Source: Minisyncoccota bacterium (GTDB taxonomy: Bacteria > Patescibacteriota > Minisyncoccia > Phycocordibacterales > GCA-2747955). Taken from it: a stretch of DNA of 56,871 bases. The notes under the pieces are model-generated. The model worked only from the letters and a program-made list of their open reading frames with translations. It searched no databases and was not told where the DNA came from. Positions 1 to 56,871 of this stretch are shown in pieces. The stretch's first letter is position 1, and each line of letters starts with the position of its first letter. The translations under genes were made by a program, and so were the position numbers. Where the stretch lies: assembly GCA_937958705.1 (NCBI GenBank), contig CALGNJ010000007.1, positions 1 to 56,871 of the forward strand. Reading direction: 5' to 3'.

Positions 1-47
1 CCGTACACTTGTACGTCTTGGTGATTTTTTTCTTGTCTCCTTGAACT
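1..47 (+). repeat. Truncated copy (3' half) of an ~85-nt hairpin repeat family; the other copies are at 14717-14800 and 16737-16820 on the opposite strand
   Basis: ccgtacacttgtacgtcttggtgattttt..cttgtctcc aligns with the reverse complement of 14717-14762 (ccgtacatttgtacgacttggtggattttctcttgtctcc). Confidence 0.6.
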
Positions 48-104
48 AATTCTTGTTTAACACTTCTCTTTTTTCAGGAACGCATATTGTGGTGAACTAA
101 ATAA

Positions 105-136
105 ACAAAGCGTGCGTACGCCCGCTTTGTTTGTTA
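105..136 (+). terminator. Intrinsic terminator-like hairpin (acaaagcg/cgctttgt) followed by a T-rich run
   Basis: 8-bp stem with a 10-nt loop, then ttgtt. Confidence 0.45.
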
Positions 137-153
137 TCAAAAATTTTTTTACA

Positions 154-186
154 AGTAAAAAAACCCGCCGATATTCTGGCGGGTTT
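154..186 (-). terminator. Intrinsic terminator of the 208-513 gene
   Basis: aaacccgcc/ggcgggttt stem; the minus-strand transcript ends in a T-run. Confidence 0.7.
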
Positions 187-207
187 CACGTTTCTGTGAG
201 GTGGAGT

Positions 208-513
208 CTAAATAAGTGCACCACCTTTCATAAATATCATGACGACGATTGCTAGCGAAATCACTTGGCTAATCGCCATGGCCCAAAACATCTTAGTGTT
301 CCGAGTCTGTGCAGCAACAAGCATAAAAACTGTTTGAAGTACAAGAAATATAATGAACATTCCTGCTGAAGCACCGTCGGCACTCTCAGATTTTAAAACA
401 CTCAGCAGTCCTGGAACCATTGCGAGCGGATTCATCAATGAAATGAATCCTGCCATATCATTGAACTTTGAGTGTTTAGTGACCTTATCAGTCAGGCGAT
501 AAATATTTTCCAC
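208..513 (-). CDS. Small hydrophobic membrane protein (about 3 TM segments), function unknown
   Basis: ORF with GTG start preceded by gaggag. A terminator lies directly downstream and TTGACA-17-TATTCT lies upstream. Confidence 0.6.
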   Translation of the reverse strand: MENIYRLTDKVTKHSKFNDMAGFISLMNPLAMVPGLLSVLKSESADGASAGMFIIFLVLQTVFMLVAAQTRNTKMFWAMAISQVISLAIVVMIFMKGGALI

Positions 514-609
514 GATAGTCTCCTCATGTTTGTGGTGCGTTTCCGCAAGATTTTATCTTGAACCAAGAATAACAAATATTTGACATATTGTCAATAGATG
601 GTATAGAAA

Positions 610-1269
610 TTATAGGTACTTAGTAAGCCAGGTTTTACGGTGAAGTGCGCAAGCTCCATGTTCCTTAATTGCCTTGATATGTGCGACTGTTCCATAGCCT
701 TTGTGTTGTTCGAACCCGTACTGAGGATATGTAATACCGTACTCTTCCATTATTTCGTCTCGTGCCACCTTGGCGATTACTGAAGCAAGTGAGATCGCAA
801 AGACCTTGCCATCCCCTCCAATAATAGTTTTTTGTTTGTAATACGTGTCGGGTGCACGAAGTGACCCATCAAGAAAAATATAGTCTGTGGAAACTAAGCC
901 ATCTTTGGCAGCAATCTTAAGAGACCTCTCAATACCGCTTTTGAGACACGCACTAATCCCTTCTTGATCAATCTTCTCGGCTGACCCATACTGAATTGTG
1001 TAATTAATTAAACCCTTATCTTGTAGCTCTTGCGCGGTTTTAGCAAAAAGTCTCCGTTTGTTTACGTGGACTTTTTTAGAATCATTCATACCTTCAAAAT
1101 AGGTCTCAATCTCCTTATGGTCTTGAGCCTTGTACCACACAGCGCACACAGCAACAGGACCAGCGACCGGCCCCCTTCCTACCTCATCTATCCCTACGAT
1201 CATATTCTCTGAACGTAATGCTCTGGTAATTATTTTCTGAAAGTCGTTCCTTTTGCGCTTCATACACAT
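610..1269 (-). CDS. rnhB: Ribonuclease HII
   Basis: IVGIDEVGRGPVAGPVAV motif plus C-terminal GYGT..H...I..HG. The true start may be an internal Met. Confidence 0.9.
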   Translation of the reverse strand: MCMKRKRNDFQKIITRALRSENMIVGIDEVGRGPVAGPVAVCAVWYKAQDHKEIETYFEGMNDSKKVHVNKRRLFAKTAQELQDKGLINYTIQYGSAEKIDQEGISACLKSGIERSLKIAAKDGLVSTDYIFLDGSLRAPDTYYKQKTIIGGDGKVFAISLASVIAKVARDEIMEEYGITYPQYGFEQHKGYGTVAHIKAIKEHGACALHRKTWLTKYL

Positions 1270-1284
1270 ACAGTGTACCAGAGA

Positions 1285-1310
1285 CGAGTTCCAATCTGGA
1301 TTGGAACTCG
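1285..1310. repeat. REP-like palindrome, left flank of RAYT gene
   Basis: cGAGTTCCAATCtgGATTGGAACTCg. The 24-nt core is identical to 1972-1995. Confidence 0.85.
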
Positions 1311-1376
1311 TAATGACAGTTTTATAAGTTCAAGATAACAATTTCATTTAATGTATTTATAGACATAATTACTCGT

Positions 1377-1964
1377 ATGCATTCATTACGATTTGGTGAG
1401 CGAAAGGTTGGTGAGTTTTATCATATCTTCAATAGAGGAAACAACAAACGAGAGACTTTTCTTGATGTCCAAGACATAGAACAATTTGTTTCATTGCTTG
1501 AAAAGAAAAATACAGACAAAAACACAAAGAAGTCTCTAGTCTCGATTATTAGTTTTAGTATTTTAAATAATCATTTTCACCTACTTGCCAGGCAAGAACA
1601 AGAAGGTGGAATACAAACTTTTATGCATCGGATTGGCATTGCCTACACTATGTACTTTAATAAAAAATACGACACAACAGGATCTTTATTCCAAGGTAAG
1701 TATAAATTTGTTCTAGTCCCTCTTGATCAACTACAATCAAAAATAGTATATGTGAATTGTAACCATAAAATTCACAACCTTCAGCCTGTATTTAAAAATA
1801 CCTCAGGAATAGTCTGTCTCAAAGAAAAACAAGAGATATTTCAAGTTAAAGAATCTCTGAATTATTTTGACTCAATTAAACATCTTGAAAAGTACGCCGA
1901 GAGCGAGATCTTACATATACAACATCAACGAAATCAGTCATTGTTGTCTAAAAATGAACTATGA
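1377..1964 (+). CDS. IS200-like Y1 / REP-associated tyrosine transposase (RAYT)-like protein
   Basis: HUH motif NNHFHLL and downstream Tyr motif VYVNCNH. Paralogous to 48226-48882. Bracketed by identical palindromes. Confidence 0.75.
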   Translation: MHSLRFGERKVGEFYHIFNRGNNKRETFLDVQDIEQFVSLLEKKNTDKNTKKSLVSIISFSILNNHFHLLARQEQEGGIQTFMHRIGIAYTMYFNKKYDTTGSLFQGKYKFVLVPLDQLQSKIVYVNCNHKIHNLQPVFKNTSGIVCLKEKQEIFQVKESLNYFDSIKHLEKYAESEILHIQHQRNQSLLSKNEL

Positions 1965-2810
1965 TTAACTTGAGTTCCAATCTGGATTGGAACTCAGCGT
2001 TTTGGACCAGAATGATAGCGGGCCGATTTTCTTGAATCGTCCAACTTTTGTACGATGAATAGAAAACGCAAGTCCCACAAAACCAAGTTTACTTGCGATG
2101 TCTTCAGCGAGTGTTCTCATGTACGTCCCTGAGCTACATACCGCTCTAAACTTTAGAATGTAAAATTCACCATCAGCAGCGCTTTCAAGCTCGGCATATC
2201 TCTTTCTAATATCTGGTCTACGAAAATCATTTCCTAGTGCTTTAGTGTGTTCTGTTACCGGCTTTATTGATTCAATCTTTTGTGAGATCTGGGAAAATAG
2301 TTCTTGTGTCGTAACAGACTCTGTTCCAATATGTTGGATAGAAAATATCTCTACATCTTTTGTAGGAATCTCGACAGAGTCGATATCTCCTTCTAATGCA
2401 TATTTAAATAGTGGTTTCCCATTCACTGTTTTTGATGAGAATGCGGGATATGGAATTGTCCGCTTTCCAGAAAGCTCTTCGAGCACGGTACGAATCTCTT
2501 CCGTCGTCGGAGCATCCTGTGGTCGCTCTGGTCCAAGTTGTGCCATACCAAGCACATCACCTGTATCTGTTTTCATTCCTACAAGTACCTCAAACACATA
2601 CTCTTTATCAAGACCCATATAGTTTTTTTGCCTCTTACACTCCTCTCCAACTAATACAAGCAGAGTCCCTGACGCAAGAGGATCAAGTCTTCCAGCATAT
2701 GACATAGGCACGGCTGCATAGGCATGATTCTCAGCCTTAAAATTATCAAGCACCTCAAGAGGTGTCTCTCCGATTTCTTTATTGAGTATTAGATATTTCG
2801 GTAATTTCAT
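1965..2810 (-). CDS. truB: tRNA pseudouridine(55) synthase TruB
   Basis: AGRLDPLASGTLLVLVGEE catalytic-Asp motif. The last ~8 residues (NPDWNSS) are encoded by the palindrome. Confidence 0.88.
   Translation of the reverse strand: MKLPKYLILNKEIGETPLEVLDNFKAENHAYAAVPMSYAGRLDPLASGTLLVLVGEECKRQKNYMGLDKEYVFEVLVGMKTDTGDVLGMAQLGPERPQDAPTTEEIRTVLEELSGKRTIPYPAFSSKTVNGKPLFKYALEGDIDSVEIPTKDVEIFSIQHIGTESVTTQELFSQISQKIESIKPVTEHTKALGNDFRRPDIRKRYAELESAADGEFYILKFRAVCSSGTYMRTLAEDIASKLGFVGLAFSIHRTKVGRFKKIGPLSFWSKTLSSNPDWNSS
1971..1996. repeat. REP-like palindrome, right flank of RAYT gene
   Basis: tGAGTTCCAATCtgGATTGGAACTCa. It overlaps the last codons of truB. Confidence 0.85.
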
Positions 2811-3597
2811 CTTGTGTTACTACGTTATATGGAACAGTGACTACAACCTCTACAGACTCGATATTTACAGGTACCTTTACAAATACTTTTTTAAAACTAT
2901 CCTGTGGTTTGAACTCTATCTTTTGGACTAATCCAGCAACATACACGTTGTATCCTGGAAGAGTCACCGCATCACCCACAGCAACTTCAAAGTCCCGTGG
3001 TACATCTACTCGCATAGTTCCCCCGCCTTGCCCGATTGATTCAAAAGAAACGTCTCGCAGATTCATGATTGTTGAATTTTTTGGAGCCGAGAATAATAAA
3101 ATTTTTGAACCTGTATTGTTTGATCTCGCCACTGTCCCGAGTGTAATAAAATCAGAGAACAAAGCCAGGTCACCAACAGACACTCCCTCTTTAAGTCCTG
3201 CATCAATGGTATAGATATCATACGGACTAAATGGTGGTTTCTTAATTACCCCCGCCACTACTTTTGAAAGACCTGTGCCATTTCCAAGCAGCCTCAATAG
3301 TTCTTCGTTGCGTTCCCTCAGTGCAGCAATACCAAATTCATCAGCCTTCATTTGATTAATCTCTTGCTGTAGTTTTGTGTTTTCTTGTATAAGATCTTGC
3401 TTGCTTACTGTGGTACTAAATACAGCATCCTTTGCATTATTTGTGACAGAAACCACCCCTGACCCGAGTGACGTGATGGTCCCCCCAAGCAATGTAAACA
3501 ATCCTAAAGCAATACTAAAAACAAAAATGGCCACAAGTGTCTTGAGCCAGAAGTTTTTGCGTTGTTGTCTTTTTTTACTGGATAATCGGTAACTCAT
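2779..3597 (-). CDS. mreC: Rod shape-determining protein MreC
   Basis: N-terminal TM, coiled coil and beta-rich C-terminus, directly downstream of mreB. Confidence 0.8.
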   Translation of the reverse strand: MSYRLSSKKRQQRKNFWLKTLVAIFVFSIALGLFTLLGGTITSLGSGVVSVTNNAKDAVFSTTVSKQDLIQENTKLQQEINQMKADEFGIAALRERNEELLRLLGNGTGLSKVVAGVIKKPPFSPYDIYTIDAGLKEGVSVGDLALFSDFITLGTVARSNNTGSKILLFSAPKNSTIMNLRDVSFESIGQGGGTMRVDVPRDFEVAVGDAVTLPGYNVYVAGLVQKIEFKPQDSFKKVFVKVPVNIESVEVVVTVPYNVVTQDEITEISNTQ

Positions 3598-4654
3598 TGT
3601 CGTATGATACTAATGTTTCTTCGTAATCTTCAAGATTCTCTAGGATAACTCCTGTTCCTCGTGCTACTGCAGTTAACGGGTCAGCCACAATATGCACCGG
3701 CACTTTAATTGCCTGTGAGATGTATTTATCAATTCCATCAATAAGTGCCCCTCCTCCCGAAAGATAAATACCTGAACCAATCGTGTCAGAAAGAATCTCT
3801 GGCGGTGTTGTTTCAATAACTCCTCTAATGGCATCCAGAAGAGTCTCCACCGAGTTTTGCATCGCATTCCTGACATCTTTATCTGTAACCTCCATCTCTT
3901 TTGGTAGTCCTGAAATGAGGTCCCGTCCTCGCATTTTTCCTTTCTTTTTTTCTTGTTTCTCAATCACTCGTCCAACTGACATCTTTAGATCCTCCGCAGT
4001 CTTCTCTCCAATGAGTACTTTATATGTATCTCGCATGTACGTGATAATATCTTGATTAAACTTATCGCCGGCAATTTTAATATTTTTTGAATTTACAATT
4101 CCACCAAGTGACATGACTGCAATATCTGTTGTTCCCCCTCCAATGTCAATTAAGATAGTTCCTTTTGCTGCTTTGACAGGGAGCCGGTCTCCGATAGCTG
4201 CAGCCATTGGCTCTTCAATAATATAGACCTCTCGTGCTCCTGCGTCTGTCGCTGCATCTCGCACCGCACGCGTCTCTACGTTTGTAATACCAGAAGGAAC
4301 ACCAACAATAACTCGAGGTCCCATAAGTTTTCCGTATTCTTTCTCTGCTTTGTTAATCAAATATGCAATCATCTCTCCTGCAACTTCAAAGTTCGAAATT
4401 ACTCCGTCGATAATAGGTCGTTCCGCTGTGATGTGCGCAGGTGTCCGACCAAGCATTTCTTTTGCCGCTGCACCTACCGCAACTACTCGGTTAGTTTTTT
4501 TATTTAAAGCCACAACAGACGGCTCGTCAATTACCACTCCTTTCCCTGCTAAATACACCAATGTATTGGCTGTTCCAAGGTCAATTCCAATATCATTTGA
4601 AACCAATCTAAATAGTTTGTTTTTTATTTTTCTAAATGTAGATGGAGATTCCAT
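3575..4654 (-). CDS. mreB: Rod shape-determining protein MreB (actin-like ATPase)
   Basis: IGIDLGTANTLVY, DIGGGTTD and YLSGGGA motifs. ATG at 4654 preferred over the TTG at 4705. Confidence 0.92.
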   Translation of the reverse strand: MESPSTFRKIKNKLFRLVSNDIGIDLGTANTLVYLAGKGVVIDEPSVVALNKKTNRVVAVGAAAKEMLGRTPAHITAERPIIDGVISNFEVAGEMIAYLINKAEKEYGKLMGPRVIVGVPSGITNVETRAVRDAATDAGAREVYIIEEPMAAAIGDRLPVKAAKGTILIDIGGGTTDIAVMSLGGIVNSKNIKIAGDKFNQDIITYMRDTYKVLIGEKTAEDLKMSVGRVIEKQEKKKGKMRGRDLISGLPKEMEVTDKDVRNAMQNSVETLLDAIRGVIETTPPEILSDTIGSGIYLSGGGALIDGIDKYISQAIKVPVHIVADPLTAVARGTGVILENLEDYEETLVSYDNELPIIQ

Positions 4655-4762
4655 AATGTATACAATAATAGCAGGAAGCTGCTTATTTTCCAATTTACGC
4701 AACAAGAAAAGGCACCCTTCCAGGAGCCTTTTATTTTTTTGATTCTAGGGATCTCTGTGAAT

Positions 4763-4972
4763 CTAAGCAGAGAGGCTGCACGCTGTCCAGAAACACAGAC
4801 CTCCCACAAAAGTCAGGAGGAACTTTACCTCAATACTCACTGCTCGTTCTGGGTTGATGAAACCCACAAAAACGAACGCGAAGCAGACCACAGCCGTCAC
4901 TAGAAAGAATGAAACTCCTATAAGGTGTCGTTTCGTTTCTTTATCAAATTCTTGCTTCCACTCATTCTTCAT
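4763..4972 (-). CDS. Small membrane protein (2 TM), unknown function
   Basis: ORF with two hydrophobic helices and a hairpin just downstream. Confidence 0.45.
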   Translation of the reverse strand: MKNEWKQEFDKETKRHLIGVSFFLVTAVVCFAFVFVGFINPERAVSIEVKFLLTFVGGLCFWTACSLSA

Positions 4973-5092
4973 ATCTTTATTTCCCTTGCTTTTATTAGTG
5001 AGTACTAGGCATTACGATACTTATAAAATATATAATTGTCAAATATTCATTTGTAAATTTTTTCAGTTGGTGTTGTTTGTTATAATTTAAAA

Positions 5093-8000
5093 ATGTCATT
5101 TACGCACCTACACGTACACTCCCACTATTCCCTACTGAATGCACTTCCTAAGATTCCAGATCTTGTGAAGCGTGCAAAGAAAAACGGGCAAGCTGCACTT
5201 GCTCTTACTGATGACGCAAACCTATATGGTGCAGTCGAGTTTTACAAGACTTGTAACAAAGAAGGTATCAAACCAATCATTGGTGTTGATTTTTACATGG
5301 CAACCAGAACCAGGACGGATAAAGTTGCGGGAATCGATAATCGTCGATACCGTCTGGTTCTTCTAGCAAAAAACACCAACGGATACCAAAACTTGATGCG
5401 ACTTGTTTCCCGGGCATACACAGAAGGGTTTTACTACAAAGCCAGGATCGACCGTGAACTACTCGAAGAGTACAAAGATGATCTTGTTTGTATTATTCCT
5501 CAGTTCTCGGGAGAAACATCTGGACACCTTAAATTAAATAACAAAGAACGATCAGAAGAATCACTTAATTTTTATAAAAAACTTTTTGGAGATGATTTGT
5601 ATCTCGAAGTCTTACACCAGCCTGGGATTGAAGGACAGACAGAACTCCGAGAAAAGATAATTAACTTTGGTAAAGAACACGACGTAAAACTTGTTGCGAC
5701 TGGTGACACGTATTATCTGGATCTTCCAGATAAAGCAGCTCGAGAGGTTCTTGTTGATGTAGGAAACGTAAAGATGGGTGGTGGATTCCATAACGAAGCA
5801 GAAGACTTCTCTTTCCAAAAACCGGTAGACATCAAAAAACAGTTCAAAGATATTCCTGAGGCAATCTCAAACACACAAGAAATTGTAGATAAATGTAACG
5901 TGGAAATTGAACTTGGTGTATGGACCTTCCCCAGCTTTGTCTTAGACGAAGGAGAGACCGCCGAGTCGCAACTCCTGAAAGCGGCGATGAAAGGATTTGA
6001 GACCCGTGGACTTGAACAAACAGATGAGTACATGAAACGTCTTCGGTACGAGCTGGAAGTAATTGAAAACAAAGGATACTCGACGTACTTCCTGGTGGTA
6101 TCTGACTTATTCCGGGCGGCGAAAGAACGTGACATTGAAACAAACACCCGTGGTTCCGCTGCTGGTTGTTTAACATCGTATCTAATTCACATCACAAACA
6201 TTGACCCTATTGCATACAAACTTCCCTTCGAACGATTCTTGAACCCAGAACGTCCTTCTCCTCCTGATGTTGATATGGATATTGCCGATGATAAACGGGA
6301 CGAACTGATTGAATACACGAGACAAAAGTATGGTGCTGATAAGGTGGCACAGATTGGTACCTTTGGAACTATGGCGGCTCGTGGAGCTTGTCGGGATGCA
6401 GCTCGTGCTATGGGATATCCATATCAAAAAGGAGACCAGATTTCTAAACTTATTCCTATGGGAAAGCAAGGATTCCCTATGACTATTACTCGTGCGCTCA
6501 AAGAAACTCCAGACCTCAAGGCTCTCTACGGTGCAGACCCTGAGGCGAAAGACATCATTGATATGGCACAAAAAATTGAAGGGTGTGCCCGTCACATTTC
6601 TGTGCACGCGGCTGGTGTTGTTATTGCGCCTGATGAGATCACCAAGTACACACCGGTACAAATTGACCCCAAGGGTGGAAAACTGATTACCCAATATAAC
6701 ATGCACGCCGTTGAAGACGCAGGTCTTTTAAAATATGACTTTCTAGGGCTCAAGAACTTGACGATCATTCATGAAACCATGAAAAGACTGCGTAAAACTC
6801 GGGGTATCGAATTTGATCTGCAGACTATTCCTCTTGATGACCCTGCCGCATTTAAGATGTTTGCTGACGGACAAACATACGGTATTTTCCAAATGGCTTC
6901 TGAAGGAATGACCAAATGGCTTAAAGAACTAAAACCAACAACGATTCATGACATCAATGCTATGGTGGCATTGTATCGTCCGGGTCCCATGGACTTCATC
7001 CCCGACTATATTGAGCGTAAATATAATCCGTCGAAAGTAAAATACCCTGACCCACGAATGGAGCCGTTCTTGTCTGACTCTCTTGGGCTCATGATTTACC
7101 AAGAAGACGTGATGCTTATTGCCGTGGAAATCGCAGGATATTCGTGGCTTGAAGCTGATAAATTCCGTAAAGCCATGGGTAAGAAGATTCCAGAAGTTAT
7201 GGCCGAGCAGGAAGAAAAATTCACCACAGGTTGCATCGCAAACGGAATGAAAGAAAAAGTTGTGACAAAACTATGGGAAGATATCACCAAATTTGCCGCC
7301 TACGGATTCAACAAGTCTCATGCTGCCTCATATGGTCGTGTTGCATACCAAACGGCATACTTGAAAGCAAACTACCCTTCTGAATACATGGCGGCTCTGT
7401 TGTCTGCTGACTCTGGTGATAACGAGAGGATTGCAAAGGCGGTTGAAGAATGTCGAGTGATGGGAATTCCTGTCTTGCCTCCGGACGTAAATGAGTCATT
7501 CGAAGACTTTGGAGTAACAGCCGGAGCAACACGTGCTGATGACACTATTAGGTTTGGACTACGAACTATTAAAAACTTTGGAGATAACCTCGCGACAACT
7601 ATTGTTGCTGAGAGAAAAGCAAACGGAAAGTTTGAATCACTTGAAGACTTCTTGTTGCGAGTTAACGGTCGTGACCTAAACAAAAAATCTCTTGAAGCCC
7701 TTGCTCTTGCTGGAGGTCTTGATTCCCTAGCTGACAGGAGTGCTGTTGTAGGAAATCTGGATGACCTCTTAGGGTTTGCTAAGTCTCAGCGAGAACAAAA
7801 TAAGGCGCAAGACTCTTTATTCTCAATGATGACAGACGACCAAGCTCAGTCACACCTCAATCTACTGCCAGTTGAAGGAAAGACTATTCGAGTCAAAACA
7901 ACAGGGATGGAATTTGAAATAATAAACGAACTCCCTCTTTCAAAGAAAGATACACTTTTTTGGGAGAAGCAACTTTTGGGACTGTATGTGACTGGACACC

Positions 8001-8317
8001 CAATCGGAAAAAAGAATCAACAAAAAATTATCAGCATGGGTATGGATGTTAAGACCACAAAGAATGCTGCCTCTGGTGTTAGGAAGGTAATCGGTATTGT
8101 AGACGCAGTTAAAGAAATACAAACTAAAAAAGGTGACACTATGGCATTTGTGAGTTTCTCTGACACACATGAAAGTATTGAGTTAGTTGTGTTCCCTGAT
8201 GCATACAAGGAGAACAAAGAGCTACTCCATGGTGATGGAATCCTGCAAGTAGTCGGAAAACTTAACCGTCGAGACGGTGAAGTATCTCTCTTGCTCGACA
8301 AAGTAAAACGACTTTAA
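5093..8317 (+). CDS. dnaE: DNA polymerase III alpha subunit
   Basis: PHP start FTHLHVHSHYSLL, the FNKSHAASY motif and a C-terminal OB-fold region. Confidence 0.97.
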   Translation: MSFTHLHVHSHYSLLNALPKIPDLVKRAKKNGQAALALTDDANLYGAVEFYKTCNKEGIKPIIGVDFYMATRTRTDKVAGIDNRRYRLVLLAKNTNGYQNLMRLVSRAYTEGFYYKARIDRELLEEYKDDLVCIIPQFSGETSGHLKLNNKERSEESLNFYKKLFGDDLYLEVLHQPGIEGQTELREKIINFGKEHDVKLVATGDTYYLDLPDKAAREVLVDVGNVKMGGGFHNEAEDFSFQKPVDIKKQFKDIPEAISNTQEIVDKCNVEIELGVWTFPSFVLDEGETAESQLLKAAMKGFETRGLEQTDEYMKRLRYELEVIENKGYSTYFLVVSDLFRAAKERDIETNTRGSAAGCLTSYLIHITNIDPIAYKLPFERFLNPERPSPPDVDMDIADDKRDELIEYTRQKYGADKVAQIGTFGTMAARGACRDAARAMGYPYQKGDQISKLIPMGKQGFPMTITRALKETPDLKALYGADPEAKDIIDMAQKIEGCARHISVHAAGVVIAPDEITKYTPVQIDPKGGKLITQYNMHAVEDAGLLKYDFLGLKNLTIIHETMKRLRKTRGIEFDLQTIPLDDPAAFKMFADGQTYGIFQMASEGMTKWLKELKPTTIHDINAMVALYRPGPMDFIPDYIERKYNPSKVKYPDPRMEPFLSDSLGLMIYQEDVMLIAVEIAGYSWLEADKFRKAMGKKIPEVMAEQEEKFTTGCIANGMKEKVVTKLWEDITKFAAYGFNKSHAASYGRVAYQTAYLKANYPSEYMAALLSADSGDNERIAKAVEECRVMGIPVLPPDVNESFEDFGVTAGATRADDTIRFGLRTIKNFGDNLATTIVAERKANGKFESLEDFLLRVNGRDLNKKSLEALALAGGLDSLADRSAVVGNLDDLLGFAKSQREQNKAQDSLFSMMTDDQAQSHLNLLPVEGKTIRVKTTGMEFEIINELPLSKKDTLFWEKQLLGLYVTGHPIGKKNQQKIISMGMDVKTTKNAASGVRKVIGIVDAVKEIQTKKGDTMAFVSFSDTHESIELVVFPDAYKENKELLHGDGILQVVGKLNRRDGEVSLLLDKVKRL

Positions 8318-8325
8318 GTCTATGC

Positions 8326-8361
8326 GAGAAACTCTGTTCTTTGTATGGAGTTTCTTTTTTA
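8326..8361 (+). terminator. Intrinsic terminator after dnaE
   Basis: gagaaact/gagtttct stem followed by ttttt. Confidence 0.6.
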
Positions 8362-8420
8362 TAAAAAAGAAACGCATCTTGTGATGCAGTAATTAGGTCA
8401 GCAACCTGAGGAGGAGAGAT

Positions 8421-8846
8421 ATGACAAAGCAAACAAATGCCTTAAAGGCATACCTTGAGCGGAAAAATAAAGATGTAATCCCATCCATCGGCCTCGACCA
8501 AGCAGTCCGGTATGTTCTTGGTAAAAAAAATGGACACAAACACAGTGCCCTGAATGAACTGTTGGTAGATGCTGTGAAGAGCGGTGACTTGCTGGTCGCA
8601 GAACAAATCTGCATGCGCAGCGACCTTGAGCTTACGCGGAATGATCACATGACTATTGCTGAATATCATCTGTCCCGAACTCGTATCTGCAGTGTTGAGA
8701 CTGCTGTGCGCGATATGGATTTTGATATCTTCGTCGGATGGTGCGCAGAACTCCTACGGACCAGGCCAATTCATCTGTCCAAAACTGCGCTCACCTGGCT
8801 TAAAAGACAGCCTGTCATTCTTGGCATTGGGCCTGCTCTTTCTTAA
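8421..8846 (+). CDS. Hypothetical protein
   Basis: ORF with a strong SD (gaggaggag). No motif I recognise. Confidence 0.55.
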   Translation: MTKQTNALKAYLERKNKDVIPSIGLDQAVRYVLGKKNGHKHSALNELLVDAVKSGDLLVAEQICMRSDLELTRNDHMTIAEYHLSRTRICSVETAVRDMDFDIFVGWCAELLRTRPIHLSKTALTWLKRQPVILGIGPALS

Positions 8847-8937
8847 ACGCATATTCTATATGCACACTAGTTCGCCCCGACTATAAGCCGGGACGATATT
8901 TTTATAAAAACACTTTGATTGATACAATAGTCAAACT

Positions 8938-10677
8938 ATGGAAAAACACGATAACCTTTACAAAATCCGCCATTCATTTGCGCACGTACTAGCTATTGCA
9001 GTGCTTGATACCTACCCTGATGCAAAGCTCGCGATTGGACCAGCAATTGATACCGGGTTCTACTACGATATTGATTTTGGCGACGCAAAAATCTCTGATG
9101 ATCACCTGAAAGACCTCCAAAAGAAAATGAAAAAACTAGCCGGTCGTGGGTTGGAATTTTCTGGACGAGTAGTTACAACCAAAGAAGCTCTAGAGCACTA
9201 CAAAGATAACCCGTATAAATCTGAACTTATCAATGAGTTTGCAGCCGAAGATAAAGAGTTAACTCTCTACAACACAGGTGATATTTTTGTAGACCTTTGT
9301 GCAGGTGGACATGTTGAAAACACGAAAGAACTCCCTCTTGATGCATTCAAACTAGACAAAGTTGCTGGTGCGTACTGGCGAGGAGATGAGAAAAATAAAA
9401 TGCTTACTCGTATCTATGGACTGGCATTTGAAAACAAAGAAGGACTCGTGGCGCACCAGGCAATGATTGCTGAGGCAAAAAAGAGAGACCACCGGAAGCT
9501 TGGTAAAGAACTTGGTCTCTTCACCTTCTCAGAGCTAGTTGGTCCCGGACTTCCCCTGTGGACACCAAAAGGAACAATGCTCCGAAAAACTATTGATGAC
9601 TTTGTACAAGAACTTCGTGCAGAGAAAGGGTATAACCCAGTGACGATTCCCCACATCACAAAAGCTGATTTATATAAAACGTCAGGACACTACGACAAAT
9701 TCGCAGACGACTTGTTCAAGGTAGTTTCTCGAGAAGGAAAAGACTACTTCTTGAAACCAATGAACTGCCCTCACCACACACAAATCTTTGATGCAGAGCC
9801 ACGTTCATACAAAGCAATGCCTCAACGGTATTCAGACACCACTATGGTGTATCGAGACGAACAGTCTGGAGAGCTTGGTGGATTAACTCGTGTGCTCTCT
9901 ATCACCCAAGATGATGCTCATATCTTCTGTCGTGACAACCAAATCAAAGAAGAGATGAACGGTGTATGGGATATCGTAGACAAATTCTACTCTGCATTTG
10001 GATTTACTCTCAAGGTACGATTGTCATTTCATGATCCAGAGAATATGGATGCATATCTTGGTACTCCAGAAATCTGGAAAGCATCTGAGGATGCGCTAAG
10101 AGAGATTGCTGAGGAACGAGGAGTGGAAGCATTTGTAGGTGTCGGAGAAGCTGCACTGTACGGGCCCAAGCTTGACTTTATGGCTCTGGATTCACTTGGT
10201 CGAACGCACCAGGTTGCAACGATCCAGCTTGACCGTAACTTACCAGAACGATTTGATCTGACATGTATCAACGAAGAGGGAGAAAAAGAGCGAATTGTAA
10301 TGATTCATGCAGCAATCGCAGGATCACTAGAGCGATTCTCTGGAGTAATGATTGAACACACAGCAGGTAACTTCCCTCTGCGTTTCTCACCAACCCAAGT
10401 TGCGGTAATCCCGATTGCGGAACCACATAACGAATACGCACAACGCGTACACAACCAATTAGTTGAGGCTGGATTTAGAACCAGTATTGATACATCAAAG
10501 GATGGATTTGGTAAAAAAGTTCGTGCAGCTAAAAAAGAAAAGCTTCCATACTTTATTGTCATCGGAGACCAAGATATTGAGGCCGGTAAAGTTACTCTCG
10601 AGTCTCGAGCCACGGGAGAGTCAGAACAACTCACTATTGAACAAGTGCTAGAGAAATTTAAAAAAGAAGTACAATAA
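8938..10677 (+). CDS. thrS: Threonine--tRNA ligase (short form without the N-terminal TGS domain)
   Basis: Starts at the editing/second-additional domain (RHSFAHVLA). Class II motifs and an anticodon-binding C-terminus. Confidence 0.93.
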   Translation: MEKHDNLYKIRHSFAHVLAIAVLDTYPDAKLAIGPAIDTGFYYDIDFGDAKISDDHLKDLQKKMKKLAGRGLEFSGRVVTTKEALEHYKDNPYKSELINEFAAEDKELTLYNTGDIFVDLCAGGHVENTKELPLDAFKLDKVAGAYWRGDEKNKMLTRIYGLAFENKEGLVAHQAMIAEAKKRDHRKLGKELGLFTFSELVGPGLPLWTPKGTMLRKTIDDFVQELRAEKGYNPVTIPHITKADLYKTSGHYDKFADDLFKVVSREGKDYFLKPMNCPHHTQIFDAEPRSYKAMPQRYSDTTMVYRDEQSGELGGLTRVLSITQDDAHIFCRDNQIKEEMNGVWDIVDKFYSAFGFTLKVRLSFHDPENMDAYLGTPEIWKASEDALREIAEERGVEAFVGVGEAALYGPKLDFMALDSLGRTHQVATIQLDRNLPERFDLTCINEEGEKERIVMIHAAIAGSLERFSGVMIEHTAGNFPLRFSPTQVAVIPIAEPHNEYAQRVHNQLVEAGFRTSIDTSKDGFGKKVRAAKKEKLPYFIVIGDQDIEAGKVTLESRATGESEQLTIEQVLEKFKKEVQ

Positions 10678-10720
10678 AAAATATTAAAAACGATGCGACG
10701 CATCGTTTTTAATATTTTTT
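10676..10720. terminator. Bidirectional intrinsic terminator between thrS and the convergent methyltransferase gene
   Basis: ~20-bp perfect palindrome aaaaaatattaaaaacgatgcg/cgcatcgtttttaatatttttt. Confidence 0.8.
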
Positions 10721-10737
10721 ATACATACCTTCACTTC

Positions 10738-11484
10738 TTACTTCTTTTGTAAGTATGCAATCCAGAATGCTCGTTTATAGGTTCGGTCTTGAAAACGTGT
10801 GTAATGGAACTCTTTTGATAGTTTTAAAATAGTAAAGTGCGCTCCATATAATTCTTTAAAATCTGCTTCGGTGAATACTCGCTCCGTGAGACCAAGGTCT
10901 GGCATGGTGTATGTGTCTTTCTCACCTTCTTTTCCAGGAAATTCTTTTACCAATGATTTGGCATTCGAATCTGCATCTTTACAAAGTGCCCTGACAAAAA
11001 ATAGTCCTCCCTTCTTTAGGACCCTAGATGTTTCTGATAGATATACTGATCGCTCTGTCTCGTTGAGTGAGTTTGAACTTGTTACATCAAGAACAATGTC
11101 TATTGAATTTGTCTCTAGTGCAAGTTTTTCTCCTATTGATCCCAGTTCGTAATGCAGTGATCCTCTTGCTACGCGTATTTCTCGATCTTTGACTTGTGCC
11201 GATTTAATTGCCGTTTCTACAGCATTCCTCGCGATTTCTATTCCAAGTACATTTCCTCCTCTTTCCGCGCAATATAGAGCGTTTTTACCCTCTCCAGAAC
11301 CTAAATCAAGGATGTTCATACCTTGAAACACAAACCCGTCACTAGTTTGGTCTTCAGCAGTCCGTTTTTTTCTCTCCTCTTTTTTAAACCATTTTACAAA
11401 ACCACGAAAAGACGCTGCAGGTTTGTCACCGCCTACTAGTTTCTTTTCATCATATTCTTTTTCCCAGATGTCTTGTTGTGCCAT
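10738..11484 (-). CDS. Class I SAM-dependent methyltransferase
   Basis: ILDLGSGEGKNALY motif I and a Rossmann-like pattern. Confidence 0.8.
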   Translation of the reverse strand: MAQQDIWEKEYDEKKLVGGDKPAASFRGFVKWFKKEERKKRTAEDQTSDGFVFQGMNILDLGSGEGKNALYCAERGGNVLGIEIARNAVETAIKSAQVKDREIRVARGSLHYELGSIGEKLALETNSIDIVLDVTSSNSLNETERSVYLSETSRVLKKGGLFFVRALCKDADSNAKSLVKEFPGKEGEKDTYTMPDLGLTERVFTEADFKELYGAHFTILKLSKEFHYTRFQDRTYKRAFWIAYLQKK

Positions 11485-11603
11485 ATTAATTTATTTCTAC
11501 AGATTTACTAGTTCCAACCAGTGTACACCACACCAACCCCTTCCACAAAAACCATACTTGTTTATCGATGATATTGATATCAACACATCTCATTTTTGTG
11601 AGT

Positions 11604-12182
11604 TTACTTTTTTAAGCCACGGCCGTGGCTTAAAAAAGTATTTGTTTTAGAAATGCATGCAAATATAGATTCCTCCATCCGTAAACGCCCCGCCACTATT
11701 GCCAATTCATCTCTTATATCTCCCTCAAATAACCAGACAGATTGGTGAAGGTACACACATCCGATTTTCTTTAAGAAATTTCTAAACAAATCTCTTTTAA
11801 CTCTTTGTGTCTCTGGTACATCAAAACTTATAAGAGTACAAATACCTGCCTTTTTGTCTCTTTGTTGAATAGTCATGACAATATCCAAGCCAAAAGCTTG
11901 ACCGAGTTGTTTGCCGTACTTGGTAAGTCTCACTGATTTCTTATCCCCTGATTCACAAAATTCTATAATCCCTTTCTGTACTAATCTCGGCAAAAGTCCG
12001 TAGTAAATATTATCTCTTTTAGGAGGCTTATTCTTATATTTTATTGGTCCAAATGAGGAAAATAAACCAGGAGTTAATACCGCTAAAGTCATTACCCCAC
12101 TCACTAGTAATATTTTAATCAGCACTCTCTCAGCAATACCCAAACGATCAACTTTCTCTAATATAAAATCTAAATTATCCAT
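11604..12182 (-). CDS. PaaX-C/Cas2-fold domain protein with an N-terminal TM helix and a wHTH-like segment
   Basis: CTLISFDVPETQRVKRDLFRNFLKKIGCVYLHQSVWLF resembles the Cas2/PaaX_C beta-alpha-beta core. The last 12 codons lie inside a palindrome. Confidence 0.6.
   Translation of the reverse strand: MDNLDFILEKVDRLGIAERVLIKILLVSGVMTLAVLTPGLFSSFGPIKYKNKPPKRDNIYYGLLPRLVQKGIIEFCESGDKKSVRLTKYGKQLGQAFGLDIVMTIQQRDKKAGICTLISFDVPETQRVKRDLFRNFLKKIGCVYLHQSVWLFEGDIRDELAIVAGRLRMEESIFACISKTNTFLSHGRGLKK
11605..11640. repeat. 36-bp perfect palindrome TACTTTTTTAAGCCACGG/CCGTGGCTTAAAAAAGTA (copy 1)
   Basis: Read directly from the sequence. It overlaps the 3' end of the 11604-12182 ORF. Confidence 0.9.
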
Positions 12183-12236
12183 GCGTTAGACTTTCGCACA
12201 TAAACTATTTCCATGCTTTGCCGTGTTCAATCTCGA

Positions 12237-12272
12237 TACTTTTTTAAGCCACAGCCGTGGTTTAAAAAAGTA
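12237..12272. repeat. Second copy of the 36-bp palindrome (2 substitutions)
   Basis: tacttttttaagccacAgccgtggTttaaaaaagta, 55 nt upstream of the same ORF. Confidence 0.9.
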
Positions 12273-12295
12273 TCTTGCCGGATATATAAAAAACA

Positions 12296-12330
12296 TAAAA
12301 GCGAAGATATGGCCTTCGCTTTTTTATTTT
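12296..12330 (-). terminator. Intrinsic terminator of the BI-1 family gene
   Basis: aaaagcgaag/cttcgctttt hairpin. Confidence 0.7.
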
Positions 12331-12349
12331 TATATATTCATTTGAATGA

Positions 12350-13042
12350 TTACTCTCCTCCGAAAAACCCTCCAAGCTTAAGTAAAGACTGGAACATCAC
12401 AAGCAGGTTCACGTACATATGTAGGGCACCTAGTGTTGCATATTTTGCTTTGTCTTCATCTGTTTCTAATCGTGGAAATAGGTTTTTGTAGTACTGTGCG
12501 TCGTATACCGTTAGTGCTGCAAACGCGACCATCGCAACAGCTGAAACGATCAGGTCTAGTCCATAACTTTGTACAAACACCATGTTAATGATAGATACAA
12601 TAACCACACCCCATACTGCTGTAAACAAGAATGTTGACCATCCTGACATATCGTACTTGGTTCGGTATCCAAGTAGAGCAAGTGAAGCAAATACCAACAC
12701 CGCTGCTACAAATACTCCAACAAGCAACATCGGGCTAGTTGAAAGATACACCGCGATTAATCCCGAAATAGTAACTCCTGAAAGTGCTGCATATACAAAG
12801 TACAAGAAGAACGACCATTGATATGGCAACTTGTTAATTAAGAATTGAATTGCTAGTAATAAAATAAAGTGGATTCCTACAAGTCCATAGAAAATAACTT
12901 GTGAACCGAACACGATGTCACCAAACGATGTCATCAAGGTCAGGTAACATGTGATAGCAGAAACTAATACTCCTGCTGCCATCCACTTATAAATTGATCC
13001 GAAAAATTGATTTACTGTATTCATGCTTAAATTATACACCAA
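12350..13042 (-). CDS. Bax inhibitor-1/YccA family membrane protein
   Basis: 7-TM pattern, typical length and the C-terminal DEDKAKY..GAL.LY.N motif. Confidence 0.8.
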   Translation of the reverse strand: MVYNLSMNTVNQFFGSIYKWMAAGVLVSAITCYLTLMTSFGDIVFGSQVIFYGLVGIHFILLLAIQFLINKLPYQWSFFLYFVYAALSGVTISGLIAVYLSTSPMLLVGVFVAAVLVFASLALLGYRTKYDMSGWSTFLFTAVWGVVIVSIINMVFVQSYGLDLIVSAVAMVAFAALTVYDAQYYKNLFPRLETDEDKAKYATLGALHMYVNLLVMFQSLLKLGGFFGGE

Positions 13043-13046
13043 ATTA

Positions 13047-14201
13047 TTAATTGATTATTCCTCCTCCGATACACTGAGCATCTTTGTATAGAACGATTGA
13101 TTGCCCTTTTGCTACTGCATTGTGAGGTCTGTCGAAAGTCACTACGTATTTCTTTTTACCGCAGCTTCGTCCAATGTGTGAAAATGTAACTGTGCACCCA
13201 ATAAGTTCACCTCGATACCGAATACGGCCCTCATATTTCACATCCTCCTCTGGCTCACCTGAGATCCAGTTAGTATCTGTAATTTTGATTTCGTTTGAAT
13301 ACTCTTTATTTGATTCTTCAAGTAATGCTTTGGGACCAACGGTAATTGTATTTGCTTCTTGGTCACGGTCTGTCACATATAGTTTTGGCATGTCGGGTGT
13401 TTTTGCTTTTGGGAAAATCTCAAATCCGTGCCTCTCTCCTTTGGTATAAAATAGTGCTCCATCGTGTGACCCAATCACTTCTCCCTTTTCGTTTAAAACA
13501 TTTCCTGGATTTTTGTCTATAAATTCTTGTAAGAAATCTTTCATTCTTACTTTACCCACAAAACACAAACCCTGAGAATCTTTCTTGCCTGCGGTAAATA
13601 AATCATATTTTTCTGCAATTTTTCGAACCTTTGATTTTGGGTATGCACCAATTGGAAATAATACTTTGGCCAGCTTGTCTTGCGGCATGGTGTACAAAAA
13701 GTATGTTTGATCTTTATTGTCATCGTTTCCTTTATGCATTTCAAACAGCCCTGTCTTATTGTTAAAAATATTTCTTGAATAGTGGCCTGTCGCGACGTAA
13801 TCAGCACCGTTTTTTAATGCAAAATCTAAGAACCCACCAAACTTTACGTACTTGTTACAAAACACATCTGGGTTTGGTGTCTCTCCTTTTTTATACGTAT
13901 CAATCATGTAGTCAAATACTTCTTGTTTGTATTCTTTCTCAAGATCTAGGTCCAGAAATGGGACATCTAATTTTTGACATACTGCCAGTGCATCAAGTCG
14001 TTCGTCGCGCCAGTCGCACCCGAGAAAATCTGGATGATATACCTTGATAAACACACCCGTTACGTCAAACCCAGCATCTTTGAGCAGTGCCAAAGAAACT
14101 GAACTATCTACTCCACCTGAAACACCCACAAAGACTTTCTTAACAGTTCCGTCTTTGTTTTTGGGGTTTGGGATATAGTTTTTTGGTTTGTTCCAAAACA
14201 T
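13047..14201 (-). CDS. mnmA: tRNA 2-thiouridine(34) synthase MnmA
   Basis: VGVSGGVDSSVS PP-loop and DSQGLCF. ATG at 14201 preferred; the upstream ORF extension crosses a terminator hairpin. Confidence 0.92.
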   Translation of the reverse strand: MFWNKPKNYIPNPKNKDGTVKKVFVGVSGGVDSSVSLALLKDAGFDVTGVFIKVYHPDFLGCDWRDERLDALAVCQKLDVPFLDLDLEKEYKQEVFDYMIDTYKKGETPNPDVFCNKYVKFGGFLDFALKNGADYVATGHYSRNIFNNKTGLFEMHKGNDDNKDQTYFLYTMPQDKLAKVLFPIGAYPKSKVRKIAEKYDLFTAGKKDSQGLCFVGKVRMKDFLQEFIDKNPGNVLNEKGEVIGSHDGALFYTKGERHGFEIFPKAKTPDMPKLYVTDRDQEANTITVGPKALLEESNKEYSNEIKITDTNWISGEPEEDVKYEGRIRYRGELIGCTVTFSHIGRSCGKKKYVVTFDRPHNAVAKGQSIVLYKDAQCIGGGIIN

Positions 14202-14211
14202 GGTGGGATTA

Positions 14212-14240
14212 TAGCAAAAGAGCGACGCTGCGCGTCGCCC
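14212..14240 (-). terminator. Intrinsic terminator (gcgacg/cgtcgc) downstream of the 14245-14484 ORF
   Basis: GC stem followed on the minus strand by tcttttgct. Confidence 0.55.
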
Positions 14241-14244
14241 CTTC

Positions 14245-14484
14245 TCATACTGCTTGCTCCTGCCTAAGATATTTAATATTAAGCTTGCTGATGGATTCTG
14301 CTCTTTTGATAAGTCCGCAGTTAATCCAATCAATCATCTCTTGATGTTTTTCATGGCTAGATTTTGTCATATCCATGGTTAATTTTCCACCAAATATGAT
14401 GGCGCTCTCACGATCTTTTCCAGCCACCAACTGAACCATAGCCACCTGGTCTAAGCCACAATACTCAAAGATGAATTCAAACAT
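14245..14484 (-). CDS. Hypothetical small protein
   Basis: ORF followed by a terminator. No recognisable motif. Confidence 0.4.
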   Translation of the reverse strand: MFEFIFEYCGLDQVAMVQLVAGKDRESAIIFGGKLTMDMTKSSHEKHQEMIDWINCGLIKRAESISKLNIKYLRQEQAV

Positions 14485-14507
14485 CTTTGCATTACTTCGC
14501 TCGGATT

Positions 14508-14609
14508 CTATACTTCACTCTTTGAAAGAAGAGTGCCGGCCTCACACCTGCTTGAAAGATCAAGAAGGACATCTTTTTGCTTACTCATTATCTCTTTAAG
14601 TGTATACAT
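14508..14609 (-). CDS. Possible 33-aa micro-ORF (MYTLKEIMSKQKDVLLDLSSRCEAGTLLSKSEV)
   Basis: aaggag SD 7 nt upstream of the ATG and a TATAAT-like box upstream. The region also folds into two hairpins, so it may be RNA instead. Confidence 0.25.
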   Translation of the reverse strand: MYTLKEIMSKQKDVLLDLSSRCEAGTLLSKSEV

Positions 14610-14716
14610 GTTTTACTCCTTTTGTTGCTTCAAATTTTATTATACAACAAACTTGTGAAAAAACAATATCTATGTTTTCTATTTGTATCGATCTAAATTT
14701 CTTAAATGAGATGTAT

Positions 14717-14800
14717 TTCGAGGAGACAAGAGAAAATCCACCAAGTCGTACAAATGTACGGTGAAGGTGGATTTTCTCGAAGGCAACAAAGAAAGACGCT
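14717..14800 (-). repeat. ~85-nt hairpin repeat, copy 2, immediately 3' of the pepA stop
   Basis: 13-bp outer stem (14730-14742/14766-14778) enclosing the cgtacaaatgtacg hairpin. About 80% identical to 16737-16820. Confidence 0.8.
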
Positions 14801-14812
14801 CATTTTAGGGAT

Positions 14813-16189
14813 TTATCTATAGTTTTTTACGAATTCTACGAGTAATCGTACCGGCTCTCCTGTCGCACCCTTCTCTAAGTGGTCATGTCCTGATGATTCC
14901 ATCCGAGGAGCAATATCTAAGTGAACCCAGTCAGTCTTCTTCAGGTCTTTAGCAAACTCAGCCAAGAACATACCTGCTGTAATACAACCTCCATATCGTG
15001 TCTTTCCAATATTCATAATATCCGCAAATGGAGCTTTGATGTCAGCTTCAAATTCTTCCCATGTAGGAAGCGGCCATACGTAATCTCCGACTTTCTCACC
15101 TACTGTTCTGAATGTGTCTTCAAGCTCTCGGTTCTTTGTCATGACTACAGAAGCTTTGTCTCCAACCGCCACTAGTGATGCACCTGTAAGAGTTGCCATA
15201 TCAACAAGAATCTTTGGATTGTATCGCTTGGCGTATGTGATTGAATCTGCAAGAACCAATCTTCCCTCTGCATCAGTGTTACCTATTTGGACCGTACGTC
15301 CTGACATTGACTTAATGATGTCTCCCGGCCGGTATGATGCTCCTGAAATCGCATTTTCTACTGCTGGAACAATAGCAATAATATTTTTCTTTACACCTAG
15401 TTTCACTAGCGCTTGGAGTGCAGAAAGTGCAACTGCTCCCCCTGTCATATCCATCGCCATTTCATCCATTGATTTCCCTGGCTTGAGGTTCAGGCCTCCT
15501 GTATCAAATGTGATTCCTTTTCCAAGAAGTACAATTGGTCGTGCTGTCTTGGCACCCCCTTTGTATTCCACGATAATAAATTTTGATTTCTCAACCGACC
15601 CCTGCCCTACTGCGAGAAACAAATTCATCTTAAGTTTCTTTGCATCTACTTCTTCAAAAACTTTTACGCGAACATTTTTTACTCCTTTAAACATCTTCTT
15701 TGCTTCGCCAGCAAGAATAGATGGTGTCATCCGTCCTCCTGGTGCATTAGCAAGATCTCGTGCATGGTTAACACTCCTGGCTACGAGCTCTCCTTCTTTT
15801 GCAGCTTTTTTGTAAGAAGGCTGCAGTCGCCCCACTATTTGAAACTCTTTGATATTGGGTTTTTTCTCGGACATGAATTTGTCATATCGATACTGTCCAA
15901 TAATAAGGTTGCTTGTCAGTAGGTGTGCTTTCTCTTCTTTGGAGGTGTCAGCAACATCAAATTTTGCAATATCTGCAAATGCGATACACACTTTTTCAAT
16001 TTTATGTGACTTCGCACGCTCCACAATAGAACGCACAAGTGTGATATATCCGCGACGTGAGTATTCTTTTTCAACCTTAAAATTCAAATATAACTTTGAT
16101 TTTGCATCTGACTTTTTGTCAGAATCTTTCGTATATAAATTGATTTGTCTGAATCCTTTCTTGGGTGTCTCTTGATACGTAATTTTCAT
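14813..16189 (-). CDS. pepA: Leucyl aminopeptidase (M17)
   Basis: GKGITFDTGGLNLKPG and NTDAEGRLVLAD motifs. Confidence 0.93.
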   Translation of the reverse strand: MKITYQETPKKGFRQINLYTKDSDKKSDAKSKLYLNFKVEKEYSRRGYITLVRSIVERAKSHKIEKVCIAFADIAKFDVADTSKEEKAHLLTSNLIIGQYRYDKFMSEKKPNIKEFQIVGRLQPSYKKAAKEGELVARSVNHARDLANAPGGRMTPSILAGEAKKMFKGVKNVRVKVFEEVDAKKLKMNLFLAVGQGSVEKSKFIIVEYKGGAKTARPIVLLGKGITFDTGGLNLKPGKSMDEMAMDMTGGAVALSALQALVKLGVKKNIIAIVPAVENAISGASYRPGDIIKSMSGRTVQIGNTDAEGRLVLADSITYAKRYNPKILVDMATLTGASLVAVGDKASVVMTKNRELEDTFRTVGEKVGDYVWPLPTWEEFEADIKAPFADIMNIGKTRYGGCITAGMFLAEFAKDLKKTDWVHLDIAPRMESSGHDHLEKGATGEPVRLLVEFVKNYR

Positions 16190-16225
16190 AATTTTTTCTA
16201 ATTTGGTAGTAATCCGGAAGTCTCC

Positions 16226-16639
16226 CTAGAATAACATTTTTCCTAAAACGAATATAATGATCCAAGCACTTGTAGAAACAAGTCCGCTGATCATAAGTAC
16301 CTGCTTCTCTTTTCTTGATAACTCCTTAAATGGTTTTTCAAAAGAAAGATGCATATGTTTACCAATCAGATATGCATTAATAACTAACATGGCTACAAAA
16401 AACATCTTTGTGCCAAATACATAATTTTTAAAGAGTGCCTCGGTTCCATATCCGTAGGCCATATACCCGCCCGTGAGGATCATCCCGACAAGACCAATAG
16501 ATACAAGCCAGTGTAATACTGTAAAAAGTTTCTTTGAAAGTTGTTGCTTTCTTCCAAGCAGCCAAAGTAGTCCGTTAAAGTCTGAAAAAATAATGACTAA
16601 GATTGTAAGAGATAAAATTGTGAGATGGATAGTTAACAT
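16226..16639 (-). CDS. Membrane protein (4 TM), unknown function
   Basis: ATG at 16639 lies downstream of a terminator. The longer tracked ORF runs through non-coding elements. Confidence 0.6.
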   Translation of the reverse strand: MLTIHLTILSLTILVIIFSDFNGLLWLLGRKQQLSKKLFTVLHWLVSIGLVGMILTGGYMAYGYGTEALFKNYVFGTKMFFVAMLVINAYLIGKHMHLSFEKPFKELSRKEKQVLMISGLVSTSAWIIIFVLGKMLF

Positions 16640-16653
16640 AAAATTATTGTAAC

Positions 16654-16684
16654 AAAAGGGTGACGCGCAAGCGTCACCCTTTTG
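16654..16684 (-). terminator. Intrinsic terminator after msrAB plus repeat
   Basis: aaaagggtgacgc/gcgtcaccctttt 13-bp stem. Confidence 0.8.
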
Positions 16685-16736
16685 TCTTTCTAGATTATTC
16701 GTAATGGAGTGTCTGTAGAGGAAAAAAGAGATAAAG

Positions 16737-16820
16737 TTCGAGGAGATAAGGGAGAATCTACGGAGTCGTACAAATGTACGGTGAGGTAGATTTTCTCGAC
16801 GGCGCCAAAGAAATTTGCTC
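16737..16820 (-). repeat. ~85-nt hairpin repeat, copy 3, immediately 3' of the msrAB stop
   Basis: Same architecture as 14717-14800, with stem changes ccacc:ggtgg to ctac:gtag. Confidence 0.8.
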
Positions 16821-16824
16821 TTTT

Positions 16825-17979
16825 TTACTCTACAAACTGGATGTAATCGGCATAACCTGCAGCTTCCATCTCTTCGAGCGGAATAAAAGTCATTGCGGCA
16901 CCATTCATACACCACCTCTGCCCTGTTGATGGTGTACCATCCTCATTGAATCTGGGCCCGTCATTAAATACATGTCCAATATGATTATCACCATATTTCG
17001 ACCTAACCTCTGTCCTGGCAATAAGTAACTTCCTATCAGTCTTAGTCACAATAAAATCTTGTGAAATTGGCCGGACAAACGATGGCCATCCTGTCCCTGA
17101 ATCAAATTTGTCTTTAGAGGAATATAGAGGCTCTCCTGACAACACATCAACAAAAATCCCCGCCCTCTTCTCATCATCCAGGTTCCCTGGAGTAAACGGT
17201 CTCTCTGTTCCTTCTTTTTGTGTAACCTTATACTCTAACTCTGACAACTGTCCTCTCAATTCTTTATCTGAAGGTTTCTGGTATCCTGACCATGGATTAT
17301 CTACTAATCCGTCTGGAATAACCTCAAAATCTTCACGCTCTCCCCACACTGAATTAATATATTTGTCACGTCCTGAACCTTTTCTGTATGTCTTATATCG
17401 AAGCGAGTTCTTTTTGTAATAATCTTGGTGATAATCTTCTGCAACCCAAAATTTGGCGTCTCTCTCAACTGCAGTAACAATTGGTTTTGGGAATACGTTA
17501 TCGTCTGTAAGTTGTTTGATCACTTGCCATGCAATTTGCTCTTCTTGATCGTTTTGTGGATAGATAGCTGACGTGTACGAATGCCCTCTGTCAAAGAATG
17601 ACCCTCCCGCGTCTGTTGGATCATGATGTCGGAAGAAATATTCAACTAAATCTTGATATGAGATCACGCTCGGATCGTACTGAACCTCAACAGCTTCTCT
17701 GTGGTCTGCATGATTCTGATAACTTGGGTTATCAGTCTCGCCTCCCATATATCCAGAGATCACAGCCTTAATTCCAGCAAACTTTTCAAAGTCTGACTCC
17801 ACACACCAAAAGCACCCTCCAGCGAAATATGCAGTCTTGATGCCTTCTGGGACCGCTCTCTGTGTCGTTGTTGGTGACGTTGCTCGCATATATGTGTTTA
17901 ATAAAACCCACCCTACAAATACTATAAGTAGCAGTATGAATAATGATATATATGGTTTTTGCATAAGTAGGTTTTTCAT
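16825..17979 (-). CDS. msrAB: Membrane-anchored bifunctional peptide-methionine (S)/(R)-S-oxide reductase MsrA-MsrB
   Basis: N-terminal TM anchor, GGCFWC (MsrA), and GTGWPSF plus HIGHVFNDGP (MsrB). Confidence 0.92.
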   Translation of the reverse strand: MKNLLMQKPYISLFILLLIVFVGWVLLNTYMRATSPTTTQRAVPEGIKTAYFAGGCFWCVESDFEKFAGIKAVISGYMGGETDNPSYQNHADHREAVEVQYDPSVISYQDLVEYFFRHHDPTDAGGSFFDRGHSYTSAIYPQNDQEEQIAWQVIKQLTDDNVFPKPIVTAVERDAKFWVAEDYHQDYYKKNSLRYKTYRKGSGRDKYINSVWGEREDFEVIPDGLVDNPWSGYQKPSDKELRGQLSELEYKVTQKEGTERPFTPGNLDDEKRAGIFVDVLSGEPLYSSKDKFDSGTGWPSFVRPISQDFIVTKTDRKLLIARTEVRSKYGDNHIGHVFNDGPRFNEDGTPSTGQRWCMNGAAMTFIPLEEMEAAGYADYIQFVE

Positions 17980-17989
17980 AAGTTGGTAA

Positions 17990-18430
17990 TTATTTGTTTA
18001 GTAATTCAGCTATCACATCATCAATCTCCTGGTATTTACCCTCTCCAAAGTGGGTGTATCTAATATCTCCTTCCTGATCAATGATGTACACAGCCGGCCA
18101 ATATTTATTCTTGAAGTTGTACCACGTAGCAAACTTATTGTCTTGGACCACAGGGTACTCAAGACCAAATTTCTTCACTTCTCTTTGTACGTTTTCCAAG
18201 TGATGCTCGAACACAAACTCTGGAGCATGTATACCAATGAGGACAAAGTCGTCATCTTTGTACTTCTCCCACAATGCTTTGTTGTGATCAAGTGTCCTAA
18301 TGCAATTAATACATGAGTACGTCCAGAAATCTATGAGCACGACCTTCCCTTGAAGTGACTCCAGCGTTTCAATAGGTTCTGAGTTTATCCAGTTAGTAAG
18401 TCCCTCAAACTCAGGAGCTTTCTTTTTCAT
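17990..18430 (-). CDS. TlpA/redoxin-like thioredoxin-fold protein resembling the DipZ C-terminal domain
   Basis: FWTYSCINC CxxC motif and YWPAVYIID. No signal peptide or TM is visible. Confidence 0.8.
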   Translation of the reverse strand: MKKKAPEFEGLTNWINSEPIETLESLQGKVVLIDFWTYSCINCIRTLDHNKALWEKYKDDDFVLIGIHAPEFVFEHHLENVQREVKKFGLEYPVVQDNKFATWYNFKNKYWPAVYIIDQEGDIRYTHFGEGKYQEIDDVIAELLNK

Positions 18431-18466
18431 AGTGAGAAGTGTTGGTTCTGTTTTTACCTCTGCTCT

Positions 18467-19240
18467 TCACTCGGCGTCTTGGACAGAAACCTCCTCTTGC
18501 TCTTGGAGTTTTTCATCCAGAAGCCGCTGTTCAAAGTTTGAGATATTAAACCCTGCATCTAGAATTGCTATTTCAATTTTTTTATCAATTCCCGTTAAGA
18601 TACCGATAGAAACTAGTAGAAATAAAATCCCTAGACCTCGTTTAAACCATCCTTTTGGATCAGACGCTATGTTTAATTTCCCAAGTGCTTTTTGTCCTGC
18701 GAATGCCACCACAAACATGATCAATGACAGCCCAAGTGCATACACAATAAGGTTTAGTAGTCCCACAAAGAAACTTTGCGGTAATACCGTACCGAGAATC
18801 AAGAAGTATGTTGGTGAACACGAGGCAAACACTGGTCCGAGTGCCGCTCCCATAAGAATCATGGGTACGTATCCCTCTTTCTTGCTCTGATTAAACAATG
18901 CTTTTTCGCTTGCGTGTTTTAGAGAAAATTTCTTAGGAGTACACTTCTGCATCAGTTTTGCCCACGTTACCGGGAACAAAAGTGAAAGCGCAAATAGAAG
19001 AATAATTCCTCCCGAGAAATATGTCCAAAACGCTTGTGGGATATCAATGAATACCGTTGATGCTTTGAGGACCAAGGTAAACAACACTATTGATACTGCA
19101 AGTGAAACCGTAATAATTACTGGCCTGATAACTCTGTTGTCCTGAACTGACCCCCCGATAATCACCGGCAGTAGCGGTAAAATACATGGAGCCAGGACCG
19201 TTAGTACTCCAGCAATAAATGATAATACGAGAAATTCCAT
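18467..19240 (-). CDS. ccdA: Cytochrome c biogenesis CcdA/DsbD-family thiol-disulfide electron transporter
   Basis: LAPCILPLLPV motif in a multi-TM protein. Confidence 0.85.
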   Translation of the reverse strand: MEFLVLSFIAGVLTVLAPCILPLLPVIIGGSVQDNRVIRPVIITVSLAVSIVLFTLVLKASTVFIDIPQAFWTYFSGGIILLFALSLLFPVTWAKLMQKCTPKKFSLKHASEKALFNQSKKEGYVPMILMGAALGPVFASCSPTYFLILGTVLPQSFFVGLLNLIVYALGLSLIMFVVAFAGQKALGKLNIASDPKGWFKRGLGILFLLVSIGILTGIDKKIEIAILDAGFNISNFEQRLLDEKLQEQEEVSVQDAE

Positions 19241-19246
19241 ACGTAC

Positions 19247-19897
19247 TTAGTTAAGTTGTGATACTACTGAACTAAGCGTGTTTCCTCCTCGCCATTTTTT
19301 AACCAGTGTTCCGTTCTTATCAACTTGCACAAGTGTGTGTTGCGTTGTTACTCCGTATCGTTTTTTAAGCTCAGTTTCTGAATCATAATTTGCATCTAAA
19401 ATAAGTAGATCAGAAGGAATTGCTGACGCGTTTGCTCCGATGTCTGATTTAAGTGCTCGACATGATGGACACCAATCTGCAAAGAACCCAATAACAATAT
19501 CACCGTCTGCAGATGCTACTGCGTTTGCTGAGTACGCTTTAAAAACTCCTGGTCCAGCTGATACTGGTTCTTCTTTGATCATTACCTCAGCTTCCGTCTC
19601 AGTTTTAATCATCACTCCTTCATCAGAAGATTTTTCCATTTTGTCTTCTTCTTTTTTCATCATGACATCTTCCTTTTCCATTTTTTCCATAGAGTCACCT
19701 TCTTGTTTCTCCATTGCACTCTCCTCGTTCTTCTCCATTCGCTCCATCTCTAGTTTTTCAGCTTGCGCATCGGCTGATCCTTGTTGTGATACCTCCGTCG
19801 TTTGGTTTGCTGCCTGATTTTCAGATCCAGACAGGAAATACCATCCTCCTCCAATAATAACTAGTAGTGCCACTGCTATTCCAATTACATTATTCAT
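19247..19897 (-). CDS. Membrane-anchored thioredoxin with a Met/Glu/Lys-rich linker
   Basis: N-terminal TM and a C-terminal Trx fold with WCPSC. Confidence 0.8.
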   Translation of the reverse strand: MNNVIGIAVALLVIIGGGWYFLSGSENQAANQTTEVSQQGSADAQAEKLEMERMEKNEESAMEKQEGDSMEKMEKEDVMMKKEEDKMEKSSDEGVMIKTETEAEVMIKEEPVSAGPGVFKAYSANAVASADGDIVIGFFADWCPSCRALKSDIGANASAIPSDLLILDANYDSETELKKRYGVTTQHTLVQVDKNGTLVKKWRGGNTLSSVVSQLN

Positions 19898-19916
19898 ACG
19901 TTTATTTTTAATTTAA

Positions 19917-19950
19917 TAAAATACCTCCTGAGTGTATCAGGAGGTATTTT
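19917..19950 (-). terminator. Intrinsic terminator
   Basis: aaaatacctcctga/tcaggaggtatttt 14-bp stem. Confidence 0.75.
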
Positions 19951-19984
19951 AAATGTCAAGTCTACTTTACATTTGAAATAGTCT

Positions 19985-20341
19985 CTAGTGCTTTCTATCT
20001 AAATAAAATCGTATCGCAAGCCTGGTAACAAGCATCGCAACCAGAGCAATAAATAACCAGCTGTCTACTTTATGAACGGTAATCGTCTGTACTAATATCC
20101 CCAAAAGAAGTGCTACAGCGCCAACGACATACCCAGACTCTGCGGCCATTGTATGGTGATTTTGCTCTCTCTCATCACGATCTGTTCTTTTAAGGGTGCT
20201 GAAAATAAAAACCAAAAACATAACCACTACTACCACGTAACACAAGACATACGCCATCGGAGCAAGTGATGCATAAAACAACCCTATTGAGATAACTAAG
20301 ATTATAAGTGCTACTAATTCTTTAATGATTGTTGGATTCAT
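19985..20341 (-). CDS. Membrane protein (DUF2178-like partner of a small XRE regulator)
   Basis: 4 TM segments. Start MNPTIIKE lies directly after the HTH gene. Confidence 0.55.
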   Translation of the reverse strand: MNPTIIKELVALIILVISIGLFYASLAPMAYVLCYVVVVVMFLVFIFSTLKRTDRDEREQNHHTMAAESGYVVGAVALLLGILVQTITVHKVDSWLFIALVAMLVTRLAIRFYLDRKH

Positions 20342-20351
20342 AGTACTGTGC

Positions 20352-20567
20352 TTATTTCTTTTTATTAATACCGAAAATGTCTTCAACCGGTTGACCAATG
20401 TACTTTGCTAATTTAAGCGCAAGAAGAACAGAGGGTGTGTAGTTCCCTTTTTCGATTGCAATAATTGTTTGTCTTGTAACACCCACAGCCTCTGCTAGTT
20501 CTTGTTGTGTTATTCCTTTATCTTTTCGTACTGATTTAACGCACGATACAATTTCTTCTTTACTCAT
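20352..20567 (-). CDS. XRE-family helix-turn-helix transcriptional regulator (~71 aa)
   Basis: GITQQELAEAVGVTRQTIIAIEKGNYTPS HTH_3 motif. Confidence 0.85.
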   Translation of the reverse strand: MSKEEIVSCVKSVRKDKGITQQELAEAVGVTRQTIIAIEKGNYTPSVLLALKLAKYIGQPVEDIFGINKKK

Positions 20568-20627
20568 GTAAAGACAAGTATACATAGTTTGTTTCATCGA
20601 GGCAAGATAAAACCTATACCCCATTGC

Positions 20628-20729
20628 TCACTCCAGCCCGTTATCGTCATCTATATATGCTCCAAAAATAGTGTCCGTTAAATAAAAGCCATATCCACCA
20701 AATAGTCTTTTGGTGTGGACTTCCTCCAT
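20628..20729 (-). pseudogene. TfoX N-terminal-domain-like fragment (truncated)
   Basis: MEEVHTKRLFGGYGFYLTDTIFGAYIDDD resembles the rrMFGGyGlY..g.mFa core of TfoX_N. It is only ~33-45 codons, versus ~95 for the domain. Confidence 0.3.
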
Positions 20730-20781
20730 GTCAGTTAACACGTCGTACACTATATAGTCTCTGAATGATTTTTTGTCCGTA

Positions 20782-21633
20782 TCATTGAAGTGTTGGAGGA
20801 TTCTCTAGACACTGTGTTACCTCTGGTGTCATGGTCCAGCCACACTCACCACTTGCCTGCGTCTTACATTCAGAGAATCGGTAACAGGCGTACTCTTCTC
20901 TAAATTCACATGTACTAATCCCTCCTCCAGCATCCATCTCTTCTTGTGATATACAAAGCTGAGAACTACATCCTGCCACAACACAGCCATTACCTTCTTG
21001 TTCTTCTTTTGTCCGAGCAAGCACTTCAACTAGAGAGTACTGATATAGTCCAGCATCAGCTGGAATCTTTTCTGGATCTATTGTGCCCCACCGTAGCGTC
21101 CGCTCGATCTGCAATGTATATCTGTATCCCACTTCGTGTTCAAACCCATTGATTACATCATAAAAGAGATCTCCATCTACCACTAAACATGCCTGATCAG
21201 AAACTCCTACACAATTAACCTTTTTGGGCCCCACCTCAACAGTCAGAGTTATTCCGTCACCAGGTAGACTTATTAGTTCTTGGATTTGTTCTACAAATGT
21301 CTGCCCCTTGAACACACACTGGCGCGGATATGACTCGAGAATAGTTCCTGTTACGTCAATACATGAAAAAAAGTCTGTCACAACAGGCTCTTCTGTCCCT
21401 GGTGGTTTTATGCCTGGCTCAATTGGCTCTTGCTCATCTTCTTCGTTTACCAGGTTCGTTGTTGTTGAAACTGGATTATCATCTGGAGTGGTGTCTACCA
21501 CTAGAATCACCGGTTGTATCGGCTCTTTAACCTGAACGTCTCTGGAAGAGTCACTCGCTCCCAAAATAAAATACCCCGCGATAAACGTGACGACTACCAG
21601 AACAAAGAATGAGAAAATCTGTTTCTTTTGCAT
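20782..21633 (-). CDS. Secreted or anchored protein with a C-terminal eight-cysteine module
   Basis: N-terminal TM/signal sequence. Eight Cys in the last ~60 aa (GCVVAGCSSQLC...GECGW...QC). Confidence 0.6.
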   Translation of the reverse strand: MQKKQIFSFFVLVVVTFIAGYFILGASDSSRDVQVKEPIQPVILVVDTTPDDNPVSTTTNLVNEEDEQEPIEPGIKPPGTEEPVVTDFFSCIDVTGTILESYPRQCVFKGQTFVEQIQELISLPGDGITLTVEVGPKKVNCVGVSDQACLVVDGDLFYDVINGFEHEVGYRYTLQIERTLRWGTIDPEKIPADAGLYQYSLVEVLARTKEEQEGNGCVVAGCSSQLCISQEEMDAGGGISTCEFREEYACYRFSECKTQASGECGWTMTPEVTQCLENPPTLQ

Positions 21634-21669
21634 AGAAGCTTGTTATATGCCCTATGGTATCATAGCTTG

Positions 21670-22581
21670 ATGATTGAAATTACAGGCGTGAACAAAACAT
21701 ACAGTAATGGTTTTGTTGCTCTCAAAGACGTAAACCTGACTATTAATAAAGGAGAAGTATTTGCATTACTCGGTCCAAACGGAGCTGGTAAAACTAGTCT
21801 TATTAGTGCTATTTGCGGACTGGTTGAGCCTACATCTGGAACCATAACCGTTGGTGGGTTTGATACCAGGAAGGATTACAGGCAGGCTCGTTCTTTAATT
21901 GGGTTGGTACCTCAAGAGCTATTTCTGGAAATCTTTGAAACTGTATGGAGCACTATGACCTACGCTCGAGGGTTCTTTGGGAAAAAGGATGATCCTGCAT
22001 TGTATGAACAAATCTTAAAAGATCTATCATTGTGGGATAAAAAAGATACTAAGATTCAAGCTCTTTCTGGTGGAATGAAGCGCCGAGTTCTGATTGCTCG
22101 GGCGCTTACCAATGAGCCCTCTGTTCTTTTTCTTGATGAGCCAACAGCTGGCGTAGATGTTGAACTACGTCGTGAAATGCTAGAGGTAGTTAAGAACCTG
22201 CAGAAGCGCGGGACCACCGTAATCCTCACTACGCACTATATCGAAGAGGCTGAAGAACTTGCAGATCGAGTAGGAATTATTTCTGGAGGTGAGATAAAAC
22301 TTGTAGAAAATAAGGTAGACCTGATGAAACGCATGGGTCACAAAACACTTTCTTTAAATCTAGAAAACAAATTAGATGCCCTACCCACAGACATCACACA
22401 AGAAGGAGTTTCCCTATCGAAAGATGGCACAAAAATACTCTACTCATACAAAACAGGATCAAACTCTGGTATCACATCACTATTATCAAATCTTAAAAAT
22501 GCAGGTATTGCATTTGAAGACCTCGACACAGAGCAATCATCGCTTGAAGAAATATTTGTAACACTCGTTAATCAACAATAA
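21670..22581 (+). CDS. ABC transporter ATP-binding protein (ABC-2 subfamily type)
   Basis: Walker A GPNGAGKTS, signature LSGGMKRR and Walker B LFLDEP. Confidence 0.92.
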   Translation: MIEITGVNKTYSNGFVALKDVNLTINKGEVFALLGPNGAGKTSLISAICGLVEPTSGTITVGGFDTRKDYRQARSLIGLVPQELFLEIFETVWSTMTYARGFFGKKDDPALYEQILKDLSLWDKKDTKIQALSGGMKRRVLIARALTNEPSVLFLDEPTAGVDVELRREMLEVVKNLQKRGTTVILTTHYIEEAEELADRVGIISGGEIKLVENKVDLMKRMGHKTLSLNLENKLDALPTDITQEGVSLSKDGTKILYSYKTGSNSGITSLLSNLKNAGIAFEDLDTEQSSLEEIFVTLVNQQ

Positions 22582-22582
22582 T

Positions 22583-23344
22583 ATGAACTGGATTGGACTA
22601 TGGACAATATATAAAAAAGAATTGCAGCGCACCCGGCGTGTTCTATTTCAGTCTGTTGTCTCACCTGTAATTACCACTGCTCTTTATTTTGTAGTATTCG
22701 GCTCAGCGATTGGAAGTGCAGTTACTACTATAGATGGCGTAAGCTACGCACAGTTTATCGTTCCTGGATTAATTATGATGGCTCTTCTTGCAAACAGTTT
22801 TTCGGCAGCCTCTTCTGGGATATACTTTCCAAAATTTATAGGAAGTATTTATGAACTACTCTCAGCCCCTATCTCGTACGTAGAAATAACTGCTGGATAT
22901 GTACTTGCAGCCACTACTCGTGCACTGCTTATTGGTGGAATCATTTTTGGAGTGGCACTTTTCTTTACCCCTCTTCCTGTTCTACATCCGTGGTGGGCAC
23001 TTGTATTCTCAATCCTTGTGTCTTTTGTATTTGCGCTCTTTGGATTTGTAGTTGGCCTGTGGGCATCAAACTTTGAACAACTTGGACTACTCCCAACCTT
23101 TGTAATTGCTCCTCTTTCTTTTCTTGGAGGTGTATTTTATTCAATTTCAATGCTTCCTCCTTTTTGGCAAACCGTTACGTTATTTAATCCGCTTGTGTAT
23201 ATGATTAATGGCCTCCGGTGGGCATTTTTTGGGATTACTGATGTACATCCCGTGTGGTCTATGGTTGTAACACTCTTATTTATGATACTTCTGTTTGGAG
23301 TAGTTGCGTGGATTTTTAAAACAGGATATAAATTACGAAAATAA
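22583..23344 (+). CDS. ABC-2 type transporter permease
   Basis: 6-TM protein adjacent to the ATPase with a 1-nt gap. Confidence 0.85.
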   Translation: MNWIGLWTIYKKELQRTRRVLFQSVVSPVITTALYFVVFGSAIGSAVTTIDGVSYAQFIVPGLIMMALLANSFSAASSGIYFPKFIGSIYELLSAPISYVEITAGYVLAATTRALLIGGIIFGVALFFTPLPVLHPWWALVFSILVSFVFALFGFVVGLWASNFEQLGLLPTFVIAPLSFLGGVFYSISMLPPFWQTVTLFNPLVYMINGLRWAFFGITDVHPVWSMVVTLLFMILLFGVVAWIFKTGYKLRK

Positions 23345-23349
23345 ACCTC

Positions 23350-24381
23350 ATGAATCTTACAGAATTTCAACAAGTATTCGATGCCCACTATCTTTCTTTT
23401 CTTGAAGAAAAATTAGCCTTGATAGATAAAACAACACAGCAGAACGAGAACAAGAGTTTATTTGCATATGCACAAACAATGAGTGAATCTGGTAAAAGAG
23501 TGCGACCTTATTTGTGTTATTTATCATATATTAGCAATGGAGGATTTTCCTTCGATGAAATTATTGATATCTGCATTGCTCTTGAATTAGTTCATACATT
23601 TGCTTTATTCCATGATGATGTCATGGATGAATCATCACTCAGACGCGGCGAGACAACTATTCACCACCAATACAAACATCTTACAAAGACACCCGCAACA
23701 GACCGATCAGGAGAAAGCATGGCTATACTTGTCGGAGATATGTATTTCACGTGGGCTTTTGAAAAAGCGTACTCACAAAAAGAACTATGTCAGGACGCAC
23801 GTGTAAAAAAAATATTTCACACATTACTGGAAGAAGTGATACATGGTCAAATCATTGATATTGTTGTCTCGGACTCAGAACAGGTATCAACACAAAAGCT
23901 GCGTGAGAAAAATAGACTCAAAACCTCTTCGTATACGTTTATGAGACCAATGGAGTTAGGATCTGCACTTGCTGGTGTGTTTGACACACAGAGTTTTATC
24001 CAAGCGGGAGTGCATCTAGGGGAAGCCTTCCAGGTGATTGATGATGTTATTGATGTTGTCGGAAATAGCAAAACATCAGACAAAGATACCTGTCTTGATA
24101 TTGAAACCGCCCAGCACACGCTTATCTCAAATTACATCCAAGATAACGCTTCTCCAGAGATACAAGAAGAATTTTTTTCATACTTTGGCAAAAGATTGTC
24201 TTCCCAGGATAAAAAGGTAATCACTCGCCTAGTCACTTCTTCTGGAGCAATAGAGCAAAGTAAAACACATGCGTCGCAAGAGATTGAGTCTGCATTACTG
24301 ATAATTAAAAATATAGTCACTAGTACTCATTACGTTCTATGGCAAGAACTAGGTGCCCTTCTAAAAAATAGAATGCATTAA
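23350..24381 (+). CDS. crtE: Polyprenyl diphosphate synthase (probable GGPP synthase)
   Basis: FARM FHDDVMD and SARM VIDDVID motifs. The gene symbol is by context only. Confidence 0.8.
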   Translation: MNLTEFQQVFDAHYLSFLEEKLALIDKTTQQNENKSLFAYAQTMSESGKRVRPYLCYLSYISNGGFSFDEIIDICIALELVHTFALFHDDVMDESSLRRGETTIHHQYKHLTKTPATDRSGESMAILVGDMYFTWAFEKAYSQKELCQDARVKKIFHTLLEEVIHGQIIDIVVSDSEQVSTQKLREKNRLKTSSYTFMRPMELGSALAGVFDTQSFIQAGVHLGEAFQVIDDVIDVVGNSKTSDKDTCLDIETAQHTLISNYIQDNASPEIQEEFFSYFGKRLSSQDKKVITRLVTSSGAIEQSKTHASQEIESALLIIKNIVTSTHYVLWQELGALLKNRMH

Positions 24382-24389
24382 GTGCACGC

Positions 24390-24421
24390 AAAACAGCGCG
24401 ACCGAAGGTCGCGCTGTTTTG
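24390..24421 (+). terminator. Strong hairpin with T-run between the polyprenyl synthase and phytoene synthase genes
   Basis: aaaacagcgcgacc/ggtcgcgctgtttt 14-bp stem. Confidence 0.7.
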
Positions 24422-24435
24422 CTACAATAGAGAAA

Positions 24436-25299
24436 ATGTCACACAACTACTACGAGCAATTCTCTTCTTTTGAAGATGTGGAGAAAAAATATGGCACTTC
24501 TTATTATTTGGCAACTCTTTTTTTTCCAAGAAAAATAAAGGAAGCAACTTTTGCACTATATACCTGGTTTAGAATACCTGATGAGATTGTAGATAACGCA
24601 CCTAGCGATTCGCAAAAAGAAACAGAACTATTACTTCAAGATTTTATAACCAAGTGGGACAAGGCATATAATGAAAGAGAGAGTGTTATTCCAAATCTCA
24701 AGGCTGTATCTGATATTTTCCATGACCATACAATCCCCTTTACTTTATCTCAAACATTTCTCAGAGCAATGATTCAAGACCTCCATACTAATAGATACAA
24801 AACCTATCAAGATGTAGAGGAGTATATGGATGGATCTGCTGCTGCCGTTGGATTAATTATGTCTCATGTAATTGGCTTTGAAGACGGAGCTCTTCCTTAC
24901 GCACAAAAACTTGGCTATGCTATGCAGCTTTCAAATTTTATACGGGACATCAAAGAAGATATAGATGAGAGAGACCGTATCTATTTTCCGACAGATGAAT
25001 TTAGTATTCATACTATCACCGAGCAAGACTTTGTTAATCACAACGTGGAAGCATTGCGACCATTTATAAAGACATATACTGACTTTACTCACAATATGTA
25101 TGACCAGGCATTGCCCGGAATTTTTATGTTAAAGAATGGACGCTTTGCAGTTGCATATGCAGCCTTTTTGTACCGGGGTATTTTAGAGAAAGTTGAGCAA
25201 GCAGACTACGATGTCTTCTCTGCACGGGTCTATACCACCAAGCGTGATAAAATAGCTCTATTATGCAAAACAATAGTATTCCTAATAAGAAAAAAATAA
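24436..25299 (+). CDS. crtB: Phytoene/dehydrosqualene synthase family (CrtB/CrtM)
   Basis: YYLATLFFP, the FRIPDEIVD Asp-rich box and the RDI.ED second box. Confidence 0.88.
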   Translation: MSHNYYEQFSSFEDVEKKYGTSYYLATLFFPRKIKEATFALYTWFRIPDEIVDNAPSDSQKETELLLQDFITKWDKAYNERESVIPNLKAVSDIFHDHTIPFTLSQTFLRAMIQDLHTNRYKTYQDVEEYMDGSAAAVGLIMSHVIGFEDGALPYAQKLGYAMQLSNFIRDIKEDIDERDRIYFPTDEFSIHTITEQDFVNHNVEALRPFIKTYTDFTHNMYDQALPGIFMLKNGRFAVAYAAFLYRGILEKVEQADYDVFSARVYTTKRDKIALLCKTIVFLIRKK

Positions 25300-26789
25300 T
25301 CATCATTGGTAGTGGTATTGCAGGACTAGGATCTGCAGCACTGCTTTCTAAGACAGGTCACCAAGTCCATGTATACGAAAAAAATGACAGGTTAGGAGGT
25401 CGCGCAAGCATCTGGAAAAAAGATGGGTATACGTTTGATATGGGTCCCTCTTGGTACATGATGCCCGATATTTTTGAGCATTTTTTTGAGCTACTTGGAG
25501 AAGATATTAATAATCATCTCTCCCTCAAACGTCTCAGTCCTTCATATCGAATTTTTTTTGAGGGAGAACAAAAGCCCTACGATTTTTACTCTGATCTGAA
25601 AAAAAATAAAGCAATCTTTGAATCAATTGAACCCGGGTCTGGGAAAAAACTTGCAGCCCACCTAAAGAGTGGAAAATATCAGTACGAAATAGCGAGACGT
25701 GAGTTTATGTTCAAAAACTATGATTCTATTTTTGACTTTATAAACAAACGTGTCGCAACAGAAGGGCGTAAGCTCCCCCTTTTTTCTTCGATGGAATCAA
25801 TAGTTAATAAAAATTTCACGTCTCCTATTTTACAAAAAGTCTTACAATATCAAACGGTGTTATTGGGTACCTCACCTAAAAAGTGCCCTGGTATATACAG
25901 CCTGATGAATCATATCGATATGGATGGTGGAATTTGGTATCCTCAAGGTGGATTATATGCAGTCACACAAGCGCTGGTGGCAATTTGCAAGAAGCACGGT
26001 GTAGTATTTCATACCAACACACCAGTGTCTAAGATTAAATCTTATAATAATACTATTACTGGAGTACAGCTTGAAAACGGCACGTCTATTCCGGCTGAGG
26101 TAGTTATCTCTAATGCTGATTTGACTCATACTGATACACAATTACTTGGCAAGAAACGCGCTGACAGAACTTTTTCTTACTGGAACAAGAAAAAAATGAG
26201 TCCCTCTGGATTTATTATGTATCTTGGGGTTGATGGAGAGATCCCTTCGCTTGATCACCATAATCTTTATTTCCTCAAAGACTGGGACAAAGGAAACTCT
26301 GATGTGTTTAATAAAAAAACACTCCCCGAAGATCCTTCATTCTATCTGTGCTGCCCCTCTAAATCTGACCGGAGCGTTGCACCACAAGGGAAAGAGAATC
26401 TATTTTTACTAGTTCCGATTCCAGCTGGTTGCGAATATACCCAACAAGAGCTAGAGGACTACCAGGCAGATATGATTACCCATGTCTCTGAAAAAATGAA
26501 CATCCCCGACCTTGGAACGAGGATAGAGGTTTCTCGGACATTTTGTGTGGAGGACTTTGTATCCGAATACAATGCTTTTAAAGGAAATGCTCTCTCTGGA
26601 ATGGCTCATTCACTCACACAGACCGCATTTTTTAGACCTAATAATACTCATTCAAAAATCAAGAATCTGTATTTTGCAGGTGCAGGTACAAACCCGGGAA
26701 TTGGAGTTCCTATTTGTCTTATATCAGCAGAATTAGTTTATAAACGTATTGCTAACATAAACACCCCCGAGCCACTCTCGGCATTATAA
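25263..26789 (+). CDS. crtI: Phytoene desaturase family (CrtI/CrtN), FAD-dependent
   Basis: IIIGSGIAGLGSAALL...EKNDRLGGRA dinucleotide fold and the C-terminal GAGTNPG motif. Confidence 0.9.
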   Translation: MQNNSIPNKKKIIIIGSGIAGLGSAALLSKTGHQVHVYEKNDRLGGRASIWKKDGYTFDMGPSWYMMPDIFEHFFELLGEDINNHLSLKRLSPSYRIFFEGEQKPYDFYSDLKKNKAIFESIEPGSGKKLAAHLKSGKYQYEIARREFMFKNYDSIFDFINKRVATEGRKLPLFSSMESIVNKNFTSPILQKVLQYQTVLLGTSPKKCPGIYSLMNHIDMDGGIWYPQGGLYAVTQALVAICKKHGVVFHTNTPVSKIKSYNNTITGVQLENGTSIPAEVVISNADLTHTDTQLLGKKRADRTFSYWNKKKMSPSGFIMYLGVDGEIPSLDHHNLYFLKDWDKGNSDVFNKKTLPEDPSFYLCCPSKSDRSVAPQGKENLFLLVPIPAGCEYTQQELEDYQADMITHVSEKMNIPDLGTRIEVSRTFCVEDFVSEYNAFKGNALSGMAHSLTQTAFFRPNNTHSKIKNLYFAGAGTNPGIGVPICLISAELVYKRIANINTPEPLSAL

Positions 26790-26791
26790 AT

Positions 26792-26822
26792 AAAAAGAGC
26801 GGGCCACAGGCCCGCTCTTTTT
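26792..26822. terminator. Bidirectional terminator (agagcgggcc/ggcccgctct)
   Basis: Stem plus T-run. The same stem recurs at 55608-55638. Confidence 0.75.
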
Positions 26823-27666
26823 ATAACAACGCAATAATATATATGGTCACAACAGCTCCACACAAGGCATTTAAATATGGAAAATATGTATATAAACCAA
26901 ATAATTCTTGATCAAAAACTTTGAAAGATTTTGCAACCAAGTATATATATGGAGCAGCAAGCAGTAAGAATAACCATGAGGTGAAATATCCCAGAATCAC
27001 AAAAGAGGCTACATATAAAACCAAACACAATACGAGAGTATGTTTCTTCTCAAGCTTTGTAGCTATCGTTGGAACCCCGGCTTGCCTATCAGCATCAATA
27101 TCTGGTACTGCTGAATACGCATGCATTGCAACTGTCCATAGTAGTCCTGCACAGACATACCACCAATTTATTGACGAGAATTCTGGATACACCAAAAGAT
27201 AGGCAAACACTGCCGTTCCAACATAATGAGATCCTGAAAAAATACTATCAAAAACCGGTCGTGCCTTTGCTCGAATAGGAGGGGTTGAGTAGAACGTCGC
27301 GAAAAATACAAAAACAAGAAATGCAAGAAGCGCAGTACTAGATATAAAAAATATTCCATAAATAATAAATGGTACTGTAGTTGCCCCAATCCAAAGAAAT
27401 ACTTTTTTATGATCTTGGGGTTGTAGCACATCTTCATAAGAATCCTTCTTGGGATTCAACATGTCAGTTTCATAATCAAATATGTCATTGATTCCATAAA
27501 TCAAAATATTTGCTGGTATTAAAAAATAAAGACCAAACAATAGTATCTCAACTGAAAGAGAGAATCCCACCGCAACATATGCAATGAGCAGTCCAATACC
27601 ATATGTACCAAATTCATATAACCAAAAGTGAGGGCGAGAGATAGACAAGATTTGTTTTATGTTCAT
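26821..27666 (-). CDS. UbiA-family prenyltransferase (possible carotenoid/lycopene elongase-type)
   Basis: NDIFDYETD and PDIDADRQAG Asp-rich motifs in a ~8-TM protein. Confidence 0.8.
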   Translation of the reverse strand: MNIKQILSISRPHFWLYEFGTYGIGLLIAYVAVGFSLSVEILLFGLYFLIPANILIYGINDIFDYETDMLNPKKDSYEDVLQPQDHKKVFLWIGATTVPFIIYGIFFISSTALLAFLVFVFFATFYSTPPIRAKARPVFDSIFSGSHYVGTAVFAYLLVYPEFSSINWWYVCAGLLWTVAMHAYSAVPDIDADRQAGVPTIATKLEKKHTLVLCLVLYVASFVILGYFTSWLFLLLAAPYIYLVAKSFKVFDQELFGLYTYFPYLNALCGAVVTIYIIALL

Positions 27667-27703
27667 GGTGATATTGTATCACCTTGTTATAATCCTTATC
27701 ACT

Positions 27704-27788
27704 GGAGATGTGTCTGAGTGGTTTAAGGTGCATCGTTGGAAACGATGTGTGCAGCAATGCACCGCAGGTTCAAATCCTGTCATCTCCG
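27704..27788 (+). tRNA. tRNA-Ser (anticodon GGA)
   Basis: Cloverleaf with a long variable arm, anticodon loop TTGGAAA and T-loop GGTTCAAATCC. Confidence 0.9.
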
Positions 27789-27834
27789 CAAAACAAAAGA
27801 TGTTCACTCCCTTGTGATCTAAAAGAAGAGAGTC

Positions 27835-29313
27835 TTACCTATTGAGAAAGTCTTGTGCATTTTTTAAGTGATTGTTTCTCTTTTCACTGTCCATTTTATC
27901 GAGCAGACGCGGCATCATAGACATTCTGTGGTTATTTTTAAATACATCATAGTGAGTAGTAATGAAATTCCAATACAGACCAGTCATGGTCTCTTCCCAG
28001 GGACCTTTCTTGTAATTCGACATCTTCTTAATATAGTTAGCACCAGCAATATAGGGCTTGGTCGCAAAAGAACCTCCATCTGCAAATTGACTCATCCCAT
28101 ATACATTAGGGACCATCACCCAGTCATACGCATCGACATACATCGACATAAACCAGAGGTACGCCTCATCTGGATGTATTCCCGAAAGAAGCATTACATT
28201 TCCAAGCACCATCAACCGTTCAATGTGGTGAACATATCCATATTGTAGTGAGCGCTTGATGCTTGTATCAACAGGGTCAATACCAGTCTCCCCTGTCCAC
28301 CACATGCTACCGAGTTTCTTCTGGTGTCCAAAGAAATTTTGGTTTCTCATGTGTGTCCCGTCTGATTCATAAGAAGCGCGCATAAATTCTCTCCAGCCGA
28401 TAATTTGCCGCACAAAACCTTCTACGGAATTTAGTGGAACATCATGTTTGTCTGAATATTCAAGTGCTGCGTCAAGCACTTCCTGAGGTGTAATCAGGCC
28501 ACAATTAATAAGAGGTGATAGCACTGAATGATTGATCCGCACAAACTCATCTGATATTGCATCCTCATATGGTCCAAATTCTACAAATCTTTCTGCTAAA
28601 AAATCTTCAAGCCACTGGAGTGCTGACTCTCTTGTGTAGGGGATCCAAACTTTTGTCTCTCCATATGTTTTACAGTCTAGTGTTTCTAGCCACTCTCTGG
28701 AGGCTCTAACCTCGTTTCTGTCTATATACTCCATATCAATGGGTACTTCATACTCCTTAGGCAGCTTCTTTCTATTGTCTTCATCAAAGGACCATTTGTC
28801 ACCAACGGGTTCTGTGCGACTCATAAGAATATTTTTATCTATTCGTATGTTTTTATAAAAACGCGCCATATGTCGACCGGAGTCGACGTATCTTTCAACC
28901 GCCTCCTCTTTACTCAAAATAAACGCAGGAGACTCATACCATACCCGCTCAAAACTGTGTACCTTTTCCGATTCTCGTATTCTCTTCTCGAGCCACTGAT
29001 CCACAGTGTCAACAACATGGATTCTTGTGATACCCTGCGCGTGCACATAGGTAAATACTTCTTCGGTGTTTGCCACACTTGTACGTTCGATAATTTCTAC
29101 ATCATGTCCCTGGCTGACCAATTTTTTTTTGTATTCTCTTATCGATAAATAGTGGAGGAGCATTTTCTGAGCATGAATGGGAAACTCACCCATTAGTAAT
29201 GGCTCTTCTATAAGGTAAATTTTCCTTCCCTGTGTGATGGCTGGATGTGCATCAAATAACTGATGGGGGTAAATAAGTGTGGCATCTTGCATGTATACTT
29301 GATTATAAGCCAT
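27835..29313 (-). CDS. Cryptochrome/photolyase-related protein of the COG3046 (FeS-BCP/(6-4) photolyase-like) type, lacking the Fe-S cysteines
   Basis: GWREFMR, HHIERLMVLGN, PNVYGMSQFADGG and KPYIAGANYIKKMSNY match my recollection of the PhrB/CryB family. The start is 29313 or 29292. Confidence 0.75.
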   Translation of the reverse strand: MAYNQVYMQDATLIYPHQLFDAHPAITQGRKIYLIEEPLLMGEFPIHAQKMLLHYLSIREYKKKLVSQGHDVEIIERTSVANTEEVFTYVHAQGITRIHVVDTVDQWLEKRIRESEKVHSFERVWYESPAFILSKEEAVERYVDSGRHMARFYKNIRIDKNILMSRTEPVGDKWSFDEDNRKKLPKEYEVPIDMEYIDRNEVRASREWLETLDCKTYGETKVWIPYTRESALQWLEDFLAERFVEFGPYEDAISDEFVRINHSVLSPLINCGLITPQEVLDAALEYSDKHDVPLNSVEGFVRQIIGWREFMRASYESDGTHMRNQNFFGHQKKLGSMWWTGETGIDPVDTSIKRSLQYGYVHHIERLMVLGNVMLLSGIHPDEAYLWFMSMYVDAYDWVMVPNVYGMSQFADGGSFATKPYIAGANYIKKMSNYKKGPWEETMTGLYWNFITTHYDVFKNNHRMSMMPRLLDKMDSEKRNNHLKNAQDFLNR

Positions 29314-29467
29314 GACACAAAAGAATGATATAAGAAAACAAATCAAAGTCTGCCCTACCTGCGAACGATCTTTTCATAATAGAAAGAAATGGGAGTCTCG
29401 AGGTATCTGGCCAGAAGTAATTTACTGCTCAACAGCGTGTGGTAAACGCAGAAAAACGAGCAATTAA
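29312..29467 (+). CDS. DUF2256-type zinc-ribbon micro-protein (51 aa), not in the ORF track
   Basis: MTQKNDIRKQIKVCPTCERSFHNRKKWESRGIWPEVIYCSTACGKRRKTSN, carrying CxxC...W...W..V.YCS..C. Confidence 0.6.
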   Translation: MTQKNDIRKQIKVCPTCERSFHNRKKWESRGIWPEVIYCSTACGKRRKTSN

Positions 29468-29469
29468 TC

Positions 29470-30777
29470 TTACTTTTTCTTTACCGCCCTCTTGTACATT
29501 TCAAGTGTTTTTTCTCGTGCCTCTTTGTGGTCGACTATTGGACCCGGATACTCGCCCGTGTTGTATTCCGGTATCCATTGGGTAATATACTCTCCTTCGG
29601 AATCAAATTTCTCTTGCTGAGTGTATGGGTTAAAAATTCTAAAATACGGCATAGTGTCTGTTCCGCTGCCGGCAACCCACTGCCAATTCCCCACGTTTGA
29701 AGCCATCTCATAATCAAATAGTTTTTTTGCAAAGTACTCTTCTCCCCATCGCCAATCAATCTGCAAGTGTTTACATAGAAAACTGGCGGTTATCATCCTC
29801 ACCCTGTTGTGCATATAGCCAGTCGCGTTAAGCTCTCTCATACCTGCATCAACAATTGGGTATCCAGTTGTACCTTCACACCACCTCTTGAAATGTTCTT
29901 TGTTTCGACTCCACTCGACAGTGTCGTACAGAGGCTTAATTGCTTTGCGCTTACTATTAGGAAAATGCCACAGAACATGTTGGAAAAATTCCCTCCAAAT
30001 CAATTCACTCACAAAGTGATCAGAACCAGCAGATATTGCTCTCCGGTATGCTTGTCTTGTAGAGACCTGTCCAAATCTTAGGTACGGAGAAATTCTTGAC
30101 ACCCCGAGTGCTCTGTTTGGGTAATCTCGATTTAGTTTGTACTCATTGAATACTTCGGCGGTGAGGTTGTAATCACGCGGCTTGATTGAGCTTGGCTCAA
30201 AACCAATTTCCTTGAGACCCATTAACGGCCCTTCAGGCAGTGGCGCAAGCTTTGAAAGCCCATCAATGCTTGGAAACTCTTGTATCATCTCGTCTTGAAA
30301 ATAAGAGAGCCATTTGTTTTTGAATGGTGTGTAGACCATATATGGCTCTTTATTGTCTTTAAGAATCTCTCCAGGCTCAAATATAATATGGTCTTTATAT
30401 GTCTTAAATTCACAATCAATATCACCAAGAATCTTCTCCATTGACTCATCTCGTACTCGCGCATACGGTTCGTAATCACGGTTAGTGTATACCGCTGTAG
30501 CGTCATGCTCTTTAACAAGATTCACCAGCACCTCTTGTGGGTCTCCTAAACGAACAATTAGACTAGAACCGTGCTTGTGGCACTCGACGTTCAGTTCTTG
30601 TAATGTGTCGTGAATAAAAGTGACTCTATGGTCTTGCTTGTCTTCAATTCGATCTAAGATAGTTGTATCAAAAACAAAGACAGGTATAACTTGATCACAA
30701 TCCTCCAGTGCGTGAAATAATCCAGCGTTGTCTTCTAATCGCAAGTCTCTTCGGAACCAAAAAATAGCTTTTTTCAT
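29470..30777 (-). CDS. phr: Deoxyribodipyrimidine photolyase / cryptochrome family (class I CPD or DASH-like)
   Basis: IFWFRRDLRLEDN, TGYPIVDAGMREL..TGYMHNRVRM and NWQWVAGSG motifs. Confidence 0.92.
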   Translation of the reverse strand: MKKAIFWFRRDLRLEDNAGLFHALEDCDQVIPVFVFDTTILDRIEDKQDHRVTFIHDTLQELNVECHKHGSSLIVRLGDPQEVLVNLVKEHDATAVYTNRDYEPYARVRDESMEKILGDIDCEFKTYKDHIIFEPGEILKDNKEPYMVYTPFKNKWLSYFQDEMIQEFPSIDGLSKLAPLPEGPLMGLKEIGFEPSSIKPRDYNLTAEVFNEYKLNRDYPNRALGVSRISPYLRFGQVSTRQAYRRAISAGSDHFVSELIWREFFQHVLWHFPNSKRKAIKPLYDTVEWSRNKEHFKRWCEGTTGYPIVDAGMRELNATGYMHNRVRMITASFLCKHLQIDWRWGEEYFAKKLFDYEMASNVGNWQWVAGSGTDTMPYFRIFNPYTQQEKFDSEGEYITQWIPEYNTGEYPGPIVDHKEAREKTLEMYKRAVKKK

Positions 30778-30831
30778 TACTAGATTATACCTCACAACAT
30801 CTATCTCATTTACAGGTATAATGACCTCAAC

Positions 30832-31263
30832 ATGACTTCCCTAAAAACTACAAAAAATGACTTATCTGTTTCAGGTTTTATCTCAGGACTTGAAGGAAAG
30901 CAAAAAAAGAAAGACAGCAACGAACTTGTAAAGCTATTTGAATCTGCAACAGGATATAAAGCCTCAATGTGGGGATTCAGTATGATTGGTTTTGGTTCAT
31001 ACAAGTACAAGACACACTCTGGGAAACAGGAAAACGAGTGGCCATTAACTGCGTTCTCGCCTCGTGGCAAAAATATCTCTATCTATATAATGCCGGGTGT
31101 TGCTAAATTTGAGAAACAGCTCAAACAACTTGGAAAACACAAAGTAGGTAAAGGATCGTGCTTATACATTAAAAAACTGAGTGATGTAGACACCCAAGTA
31201 CTTGAAAAAATTATTATCGCTTCTGTAAAAGGTATCAAGCAAATGTATCCTGACTCTAAATAA
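30832..31263 (+). CDS. DUF1801 (YdhG-like) domain protein
   Basis: Typical length and the MIGFGSY.Y......G....W...GFSPRK..ISIY pattern. Confidence 0.6.
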   Translation: MTSLKTTKNDLSVSGFISGLEGKQKKKDSNELVKLFESATGYKASMWGFSMIGFGSYKYKTHSGKQENEWPLTAFSPRGKNISIYIMPGVAKFEKQLKQLGKHKVGKGSCLYIKKLSDVDTQVLEKIIIASVKGIKQMYPDSK

Positions 31264-31290
31264 AACACAGCCCGCACGGGCTCTGTTTTA
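31264..31290. terminator. Bidirectional terminator between DUF1801 and htpX
   Basis: cacagcccg/cgggctctg hairpin followed by tttt. Confidence 0.6.
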
Positions 31291-32190
31291 TTTATTCATT
31301 CCCCGCAGATTTTCAATTCTCTGAGTGATTGGTGGATGGGTCGAGAATATACGCTCTAGAAAATCAACCGTTGTTTTATCTCTATCGAGAAATGGAGATG
31401 AGATGTACAAATGAGCTGTTGCGGTACCCGCTCTCTTAACTGGTTTGTTTTGTTTTGAAATTTTCTCAAGTGCTGACGCTAAACCTTCTGGGTACCGAGT
31501 CATCTCAACCCCAGAAGCGTCAGCAAGGTATTCTCTCCTCCGAGAGATAGCAAGTTGTATTGCCTTGGCAACAAACGGTGAAAGAATCGCAAAGACTATT
31601 CCTGCGACCAAGATAATGGCACTCGCTTTGTTGTCTCCTCCTTTAGCTCTAAAGGCTCCTCGCATAAACATATCAGCGATAATTGAGATAAATCCAACCA
31701 GAACAACAACAATGGTCATAACTAAAATATCTCTATTCTTAATGTGTGAGAGTTCGTGCGCTGCAACCCCCTCAAGCTCTTTCTTCTCAAGTCCATCAAT
31801 AATTCCTGTGGTAAATGCCATTGCAGCATTCTTTGGATTTCTTCCAGTCGCAAATGCATTCATCGCAGAGTCTTCAATAATATATACGCGTGGTGTTGGC
31901 ATTCCTTGTGAAATTGCAAGATTCTCTACGATTCTCAGTGCAACCTTGTGTTGAGGATTTTTAGGGTCCATCGGTTTCGCCCCTGACATCTTGAGTGCAA
32001 CTTTGTCTGAATTAAAATATGAGAAAAAATTTCCAATAAACGAGACCGCAACCGCGATGTATAAAATGGCAGGATTATCATACATATATGAAAGCCCCCA
32101 CCCTATTGCAATAATAAATATTAAAAATCCACCCATGAGGAACCAGGTCTTTCTAATATTTGCTTTGGCTTGTACGTGAGGTGTCTGCAT
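31288..32190 (-). CDS. htpX: Zinc metalloprotease HtpX (M48)
   Basis: HELSHIKNRD (HExxH) motif, TM topology and the C-terminal STHPP motif. Confidence 0.92.
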   Translation of the reverse strand: MQTPHVQAKANIRKTWFLMGGFLIFIIAIGWGLSYMYDNPAILYIAVAVSFIGNFFSYFNSDKVALKMSGAKPMDPKNPQHKVALRIVENLAISQGMPTPRVYIIEDSAMNAFATGRNPKNAAMAFTTGIIDGLEKKELEGVAAHELSHIKNRDILVMTIVVVLVGFISIIADMFMRGAFRAKGGDNKASAIILVAGIVFAILSPFVAKAIQLAISRRREYLADASGVEMTRYPEGLASALEKISKQNKPVKRAGTATAHLYISSPFLDRDKTTVDFLERIFSTHPPITQRIENLRGMNK

Positions 32191-32205
32191 ATACTTGTTA
32201 TAAGA

Positions 32206-32781
32206 TTAGAATTGTACCTGTACGTTTTCTCGTTCCTCTGATTCTTCAGCTAGTTCGAAGAACGCTTTTACAGAAAAGTTAAACATTCGAGCAATAATAT
32301 TTGATGGAACAGATTCAACCTTTGTGTTGAAATCTCGGACCGTTCCGTTGTAAAAACGCCTAGCTGCTTGCACCTTGTCTTCTGTATCTGTGAGCTCCCG
32401 CTGTAGCTCTAAAAAGTTCTCATTTGCCTTAAGGTCTGGATATTGCTCAGCAACAGCCATCAATTTTGATAGTGCTCCGCCTAGCCCAGCTGTCGCCCCC
32501 TGCAACATTCCCATTGTCTCTGGGGTAAGATTTCCCGCATCAATATTGATGGCTGTTGCTGCTGCTCGTGCCTTGATAACACCTTCGAGTGTTTCTTTCT
32601 CGTGTGCTGCATATCCCTTAACAGTTTCCACCAAGTTTGGAATGAGGTCATAACGCCGTTTTAATTGCACGTCGATATCTGCCCATGCCTCCTCTAGTCT
32701 GTTTCTTCCTGCAATAAATCCGTTATATGTTAAGAAGATCCATGCAAACAATAGAACAATTGCTCCAATAATTATTTCCAT
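32206..32781 (-). CDS. lemA: LemA family protein
   Basis: N-terminal TM plus W.DIDVQLKRRYDLIPNLV and RR.YN motifs. Confidence 0.9.
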   Translation of the reverse strand: MEIIIGAIVLLFAWIFLTYNGFIAGRNRLEEAWADIDVQLKRRYDLIPNLVETVKGYAAHEKETLEGVIKARAAATAINIDAGNLTPETMGMLQGATAGLGGALSKLMAVAEQYPDLKANENFLELQRELTDTEDKVQAARRFYNGTVRDFNTKVESVPSNIIARMFNFSVKAFFELAEESEERENVQVQF

Positions 32782-32932
32782 ACTATTTTAGTTACTCAGT
32801 AATAATAAAATTGTAGCATATTCTTGATAAACGGCTCTGTTTTAGGTATGATACTCATCATTGTTTAGTTTCTAGACTATAGGCAGAGTGTCAGAATATT
32901 TCTGACTTTCAGCTAAAGAAGCAAACATATAC

Positions 32933-33019
32933 GGAAGTATGGCAGAGCGGTTGAATGCACTGGTCTTGAAAACCAGAGTGTCAGAAATGGCACCGGGGGT
33001 TCGAATCCCTCTACTTCCG
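32933..33019 (+). tRNA. tRNA-Ser (anticodon TGA)
   Basis: Acceptor ggaagta/tacttcc, anticodon loop CTTGAAA, long variable arm and T-loop GGTTCGAATCC. Confidence 0.9.
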
Positions 33020-33030
33020 CTAAGTACCAA

Positions 33031-33056
33031 AAGCACCGCACACGCGGTGTCTTTTG
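33031..33056 (+). terminator. Terminator after tRNA-Ser
   Basis: caccgc/gcggtg stem followed by cttttgtt. Confidence 0.6.
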
Positions 33057-33184
33057 TTGTATTTAGAAGAAGATAGAGAGATTCGAAAGCCGGAAGCGGT
33101 ATACAAGACGAATGAAGTGAGTACTTGTCGCTGAGGTCGGGGAGGAAGCCCTTAACAAGCTGGGTGAGTTTAGGAACTTGACCC

Positions 33185-33203
33185 CGAATCCCTCTACTTC
33201 CGC
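33185..33203 (+). repeat. Exact 19-nt duplicate of the tRNA-Ser(TGA) 3' end (cgaatccctctacttccgc)
   Basis: Identical to 33002-33020, but lacks the 5' T-stem strand, so it is not a tRNA. Confidence 0.85.
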
Positions 33204-33253
33204 ACAAAAGAAAAAACACTCAATTGGGTGTATTTTCTTTTGTGCGGAAGTAG
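33194..33253. repeat. 21-bp perfect-stem hairpin built from the tRNA-3'-end-like sequence
   Basis: ctacttccgcacaaaagaaaa (33194-33214) is the exact reverse complement of 33233-33253. Confidence 0.85.
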
Positions 33254-33516
33254 AAGAAAACAAACTGCTTTGTTTTCGTGGGATTCGCACCACCAGAGTA
33301 TTTCTATTTTTATGTTCATATGCACTCACTAAAAATTAGGTCAACCAGCGGAGCCATAAGTCACGTAGTGACTAGGCGAGCTGCGTCCAGATGTCCTTAA
33401 TAAAACACGAGCGAATGCGAAGTTTTTATTTACAAACAACGGGATCAATCCCTCTTGTTCGTGTCTTGTCAGGTCCACAGACGTTTTTAAAAATCACCGA
33501 GAGGTGTTTTTATTTA
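33254..33516 (+). ncRNA. Candidate structured non-coding transcript (unidentified) bounded by two terminator-type hairpins
   Basis: No credible ORF. Several local hairpins (gtcac-gta-gtgac; ggga-tcaa-tccc). Ends in aaaaatcacc-gaga-ggtgttttt. Confidence 0.25.
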
Positions 33517-33574
33517 ATTGACAAATCAAAAATATAATTTATTATTTATTTTGTTGTACATTCACATCTAATTA

Positions 33575-34429
33575 ATGGAGGCATCCGTGCAAACAAATAC
33601 CACCAAGGGACTCTTGGGAATTTTGGGTATTTGGCTAACTGCCGGTATTGCCCTACCTTTAATAAATATTCTTAACGATTTTAGCCCTACTCAACTTATG
33701 ACTTTCCGTGGCTATGTAACAGCGTTACTTGCTCTACTATTTATGAGGGGTGTTGTAGGAAAAATCGATCTCTATACCAAACTCATGATGATTGTCCTGC
33801 CTCTTGCGACCCTCGGTTTATTCCAAGGCGTTCGTTATCTCGGAGCTGGACCGACCATCATTATCATCACTGCGACTCCGATTGTAAATTTCTGTATTGG
33901 TTATTTTTTAAAAAGACCCGTACGAACGACTTCAGTTATCGCACTTTTCGTGTTGTTACTTGGTGTGGTTATTGCCCAGTGGAGTGATGAGTTGAATCTG
34001 CGAGGCTTAGCTTGGGCTTGCTTTGGCATGGTCATGAGCGGTGTTCTGTATGAGCTCTTTGCTCGAACAACATCAGGCACATTCGAGAAGTGTCTTTGCA
34101 CGTCAGCAGGTATGGGAACTTTGGGTTTACTCCTCAGTCTCCAAACCCCTTGGCCAAGCTTTACTGTTCAACCCGAGCTCTTATTGTTTGTTGTGCTTTT
34201 CGCTTTTGTTGGAGGCTTTCTATACTGGATCGCAAACATGTGGGCTTTTGATAATTTGCCCACAAACGAAGCAAGCATTCTCGCTCAAGGAGAAACACCA
34301 GCAGTTATAATTGGTGCATATTTCTTACTTGGGGAACAATTAACTCTTTTCCAGTGGTTCGGTGTTGGAATCGCTCTGTGCTCCGCTTACATCTTAACTA
34401 GAGCACTTAAGAATATTAACGATGATTAA
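33575..34429 (+). CDS. EamA/DMT-family transporter
   Basis: 10-TM protein with two-fold internal repeat architecture. Confidence 0.8.
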   Translation: MEASVQTNTTKGLLGILGIWLTAGIALPLINILNDFSPTQLMTFRGYVTALLALLFMRGVVGKIDLYTKLMMIVLPLATLGLFQGVRYLGAGPTIIIITATPIVNFCIGYFLKRPVRTTSVIALFVLLLGVVIAQWSDELNLRGLAWACFGMVMSGVLYELFARTTSGTFEKCLCTSAGMGTLGLLLSLQTPWPSFTVQPELLLFVVLFAFVGGFLYWIANMWAFDNLPTNEASILAQGETPAVIIGAYFLLGEQLTLFQWFGVGIALCSAYILTRALKNINDD

Positions 34430-34463
34430 GCTGGCTTTGCCGGCTTTTTCTATTCCATAAAAG

Positions 34464-34489
34464 TTCGAACTTCCTCCCATAAGGTCCAC
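34464..34489 (+). repeat. 26-nt direct repeat, copy 1 (ttcgaacttcctcccataaggtccac), embedded in a 15-bp-stem hairpin at 34463-34508
   Basis: 25/26 identical to 34819-34844. Confidence 0.85.
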
Positions 34490-34561
34490 AACAGGAGAAA
34501 GTTCGAACTAACTTAAAAGAACCCACAACTAATGCGGGTTCTTATTTTTTAAATCAAATAT

Positions 34562-34747
34562 TTAGATTACTAGGCTTGCTTTTTTAATACTGCGCCCAAC
34601 AAACCCATTAGGTCTTTCCTTTTTCTGGATGTAGCCTGATGCTTCGAGTGCATCAACGAGGTCGCGCTCATCTAAGGTTAGATTATGCCAATCTCTTCCA
34701 GCGAAGATATTTGCTGCAAGGATCAATGCTTGCTCTTTCTTTTTCAT
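34562..34747 (-). CDS. Hypothetical 61-aa protein
   Basis: aggagaaag SD, TTGACA-17-AATAAT promoter and a terminator at ~34517-34550. Confidence 0.55.
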   Translation of the reverse strand: MKKKEQALILAANIFAGRDWHNLTLDERDLVDALEASGYIQKKERPNGFVGRSIKKASLVI

Positions 34748-34818
34748 CTACTTTCTCCTAATTTAAAATGGATTTGTATTATTTAACTTATGCGAGAATT
34801 TGTCAATTGCTTGCCCGA

Positions 34819-34844
34819 TTTGAACTTCCTCCCATAAGGTCCAC
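34819..34844 (+). repeat. 26-nt direct repeat, copy 2 (tttgaacttcctcccataaggtccac)
   Basis: 25/26 identical to copy 1. It lacks the 3' hairpin arm. Confidence 0.85.
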
Positions 34845-34871
34845 TTCTCTTTTATTTGTTACAATTACCTC

Positions 34872-35354
34872 ATGAAAAAAGAAGAACGACAAGAACTACC
34901 AGCAATAAACTTCGAAGCACCAGAATTTATTTTCATTCAAAAGACAAAGGACTGGTACTGGATTCTTTGGATCATCTTCGTTGCAATTGCAGCTGCATCA
35001 TTCTTAGTCGGAAATCCAATATTTGCTGTTCTTATTCTCTTTGCTGCGTTTGTGTTTTCACTACTGGCAAGCAAAAAACCAGAAACAATTCTCATCTCTT
35101 TTAACGACACACATGTACAAGCGGGTAGAAAAAAGTACAAAGTGTCTGAGATAGAATCTTATAAATTTATTCCCGAAGAAGCACGAGTACTTCTGAAGCA
35201 TTCAAAGCCTTTTCTCCCTTTACTAGTAATTCCCATTGGACTATCTGCCCCAGAGGGAGAATTACGTAATTACCTGGCGTTAACTCCTTGGGAAGAAGAT
35301 GATGAGCTTCAAGAGCCCCTTCTAGAACTCTTAATGGAGCGGTTTGGATTCTAA
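34872..35354 (+). CDS. Membrane protein (2 TM plus a soluble C-terminal domain), unknown function
   Basis: ORF followed by a terminator at 35353-35378. Confidence 0.6.
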   Translation: MKKEERQELPAINFEAPEFIFIQKTKDWYWILWIIFVAIAAASFLVGNPIFAVLILFAAFVFSLLASKKPETILISFNDTHVQAGRKKYKVSEIESYKFIPEEARVLLKHSKPFLPLLVIPIGLSAPEGELRNYLALTPWEEDDELQEPLLELLMERFGF

Positions 35355-35399
35355 AACAGGACATGGTCCTGTTTTTCTTTTGATATAATCTTGCGTACT

Positions 35400-35471
35400 G
35401 CCTCTGTAGTTTAATGGATAAAACATGGCTTTGCGGAAGCTAAACTCCAGGTTCGATTCCTGGTAGAGGCA
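35400..35471 (+). tRNA. tRNA-Arg (anticodon GCG)
   Basis: Acceptor GCCTCTG/TAGAGGC, anticodon stem TGGCT/AGCTA, loop TTGCGGA and T-arm CCAGGTTCGATTCCTGG. Confidence 0.85.
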
Positions 35472-35529
35472 CAGTATCAATACTCACACTATACATGCGA
35501 AGACTGTGAACATGTCCTATAATAGATGT

Positions 35530-36639
35530 ATGAAACGTCTACTGTTTTTAATTTCCTTTATACTGCTTCTACCTGCGTTATCTTTTGCTCAAGAAAGTGA
35601 GTCCATATATACACAGGCAAAGGTGCTCGAGGTCCTTGATACTACATACCCAATAGTATTTGGTACTGAAATAGAATTTCAAACACTACGAGTAGAACTC
35701 AATGATGGGACAATATCAGACTCTGTGTTTAATGACTACACTCCTGTCAGGGCTGGTGATGTTATATATCTCACCGAAGGATATGATCCAGATACAGATA
35801 CGGAAGGTTTTTTTGTTCGTGAAGTAGACAGAACCAAAAGCATGATACTACTGTTTGTTATATTTACTGTCGTGTATATAGCAATTGCGGGTAAACGAGG
35901 ATTCCGCTCTCTGCTTGCCCTTGGTGTGTCTGTGGCAACTGTATGGTTTGTTCTGATTCCTCTTGTTGTTGCTGGACATAGCCCGCTTTTGGTGGGACTA
36001 CTGATTAGTCTTATTATTCTTGGTCTTGCTATTTTTATCACCCACGGCCTTAGTGTTGTGTCTCTCGCATCCTATCTTGGTTCATTTATATCAATTGCTG
36101 TCACTGTTCTCTTTGCCTCATTTGCTGTGTCTCTGGCAAGAATTTCAGGACTAGTAGGTGACGAGAGTAGCACTATTTCTGTCTTGTACGGATCAACTAT
36201 TGACTTACAAGGCCTCCTGCTTGCAGGAATGATTATTGGTATTCTCGGTGTATTAGATGATGTTGCTGTAATGCAAGCCGCAATGGTTCGTGAATTTATG
36301 TATGAGAAAAAATATTCATACACGCAACTGTTTATTAAAGCCATGCGCGTTGGACAGGAACATGCAGCTGCTCTGGTAAACACACTGGTGCTTGCATACA
36401 CAGCAGTCGCGCTCCCCCTTTTCCTGATTATTCTTGCTCCCGCGAATCAATACACGCAAGAAGTCCTACCCTTTTCTTTGCAAATCTCAAACGAACTGTT
36501 TGTGACTGAATTTATCCGGTCAATTGTTGGAAGTTTAGGACTTGTGCTTACTATTCCTCTGGTTACAGGAATTGCCATCCTCTTATTTAAAAAGTATCCA
36601 CCTACAGAGCCGAGAACCCATACCCATCATCACCATTAA
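35530..36639 (+). CDS. YibE/F-like multi-pass membrane protein with signal peptide and C-terminal His-rich tail
   Basis: Signal peptide, soluble N-terminal domain, ~7 TM segments and a tail ending HTHHHH. Confidence 0.6.
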   Translation: MKRLLFLISFILLLPALSFAQESESIYTQAKVLEVLDTTYPIVFGTEIEFQTLRVELNDGTISDSVFNDYTPVRAGDVIYLTEGYDPDTDTEGFFVREVDRTKSMILLFVIFTVVYIAIAGKRGFRSLLALGVSVATVWFVLIPLVVAGHSPLLVGLLISLIILGLAIFITHGLSVVSLASYLGSFISIAVTVLFASFAVSLARISGLVGDESSTISVLYGSTIDLQGLLLAGMIIGILGVLDDVAVMQAAMVREFMYEKKYSYTQLFIKAMRVGQEHAAALVNTLVLAYTAVALPLFLIILAPANQYTQEVLPFSLQISNELFVTEFIRSIVGSLGLVLTIPLVTGIAILLFKKYPPTEPRTHTHHHH

Positions 36640-36640
36640 C

Positions 36641-36667
36641 AAAAAACTGCCAAAGGCAGTTTTTATT
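36641..36667 (+). terminator. Intrinsic terminator aaaaaactgcc-aaa-ggcagttttt
   Basis: 24 nt identical to 42418-42441. Confidence 0.8.
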
Positions 36668-36761
36668 TGCAGAATTGATACGTGTTATGTACGTATGTTT
36701 TTTTGTGTATTTTATGAGACTGTGTGGCCTCATCATACTAGACGTACTACATTCATATATA

Positions 36762-37391
36762 TTACAACGTCACCTCCTCTTGTGTAGCATCGTTGTTTTC
36801 AATCACTCCTTGACCCAAAGTCTCTGGTTCTGTATTTTCTGTTTCTATATCATTAAATTCCTCTTCTTGATCTTCGATAAGATTCTCAAAGGCTTCTAAC
36901 AGGTCAACTGATGAATCTAAGGTAGTATTTATTTCTAAAAGTTCTAGCTCCTCTATATGTTCTGCAAATTCTTCTTGAGCAATCTCTTGTAGAGACTCTG
37001 CTTCTTGTTCGGAATAGATTGCTTGGATCTCTTTTACTTCGCGTATTCGCTCTTGGGCCCGTTTTGTATGATATACATATTTCGCTTCTGGGGATACCTG
37101 CAGTAGTTCTTGTACTGGCTCTAACACTTCTGTCTCAAGTGGATATAAAAAATCACCAGGAACACTCTCTTGAGCAGCAAAAGCTACTCCTGAAAACCCG
37201 AGAACAAACAAGGCACCCAACCCCCCAATCCATACATGGGAGCTCTTTTTCTTCCTGTTGTTATCTGTGCTTGTTTGTTCTTCACCAGAAAGAATAGATG
37301 CCAGCATGGTATCTTTTTTCTCTTCTGATAGGGCTACGTGCTGAAAAACCTCTATCCCTTTATTAAATTGTTCTTGTGGGTATTTTTTCAT
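36762..37391 (-). CDS. Putative anti-sigma factor (single TM, DUF5667-like extracytoplasmic domain)
   Basis: Overlaps the stop of the ECF sigma gene. Central TM and acidic C-terminus. Confidence 0.55.
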   Translation of the reverse strand: MKKYPQEQFNKGIEVFQHVALSEEKKDTMLASILSGEEQTSTDNNRKKKSSHVWIGGLGALFVLGFSGVAFAAQESVPGDFLYPLETEVLEPVQELLQVSPEAKYVYHTKRAQERIREVKEIQAIYSEQEAESLQEIAQEEFAEHIEELELLEINTTLDSSVDLLEAFENLIEDQEEEFNDIETENTEPETLGQGVIENNDATQEEVTL

Positions 37392-37888
37392 AGCAGTACT
37401 TCTTGTAATTTCTTTTTTCCTCGATTGATGCGAACAGAAACATTGTTAGGAGATATGTTTAACAACTCTGCAATCTCCGAGATACTATTCTCTTCGATAA
37501 GTCTTAAATATAAAACATCGCGATAGTGCTCATCGAGACTCATGAGTGTTTTATACACAATGTTATATTCACTTTGTCTCTCAATGTATGTTTCTCCATG
37601 TCTTTGCTCTTCAGGCTCAAATCCATTTTCTTGTAATACGTCGAGAGACTCTGTTTTCTTTTTTCTATAGTAATCAATGATCTGATTTCTCGCAATCTGA
37701 TACAAAAAACTTTTGGGACTCTTTGGAGATCCCTTTTTCTCGAGATATACAAAATATTTAGTAAAAACATCCTGCGTCACATCGTATGCATGATCAGAAT
37801 TATTCAACTTAAAAAGACAAAGTCGATATATCACATCAACATATTCTCGATATTCTGACTCAAAGCGTTTCTTTAATTTAGAATCCAT
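37388..37888 (-). CDS. ECF-type RNA polymerase sigma-70 family factor
   Basis: Region 2 (YDVTQDVFTKYF) and the region 4 HTH (ISEIAELLNISPNNVSVRINRGKKKL). Confidence 0.88.
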   Translation of the reverse strand: MDSKLKKRFESEYREYVDVIYRLCLFKLNNSDHAYDVTQDVFTKYFVYLEKKGSPKSPKSFLYQIARNQIIDYYRKKKTESLDVLQENGFEPEEQRHGETYIERQSEYNIVYKTLMSLDEHYRDVLYLRLIEENSISEIAELLNISPNNVSVRINRGKKKLQEVLL

Positions 37889-38004
37889 AGTACATAACGA
37901 GTCATACCTCGCTTTCTTACAATATACCTTATTGTAAGAAATATGGTATTCACACGTCTTGTATAGCGAGACGTATAGTCTCTTAACTTATAACATTAAA
38001 CTAT

Positions 38005-38715
38005 ATGAAAAAATTATTACTTCTTGTGCTCCTTGGAGGTTCTCTATTGCTTGGACTAGGCGTGCTACAAGCCAGCCAAGAACAAGAAAGCCAAGTTACA
38101 CAGAACCAAGATCTATCTTCCGGGATTGTCCTTGCGAGTGATAGTAAAGACTTGGAACTAGATTTAACACAAGATACTCCTGGGAACGCACCTGAGGGTT
38201 CGCTGGGGACAACTTATCTTGGAGTCTCTACGCAAAGCTCTATTACAAGTAGTCTTGATACCTTGAGGCGAGATTTGCTTGTTCTTTTGTTACAAGCATA
38301 CTTATCGTATGAAAAACAAACTAGCGCTCTGCGTTCAGTTACTGTTTCGTATGATCAGAATAATATCCCGAGCATCGTTGTAAAAGACGGAGGTGGAGTG
38401 AGGACGGATTTTGTGACGTATGTATACGATGAGTCATTTATCCTTTCTAAACTAGCAAAGGAGTATGATATATCTACATCTGAAGTCTTGAGTAAGACAA
38501 CATTTGAATACACGAAACCAATTTCAGAAATCAATATGAGTGCTGATTTTACAACCACCTCTCGTGTAAAAAAAGATACGTATGTAATCCTTACTCTAAA
38601 CCAAGAGGATGTGAGTGCCGACTATTACATACGTTCATCTAATGTAAAAGATGCGACAAAAAAACTAGCTCAACTGTACGGTGTTTCACCACAAAAAATC
38701 TGGAACACATTCTAA
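38005..38715 (+). CDS. Secreted hypothetical protein
   Basis: Signal peptide MKKLLLLVLLGGSLLLGLGVLQA. Divergent from the sigma gene. Confidence 0.6.
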   Translation: MKKLLLLVLLGGSLLLGLGVLQASQEQESQVTQNQDLSSGIVLASDSKDLELDLTQDTPGNAPEGSLGTTYLGVSTQSSITSSLDTLRRDLLVLLLQAYLSYEKQTSALRSVTVSYDQNNIPSIVVKDGGGVRTDFVTYVYDESFILSKLAKEYDISTSEVLSKTTFEYTKPISEINMSADFTTTSRVKKDTYVILTLNQEDVSADYYIRSSNVKDATKKLAQLYGVSPQKIWNTF

Positions 38716-38723
38716 ACAATAAT

Positions 38724-38752
38724 AAAAACCTGGTCTGACCAGGTTTTTGTTA
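38724..38752. terminator. Bidirectional terminator
   Basis: aaaaacctgg/ccaggttttt hairpin. Confidence 0.8.
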
Positions 38753-38785
38753 TTGTTTTTTGTTTGTTATGTCTTTAAGAAGCTT

Positions 38786-40135
38786 TTAGAAATCAAAGCT
38801 TCCTCTTCCTTCAAGTTGTATCTCTCCTGTATCACATCCTCGCAAGTAGTTCATAAACTTGTTTGTTGTTTTGTACTTGTATCCAGTACCTTGTATGAGT
38901 CCCCACGGTTTAAGCATGGTTGCATCAAACTTCTCCTGAAATTCAATCATCGCGTTATGTGTTTCAAGATCAAAGCGTCCATCTGCTTTTCCATTGTACA
39001 AGTCAAGCTCTCGGAGTAACTCTTGCGTTTCTCTCACTTCAGTTCCAGTTACATTCTGTGCTAAGGAGTTATATTCTGTGAAGACAGGACATGATGTTGC
39101 ACCTGACTGAATTAAGTAATTCATCTTAAGTCTGGTGGTAATACCAACATATCCAGTAGCCCTATCAAGCCCCCAAATATCAAGCACTTGTGTACTATAT
39201 TTCTCCTGGAAGTCTTTCACTGCTTCTTCGGTCTCGTCATCAAACTCTCCATTGATTCGTACGGCTGCATCTTCTACATCCCTAAGAAATCTTTGCAGTC
39301 TCTTGATGTCTGAACTTGAAGTGTCAGTTGCTACTCCAATATTTTCCTCAAACAGATTAAATTCTTGTGCTTCTTCAATGTCTGATTCAATAACCTCTCT
39401 GTCTTCTTCTTTTTTAATTTTTCCTTCAACCAAATCTTCTAGTAAGTCAGGGATCCGAATATCATCTGCAATCGCCTCTTGAATTACATCACCATGCCGT
39501 GCAAAAATTTTTCTCGCTTCAGACTCTTCATCTCTTGCGTCATCAATAATGCTGTCGAGATGTCTCATCTTTTCTTTCAGAGTCCAGTCTGTATCTTTCA
39601 TGCGCGGATACGGGTTCTCCGCTACACCATTCTCATATATTGCCAAGTGTAGGTGTGGAACCGTGTATGTGGCACCTGTGTTTCCTACATATCCGACCAG
39701 GTCACCCTTTTCTAGAACGTCTCCTTCTGACAATCCTGGTGCCCAATCATCTAGGTGTGCAAAATATAATTTTTCCCCACCTCCAATGTAAATAAACACA
39801 TGCTTACCACCTAGTCCACTTACTCCTGTTCTATCAACAACTCCGTCAGTTGGCATCACCATGTACGTTCCTCTATCTGCCAAGATATCAGTACCCTCAT
39901 GAGTATTTCCGTTTCTGCGTGCTGCTCCCCAGGTATCAACCAAGTCTTTTGACTCAGCGTCCATAAACAAAGGATTTGGGAATATTTCTATCTCTCGGGT
40001 TCCCAGATCCGCTATGTCATCACACATACTCCTACTTTCATAGCACCGTGCTCCAAATACGTAGAACGGTAGTATTAACAACGCCATGGCGGTTACTACT
40101 GCTATTGCTGTTTTAATTCTAATTGTGTTTTCCAT
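38786..40135 (-). CDS. M23 (LytM) peptidase with two C-terminal peptidoglycan-binding domains
   Basis: HEGTDI and VPHLHLAIY metal-ligand motifs, plus two PG_binding_1-like repeats. Confidence 0.88.
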   Translation of the reverse strand: MENTIRIKTAIAVVTAMALLILPFYVFGARCYESRSMCDDIADLGTREIEIFPNPLFMDAESKDLVDTWGAARRNGNTHEGTDILADRGTYMVMPTDGVVDRTGVSGLGGKHVFIYIGGGEKLYFAHLDDWAPGLSEGDVLEKGDLVGYVGNTGATYTVPHLHLAIYENGVAENPYPRMKDTDWTLKEKMRHLDSIIDDARDEESEARKIFARHGDVIQEAIADDIRIPDLLEDLVEGKIKKEEDREVIESDIEEAQEFNLFEENIGVATDTSSSDIKRLQRFLRDVEDAAVRINGEFDDETEEAVKDFQEKYSTQVLDIWGLDRATGYVGITTRLKMNYLIQSGATSCPVFTEYNSLAQNVTGTEVRETQELLRELDLYNGKADGRFDLETHNAMIEFQEKFDATMLKPWGLIQGTGYKYKTTNKFMNYLRGCDTGEIQLEGRGSFDF

Positions 40136-40154
40136 ACTGTGTGCTCTGTTTTAA

Positions 40155-40976
40155 TTATTGATTTGAGACATTTGCAGATGTATTCATCTTAATTGAAGCT
40201 GCAATCGCTTCTAGTACCTCTGCCTGAGCCCGTGCTTCTAATGTGGTGTTTGAATTCATATTTGATGTAGCAACTTCAATAGTTGAAGATACTGTGGTTG
40301 TATCATCTCCTGTTGCTAAGAATCCCCACCATGCTTTCTCAACCTTCACGTTCATCTTACTGTTTGAGTCTTTTGTGACAGTTGCTGTTTGTTTCATGTC
40401 CATAGAAATAAATCCGAAAAGTTTAACAGGTACAGTGTAGTCAACTTTCACGTATGAATCATTGGATTCAATCATTGTTATATTTGAATTGATTCCAGCC
40501 TGTGTCATTGCATAAGATTTGAATTCAGCTTCTGAATTTACTTCTGAAGATGATTCGATTCGCATTGAGTTTTCTGCTCGAAGAGCGTTAGATGAAAGTG
40601 ATACTTGTGCAGAGATTGATGCGTCAGATTCTGACTTAATCATGGCATCTTTCATAGTGTCTACGCCAGCCTCTACTCCTGCTTCAACATCCCCTGCCAC
40701 TTCTAACGCGCTATCTACACCTGCCTCAAATGTTTGTTCCACTTCTTCTGAAATATTTGTTGCTGTTGACTCCATTTTTTTCATCATGTCATCTGATTTT
40801 TTCATCATGTCAGCATCCACTCCTGCATTCACACTTGTGTCTGACTTAATCATTGCCGTTTCAGCAAGATTCGCTGATGTATCATTTTGTACAGACGTAT
40901 TTACTGTTTGAGCTCCTGCAACTCCTGCCGTACAGATAAGTCCTGCTCCGATCATTGTTTTTGTTAGTTTGTTCAT
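40155..40976 (-). CDS. Secreted low-complexity protein (Met/Ser/Asp-rich)
   Basis: Signal peptide ending AGVAGAQT, with MIKSD/MMKK repeats. Confidence 0.55.
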   Translation of the reverse strand: MNKLTKTMIGAGLICTAGVAGAQTVNTSVQNDTSANLAETAMIKSDTSVNAGVDADMMKKSDDMMKKMESTATNISEEVEQTFEAGVDSALEVAGDVEAGVEAGVDTMKDAMIKSESDASISAQVSLSSNALRAENSMRIESSSEVNSEAEFKSYAMTQAGINSNITMIESNDSYVKVDYTVPVKLFGFISMDMKQTATVTKDSNSKMNVKVEKAWWGFLATGDDTTTVSSTIEVATSNMNSNTTLEARAQAEVLEAIAASIKMNTSANVSNQ

Positions 40977-41013
40977 CGTGTTTTAAGTTTATTTATTTGT
41001 AATTATGTAATAG

Positions 41014-41562
41014 TTATCCCAGGTTAACGTCGTATGTTTTTACGTTTTTTGCACCACACGATGCAAGGACCGACCTAACATCATCTGACTTAGAGTCTTC
41101 GTCTGAAACTGCGACTAACACGTCTCCTGAGAGGACTCTGTCTTCGTACTCTTTTGTCTCCTCGATATCAAAACTCCATGAGTACAAAGCTCCGATTAAT
41201 GAACCTGTTACCGCTCCTACCGCTGATGATCCTGCTGTTGCTCCTACCGCAGCTGATGCTGCTAGTGTAGCTGCAAAAGATCCTCCTGCCAATACTGGGC
41301 CAACTACTGGTGCAGCGACCGCGACGGCGGCAATACCTGCAACTGCTCCGAGTGCCGCACCTCTGTGTGCTCCTTTTTCTGCACCTTCTTTTACAGTATC
41401 TTGTGTAATATCTTCTACATCAACTTCGTTGATTTCTCCCTCTGTATTTTTGTACAGATAAGAAATCTTATCATTTTCAATTTTATATTCCATGTGTAGC
41501 AGATTGATTGCTTTTTCAGCCTGTTCTCGTGTTGTGAATGTTGATAATGTAATTGTCTTCAT
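41014..41562 (-). CDS. Hypothetical protein with a Gly/Ala-rich hydrophobic core (general-stress YflT/DUF1269-like)
   Basis: Soluble N- and C-terminal domains flank a GA-rich segment. Confidence 0.5.
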   Translation of the reverse strand: MKTITLSTFTTREQAEKAINLLHMEYKIENDKISYLYKNTEGEINEVDVEDITQDTVKEGAEKGAHRGAALGAVAGIAAVAVAAPVVGPVLAGGSFAATLAASAAVGATAGSSAVGAVTGSLIGALYSWSFDIEETKEYEDRVLSGDVLVAVSDEDSKSDDVRSVLASCGAKNVKTYDVNLG

Positions 41563-41601
41563 AATATATAGTTTTTCTTTTGTTATCTTAATAATTTTAT
41601 T

Positions 41602-41850
41602 TTATCCTTGAAGCTTTGAAACTATCCAGAGCAACACTGCTGATCCAACTACTGCCACAAATAAGCTGTATAAATTAAATCCTGTTACTCCTTCTCCCCC
41701 GAAAAGATTAAAAATAAATCCTCCGAGCATTGCTCCTATTACTCCAATAATAATATTCCCAATGATTCCGAATTTTGCATCTTTTTTTGTAATAATTGTT
41801 GCAATCCACCCTGCTAATCCTCCTAGTATGATCCATGTAAGTAATCCCAT
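41602..41850 (-). CDS. GlsB/YeaQ/YmgE family stress-response membrane protein
   Basis: GLLTWIILGGLAGWIA...GNIIIGVIGAMLGG. Confidence 0.88.
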   Translation of the reverse strand: MGLLTWIILGGLAGWIATIITKKDAKFGIIGNIIIGVIGAMLGGFIFNLFGGEGVTGFNLYSLFVAVVGSAVLLWIVSKLQG

Positions 41851-41886
41851 ATTGTTTGTAATTAATTATTTGTAAATTTATTTTAT

Positions 41887-42087
41887 TTATAAAGTAATGC
41901 CTGTTTCTATCTCAATACCACTTTTCTTATTGGTTTCTTCTAGAAGATATAAACCTCCAACTATGATTGCACCAACGAGAAGCAATACGAGTAATACTGC
42001 TCCTACTGTCTCCCCGACCCCTGCTTCTTTGTTTTCTTGTTTCGTCATGTCATGTTTTTTTACTTTATAAATTTTTAATGTATTCAC
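41887..42087 (-). CDS. Small single-TM protein
   Basis: ORF with one hydrophobic helix, first gene of the co-directional cluster. Confidence 0.45.
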   Translation of the reverse strand: MNTLKIYKVKKHDMTKQENKEAGVGETVGAVLLVLLLVGAIIVGGLYLLEETNKKSGIEIETGITL

Positions 42088-42155
42088 AGTATAACGTACA
42101 AAACGTACATTTACAACAGATTGAACAATATAGACATTTTTTACTTCTCCACATA

Positions 42156-42184
42156 TTGTACATTTTGTACATTACATATATACT
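42156..42184 (+). promoter_or_regulatory. Promoter (TTGTAC-17-TATACT) overlapped by two TGTACA hexamers; putative Phd/YefM operator
   Basis: tgtacattttgtaca at 42157-42171. The -10 box ends 8 nt before the ATG. Confidence 0.55.
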
Positions 42185-42192
42185 AGTGAGTA

Positions 42193-42411
42193 ATGAGTGA
42201 AAAAGAAAATAACAATATTGAATATAGAAAAGCAACAGACATTAGAAATCACTTTCAGGATACTATTGATTCTGTTCACTACACAAAGACCCCTGTGGTA
42301 ATAACCAAGAGGAACAAACCATGGGCCATGATAGTTCCCCTTCCTGAAGCTCAATCAGCCGCGACAGAAATTATTGAAGAAGTTGTTGAGAGTGTTGAGG
42401 AAAAAATGTAG
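42193..42411 (+). CDS. Phd/YefM-family type II antitoxin (no adjacent toxin)
   Basis: RNHFQDTIDSVHYTKTPVVITKRNKPWAMIVPL and an acidic C-terminus. Confidence 0.8.
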   Translation: MSEKENNNIEYRKATDIRNHFQDTIDSVHYTKTPVVITKRNKPWAMIVPLPEAQSAATEIIEEVVESVEEKM

Positions 42412-42449
42412 TGTAATAAAAAACTGCCAAAGGCAGTTTTTTATTACAC
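42411..42449. terminator. Bidirectional terminator with an 18-bp stem
   Basis: gtgtaataaaaaactgcc/ggcagttttttattacac. Confidence 0.85.
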
Positions 42450-42456
42450 TCTCTTG

Positions 42457-42891
42457 TTACTTAAGTGGAAGTCCTGGTCCTTCACCAGCAACTATTTTCT
42501 CAAGTAATGAGATAAACCCTCCAACAAATAGTCCATCGAGTAGTGCCCAAAATGGTGATGAAAGTCCTGACCACGCAATGAGTGATGACTGCATCACCAG
42601 CTCAAGTGAATCGTAACTTAGTAATACAAACATCAACATGAACGCAAAACCAACCATTGGTCCAGCGATCCACCACGGCATCCGAAACCCAATCAGTGGG
42701 TGACGATCAAATTGACCTATAAAACCAATCATTGCCCCCATCAACATGAACATAAGCAAGATACCAAGTCCAATAAAGCTAAATCCTGGAAAACCAAATG
42801 TCGGCATAACTACCATGACGATAAGTCCGAAGAAGAGACCAGCTAGTTTTCCAATAAACACACGCCCTGTAACTGAATGTAATGTAAACAT
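42457..42891 (-). CDS. Membrane protein (4-5 TM), unknown function
   Basis: Hydrophobic ORF with a terminator downstream. Confidence 0.6.
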   Translation of the reverse strand: MFTLHSVTGRVFIGKLAGLFFGLIVMVVMPTFGFPGFSFIGLGILLMFMLMGAMIGFIGQFDRHPLIGFRMPWWIAGPMVGFAFMLMFVLLSYDSLELVMQSSLIAWSGLSSPFWALLDGLFVGGFISLLEKIVAGEGPGLPLK

Positions 42892-42942
42892 ATAAAAAAT
42901 AATATCTAATAATCTAGTAGTTAGTGTATCAAAACCAAAGAG

Positions 42943-43614
42943 CTATCGCTCTAGCTTTATCCATATCTCATGTGTGCGCAAAAAAGGTATGGTTGACGGT
43001 GGATCATACGAGGCAGCCTTCCACTCCTCTGTATGGAAAACCCCATCTTCATCTAATTGTTTTACAAGTTTTTTATATTGTTCTTGTTTCTTTTCCGAAC
43101 TAGTGAGTCCCGAGTATGTTGAGACCGCCCATGTCTCGGCTGGCACCTGTGTTATTTGTACCTTTGGATTATTTGGTTTCGGGAGTGTTGCGCGTGTATA
43201 TCTTGAGGGCATCACAAATGAAACTATGCGTGTTCCATTTTTACCAGCTTCATCCAATACAGGAGCTGTCATTGTAATAGATTTATTTTGTTTCACCTGA
43301 TCAAATACCGGGGCTGTCATTGCTACCGGTTCCGACGCTCCTTCTCGTGTATTGTTACCAAATATATAATCAGCGACAATGCTAAACCCTGTATTCATTA
43401 CTTGATCTGTATCAAGCACCTCTGTTGAAGCAATAATATATGGCTCATATGCTCGAACCTCATATCCTCCATGGGTACTGATGGTTTTATATTTTGGTTT
43501 TTCTAGCTTGGTATTTACATACCAGTATTGGCCTGCAATACCTGCGAGTACTGCCACAACTACTATTCCTAAAATAATATAAAATATTTGCATCATAATA
43601 TCCAACAATACCAC
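42943..43614 (-). CDS. SOUL heme-binding family protein with an N-terminal TM anchor
   Basis: YEVRAYEPY, IAMTAPV-like repeats (VAMTAPV, ITMTAPV), and YDPP...PFLR.HEIW. Confidence 0.8.
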   Translation of the reverse strand: MVLLDIMMQIFYIILGIVVVAVLAGIAGQYWYVNTKLEKPKYKTISTHGGYEVRAYEPYIIASTEVLDTDQVMNTGFSIVADYIFGNNTREGASEPVAMTAPVFDQVKQNKSITMTAPVLDEAGKNGTRIVSFVMPSRYTRATLPKPNNPKVQITQVPAETWAVSTYSGLTSSEKKQEQYKKLVKQLDEDGVFHTEEWKAASYDPPSTIPFLRTHEIWIKLER

Positions 43615-43637
43615 GTTTTTGTTATACTGTTTGCATT

Positions 43638-44072
43638 ATGTCATTTCCTAAGCACAAACTAGAGACTCTCCAATCAATAGATCGTGCATTTGATGTGGGA
43701 ACAACTGAGAATTTTATACTTAACTGGTGGCTTCTTGGAATTAATATCTTTCTTCTTATTGTGCTTGCTCTGGATCTAGCACACGTCTTTGAATATGTAA
43801 CATGGGGTGACACGTTTCATGACATACTCCGAAACATTGAAATAATTGTTGGTATGATTTTCTTAGTTGAATTTACACTTCGGTCTATCTTTGTATACAT
43901 ACCAGACAAAAAATTCCTCACATTTTATCCAGCAATTAACGTTGTGGTTATTATCTCACTCCTTGCTCCTCATTTTATTGGAAATCTTGCCATCTTAAAA
44001 TTTGTAAAAATCCTTAAAGCCCTCAAGGTGTACAAGCTAGGTGCAGATAATAAAAGGTACAAGACAAAATAA
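43638..44072 (+). CDS. Stand-alone voltage-sensor-like domain protein (S1-S4 only)
   Basis: 4 TM segments. S2 is FLVEFTLR. S4 is LAILKFVKILKALKVYKL, with a basic residue at every third position. No pore domain. Confidence 0.6.
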   Translation: MSFPKHKLETLQSIDRAFDVGTTENFILNWWLLGINIFLLIVLALDLAHVFEYVTWGDTFHDILRNIEIIVGMIFLVEFTLRSIFVYIPDKKFLTFYPAINVVVIISLLAPHFIGNLAILKFVKILKALKVYKLGADNKRYKTK

Positions 44073-44096
44073 AAACCGGCTGTGCCGGTTTTTTAT
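44071..44096. terminator. Bidirectional terminator
   Basis: aaaaaccggc/gccggttttt hairpin. Confidence 0.8.
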
Positions 44097-44365
44097 TATT
44101 TAGTAGCTATTGCTTTGAGTCGCTTTGCTAGTCGAGATTTCTTTCGAGATGCAGTGTTATCTTTGATAACTCCGTTTTTTGCTGCTTTATCAATTGCTTT
44201 GTGAACCTGTGGCATTAACTCTGATGCTGCCTTGGTTTCACCTGCTTCAACTGACTTAGTAAACTTCTTGATGATATCTTTCATTGCTCGCGATCGTCGC
44301 ATATTAAAAACTCGTTTTTTCTCTGAGCTCTTGATTCGCTTCTTTGCTGATTTCGTGATTGCCAT
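44096..44365 (-). CDS. rpsT: 30S ribosomal protein S20
   Basis: AITKSAKKRIKSSEKKRVFN start, of basic composition, ~89 aa. Confidence 0.93.
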   Translation of the reverse strand: MAITKSAKKRIKSSEKKRVFNMRRSRAMKDIIKKFTKSVEAGETKAASELMPQVHKAIDKAAKNGVIKDNTASRKKSRLAKRLKAIATK

Positions 44366-44387
44366 AGTTCCGGTATAATATAAGAAT

Positions 44388-45224
44388 ATGTCACAAAATG
44401 CAATACGTGAAGAGGAAGTTGCGGAAGATAATTTATGCCTCCTTCACCTCGAAGAAATCCGAGAAGAACAACAAGAAAAGCGAAGAAATATTAATGATAT
44501 GTTAATTTTTGTAGTAATTATTATTTTCATTCTTGCGTTTCTAGGGTACCTCATCATGCCAGAAGTTAGATCTGTACCCCTTAATGACGTATACATTCAA
44601 ATGGCTATCTTTTTATTTACTGTTATTTCAGGATTCACTGTCTCGAGGCAAAATAATAGATACAGACAAATCATGCACGAAATGACAAGTTTTGACGGGT
44701 CAGTATCGGCAATGTACCGAGAATTTGCTCATTTTGGAGCTTCATACCAAGAAGAATTTGAAAAGATTGCACTCAAGCACTATGAACCAATTATCCGTGA
44801 GCACCGATGGGACTACAATATTACGAATAAATCTACGACACTCACTGACACCTATGCACTTGTAAAACAAGCCATTGAAGATGAACAGATTGCTCATATC
44901 GAACACTCATCTGTGTCAGAAGTAAAGAAGCAACTTGCGGACATGCAAAAAAACAGAAAAGACATGATCGCATTACATGCAGAAAGGATTCCTCAATTTC
45001 AGTGGTTTGTTATCTCTTTCTTGTCACTTATGCTCATTCTGACTGTTTCATCAGTGTCTTCATACGGAGATGTGGTTGAATCATTACTGAAAGCTTCATT
45101 TGCAACCGCAATCCTTGCAACTATCGTAATGCTCAAACGACTTGATACTCTAGACCTATTCGAGTCCTTCCTTGGAGAGCACTCTGCTCAAGATATTATC
45201 GATATTTTTGACGGTAAAAAATAA
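44388..45224 (+). CDS. Membrane protein (2+2 TM, DUF4239-like), unknown function
   Basis: ORF topology only. Confidence 0.55.
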   Translation: MSQNAIREEEVAEDNLCLLHLEEIREEQQEKRRNINDMLIFVVIIIFILAFLGYLIMPEVRSVPLNDVYIQMAIFLFTVISGFTVSRQNNRYRQIMHEMTSFDGSVSAMYREFAHFGASYQEEFEKIALKHYEPIIREHRWDYNITNKSTTLTDTYALVKQAIEDEQIAHIEHSSVSEVKKQLADMQKNRKDMIALHAERIPQFQWFVISFLSLMLILTVSSVSSYGDVVESLLKASFATAILATIVMLKRLDTLDLFESFLGEHSAQDIIDIFDGKK

Positions 45225-45241
45225 TACTAATACATACCAGC

Positions 45242-45817
45242 ATGATTGGACACTTACACGGAACCGTTATTGATATATACGAAAACAACATAATCATCTC
45301 TGTTATGGGAGTCGGGTACGAAGTTACCTGCCCTACTGCCCTGATAGCCTCAACATCAATTGACGAGCATCTTTCTGTGTATACACACCTTGCGGTGCGG
45401 GAAACAGCTCTTGATTTGTACGGATTTGAAACAAAGGCTGAGCTTGAGTTTTTTCAATTACTTATCACTATCAGTGGGATTGGACCGAAAGTAGGCCTCT
45501 CAATCATTAACGCAGCGCTTCCTGAGACGCTCTATATGGCCATTAAACAAGAAGATACCTCAGTGCTAACAAAAGTATCAGGTATCGGAAAAAAGAATGC
45601 TCAAAAGATAATTTTAGAGCTAAAAAACAAGGTAGATAAATTTGCTGGTTCATTTACAGGAGTGGAACAGAACAATCATGATATTGAGGTATTTGAAGCT
45701 CTTGAAGCACTTGGCTTTGACTCTCGCTCTATCCAAGAAGTATTAAAAGAAGAAACTCTTTCTAATCTGGAAACTTCACAAAAAATAAAAGAAGCTATTA
45801 AGTTATTAGGGAAATAA
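45242..45817 (+). CDS. ruvA: Holliday junction DNA helicase subunit RuvA
   Basis: MIGHLHGTV...GVGYEV start and the HhH motifs ISGIGPK and VSGIGKKNAQKI. Confidence 0.92.
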   Translation: MIGHLHGTVIDIYENNIIISVMGVGYEVTCPTALIASTSIDEHLSVYTHLAVRETALDLYGFETKAELEFFQLLITISGIGPKVGLSIINAALPETLYMAIKQEDTSVLTKVSGIGKKNAQKIILELKNKVDKFAGSFTGVEQNNHDIEVFEALEALGFDSRSIQEVLKEETLSNLETSQKIKEAIKLLGK

Positions 45818-45839
45818 TTTCTACCTAGGCTGTATTTAA

Positions 45840-45867
45840 TTTGACATCACAAAAAATATATCTATAA
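45840..45867 (+). promoter_or_regulatory. Sigma-70-type promoter TTGACA-16-TATAAT
   Basis: Read directly from the sequence, ~60 nt upstream of the lipoprotein gene. Confidence 0.6.
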
Positions 45868-45928
45868 TAATAAATAGAGCGTATTTACACTGTGTAAAAC
45901 GAAAGCTAACACTTTAAAGGAGTGTATT

Positions 45929-47002
45929 ATGCAACATCTTACTAAAATGACTATCTCATTCTCTGCTCTCCTCTTCTTGAGCGCGTGTGGAGGTGGAGGA
46001 GGTGGAGGCAATACCTCCTCTTCCTCTTCGGGAGTAAGTGAGGGTGGTGTTACACCGCCACCACAAACAGTACTTAGGGCTGGCAGCCTTGACCTCGGGA
46101 GCCAAAGTTTAATTCCGACATATCAAGTTGGACAGAGTTATGCTGAAGTATTATTCGAATCTGGTACTCCAGCTTCATTTAATGCTTCGTCTCTCACCTC
46201 TGGAGCAGAATATAAAATCGTTATCGCCGACACAGCGGGTACACCCCAATGTGCGTTTGCTGACGGAACGACAGTTTTAAAAAATACGGATTTAGTCTCC
46301 GTTACTTCACAAGCCCCTGGCTTGTGTACGTTAAGCCTCGAACCGGGTAACGAGACGACAGAAGTTGATTCTGTTTTAATTCGGTTTGACAATGCGGTGA
46401 CTCGTGAATACGGGCCAACCATCGGTGATGTTTGGAAACACGATGAGTCAGCAAGCGGGTCGAACACACTCTCTATGTGTGTGGATGCCACAGCCGATAG
46501 ATATGGTGCGGCAAATATCTATGCAGACAAAATTGATTCTGGTCCACTCGCTGGCGACTTCATCTGCATGGCTGAATTTTCAGTCTTCAGTGAAATGGGT
46601 AACTCTTTCTTGGGACTCCAAGAAATTATCTATGCCCAAAACACCGGTGAGGGCAGCTTGTCTGCCCAAATCCTTGCAAGCTGCAAGACACTTGCGGAGT
46701 CAGATCAGGGAGTGAGAGCTGCTGATTATCAGGTGTCTTTTGTTAACTCTCAGGTAACGAGAATTGAGACACCTAGTCAAAGCTACTGCCAAACAGGTGG
46801 CAAATCTCACGACACAGGATTCCGTGATGTTGCTTATGGAGTTGTCTACAACGACTCCGACTATAGCTATAGTTGTGTTTCGTGTATAACCTTTATTGCA
46901 AACACCTCAATTGGTGGTCGGCGTGGGGACCGAGTGTTTGTCTTAAAAGGTGACGGTGAAGGATATTATGCTCTTGAGTATATATCCGATATCTTGAACT
47001 AA
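45929..47002 (+). CDS. Lipoprotein, unknown function
   Basis: Lipobox LFLSAC followed by a Gly/Ser-rich linker. Confidence 0.7.
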   Translation: MQHLTKMTISFSALLFLSACGGGGGGGNTSSSSSGVSEGGVTPPPQTVLRAGSLDLGSQSLIPTYQVGQSYAEVLFESGTPASFNASSLTSGAEYKIVIADTAGTPQCAFADGTTVLKNTDLVSVTSQAPGLCTLSLEPGNETTEVDSVLIRFDNAVTREYGPTIGDVWKHDESASGSNTLSMCVDATADRYGAANIYADKIDSGPLAGDFICMAEFSVFSEMGNSFLGLQEIIYAQNTGEGSLSAQILASCKTLAESDQGVRAADYQVSFVNSQVTRIETPSQSYCQTGGKSHDTGFRDVAYGVVYNDSDYSYSCVSCITFIANTSIGGRRGDRVFVLKGDGEGYYALEYISDILN

Positions 47003-47015
47003 CGGTTCCGAAAAC

Positions 47016-47045
47016 AAAAAGCCGCCTTACGAGGCGGCTTTTTAC
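47016..47045. terminator. Bidirectional terminator
   Basis: aaaaagccgcc/ggcggcttttt hairpin. Confidence 0.85.
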
Positions 47046-47055
47046 ATCTTATTTG

Positions 47056-48135
47056 CTAAATATCGTACTGACATGTAATACTCCCTACGGAAACTGGGTG
47101 AAAATCCCTCACGATATGTTCATTCATGGGTTGAGGTCCAAAGTGAAGATGACTTGGCAGTATAGGAGGATTGAATGCAGTTGCACTCCAGTTTGTGCCA
47201 TCGTGTATTGCAAACGTCCTTGTCCAAGATGAACTGTTTGGATTAGATATGTCCAGATACACCAAATCGTTGTTGGCACCAAAAAAGGGGCTAGGTGAAA
47301 GACCTGACACAACAATTTCACCATAAAGACTGTTGTAGCCAGCATACTCACATATTGCGCTTAGTGTTGTGTTACTAACCGATAAAATTTCGTTTGTTAG
47401 ATTTTCAAATTGTGTCACGTTTCCGCCCATTGGGCTCAAAGGACCCGCAACTGGAGTATGACCATACTGACCATAATAAAAAGTCGTTGCGCCTAGCGCC
47501 TGAAGAATACTCCGGAGCTCAAGACCTGGAGTTATTTTTTTGTATACAGTATTTCTATCAGTACAAGTAATATCTACTGTGTGTGAGTTACCAGGATTGC
47601 TACCTCCTACTATGTTCCATTCACCTGATTCCCAAAGGACCTGGTTGTTATCACCTGGGGAACTGTAACTTCTTCCAACATATGACTGAACAGTGTCAAA
47701 ACCTAATGAATTACAAAATTGTAATCTATTTGACGCACCCGCATACAATGGTAATGATCGGTGAGGATACCTACCTTTAGGATAATATGTTGAATCACTA
47801 GAGAATGGTTCTGCTCCACCACCTAATCTAAACCTAACTGTGTTCGCATAAGTGACACATGGTTCTATTGTAGTATCAGCCGGTTTATTTAATTGAAAGC
47901 TACCCCACTCAACAGATTCTTTTGTTGGAATAAAATAATCGAGTAAGCTTGCGTTAGTAACTCTTTTGCAGTCAGAATGTGCAGTGATGGAGAAATCTGT
48001 AATACCTGAATCAATACGGTAACCTGTAAGGACACTATTTAAAGAGTACGTAAAAAGTGGAATAGCGAAAACAAAAAAAATGAACCAGCCCAGCTTGCTG
48101 GGTAACTCTTTTTTTAGATTTGATTTAATATTCAT
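47056..48135 (-). CDS. Membrane-anchored or secreted hypothetical protein
   Basis: N-terminal TM (WFIFFVFAIPLF) and a Cys-containing extracytoplasmic domain. Confidence 0.6.
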   Translation of the reverse strand: MNIKSNLKKELPSKLGWFIFFVFAIPLFTYSLNSVLTGYRIDSGITDFSITAHSDCKRVTNASLLDYFIPTKESVEWGSFQLNKPADTTIEPCVTYANTVRFRLGGGAEPFSSDSTYYPKGRYPHRSLPLYAGASNRLQFCNSLGFDTVQSYVGRSYSSPGDNNQVLWESGEWNIVGGSNPGNSHTVDITCTDRNTVYKKITPGLELRSILQALGATTFYYGQYGHTPVAGPLSPMGGNVTQFENLTNEILSVSNTTLSAICEYAGYNSLYGEIVVSGLSPSPFFGANNDLVYLDISNPNSSSWTRTFAIHDGTNWSATAFNPPILPSHLHFGPQPMNEHIVRDFHPVSVGSITCQYDI

Positions 48136-48206
48136 GCGCCATATTTTATATTTATTAGTAATTTATTTTTATCTAGTATAACAAAGAAAATAACTCACTT
48201 GAAACA

Positions 48207-48224
48207 ACCTCCCGCAGGTGTCCA
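48207..48224. repeat. Inverted-repeat partner (acctcccgcaggtgtcca) flanking the second RAYT-like gene
   Basis: 17/18 match to the reverse complement of 48944-48961. Confidence 0.7.
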
Positions 48225-48225
48225 A

Positions 48226-48882
48226 TTATTCAAATAAATCTTTATCTTTTTGTCTTTGCTTACGTATATCTTCCACAGTGGATTGCGAAATCTCTTGGTA
48301 TCTCTCTAAAGAGTCAAAGAAGTTCCGTATATTTTTGTGCAATTTGAATGTTCTGTCATCATTCTTTTGTCTCATTACTAAATCATGTCCAGATGCAAAA
48401 CTAAGTCTTTCTTCTACACCATGAACCTCATGATTTCTATTTACATATGAAGCCATTTTAATTACTAGTGCATCATTTTCTAGTGGAATATATTTAAACC
48501 TACCTTGTAGTAAGGTTCCAAATCTTGAATATTTTCTATTGAAGTATTGTGAATATGATCCACAAACCTTATTCATAAAAAGACTAATACCCTCATCAGA
48601 AATTTGTTTTAACACAAAATGAAAATGATTATTTAATATTGAATAAGCGCAGACCTCAACCAATGGCGGTTCATTCTCTAAGTCAAGAAGCGTTTCTTCA
48701 ATTTTTCTTCGTACAATTAATTTAGAGATTGTTCCAATTCTTTTATGTGAATTCAAAATACCTACAAGCAAAAGGAATCTCTCCACGTCTTCTTTATCAC
48801 AAAACATCGTAATCCCTTCTGTAGATCTATTAAATACATGAAAATATCCCTCGTTGTACAAAAAACCATATCTCAGACTCAT
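48226..48882 (-). CDS. IS200-like Y1 / RAYT-like transposase, second paralog
   Basis: NNHFHFVL HUH motif and SYVNRNH Tyr motif. N-terminus MSLRYGFLYNEGYFHVFNR aligns with MHSLRFGERKVGEFYHIFNR of 1377-1964. Confidence 0.75.
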   Translation of the reverse strand: MSLRYGFLYNEGYFHVFNRSTEGITMFCDKEDVERFLLLVGILNSHKRIGTISKLIVRRKIEETLLDLENEPPLVEVCAYSILNNHFHFVLKQISDEGISLFMNKVCGSYSQYFNRKYSRFGTLLQGRFKYIPLENDALVIKMASYVNRNHEVHGVEERLSFASGHDLVMRQKNDDRTFKLHKNIRNFFDSLERYQEISQSTVEDIRKQRQKDKDLFE

Positions 48883-48936
48883 AGATACATTATCTGCTTT
48901 TATGTACCATAAAATCATTATCATATTCAATATGTC

Positions 48937-48967
48937 AAAATGGACACCCGCGGGAGGTGTCCATTTT
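48937..48967. repeat. Hairpin aaaatggacacc-cgcggga-ggtgtccatttt upstream of the second RAYT-like gene
   Basis: 12-bp stem. Its core is inverted relative to 48207-48224. Confidence 0.75.
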
Positions 48968-48997
48968 AAATGTTGATAAAGATACTTGTATTTTATT

Positions 48998-50509
48998 TTA
49001 TCGTGCGTAATCAACGATTCGAGATTCACGAATTACGTGAACTTTGATTTCCCCTGGGTATTTAAGTTCCTGCTCAATCTGTCTAGCAACTTCACGTGCA
49101 ATTTTCTTTGCCCCATAATCATCTACTTCTTCTGGATTCACAAATACACGTACCTCGCGTCCTGCAGAAAGTGCGTACGCACTTTCTACGCCAGGAATAT
49201 TTTTTGAAATACGCTCTAATCCATCAAGTTTCTTGATATACATATTTGCAATATCTGAACGCGCTCCTGGTCTTCCTCCAGAAATAGCGTCGGCTACTTG
49301 CACCACTATAGCCTCAACATTCTCATACGGATACTCTTCATGGTGTGACTGCATAGCTTTAATAATCTCATCTGAGACACCTTCTTTTCTCAATATTCTT
49401 CTTCCGATATCAACGTGTGACCCCTCAACCATGTGGTCTTCCGCTTTACCGATATCATGGAGTAGTGCTCCGGCTTTTGCTACGTAGGCATCTGCCCCAA
49501 TTTGATTTGCAATCGTACCAGCCAAATGAGCCATTTCAACTGAATGCTGTAATACATTCTGTCCGTACGAATACCTAAAGTACAACTTTCCAAGTGTTTG
49601 AATCAATGTTTCTGATAAGCCAGATATACCACACTCAACCGCAGCCTCTTTCCCTTTTTGAGTGATGAGAGTTTTTATGTTGTCTTTTGTTTGTTTCACG
49701 ACAGTTTCAATACGTGCTGGTTGGATACGCCCATCTTTAATTAATTCTTCCAGCGCTTGTTTCGCAACTGCCCGCCTAATTGGATCAAATGATGAAATTG
49801 TTATCACTCCTGGTGTGTCGTCAATTATTAGTTGCACTCCTGATGTTTTCTCAAATGACTTAATATTTCTTCCTTCTTTCCCGATTATCTTACCCTTGGT
49901 ATCATCATCTGGAAGAGTAACTGACGTTGACATAATGTCATTCTCAACTGAATTTCCATATCGATGAATTGCAGTCACCAGAATATTTCGTGCTTGATCT
50001 TGAAATGTACTCTCACTTTCCTGTTCAAGCTTTCTCATGCGTGCAAGTAGCGTGTCTCGTTCGTCTTGCTCTATACGTTCAAAAAGGACCTCTTTTGCGT
50101 CTTTTTCTGTCATGTGGGCAACGCCTTCTAATTGTTTCTTTTGTACCCTCAATAAGTCTTGCAAATCTTCTTCTTGCTTTGCTAGTGTATCTTTCTTAGC
50201 TGTCAGCTTTTGCTCTCTTGTATCAAGATATTCCTCTTTTTTGTTTATCCTTTTTTGAGCCTCTTGGGCCTCTAACTTTTGCTGACTAATTTCTTCTCGT
50301 GCGATTCTCTTTGTTTCTTGTGATTGTTTTTCTGCCTGAGTGATTATCTCTGAAGCCTTAGAGCGTGCGTCTTGCTCCATCTTGGCAATCTTACTTTCAA
50401 TACCTTCGTTCTTTCTAATTCCCAAAAGTGTTTTTAGTAAATACCCAAGAATCACACCCAAAAATCCCACAAAGAAAAGTGTCGCAAAAAATGCAAATAA
50501 TGGTGTCAT
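48998..50509 (-). CDS. rny: Ribonuclease Y
   Basis: N-terminal TM, coiled coil, KH domain (GKIIGKEGRNIKSFE) and HD domain (LLHDIGKA). Confidence 0.95.
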   Translation of the reverse strand: MTPLFAFFATLFFVGFLGVILGYLLKTLLGIRKNEGIESKIAKMEQDARSKASEIITQAEKQSQETKRIAREEISQQKLEAQEAQKRINKKEEYLDTREQKLTAKKDTLAKQEEDLQDLLRVQKKQLEGVAHMTEKDAKEVLFERIEQDERDTLLARMRKLEQESESTFQDQARNILVTAIHRYGNSVENDIMSTSVTLPDDDTKGKIIGKEGRNIKSFEKTSGVQLIIDDTPGVITISSFDPIRRAVAKQALEELIKDGRIQPARIETVVKQTKDNIKTLITQKGKEAAVECGISGLSETLIQTLGKLYFRYSYGQNVLQHSVEMAHLAGTIANQIGADAYVAKAGALLHDIGKAEDHMVEGSHVDIGRRILRKEGVSDEIIKAMQSHHEEYPYENVEAIVVQVADAISGGRPGARSDIANMYIKKLDGLERISKNIPGVESAYALSAGREVRVFVNPEEVDDYGAKKIAREVARQIEQELKYPGEIKVHVIRESRIVDYAR

Positions 50510-50621
50510 GTTTATTTTGTTATTTCACAGTTATTCTGCTGTTTCAGATTGGTGTTTTGCACACCGTTTCAATAATTTATATACAATGTTGTACTTTTTT
50601 ATAATACCTCAGGTTGAGAAT

Positions 50622-50649
50622 AAAGAAAAACAAGCATCGATGCTTGTTT
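50622..50649 (-). terminator. Intrinsic terminator
   Basis: aaaaacaagcatc/gatgcttgttttt hairpin. Confidence 0.75.
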
Positions 50650-51024
50650 TTACTCTAAGCTCTTGAGAAGATCTAATTCTGCCTCTACAGTGCGCTCGGT
50701 CCTTAAAAGATTTAGTTGATTCTCTACATCGGAATCTGCGTCTTGTTGCAATTGCTCTAATAGCTGGACCTCTTGCTGTATTTCTGCCTCTGTATTAATA
50801 GTATCTACAGGGAGTAGTTCATCAAGTTTTTCTCTTTGTTCCTCCTTATTCAGCGCTGGTGTTGCTTGTGTTTCATTCTGGCCTTGCTCGGTCAGGTTAC
50901 TGGTGTTTGTACCTCCACTCCATTGAATAATAGTTGGCCCAAAGAAATACCATACAAGCGCAATGACAAGAAAGCCTATCCCCAACCCTAGTCCAGTATA
51001 AAAACGTGTTTGTGTAACGGTCAT
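50650..51024 (-). CDS. Single-TM coiled-coil protein, co-transcribed with the tail-fibre-like gene
   Basis: TM helix and an acidic coiled-coil C-terminus, 13 nt downstream of the large ORF. Confidence 0.55.
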   Translation of the reverse strand: MTVTQTRFYTGLGLGIGFLVIALVWYFFGPTIIQWSGGTNTSNLTEQGQNETQATPALNKEEQREKLDELLPVDTINTEAEIQQEVQLLEQLQQDADSDVENQLNLLRTERTVEAELDLLKSLE

Positions 51025-51037
51025 TGTTTTATGAAGA

Positions 51038-53857
51038 TTATTGCTGTTGTAAGAGATGTATAGCTTCTTGTAGCTCTTTAATTTCTTTTTGTTGCTGTTT
51101 TGTTACTTCAAGTAATGGGACAACCAACTGCGCATAGTCGACAGCCTTATACCCATCACTACCAGTCACTACCGCTTCGGGATAGAGAGCTTCTACCTCT
51201 TGGGCGATCACTCCAAAATCTTTCTCACCAGAATCTTTCCAGAAGAACTCGTAAGTACCTACATCCATAATGTCTCGTGCACGATTTGCAAAGCTAGCAA
51301 ATCTGGTCTTAAGCCGTCTGTCAGAAGAGTAGATAAATGCATCAGCAGAAGCATCACCGTCTACATCAAGTTCGTATGATGCCGAAGTTGCCCCAATCGC
51401 AACATTATCACCATCTATATAAGTTGTTGCACCTCCATCTGTCCACAAGCCAGAACCTGATAATAAAGGTCCTAGGTCGACTGTCTGTGCCACCTCACCA
51501 TCATCTTCGAGAGAAAGAGAAAGTGTGTTTCCAGAAAGAGAGAAAGAGTCAATTGTTTGATCATCAGAACCAGCGCTTGAGAATAAACTCGATAAATCAA
51601 CTGGTGTTCCATCTCCTGTTAATGAAAGCGTTGAGCCAGAGAGAGACAGATCTTGCGCATCAGTATTATCTAATAACGAAGCGAGCGAGACTGTCTGTGC
51701 CACCTCACCATCATCTTCGAGAGAAAGAGAAAGTGTGTTTCCAGAAAGAGAGAAAGAGTCAATTGTTTGATCATCAGAACCAGCACCTCCTGCTACTGCT
51801 GTTGCAATATCATTCGCTGTTGAACAATTAGTTCCATTCTGATCACAATATTCTGTGGCTCCGACTCCTCCCTCAATGTCGAGCCTTAGGGTTCCATCTG
51901 GAGTTGGGTCTCCGATTCCAACAGAACCACTAGACTCAATCACAAATTCAGGTCCATTTCCATTTGCTAACGAAAAAGAGTTATTAATCTTGTACGAATC
52001 GTCAGTCCCATCAATCCCAGCTGACCAGAATCTTGCAGCTGCTCCTGTTCCGGTTCGATACAGAGAAGAAGCATCTCTAGTTCCTGTATTATCATTTGTG
52101 TATGCGTAAAATCGTGAAGATAATGTGGTTCCTACAGCATCCACACTAACAGTTGACCCGTCATTAGAATAGAAGCTCGTAGCACTACCATTAAACGAGA
52201 AGGCTAAATTATTATCAGAGAAAAATTGTAAAACACCACTACTACTTTGGCGGATTCCCGTGTCTGAATCACCAAAAGCAAGGGCCTTCCCATTATCAAA
52301 TGTGTTTGCTGGGATTGCCCCGATTCCAACAGAACCTCCGGAAATATATAGGTCTGAGGCATCGTCTAGCGTTAAGTCGAGTCTTGACCCTCCGTTACCC
52401 CACCCTAAATATCCACCTCGTGAACCTGAAGCATCTGTAAAGTTTATATATCCATAATTACTTTCACTTGAAGATCTGGAAAATATCTGTCCATCTGTTC
52501 CACTCAGCACAACATTACCGTCTATCAAAATACCCCCGTCAAATATACCGGCGCCTGATGCTCCAAGAGTTCCAACTCCTGCGATATTATTTCCGTTCAT
52601 ATTCAAGTTTTGTGTTGCTGTGTGATTTCCTAAATCATCCCCAGATGCTGCATTTGCAATCTGAGCTGCAGTTGAACAGTTTAGTCCTGATCCGTCACAA
52701 TAGCTTGTTGCAGCAATATTTCCTGCAACATCTAAGAGTGCACCTCCATCTGGGTCTACATCCCCAATACCTACAGCACCTCCAGTTATATAAAATATGT
52801 CTGCAGTATCTAGTCGCAAATCAAGCCTGTCAGCACCATTACCAAACCCAATATACCCACCCCTATCTTCAGTACTATCTAAAAAGTTTAAATACCCATA
52901 AGTCGACGGGTTCTGGGACTGCACCCATATTCGATCTCCAGTTCCACTCACGACAACTCGATTATTATCAGCAACAAGACCTCCTTGTGCTCGTACCGGT
53001 CCTGTTGTAACAAGACTCAATGCTCCAAGAATTGCGTTACCATTTAAATCAAGAGATTGTGTTGCTATATGATTTCCTAAATTGTCTGCAGAAACAGCTG
53101 CAGAGCTAAAACAGTTTAATCCATCCTGATCACAATACTGAAACGCACCGACCCGCCCTGCAACATCTAGTCGTAGTCCGGGAGATGAGCTTGTAGCACC
53201 AATAGCTACATTCCCTGAGGATCTATACACATTCCCTGAGCTCTCTGACCAGAACCCTATATCTCCAGTTGGTGGATTTGCATCAGTCACGACCGTATCT
53301 GCCGTAAAACAATTTGTCCCGTTCTCATCACAGTACTCCGTTGCTCCAACTAATCCCTCAACATCAAGCTGGAGCCCAGCACTCGGAGTAATGTTTGCCC
53401 CCACCCCCACTTGTCCATTTGCTTGTATCAGAAAACGACTAGCAGGCGTAGTCCCAGTAGTAAACACAAAGTCACCTGAGTCGCCTGTATTCCTAAAAGA
53501 AAAGGTATTCCCCGTAGTATTATTAATATTTGGTGATCCTGTACCGAAAAAGTTTATTTCAAAGGCATTTGCCCCATCTGTATTAATATTTAAACGATTA
53601 TTGAACGTGGTTGTACCCTGAAAAATAGAACCTCCATTGACAATCAGTGATCCGAGAGAAATACCCCCTGTCTTTACTTGTCCGGTGGCAGAATCGTTTA
53701 ATGGAGGATTAGTATTGCCCCCTGGAGCTGCTTGTGTTGGGTTATTCCATGCAGCCTGTATAACCGATGCTCCCGACAAAGCAGCCATCAATACAATTGC
53801 TATCCCAACAGCCGGCTTGATTGTTTGCTTTAGAAGTGTATTTGTGAGGGTATTCAT
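51038..53857 (-). CDS. Large secreted tail-fibre-like protein with a C-terminal peptidase-S74 intramolecular chaperone domain
   Basis: Signal peptide after Met at 53857, four YCDxxGxNC modules, DDQTIDSFSLSGNTLSLSLEDDG repeats and a C-terminal SDRRLK...GVIAQEVE...VDY..L motif. Confidence 0.85.
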   Translation of the reverse strand: MNTLTNTLLKQTIKPAVGIAIVLMAALSGASVIQAAWNNPTQAAPGGNTNPPLNDSATGQVKTGGISLGSLIVNGGSIFQGTTTFNNRLNINTDGANAFEINFFGTGSPNINNTTGNTFSFRNTGDSGDFVFTTGTTPASRFLIQANGQVGVGANITPSAGLQLDVEGLVGATEYCDENGTNCFTADTVVTDANPPTGDIGFWSESSGNVYRSSGNVAIGATSSSPGLRLDVAGRVGAFQYCDQDGLNCFSSAAVSADNLGNHIATQSLDLNGNAILGALSLVTTGPVRAQGGLVADNNRVVVSGTGDRIWVQSQNPSTYGYLNFLDSTEDRGGYIGFGNGADRLDLRLDTADIFYITGGAVGIGDVDPDGGALLDVAGNIAATSYCDGSGLNCSTAAQIANAASGDDLGNHTATQNLNMNGNNIAGVGTLGASGAGIFDGGILIDGNVVLSGTDGQIFSRSSSESNYGYINFTDASGSRGGYLGWGNGGSRLDLTLDDASDLYISGGSVGIGAIPANTFDNGKALAFGDSDTGIRQSSSGVLQFFSDNNLAFSFNGSATSFYSNDGSTVSVDAVGTTLSSRFYAYTNDNTGTRDASSLYRTGTGAAARFWSAGIDGTDDSYKINNSFSLANGNGPEFVIESSGSVGIGDPTPDGTLRLDIEGGVGATEYCDQNGTNCSTANDIATAVAGGAGSDDQTIDSFSLSGNTLSLSLEDDGEVAQTVSLASLLDNTDAQDLSLSGSTLSLTGDGTPVDLSSLFSSAGSDDQTIDSFSLSGNTLSLSLEDDGEVAQTVDLGPLLSGSGLWTDGGATTYIDGDNVAIGATSASYELDVDGDASADAFIYSSDRRLKTRFASFANRARDIMDVGTYEFFWKDSGEKDFGVIAQEVEALYPEAVVTGSDGYKAVDYAQLVVPLLEVTKQQQKEIKELQEAIHLLQQQ
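51479..51574. repeat. 96-bp exact repeat unit 1 inside the tail-fibre-like gene
   Basis: Identical to 51689-51784, period 210 bp, in frame. Confidence 0.9.
51689..51784. repeat. 96-bp exact repeat unit 2
   Basis: Identical to 51479-51574. Confidence 0.9.
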
Positions 53858-54143
53858 GATGTAGAAAAAACTAACGAGAATCAGGCGCATAACATAACTA
53901 GTAGGTATACTGCCGATTTGTAATATGTATTTTATAATACGTTTTTTAAAGTTTGTTTGCAATACAAAGGGTGAGTAACTACCTACATAACCCTGTCAGA
54001 AAATGAATTGTATTTTTTATAAAAATTGATATGATGTATCTATAGTTACGTTCACCTTTTGGTGGGCGTTTCTCTTTATCACTCAAAGAAAATGGTGCGA
54101 AGGCTTTGCCTTCGCACCCACATAACAATATAAATATAGAACC

Positions 54144-55469
54144 ATGTTCGATTTAAAACAAATACATCTAGTACTTGCTCAACTAGAAGAAGAAAAAGGA
54201 GTAAAAAAAGACCAAATCATTGAAGCAATTGAATCTGCTCTTGCTTCAGCATACAAAAAAGAGTTTGGTAAAAAGGGACAACTAGTCACCTGTTCATTCA
54301 ACTTTGAAACAGGTGAAACTGATTTTAAACAAGTAAAGAAAGTAATGGACCCAGAAATGGTTCTTATGATTGAAGAAGACGAAGCGATGCCAGAACAAGA
54401 ACACCTTGCTGAAGAAGACCGAAAAGTGCGATTTAATGCTGAGCAACACATGTTTGTAGAGCAAGCCAGGCTTATCAAGGCTGATGCAGCAATCGGAGAT
54501 GAACTTATCTTCCCACTTGAGAACAAAACTGACTTTGGACGAATCGCCGCGATGACAGCAAAACAAGTAATCATCCAAAAAATTCGTGAAGCCGAGAAAG
54601 GATTCTTGTCTGAGAAGTTTGGAGACAAACAAGGAGAGATTGTTTCTGGAACAGTTCAGCGAGTTGAGAGAGGAAACATCTTCGTTGATCTTGGAAAAGC
54701 AGAAGGATCTATTCCCTTTGCAGAACAGATTAAATCAGAGCGATACAAAACAGGTGACCGGATCTCTGGATACCTATTTAATGTAGACGATGGTGGTCGT
54801 GGAGTGTTCTTGCGAGTTTCGCGTACTCACCCACAATTTTTACAAAAACTTTTTGAACGAGAAGTGCCAGAATTACTAGAAGGAACTATTGAAATCAAAG
54901 GAATAGCACGTGAGCCAGGATTCCGTTCAAAGGTTGCTGTATTTTCAACTGATCCAGAAGTAGACCCAATTGGTGCACTAGTTGGTCAAAACGGATCACG
55001 AGTTCAAACAGTTACATCAGAACTGTCTGGAGAACGGATCGACATTATCGAGTGGTCAGAAGACATGGATGACTTTATCCGTCAGGCTCTATCACCTGCT
55101 GAGATTTTGAATGTTGAAATTACAGAATCAGGAGATGACAAACTTTGTAAAGTACAAGTTGCTGAAGACCAATTCTCTCTCGCGATTGGACGAGGTGGTC
55201 AGAATGTCCGCCTAGCAGCACGACTTACTGGGTTCAAGATTGATATTGAACAATTAGACGCAATGGGAAATGTTATTGACCAAGAAGCACGTAAAGCTGA
55301 GCGTGAAGCTGAGCGAGTTGCGGCCGAAGCATCTGAAGCTGACGCACAAGCAAGTGCAGAGGTTGAAGAAGAAATGCCAACAGAAGACACCGTTGATACT
55401 GAGTCTGAGATTACAGAAACACTCGTTGCTGATTCAGCACCTGAAGTATCTGAAGATAATGTTGCGTAA
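54144..55469 (+). CDS. nusA: Transcription termination/antitermination factor NusA
   Basis: N-terminal domain, S1 (GEIVSGTVQRVERGNIFVDLG), two KH domains and an acidic tail. Confidence 0.95.
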   Translation: MFDLKQIHLVLAQLEEEKGVKKDQIIEAIESALASAYKKEFGKKGQLVTCSFNFETGETDFKQVKKVMDPEMVLMIEEDEAMPEQEHLAEEDRKVRFNAEQHMFVEQARLIKADAAIGDELIFPLENKTDFGRIAAMTAKQVIIQKIREAEKGFLSEKFGDKQGEIVSGTVQRVERGNIFVDLGKAEGSIPFAEQIKSERYKTGDRISGYLFNVDDGGRGVFLRVSRTHPQFLQKLFEREVPELLEGTIEIKGIAREPGFRSKVAVFSTDPEVDPIGALVGQNGSRVQTVTSELSGERIDIIEWSEDMDDFIRQALSPAEILNVEITESGDDKLCKVQVAEDQFSLAIGRGGQNVRLAARLTGFKIDIEQLDAMGNVIDQEARKAEREAERVAAEASEADAQASAEVEEEMPTEDTVDTESEITETLVADSAPEVSEDNVA

Positions 55470-55607
55470 CAAATATGTGAGGCGAATGCCGAAACATAAT
55501 TTGTATACGCAACTTACGTCAAATTAATTAAAATAATGAGTGTAACGAATATATTTTAATAATTGTGACGAGAGTTGAGCTAGAAATAAAAAAGAGCACA
55601 TAACATA

Positions 55608-55638
55608 AAGAGCGGGCCTTCGGCCCGCTCTTTTTGTC
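55608..55638 (+). terminator. Intrinsic terminator (agagcgggcc-ttc-ggcccgctct plus T-run)
   Basis: Same stem as 26792-26822. Confidence 0.8.
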
Positions 55639-55792
55639 CCCAACTTTTTTAAACGTTTCTTTTCTTTGACCAAACAAGCCCCGTTCGAGCATATCTTAAT
55701 CTCAAGAATAATTTAATCTTCTGCTCTGGATGCTCTATACACCTAGATACATATAGCAAACTTAGATTAAATTTATACCACGAATTAAATAC

Positions 55793-55821
55793 TTGACAAG
55801 TTTATTTTTTTCGTATATACT
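55793..55821 (+). promoter_or_regulatory. Consensus sigma-70 promoter TTGACA-17-TATACT
   Basis: -35 box at 55793-55798, 17-nt spacer and -10 box at 55816-55821. Confidence 0.7.
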
Positions 55822-55828
55822 CTTTCTT

Positions 55829-56150
55829 GATGAGAGCGGTTCGCGCCTCATCTGTGACCGTATGGTCGATTTTGAAAGGTAGTATCATGAAAAACGGCAA
55901 GTTCACCGAACCAATCACGGACACGTTCCGTTCCGGTAGTTTCAACCCACTTTTTCTTTCTTTGACGGGTCCGGCCGGCGCAGTCGCAATGGCGGCAGAC
56001 GCTGAGCCCGACAATCCCGGCGCAGGCGGCGTCACCTTCGGTTAACGCGCAATGAGCGCAAGGAGAAAATACTTACTCGAGGCTAGTAACCTCACGTTGA
56101 CTCTTGCACGGTCAACACAGAAAGCTCTACTATCCAGTGGGGCTTTTTTC
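55829..56150 (+). ncRNA. Unidentified GC-rich transcription unit: a structured ncRNA candidate, or alternatively an mRNA for a 52-aa Gly/Ala/Pro-rich peptide (55887-56045)
   Basis: 5' hairpin GATGAG..CTCATC. 58 of 78 nt are G/C in 55964-56041. Several GC hairpins. Weak terminator agctc/gggct plus T6. Confidence 0.4.
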
Positions 56151-56166
56151 TTATAAAAATTTTCTT

Positions 56167-56175
56167 TGCTATAAT
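56167..56175 (+). promoter_or_regulatory. Extended -10 element TGCTATAAT for ppa
   Basis: Read directly from the sequence, ~36 nt upstream of the ATG. Confidence 0.5.
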
Positions 56176-56210
56176 CTTTCCATTATATAACCTTTCTAAA
56201 TAAAAGACCC

Positions 56211-56735
56211 ATGAACCTACTACACGATATTCCAGCTGGTACACCCGACGTCATGAACGTTATCATCGAGATCCCAAAAAACTCAAAGAATAAATACGAA
56301 ATTGACAAAGAAACAGGGATGATTGCCCTAGACCGTGTAATGCACACAGCACAAGACTATCCATTTGATTACGGATTTGTACCACAAACATTATTTGATG
56401 ATGGTGATGCTCTTGATGTAGTAGTTATGACTACCTATCCGCTCGCTCCAGGAATCTTAGTGCGATGTCGTCCAGTAGCAATCATGGGAATGGTCGACGG
56501 AGGTGAACAAGACGACAAAGTTATCGCGGTTCCAACCGATGACCCCAGATTTGATGAAATTACTGATCTTGCCGACCTTAACAAACACTTCTTAAAAGAA
56601 ATGGAGCATTTCTTCGCAACGTACAAAAAGATTCAAAATAAATCCGTTGAAGTAACTGGTTTCAAAGGAAGATCTGAAGCAATGAACGCATTTGAAAAAT
56701 CAGTAGAAATGTACAACAACGATAAAAGCTCATAA
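56211..56735 (+). CDS. ppa: Inorganic pyrophosphatase (family I)
   Basis: YPFDYGFVPQT..DDGDALDVVV and GEQDDKVIAV motifs. Confidence 0.95.
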   Translation: MNLLHDIPAGTPDVMNVIIEIPKNSKNKYEIDKETGMIALDRVMHTAQDYPFDYGFVPQTLFDDGDALDVVVMTTYPLAPGILVRCRPVAIMGMVDGGEQDDKVIAVPTDDPRFDEITDLADLNKHFLKEMEHFFATYKKIQNKSVEVTGFKGRSEAMNAFEKSVEMYNNDKSS

Positions 56736-56763
56736 ATCGCTAGTAGACAAAGCGCTATGCGTA

Positions 56764-56793
56764 AAAAGAGCGGTGCAGAGCATCGCTCTTTTG
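56764..56793 (+). terminator. Intrinsic terminator after ppa
   Basis: aaaagagcg/cgctctttt hairpin. Confidence 0.7.
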
Positions 56794-56871
56794 ATTAAAA
56801 ATTATTTCTAATAAGTACGCTATACTTATACCTGTCTCGCGCAGATAGACCGACTCCCCTTCTATCGGGAT

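What the first reader, a model, noticed from the sequence alone, without database searches (positions are those of the whole stretch)
14717..16820. ~85-nt structured repeat family placed between stop codon and terminator, with compensatory stem changes
Three copies are visible.
- 14717-14800, right after the pepA stop.
- 16737-16820, right after the msrAB stop and followed by a canonical terminator.
- A truncated copy at 1-47 on the other strand, also followed by a terminator hairpin.

Each copy has an outer stem enclosing an inner CGTAC-N4-GTACG hairpin. The outer stem differs between copies in a paired manner: ccacc:ggtgg, ctac:gtag and cacc:ggtg.

That pattern argues for selection on structure, whether RNA or ssDNA. 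The copies are all in the same orientation relative to the upstream gene. Possible roles are a 3'-UTR stabiliser, a REP/BIME-like element that may serve as substrate for the RAYT genes, or a MITE.
Basis: seen in the sequence. Interest (0 to 1): 0.65.

Follow-up and report, generated by a model that had tools for sequence, protein, structure and literature searches.

The report
Strand-specific hairpin repeats after stop codons
A candidate-phyla-radiation bacterium carries a previously uncatalogued family of about 120-base hairpin repeats that sit directly after the ends of genes, have come and gone between close relatives, and yet keep one strand's fold under selection.

Summary
Copies A (14694-14815), B (16714-16834) and a window-truncated copy C (1-~66, other strand) are one family. 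No Rfam family matches it.

The window comes from a Patescibacteria (CPR) genome. A covariance model found 12 full copies at 8 independent sites in the window and in related contigs. Each folds into one long rod: outer inverted repeats, GAGGAGAYAAG, a free-sequence 10-14 bp stem, a GAG/UGA internal loop and an apical YGUAY/RUACR hairpin. Stems covary: 85% of cells are paired, against 33-48% for slid controls.

The family behaves as mobile. Sites are occupied or empty among relatives, one copy has an internal deletion, subtypes are swapped at one site, and one copy is an in-frame 39-aa insertion in MnmA. It is also constrained: one orthologous copy is 87.5% identical where third codon positions are saturated.

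The better-folding strand is always antisense to the gene it follows (12 of 12; 54 G-U against 3 A-C). This argues against a plain 3'-UTR stabiliser.

The one RAYT-like gene is not flanked by copies. A 250-nt relative in Oscillospiraceae MAGs duplicates terminator hairpins on insertion.

Best reading: a new RPE/MITE-like hairpin element that acts as a folded single strand. The mechanism is unresolved.

The parts
14694..14815 (+). Copy A, full imperfect palindrome. Its gene-proximal arm overlaps the pepA stop codon at 14813-14815.
   Evidence: RNA fold is -46.0 kcal/mol on + against -36.8 on the reverse complement. Coordinates.
14709..14801 (+). Copy A core as matched by covariance model R1.
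   Evidence: 102.7 bits, E about 1e-23.
14717..14730 (+). Copy A 5' conserved strand TTCGAGGAGACAAG. GAC pairs with GGC of the 3' strand, and the last G opens the main stem.
14730..14778 (+). Copy A main stem (GAGAAAATCCACC / GGTGGATTTTCTC) enclosing the AAG/UGAA internal loop and the apical hairpin TCGTAC-AAAT-GTACGG (14746-14761).
14779..14791 (+). Copy A 3' conserved strand GAAGGCAACAAAG.
16714..16834 (+). Copy B, full imperfect palindrome. Its outer arm ACTCTACA plus T-run covers the last codons and the stop of msrAB.
   Evidence: Fold is -49.2 on + against -39.4 on the reverse complement. Coordinates.
16729..16820 (+). Copy B core as matched by R1.
   Evidence: 89.7 bits.
1..66 (-). Copy C, cut by the window edge. 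Only the 5' arm, the GGAGACAAG strand, the 5' half of the main stem and the apical hairpin are present. By synteny it follows rplT, which lies just outside the window.
   Evidence: R1 gives 32.9 bits, truncated at the 3' end. Complete orthologues occur after the rplT stop in L025 and L032.
14813..16189 (-). pepA (M17 leucyl aminopeptidase), the host gene whose stop abuts copy A.
   Evidence: NCBIfam NF002074, 424 bits.
16825..17979 (-). msrAB fusion, the host gene whose stop abuts copy B.
   Evidence: TIGR00401 and TIGR00357 domains.
16654..16683 (.). Bidirectional intrinsic terminator (AAAA-GGGTGACGCGCAAGCGTCACCC-TTTT) lying after copy B in the msrAB sense direction. It is orthologous to the only terminator present in relatives that lack the element.
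103..132 (.). Terminator-like hairpin lying after copy C in the rplT sense direction.
1377..1964 (+). RAYT-like Y1 (IS200-type) transposase gene. It is a candidate mobilising enzyme only, and no link to the element is shown.
   Evidence: Pfam PF01797 at 30.8 bits. NCBIfam REP_Tyr_transpos at 19.9 bits against a cut-off of 80. Present at the same site in L032 and absent there in L025-L027. No element copy flanks it.

Best explanation
The three copies belong to a family of non-coding imperfect palindromes in a Patescibacteria (CPR) lineage. The core is about 95 nt and the full element about 120-135 nt.

Anatomy. Each copy folds into one long rod made of:
- lineage-specific outer inverted repeats with A/T runs that reach into the stop codon;
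- a 3-bp helix between two conserved purine-rich strands (GAGGAGAYAAG and GMMGNYRACRAAG);
- a 10-14 bp stem of free sequence;
- a GAG/UGA internal loop, read as tandem G-A/A-G plus a G-U pair;
- a 5-6 bp apical helix YGUAY/RUACR capped by 4-6 nt.

Shown:
- The family turns over like a non-autonomous mobile element, with gain, loss, subtype replacement, internal deletion and one in-frame insertion inside mnmA.
- Copies end up within a few nucleotides of the 3' end of a gene (protein or tRNA), usually between the stop codon and the intrinsic terminator.
- The strand that folds best is always antisense to that gene.
- At least some copies are then held under purifying selection.

Inferred: the active form is a folded single strand of that polarity. 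RNA is slightly more likely than ssDNA or cDNA. I infer that a trans-acting factor recognises the conserved loops and apical hairpin and moves or maintains the element.

It works like Rickettsia palindromic elements, MITEs or SPRITE, but no known family claims it. The mobilising enzyme and any benefit to the host remain unknown.
For: Family and structure:
- Covariance model R1 finds 12 full copies plus the truncated C.
- 85.2% of cells are paired, against 33-48% for slid controls. 22 of 30 pairs carry double changes. The covariation score is 0.523 against 0.11-0.17 for slid controls.
- There is no Rfam match at gathering or E-value thresholds.

Mobility:
- pepA site: full in the window and L022, core deleted in L017, plain terminator in L018, L019 and L020, nothing in L024.
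- msrAB site: subtype I in the window, subtype II in L017 and L022, absent in L018 and L019.
- rplT site: occupied in the window, L025 and L032, empty in L026 and L027.
- A 39-aa in-frame insertion in MnmA occurs in L018, L019 and L021 only.

Strand specificity:
- The + strand is more stable in 12 of 12 copies, with mean ddG of -14 kcal/mol (Wilcoxon p = 0.0005).
- There are 54 G-U pairs against 3 A-C mismatches.

Orientation and position:
- 13 of 13 strong copies at 8 independent sites are antisense to the abutting gene.
- Cores start 3-17 nt from the stop codon or tRNA end.

Constraint in place:
- Between L017 and L022 the msrAB-site copy is 87.5% identical, while third codon positions of the neighbouring genes are 47-53.5% identical.
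- All 7 stem substitutions between these two copies keep + strand pairing.
- The three rplT-site orthologues have apical helices CGUAC/GUACG, CAUAU/AUAUG and UGUAC/GUACA.

Distant relatives:
- The same module occurs in a 250-nt multi-copy element of Oscillospiraceae MAGs.
- That element is flanked by 24-31 bp duplications of a terminator hairpin.
Against: - No transposase, reverse transcriptase or autonomous parent element has been linked to the family.
- No consistent target-site duplication is seen for the short form. TA flanks some copies only.
- In-place purifying selection is not expected for purely selfish DNA and points to a host-level role.
- No promoter-like site precedes the + strand. 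A bidirectional terminator lies just upstream in that direction, so expression of a + strand RNA is unproven.
- Copy numbers per genome are unknown, because the window's genome and its close relatives are available only as fragments.
- Apparent compensatory changes in a DNA palindrome could in principle come from template-switch correction. That process would not, however, produce the G-U excess on one strand.
Confidence: 0.45

Rival explanations
1. An independent small antisense RNA gene family. The + strand is transcribed as a hairpin RNA of about 95-110 nt that ends at its own U-run just before the stop codon of the convergent gene. It acts as an sRNA, a protein-binding RNA or an antisense terminator. 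Copies multiplied by duplication or mobility but are host genes now.
For: - G-U pairs and tandem G-A motifs lie on the + strand only.
- A T-run of 4-6 follows the + strand core in nine clade copies, against 3 on the gene-sense side in six of the nine.
- Sequence is conserved in place where neutral sites are saturated.
- The architecture is conserved across phyla.
Against: - No promoter-like site lies upstream.
- A bidirectional terminator lies 30-55 nt upstream in the + direction in most copies.
- One copy lies inside the mnmA reading frame.
- Copies are lost or gutted in close relatives.
Confidence: 0.25
2. A cis-acting 3'-UTR structure of the host mRNA, serving as a stabiliser against 3' exonucleases or as a helper or replacement terminator. 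It would be transcribed with the upstream gene.
For: - Copies lie between the stop codon and the terminator, so they are transcribed with the gene.
- Copy A has no other terminator behind pepA, whereas relatives have a plain terminator there.
- The outer arms resemble this genome's standard AAAAAGAGC...GCTCTTTTT terminators.
Against: - The mRNA-sense strand is the worse-folding strand in 12 of 12 copies. It carries C-A mismatches where the other strand has G-U.
- The terminator scan does not call A or B on either strand.
- Copies also follow tRNA genes and one sits inside an ORF.
- A conserved core is not needed for a stabiliser.
Confidence: 0.12
3. A REP/REPIN-type element mobilised as single-stranded DNA by the RAYT-like Y1 transposase encoded at 1377-1964.
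For: - A Y1_Tnp gene is present in the window and in relative L032, both of which carry the element.
- A strand-specific hairpin with G-T pairs and no clear target duplication fits HUH enzymes.
- The gene is lineage-specific at its site.
Against: - The gene is not flanked by copies in the window or in L032.
- It scores 19.9 bits against a cut-off of 80 for the NCBIfam RAYT model.
- L025 carries the element but lacks the gene at that site.
- There is no GTAG or CGTC tag, and the elements are AT-rich and about 120 nt.
- Copy C has the opposite strand orientation to A and B within one stretch of uniform GC skew.
Confidence: 0.12
4. Nothing special: ordinary terminators or recent local duplications of flanking DNA.
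For: - A/T-run outer arms are present.
- A and B lie only 2 kb apart.
Against: - Flanks are unrelated, and copies occur at 8 sites in several genomes and in other phyla.
- The core motif is conserved and the stems covary.
Confidence: 0.02

Closest known systems
Rickettsia palindromic elements (RPE)
   Same: - Size is similar. RPEs are about 105-146 bp according to the review PMC3184786.
- Both are imperfect palindromes that fold into a long hairpin.
- Both are multi-copy with no transposase of their own.
- Both occur in intergenic DNA and as in-frame insertions inside protein genes. Here that is a 39-aa insertion in MnmA.
   Different: - The host is a different phylum, and sequence similarity to RPEs was not tested.
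- Here most copies sit exactly after stop codons or tRNA ends.
- Here orientation is always antisense and one strand's fold is demonstrably favoured.
- Here the internal core, rather than the ends, is the conserved part across distant taxa.
Bacterial MITEs and terminator-like repeats (Correia/CREE, ERIC, RUP, SPRITE)
   Same: - Both are short, non-coding and bounded by terminal inverted repeats.
- Both show occupied and empty sites between close relatives.
- Both are located in transcribed 3' regions.
- SPRITE is likewise terminator-like and about 105 bp (PMC3184786).
   Different: - No related insertion sequence with the same ends is known.
- The target-site duplication is not consistent.
- In classical MITEs the ends are conserved and the interior drifts. 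Here the interior motifs are conserved from CPR to Oscillospiraceae while the arms differ between lineages.
REP/REPIN elements with RAYT (Y1) transposases
   Same: - Both are hairpin repeats at gene 3' ends that act as single strands.
- A RAYT-like gene is present in the window.
   Different: - The RAYT-like gene is not flanked by the repeats.
- There is no GTAG or CGTC tag (the REP classes of PMC3733652).
- The element is one long rod of about 120 nt, not a GC-rich 20-40 nt palindrome or a REP doublet.
Integron attC sites
   Same: This is a resemblance in how it works only.
- Both are imperfect palindromes of 57-141 nt that start at or over the stop codon of the upstream ORF.
- In both, structure rather than sequence is conserved.
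- In both, the strand that folds and acts is the one antisense to the ORF.

These attC properties are from my own knowledge.
   Different: - No RYYYAAC/GTTRRRY core sites were seen by eye.
- No integrase or cassette array is present.
- The host genes are syntenic housekeeping genes and tRNAs.
Intrinsic (Rho-independent) terminators
   Same: - Both are hairpins flanked by A and T runs directly downstream of genes.
- Copy A replaces the plain terminator that relatives have after pepA.
   Different: - The rod is about 50 bp long with conserved internal loops.
- The terminator scan does not call it.
- A separate canonical terminator follows most copies.

Membership tests
Any Rfam 15 family | Covariance-model score at or above the family's gathering threshold. 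| tested here: not met
   Only tRNAs reach threshold in the window. Nothing relevant appears at E up to 5-10 around A and B. The ylbH leader scores 24.5 bits against a gathering score of 50, driven by the terminator plus a generic hairpin. The long form has no match either.
REP/REPIN-RAYT | A short (20-40 nt) GC-rich imperfect palindrome with a conserved GTAG or CGTC tag at one end. | tested here: not met
   The elements are 120-135 nt and 32-51% GC. No conserved tetranucleotide tag is seen at either end in the alignment.
REP/REPIN-RAYT | A RAYT gene flanked by its cognate repeats. | tested here: not met
   The covariance model finds no copy next to the Y1_Tnp gene in the window (1377-1964) or in L032 (1669-2256).
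REP/REPIN-RAYT | The protein meets the RAYT family model. | tested here: inconclusive
   Pfam Y1_Tnp scores 30.8 bits, above its cut-off of 23. NCBIfam REP_Tyr_transpos scores 19.9 bits, far below its cut-off of 80.
MITE | Short, non-coding, with terminal inverted repeats. | tested here: met
   The outer arms ARATTTCTTAAATG...CATTTTAGGRATYT are shared by clade copies, and no conserved ORF is present.
MITE | A fixed-length direct target-site duplication. | tested here: inconclusive
   TA flanks winA, L022 and the mnmA copy, but not winB, L014 or L017. The long form has 24-31 bp hairpin duplications.
MITE | A parent insertion sequence with the same ends encoding the transposase. | not testable with these tools
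   Only fragments of the genomes are held. None was seen in about 300 kb of related loci.
MITE / mobile repeat in general | Occupied and empty sites among close relatives. | tested here: met
   Seen at the pepA, msrAB, rplT and mnmA sites and at the site upstream of pepA.
Rickettsia palindromic elements | In-frame insertion of the palindrome into protein-coding genes. | tested here: met
   MnmA of L018, L019 and L021 carries a 39-aa insertion that coincides with a 59-bit model hit.
Rickettsia palindromic elements | Sequence homology to RPE-1 to RPE-8. | not tested
   No RPE sequences were at hand. Homology is unlikely given the phylum.
Integron attC | R''/R' core sites (RYYYAAC / GTTRRRY) and an associated IntI integrase. 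| tested here: not met
   No such boxes appear at the element ends on inspection. No integrase is present among the window ORFs scanned.
Intrinsic terminator | A short GC-rich stem directly followed by a T-run. | tested here: not met
   The terminator scan of 14300-17000 calls neither A nor B on either strand.

The most novel reading that the evidence does not exclude
The short CPR elements and the 250-nt Oscillospiraceae elements may be two forms of one new class of mobile structured nucleic acid, a hairpin RNA or ssDNA module. On this reading the module homes to gene 3' ends and terminator hairpins by a mechanism not yet described. The evidence for that is the long form's duplication of whole terminator hairpins, the outer arms that mirror the last codons of the host gene, and the strict antisense polarity. 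On this reading the module is also retained by the host for a function at gene ends.
Probability: 0.2. Interest if true: 0.85.

Novelty: new variant of a known kind. Interest (0 to 1): 0.6.

Why it matters
CPR bacteria have tiny genomes with very little non-coding DNA, so a 120-nt element kept after several housekeeping genes needs an explanation.

The family gives three things:
- a structured motif with strong covariation that is absent from Rfam;
- an example outside Rickettsia of palindromic elements inserted in frame into an essential enzyme;
- an unusual, testable signature. The selected fold belongs to the strand the host gene does not transcribe. That points either to unrecognised antisense RNAs or to a single-stranded DNA step in mobility.

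The related Oscillospiraceae element duplicates terminator hairpins on insertion, which hints at a targeting mechanism worth dissecting.

Tried and rejected
- Rfam searches at gathering and permissive thresholds found nothing. The ylbH-leader near-hit was rejected after reading its alignment.
- Mini-ORF or Shine-Dalgarno reading of GGAGA...GGTGA: no start codon or frame is conserved (by eye).
- Cop-box (TACAnnTGTA) reading of the apical hairpin: it holds only for loops of the A..T type, not for the family.
- K-turn: there is no 3-nt bulge.
- Hammerhead and other known ribozymes: no core motifs and no Rfam hit.
- Insertion into the loop of a pre-existing terminator: rejected, because the outer arms are homologous between copies at different sites and the ancestral msrAB terminator is still present downstream.
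- Replication-strand explanation of orientation: copy C is opposite to A and B within uniformly negative GC skew. This is not fully excluded if a terminus lies at the window edge.
- Viral-contig scans with three patterns gave either nothing or chance matches without the stem.
- The weak model hit at 41414-41486 (21 bits) lacks the main stem and is treated as chance.
- The exact-product look-up for the window's msrAB found nothing. The window's own genome is not in the collections.
- Literature searches found no description of such elements in CPR.
Full report
**1. Observation**

The sequences at 14717-14800 and 16737-16820, and the reverse complement of 1-47, are clearly related.
- The repeat finder pairs them (D6, D10 and I1).
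- A 21-nt core string occurs exactly twice, against none in 100 shuffles.

The flanking genes are on the minus strand.
- pepA, an M17 leucyl aminopeptidase, lies at 14813-16189.
- An msrA-msrB fusion lies at 16825-17979.

Folding shows that each element is longer than reported.
- It is one rod-like imperfect palindrome, 14694-14815 for A and 16714-16834 for B.
- The gene-proximal arm overlaps the stop codon.
- Copy B is followed, in the msrAB sense direction, by a canonical bidirectional terminator at 16654-16683.
- Copy C is followed by a hairpin at 103-132.

**2. Where the window comes from, and more copies**

pepA and rnhB homologues are named Minisyncoccia, Parcubacteria or Patescibacteria, and the window is 40% GC. 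It is a CPR genome that is not itself in the collections.

An exact-pattern scan of 185,579 species genomes found the module only in three uncultured Oscillospiraceae MAGs, with nine copies in one of them. The metagenome scan added two short-form loci, L014 with two copies and L015.

I fetched syntenic contigs of relatives through pepA, rnhB and the Y1 transposase. I then searched everything with a covariance model built from six copies.

The model finds 12 full copies plus the truncated C.
- Window: A scores 102.7 bits, B 89.7 bits, and C is truncated.
- L017 and L022 each have a copy after msrAB.
- L022 (identical in L023) has a copy after pepA.
- L018 (identical in L021) has a degenerate copy after a 105-aa ORF.
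- L018, L019 and L021 have a copy inside mnmA.
- L025 and L032 each have a copy after rplT. These are the orthologues of C.
- L014 has copies after tRNA-Cys and tRNA-Ser, and L015 has one after ndk.

A filters-off scan of the window finds no other convincing copy.

**3. Anatomy**

From 5' to 3' on the better-folding strand, the element consists of:
- outer inverted repeats, ARATTTCTTAAATG...CATTTTAGGRATYT in the window's clade and different in L014 and L015;
- a closing helix;
- the strand GAGGAGAYAAG, whose GAC/GAU forms a 3-bp helix with GNC of the 3' strand;
- a 10-14 bp stem of free sequence;
- GAG, opposite UGA on the other side of the loop, read as tandem G-A/A-G plus a G-U pair;
- a 5-6 bp apical helix YGUAY/RUACR with a loop of 4-6 nt;
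- the strand GMMGNYRACRAAG.

Two core subtypes coexist in the clade.
- Subtype I is GAGGAGAYAAG...UCGUAC-N4-GUACGG. It is found in window copies A, B and C.
- Subtype II is GCGGAAGYAAR...ACGUAU-N5-AUACGU.

**4. Is the structure more than chance?**

On the model-based alignment of 11 copies:
- 85.2% of cells pair, against 33-48% when partners are slid by 1-3 columns and 65.7% in shuffles;
- 22 of 30 pairs show changes on both sides;
- the covariation score is 0.523, against 0.11-0.17 for slid controls.

One caveat applies. The alignment was fitted to the structure, and palindromic DNA can mimic covariation.

Two further results do not share that caveat.
- The fold is strand-specific. The element + strand is more stable than its complement in 12 of 12 copies. 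The mean difference is 14 kcal/mol (Wilcoxon p = 0.0005), with 54 G-U pairs against 3 A-C mismatches.
- The common deamination bias on the exposed sense strand would give the opposite pattern.

**5. Turnover**

pepA site:
- The window and L022 have full copies of different subtypes.
- L017, whose PepA is 98% identical to the window's, keeps the outer parts but has lost the central 56 nt between short TTTC repeats.
- L018, L019 and L020 have a plain terminator, and L024 has nothing.

msrAB site:
- The window has subtype I, L017 and L022 have subtype II, and L018 and L019 have only stop plus terminator.
- The subtype swap coincides with a recombination breakpoint. PepA of the window and L017 is 98% identical, but MsrAB is only 87% identical.

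rplT site:
- It is occupied in the window, L025 and L032, and empty in L026 and L027.

mnmA:
- MnmA of L018, L019 and L021 carries an in-frame 39-residue insertion that coincides exactly with a 59-bit model hit.
- The gene-sense strand of the element is pyrimidine-rich. It has half as many stop codons as the other strand, 25 against 52 over 36 frames.

**6. Constraint in place**

Between L017 and L022:
- Third codon positions of msrAB and pepA are 47% and 53.5% identical, which is saturated.
- The msrAB-site element is 87.5% identical over 136 nt, like first and second codon positions.
- Its seven stem substitutions all preserve + strand pairing, including one A-U to G-C double change.

At the rplT site:
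- The first 31 nt of the window and L025 copies are 29/31 identical, although rnhB third positions are 42% identical.
- The apical helix has been rebuilt three times: CGUAC/GUACG, CAUAU/AUAUG and UGUAC/GUACA.

Orthologues are also more alike than paralogues within one genome, 89% against 76%. This speaks against simple within-genome homogenisation.

**7. Position and polarity**

- All 13 strong copies, at 8 independent sites, have the better-folding strand antisense to the gene they abut.
- Cores begin 3-17 nt from the stop codon or tRNA 3' end.
- The outer palindrome overlaps the stop codon or, in L014, the encoded CCA.
- In most copies the host gene's terminator lies 30-55 nt beyond the element, so the host mRNA carries the worse-folding strand.
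- No sigma-70-like promoter precedes the + strand.
- The + strand core is followed by 4-6 T in nine clade copies, against 3 T on the gene-sense side in six of the nine.
- One weak, degenerate copy (27 bits) in the rpmI-rplT spacer of L025 is in the sense orientation.
- GC skew is negative across the whole window. A and B on one side and C on the other therefore differ in replication polarity while agreeing in transcription polarity, unless a terminus lies at the window edge.

**8. The long relative**

In the Oscillospiraceae MAGs the same module (GGAGACAAG, a fully covarying 12-13 bp stem, and CGUAC-N4-GUACG-GU) is one arm of an element of about 250 nt.
- It has a 5' hairpin and a closing helix.
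- It has a conserved helix GUUAAAAUGC/GCAUUUUAAC that encloses a variable insert of about 90 nt.
- Copies within one MAG are nearly identical outside that insert.
- They lie after an upstream gene's terminator in the sense orientation.
- They are flanked on both sides by 24-31 bp copies of that locus-specific hairpin.
- The element matches no Rfam family.

**9. Interpretation**

The combination of turnover, an in-frame ORF insertion and terminal inverted repeats places the family with small palindromic mobile repeats such as RPE, MITEs and SPRITE (PMC3184786).

What sets it apart:
- the interior, not the ends, is conserved across phyla;
- polarity is strictly antisense;
- the fold is selected on one strand only;
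- purifying selection acts at fixed loci.

I therefore favour a mobile hairpin element that acts as a folded single strand of + polarity (confidence 0.45). RNA is somewhat more likely than ssDNA because of the many G-U pairs, the tandem G-A motif and the U-run.

The rivals are:
- a bona fide antisense small-RNA gene family (0.25);
- a host 3'-UTR structure (0.12), contradicted by the strand asymmetry;
- a REP/RAYT system (0.12). The window has a single weak Y1_Tnp gene at 1377-1964, and that gene is not flanked by copies in the window or in L032.

Which enzyme moves the element, and what it does for the host, were not determined.

**10. Verdict**

The element is a new family, and an unusual variant, of bacterial palindromic repeats.

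Noticed in passing
window 33002-33254: The 3' end of tRNA-Ser(tga) (CGAATCCCTCTACTTCCGC) is duplicated 183 nt downstream. The second copy runs straight into a 62-nt near-perfect palindrome (33193-33254) whose arms include the tRNA acceptor 3' strand. It looks like an att-type scar of a small insertion at the tRNA end. The model gives it only 15 bits.
   Followed up: partly
window 11605-11641 and 12237-12273 (also 2879-2913): Two 95%-identical 37-nt palindromes (TACTTTTTTAAGCCACGGCCGTGGCTTAAAAAAGTAT) bracket the 192-aa gene 11604-12182. That gene has a PaaX/Cas2-like domain. A weaker third copy lies at 2879-2913.
   Followed up: no
window 1377-1964: A RAYT-like Y1 transposase gene is inserted between truB and rnhB on the opposite strand. 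It is present at the same site in L032 (77% identity). In relatives L025-L027 the site is either empty or holds an unrelated gene.
   Followed up: yes
L001, L003-L011 (MAG CAKTIN01), L006, L012: A non-coding element of about 250 nt in Oscillospiraceae MAGs shares the hairpin module. It is flanked by 24-31 bp duplications of the local terminator hairpin and contains a variable insert of about 90 nt between conserved helices. No Rfam match was found.
   Followed up: partly
L025 11440-11585; window 16714-16721 with 16827-16834; L015 325-460: The arm of the palindrome far from the gene mirrors the last codons plus stop of the host gene. In L025 AAGGAAGTATC lies opposite AAGGAAGGATA of rplT. In copy B TGTAGAG lies opposite CTCTACA of msrAB. 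The arm is therefore either selected to extend the helix or is made by an inverted target copy.
   Followed up: partly
window 14813-17979 compared with L017: PepA of the window and L017 is 98% identical, with third positions 87% identical. The adjacent MsrAB is only 87% identical, with third positions 55% identical. This implies a recombination breakpoint between the two genes.
   Followed up: no
L025 11563-12303, L027 11248-11961: Ribosomal protein L20 (rplT) in this clade is 237-246 aa. It has a long lysine- and glutamate-rich linker and a C-terminal helix-hairpin-helix domain. The L026 protein is 174 aa and lacks that domain.
   Followed up: no
window 16620-16660 and orthologous sites in L017-L019: The conserved motif TTTTGTTACAAT overlaps the T-run of the msrAB terminator. 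It lies 8-9 nt before the ATG of the next gene, which suggests a -10 box driving a leaderless or near-leaderless mRNA.
   Followed up: no
window 51461-51784: A 114-nt direct repeat (93% identity, spacing 210) lies inside the 974-aa ORF 51038-53962.
   Followed up: no
L025 12351-12442: This is the only sense-oriented candidate copy (27 bits, main stem degenerate). It lies in an unusually long rpmI-rplT spacer.
   Followed up: no
window 13047-14333: The longest mnmA ORF (TTG start, 428 aa) has a 44-residue N-terminal extension that is absent from all relatives. The real start is probably the ATG that aligns with MFWNKPKNY.
   Followed up: no

Follow-up and report, generated by a model that had tools for sequence, protein, structure and literature searches.

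The spacer between nusA and ppa in the contig analyzed here raises the question of what kind of gene, if any, it harbors. The contig, all 56,871 nt of which are referred to below as the window, contains at this place a segment that runs from a promoter to a terminator (positions 55793-56150; hereafter, the nusA-ppa unit). The initial annotation described this segment as an autonomous, strikingly GC-rich unit that recalls housekeeping non-coding RNAs and that might alternatively encode a 52-aa peptide. We therefore examined the anatomy of the unit, its distribution among related loci, its similarity to known RNAs and its coding capacity, and then weighed the readings that these results permit.

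The features of the unit and of its borders are listed in Table 1. In a promoter scan, the TTGACA-17-TATACT site was the top promoter-like site of the region, with 11 of the 12 consensus positions. Judging from the position of this promoter, transcription would start near 55828 and the predicted transcript would be ~320 nt long. The 5'-terminal stem-loop has a folding energy of -13.1 kcal/mol (z = -3.9 vs shuffles), and the terminator-like hairpin at the other end has one of -14.5 kcal/mol (z = -3.7 vs shuffles); a simple terminator scan raised no flag at this hairpin and its T6 run. The initial annotation was accurate as regards the near-perfect promoter, the stable 5' hairpin, the closing hairpin plus T6, the G/C count of the core, the direct repeat (ccggcgcag, present twice) and the extended -10 box that ppa possesses of its own. 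It had also pointed out that AGAGC (55833-55837) can pair with GCTCT (56124-56128), as the ends of many housekeeping RNAs do. Both motifs are present, but the pairing is trivial: because each half sits in a stronger local hairpin, namely the 5' hairpin and the terminator stem, we gave the 5-bp AGAGC/GCUCU pairing no weight and rejected it as a sign of a non-coding RNA. The 3' block of the unit is TCGAGRCTRGTNAYCTCAYGTT.

Table 1. Features of the nusA-ppa unit and its surroundings, in order of position in the window
Feature	Position	Strand	Remarks
nusA intrinsic terminator, bidirectional-looking GC hairpin	55607-55633	+	left border of the inserted segment
Extra segment of ~510 nt relative to empty-site relatives	55638-56143	+	missing from L025 and L113, in which the nusA terminator directly borders the ppa promoter
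Sigma-70-type promoter TTGACA-17-TATACT	55793-55821	+	-35, 55793-55798; -10, 55816-55821
5'-terminal stem-loop GAUGAG.GCG/CGC.CUCAUC	55829-55852	+	GATGAG, 55829-55834; CTCATC, 55847-55852
Second 5' hairpin GACC-N4-GGUC	55856-55867	+	z = -3.6 vs shuffles
SD-like GAAAGG	55874-55879	+	7 nt 5' of the ATG at 55887; read from the sequence
52-aa ORF (MKNGKFTEPITDTFRSGSFNPLFLSLTGPAGAVAMAADAEPDNPGAGGVTFG) plus stop	55887-56045	+	SD GAAAGG 7 nt upstream
GC-rich core	55964-56041	+	58/78 G/C; entirely within the 52-aa ORF
Direct repeat CCGGCGCAG(T/G)CG	55975-55986 and 56017-56028	+	copies 42 nt apart
3' hairpin A GAGG-N7-CCUC	56079-56093	+	z = -2.0 vs shuffles
3' hairpin B GUUGACU/GGUCAAC	56096-56116	+	z = -2.8 vs shuffles
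Terminator-like hairpin plus T6	56120-56150	+	hairpin, 56120-56147; T6, 56145-56150
ppa extended -10 promoter TGCTATAAT	56167-56175	+	right border, outside the unit

The core is the most GC-rich stretch of 78 nt in the entire window, where the runner-up contains 51 G/C and the mean is 40%. Its fold (55960-56060), by comparison with shuffled sequences, is no better than that of random order (z = -0.54), and for the unit as a whole the minimum free energy is only marginally below that of shuffles on the plus strand (z = -1.9) and no lower on the minus strand (z = -0.4). The terminal hairpins showed z-scores of -2.0 to -3.9, and stable hairpins occur only in what would be the UTRs. Because these hairpins are stable and the core, which lies within the ORF, is unstructured, the layout of the unit is mRNA-like.

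By its NusA and Ppa proteins, the window belongs to the Patescibacteria (CPR; Paceibacteria-like MAGs). We collected ~120 related loci, 83 of which hold both nusA and ppa. The two genes are adjacent in these 83 loci, and the spacer between them is at most 142 nt long in 61. An empty site, in which the ppa promoter directly follows the nusA terminator, is found in L113 and in L025, whose Ppa is 87% identical to that of the window. The nusA terminator is conserved in L025, L108, L106 and L114, and in a blastn comparison with L001 the homology ended where nusA ends and resumed at 56139. On the ppa side, TGCTATAAT is retained by most of the close relatives that were read, including those with an empty site, and L001 and L112 have the variant TGTTATAAT. 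Other close relatives carry different cargo at the same spot, which consists of one or two orphan secreted-protein genes (L001, L105, L106, L112 and L114-116), an orphan ParD antitoxin (L026; Pfam E = 1.7e-9) or other small units with consensus promoters (L117/118 and L120/121). Given that close relatives carry either different cargo or an empty site, we regard the nusA-ppa spot as a hypervariable insertion site. Coding and non-coding cassettes of this island alike are each equipped with a near-consensus TTGACA promoter. Among these cassettes, unit a of L120 (1478-1620) folds strongly (z = -6.0) and is clearly non-coding, L117 and L120 have a common unit without a shared ORF, and L001 and L106 carry ~500-nt units that have no conserved ORF and whose transcribed part is unrelated to the window. 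When the nusA-ppa unit was compared with the cargo genes and units of the relatives by tblastx and blastn, only promoters matched, and an upstream block (AAATTTAT..CAC..TTGACAA) is common to the promoters of the window, L001 and L106.

Homologues of the unit itself are very few. Searches with nhmmer and blastn found none in the first 104 related loci, and among all ~120 loci the nhmmer matches were limited to L108 (together with L109-111) and L107. All nine members of the 90%-identity cluster to which the Ppa of the window belongs were inspected; an exact look-up of the window's own Ppa protein showed that it is not on record. In L108, the promoter hexamers are identical and their 17-nt spacing is the same, with 7 of the 17 spacer bases changed. 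The context of the transcription start is also the same, the 5' stem occupies the same place with one compensatory pair relative to the window, and the GACC/GGUC stem is identical but encloses a different loop. On the 3' side of these hairpins, AGAGG lies 8 nt before an ATG that opens an ORF of 23 aa (MNHSKAPRRGIILAIAIIGGVAG), which is in turn followed by hairpins and a terminator. The L107 contig starts within the unit and has 71% identity to the 3' 75 nt of the window's unit and the ppa promoter. Here, GAGG/CCUC of hairpin A has become GAGA/UCUC, which amounts to one compensatory pair, hairpin B (GUUGAC/GUCAAC in the window) is likewise kept through compensatory changes, as GUUUAUC/GAUAAAC at the same place, and the terminator stem persists, two of its pairs having changed in a compensatory manner and a third from G-U to C-G. 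The covariation in these pairwise alignments, drawn from two to three sequences, comprises three compensatory pairs between the window and L107, in the 3' hairpin and the terminator, and one between the window and L108, in the 5' hairpin. With so few alleles, tests of covariation and of coding have little statistical power.

Across the three alleles, no reliable alignment was obtained for the central part of the unit. Short similarities had E-values of 0.3-4 and were partly non-collinear, and one indel between the window and L107 in this part has a length that is not a multiple of three. Between the three lineages, the DNA identity of the ppa genes is 83-86%, and therefore loss of alignability is to be expected in weakly constrained sequence. 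The retention of the promoter hexamers, their spacing and the terminator, while other sequence diverged, indicates that expression of the unit, as predicted from its sequence, is under selection. The autonomy claimed for the unit is likewise borne out by the promoter kept in L108 and by the terminator kept, with compensatory changes, in L107. The GC-rich body is found only in the window contig and partly in L107, which comes close to the contig-specific insertion that the initial annotation had named as an argument against its own reading.

We next considered known RNA families. With gathering thresholds, Rfam cmscan returned only three tRNAs from the entire window and no family for the nusA-ppa unit. 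A scan of 55450-56300 at E <= 10 gave only terminator-like chance matches, with no RNase P, 6S or SRP RNA, and the scan of 18 related loci gave nothing relevant, only tRNAs and terminator-like chance matches. ARAGORN found no tmRNA in the window. These negatives agree with the statement of the initial annotation that no tmRNA, RNase P, SRP or 6S signature could be matched. They do not agree with the resemblance to housekeeping RNAs that it had also suggested, since the unit has no Rfam or ARAGORN match, is absent from ~100 related nusA-ppa loci and has an unstructured core. In addition, a blastn comparison with phages and plasmids produced chance matches only, and pattern scans of viral contigs found nothing.

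The coding capacity of the unit was evaluated from codon usage. The codon log-odds of the 52-aa ORF are 0.28 per codon in frame and -0.35 and -0.62 in the other frames, as compared with 0.40 +/- 0.17 for the genes of the window and -0.79 for off-frame windows. The in-frame score was reached by 0.2% of stop-free shuffles and by 5.6% of the 40-90-aa ORFs in the window. The frame-specific codon usage of the ORF is gene-like in this sense; its GC3 is 0.63 vs 0.34 in the genes of the window. The spacing of SD and ATG is correct in both full-length alleles (GAAAGG-7 nt-ATG in the window and AGAGG-8 nt-ATG in L108). The peptides themselves are unconserved among the alleles in length, sequence and character. 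That of the window, 52 aa long and containing the stretch ADAEPDNPGAGGVTFG, is acidic and mildly hydrophobic and is not membrane-like (maximum KD(19) = 1.22, net charge -2). That of L108, 23 aa long, is basic at its N-terminus and hydrophobic thereafter (KD(11) = 3.03), and the open frames of L107 have sequences unrelated to the 52-aa peptide.

Database searches added no relatives of the peptide. A search of 5.8 billion proteins with a 72-aa ORF as the query found no homologue, and no candidate ORF on either strand matched a Pfam or NCBIfam family. When the 52-aa ORF was compared with 1.8 billion representatives by phmmer, a single match was obtained (P0129, E = 2e-4). We rejected P0129 as a homologue, given that a ~22-bit repeat match, counted five times over, makes up its score, and the match is probably spurious. 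A similarity between the window and L108 (GGCGGCGTC..GGTTAAC) was considered as a conserved C-terminus of the ORF and was also rejected, because its E-value is 0.32 and it is non-collinear with AACCCAC..TTGACGG. The peptide that had been offered as an alternative to an RNA gene is thus plausible as a reading of the sequence: the SD, the frame-specific codons and the SD and ATG of L108 speak for it, whereas the lack of conservation of the peptide and the lack of homologues speak against it.

Taken together, we consider it very probable that the nusA-ppa unit is an autonomous, lineage-restricted and expressed accessory cassette, and not a housekeeping RNA. As for its product, we propose more tentatively, and with something less than even confidence, that the unit is an mRNA that encodes a small orphan peptide and that its terminal hairpins would stabilize. 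The near-consensus promoter would start a ~320-nt transcript near 55828, and the two 5' stem-loops would probably protect its 5' end. GAAAGG and the ATG at 55887 would then direct the translation of a 52-residue orphan peptide, of which the GC-rich core would be plain coding sequence, and the two small 3' hairpins, followed by the hairpin with T6, would end the transcript just 5' of the ppa promoter. Transcription, translation and any function of the peptide are thus read from the arrangement of these elements. The strong promoter is no argument for an RNA gene, because the protein-coding cassettes of the island also use near-consensus TTGACA sites.

In several respects, the unit is like the lineage-specific micropeptide genes of accessory islands. 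A strong promoter of its own, an SD and a terminator accompany a short ORF, some close relatives possess the unit and others lack it, orphan cargo surrounds it, and no homologues are detectable. It differs from them in that the peptide of the window is unconserved in the three alleles and that its GC3 of 0.63 is foreign to the genome, and translation would have to be assumed. Some observations also sit uneasily with a peptide mRNA. The promoter and the UTR ends are better kept than the coding region, which would suit an RNA equally well or better; the peptide differs between alleles, has a GC3 far from that of the other genes and belongs to no protein family; and the internal similarities between alleles are weak and partly non-collinear, with the one L107 indel that is not a multiple of three.

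A non-coding RNA is the next explanation to be considered. According to this explanation, which we regard as somewhat unlikely, the unit would be a lineage-specific small RNA of ~320 nt, either trans-acting or dual-function, in which the terminal hairpins and the terminator form a scaffold and the ORF is incidental to the GC composition. It stays alive because the ends of the unit outlast its middle and because folding non-coding units occur at the locus elsewhere. The promoter, the 5' and 3' hairpins and the terminator are the sole parts kept between the alleles, the body being unkept; neighboring lineages have non-coding folding units with consensus promoters at the locus (L120, z = -6.0; L117/L120; L001/L106); and RNA genes in AT-rich genomes classically stand out by their high GC. 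The unit also resembles trans-acting and dual-function small RNAs (SgrS/SgrT, RNAIII/hld and SR1/SR1P) in that it is intergenic, spans a few hundred nt from promoter to terminator, has stable hairpins at its ends and encloses a small ORF, and in its fast evolution and narrow phylogenetic range. Unlike them, it has no target complementarity beyond a generic SD/anti-SD match, no chaperone context, no structured center and no Rfam family. The only complementarity found, to the ppa leader, was rejected as a target signal, because it is SD/anti-SD-like and not clearly conserved. Furthermore, the core does not fold better than shuffled sequence (z = -0.54) and the whole unit does so only marginally (z = -1.9), the covariation comes from only two to three sequences, and codon-like periodicity in frame in the window, together with a well-placed SD and ATG in two alleles, would be unexpected for a pure small RNA.

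Codon-like periodicity without conservation would also fit the recent decay of a coding sequence. The unit may accordingly be imagined as what is left of an eroding gene that once belonged to the cargo of the island, such as a secreted-protein gene cut down to its signal-peptide end; it would still be transcribed from an intact promoter and have no function of its own. We consider this unlikely. Orphan secreted-protein genes are indeed the usual cargo of the island, and the 23-aa ORF of L108, with its basic N-terminus and subsequent hydrophobic stretch, resembles a bare signal peptide. Degenerate copies of the sequence proximal to the ppa promoter are found at 55646-55670 and, within the ORF, at 55949-55966, which suggests repeated rearrangement. 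However, tblastx and blastn detected no similarity to the cargo genes of relatives. In addition, the hexamers, their spacing, the SD and the terminator are preserved although the spacer has diverged and the ppa genes are 83-86% identical, which speaks for purifying selection acting on expression. Moreover, compact genomes such as those of CPR bacteria (87% of the window is coding) should purge dead DNA.

A broader interpretation concerns the locus as a whole. It is conceivable, but quite unlikely in our estimation, that the nusA-ppa spacer of this patescibacterial clade is a dedicated cassette site, at which short and strongly promoted small RNA or micropeptide units would be swapped at a fixed junction, and that the type represented by the window, L108 and L107 and the ~500-nt type of L001 and L106 share a promoter module. 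Under such an interpretation, for which our confidence is equally low, the unit of the window would be one allele of a fast-diversifying family of small RNAs or peptides under diversifying selection, for example for interaction with a host or phage. A junction sequence (T-run + ATAAAATTT...CTTTG) recurs at the borders of cassettes.

The possibility that the unit is a type I toxin mRNA is a very slight one. Its small toxic peptide would have its translation checked by the 5' structure and by an antisense or divergent RNA. As in hok, ldr, ibs, tisB and zor, a small ORF follows a structured 5' UTR at a strain-variable site, and the peptide of L108 is short and basic, then hydrophobic, so that this allele would suit a membrane-active toxin; the promoter is strong, and the variable island holds a ParD antitoxin elsewhere. 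On the minus strand, the -35 region is overlapped by TTGTCA-18-TAAATT (55799-55770), a weak promoter-like site of divergent orientation. By eye, the same divergent site can also be read in the L108 sequence. In contrast to the known type I systems, no antisense or divergent antitoxin RNA was identified, and the peptide of the window is acidic and only mildly hydrophobic rather than membrane-like (KD19 = 1.22, net charge -2). The promoter scan found no minus-strand promoter-like site inside the unit, there is no inverted repeat between the upstream region and the 5' UTR, and the region that a divergent RNA could cover is unconserved between the window and L108.

Finally, we find it hardly credible that the covariance models missed a divergent housekeeping RNA (RNase P RNA, 6S RNA, SRP RNA or tmRNA) in this unit: its size class, strong promoter, high GC in an AT-rich genome and terminator would fit, and a motif near its 3' end (ACAGAAAGC) bears a faint likeness to the P4 strand of RNase P, but the unit has no Rfam match even at E <= 10 and no ARAGORN match, it lies in a variable island and is missing at the locus from almost every relative, some of them close and with an empty site, its body is unalignable among the three alleles, and its core is unstructured (z = -0.54).

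A full-text literature search on small RNAs in Patescibacteria/CPR returned nothing relevant to units of this kind. The present analysis removes a false lead, in that the CPR genome does not have a missing housekeeping RNA in this GC-rich island. What stands in its place is a small orphan unit that, from its promoter and terminator, is probably expressed, and that would be either a micropeptide gene or a small RNA, in a lineage whose small genes are barely known. Its distribution is very narrow. The conserved junction between nusA and ppa is a hot spot that gathers strain-specific cassettes, including several unannotated small RNA-like units. If their expression proves true, the nusA-ppa units would count as some of the earliest candidates for regulatory RNAs or micropeptides in the Patescibacteria.

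The junction between nusA and ppa is a hot spot for insertions, as seen in the window (55470-56210) and in the nusA-ppa spacers of the related Patescibacteria loci collected for comparison (L001-L121). Among the 83 loci whose spacers were compared, the spacer does not exceed 142 nt in 61, and in the remaining 22 it is filled by 244-2015 nt of cargo, the cargoes being mutually unrelated. They include orphan secreted proteins, a ParD antitoxin, small basic proteins and sRNA-like units, and every spacer cassette carries a near-consensus TTGACA promoter of its own. The features discussed here are listed in the table below.

Features in the window and in the related loci
Feature	Location	Strand	Remarks
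974-aa repeat-rich protein gene	window 51038-53962	minus	just upstream of nusA
AT-rich hairpin, 68 nt	window 55510-55577		between nusA stop codon and nusA terminator
T-rich junction copy 1	window 55646-55670		after nusA terminator
T-rich junction copy 2	window 55949-55966		within 52-aa ORF
T-rich junction copy 3	window 56151-56170		at ppa promoter
Divergent promoter-like site, weak	window 55770-55799	minus	TTGTCA-18-TAAATT, 9/12
Units of ~500 nt	L001 6900-7410; L106 1420-2000		promoter TTGACA-17-TATGAT
ParD/RHH antitoxin gene, orphan	L026 1252-1533	minus	93 aa; Pfam PF03693, E = 1.7e-9
Three-hairpin unit, 110-nt RNA	L120 1478-1620 (= L121)		MFE z = -6.0
Second ORF-less unit, ~170 nt	L117 2298-2490; L120 1660-1850		homologous by nhmmer

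The ParD/RHH gene of locus L026 lies inside the nusA-ppa spacer, and no toxin gene accompanies it there. The ~500-nt units of L001 and L106, where the block upstream of the promoter is homologous to the promoter of the window's GC-rich unit, have no conserved ORF. Among the blocks that are conserved in them are CCGACATCGAG, the hairpin CCGACATAAGACTCGG and GGTGAAGAGCC, and compensatory changes occur in a long-range 3' hairpin (GGAGACCC...GGGTCTT, followed by a T-run). A search of Rfam gave no match for these units, which may represent a structured RNA that has so far not been described. Two further promoter-to-terminator units without ORFs occupy the same spacer: the three-hairpin unit in L120/121, and the ~170-nt unit in both L117/118 and L120/121, whose copies are homologous (nhmmer E ~1e-11). 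Neither unit was matched in Rfam.

The SD/start region of the window's own unit (55869-55893) is 80% complementary over 25 nt to the ppa mRNA leader (56177-56201), with a core, GAAAGGU/ACCUUUC, of the SD/anti-SD type. A weaker analogue is found in L108, a lineage with a recognisable homologue of the unit, and this complementarity is probably generic. The weak divergent site overlaps the -35 box of the unit's promoter, and in L108, L001 and L106 the same minus-strand -10 would come from the conserved block 5' of the -35. It is possible that the region acts as a bidirectional promoter.

On the nusA side, the first ~120 nt past the stop codon, which include the 68-nt hairpin, show ~95% identity between the window and L108, whereas the nusA coding DNA shows only 75%. 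A three-sequence alignment of this region contains four compensatory pairs, three of them in the hairpin, and in L106 the region is partly duplicated. This may represent an element conserved in the 3' UTR of nusA.

The 974-aa protein encoded nearby contains many G-x-GATEYCD-x-NG-x-NC-like repeats, and its counterpart in L001 has 1059 aa; its C-terminal region may resemble tail-fibre or endosialidase chaperone domains. Elsewhere, four stretches of 442-894 nt (41563-42456, 16190-16824, 14334-14812 and 34430-34871) have no ORF of at least 90 aa, whereas the window is otherwise 87% coding.

Finally, the window holds three degenerate copies of a T-rich sequence proximal to the ppa promoter (..TTTCTTT(C)TTTGAC/GCT), and similar junctions, a T-run plus ATAAAATTT, precede the unit promoters of L001, L106 and L108. 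Because of these three copies and their counterparts, the sequence comparison suggests repeated insertion or recombination at a single junction sequence.
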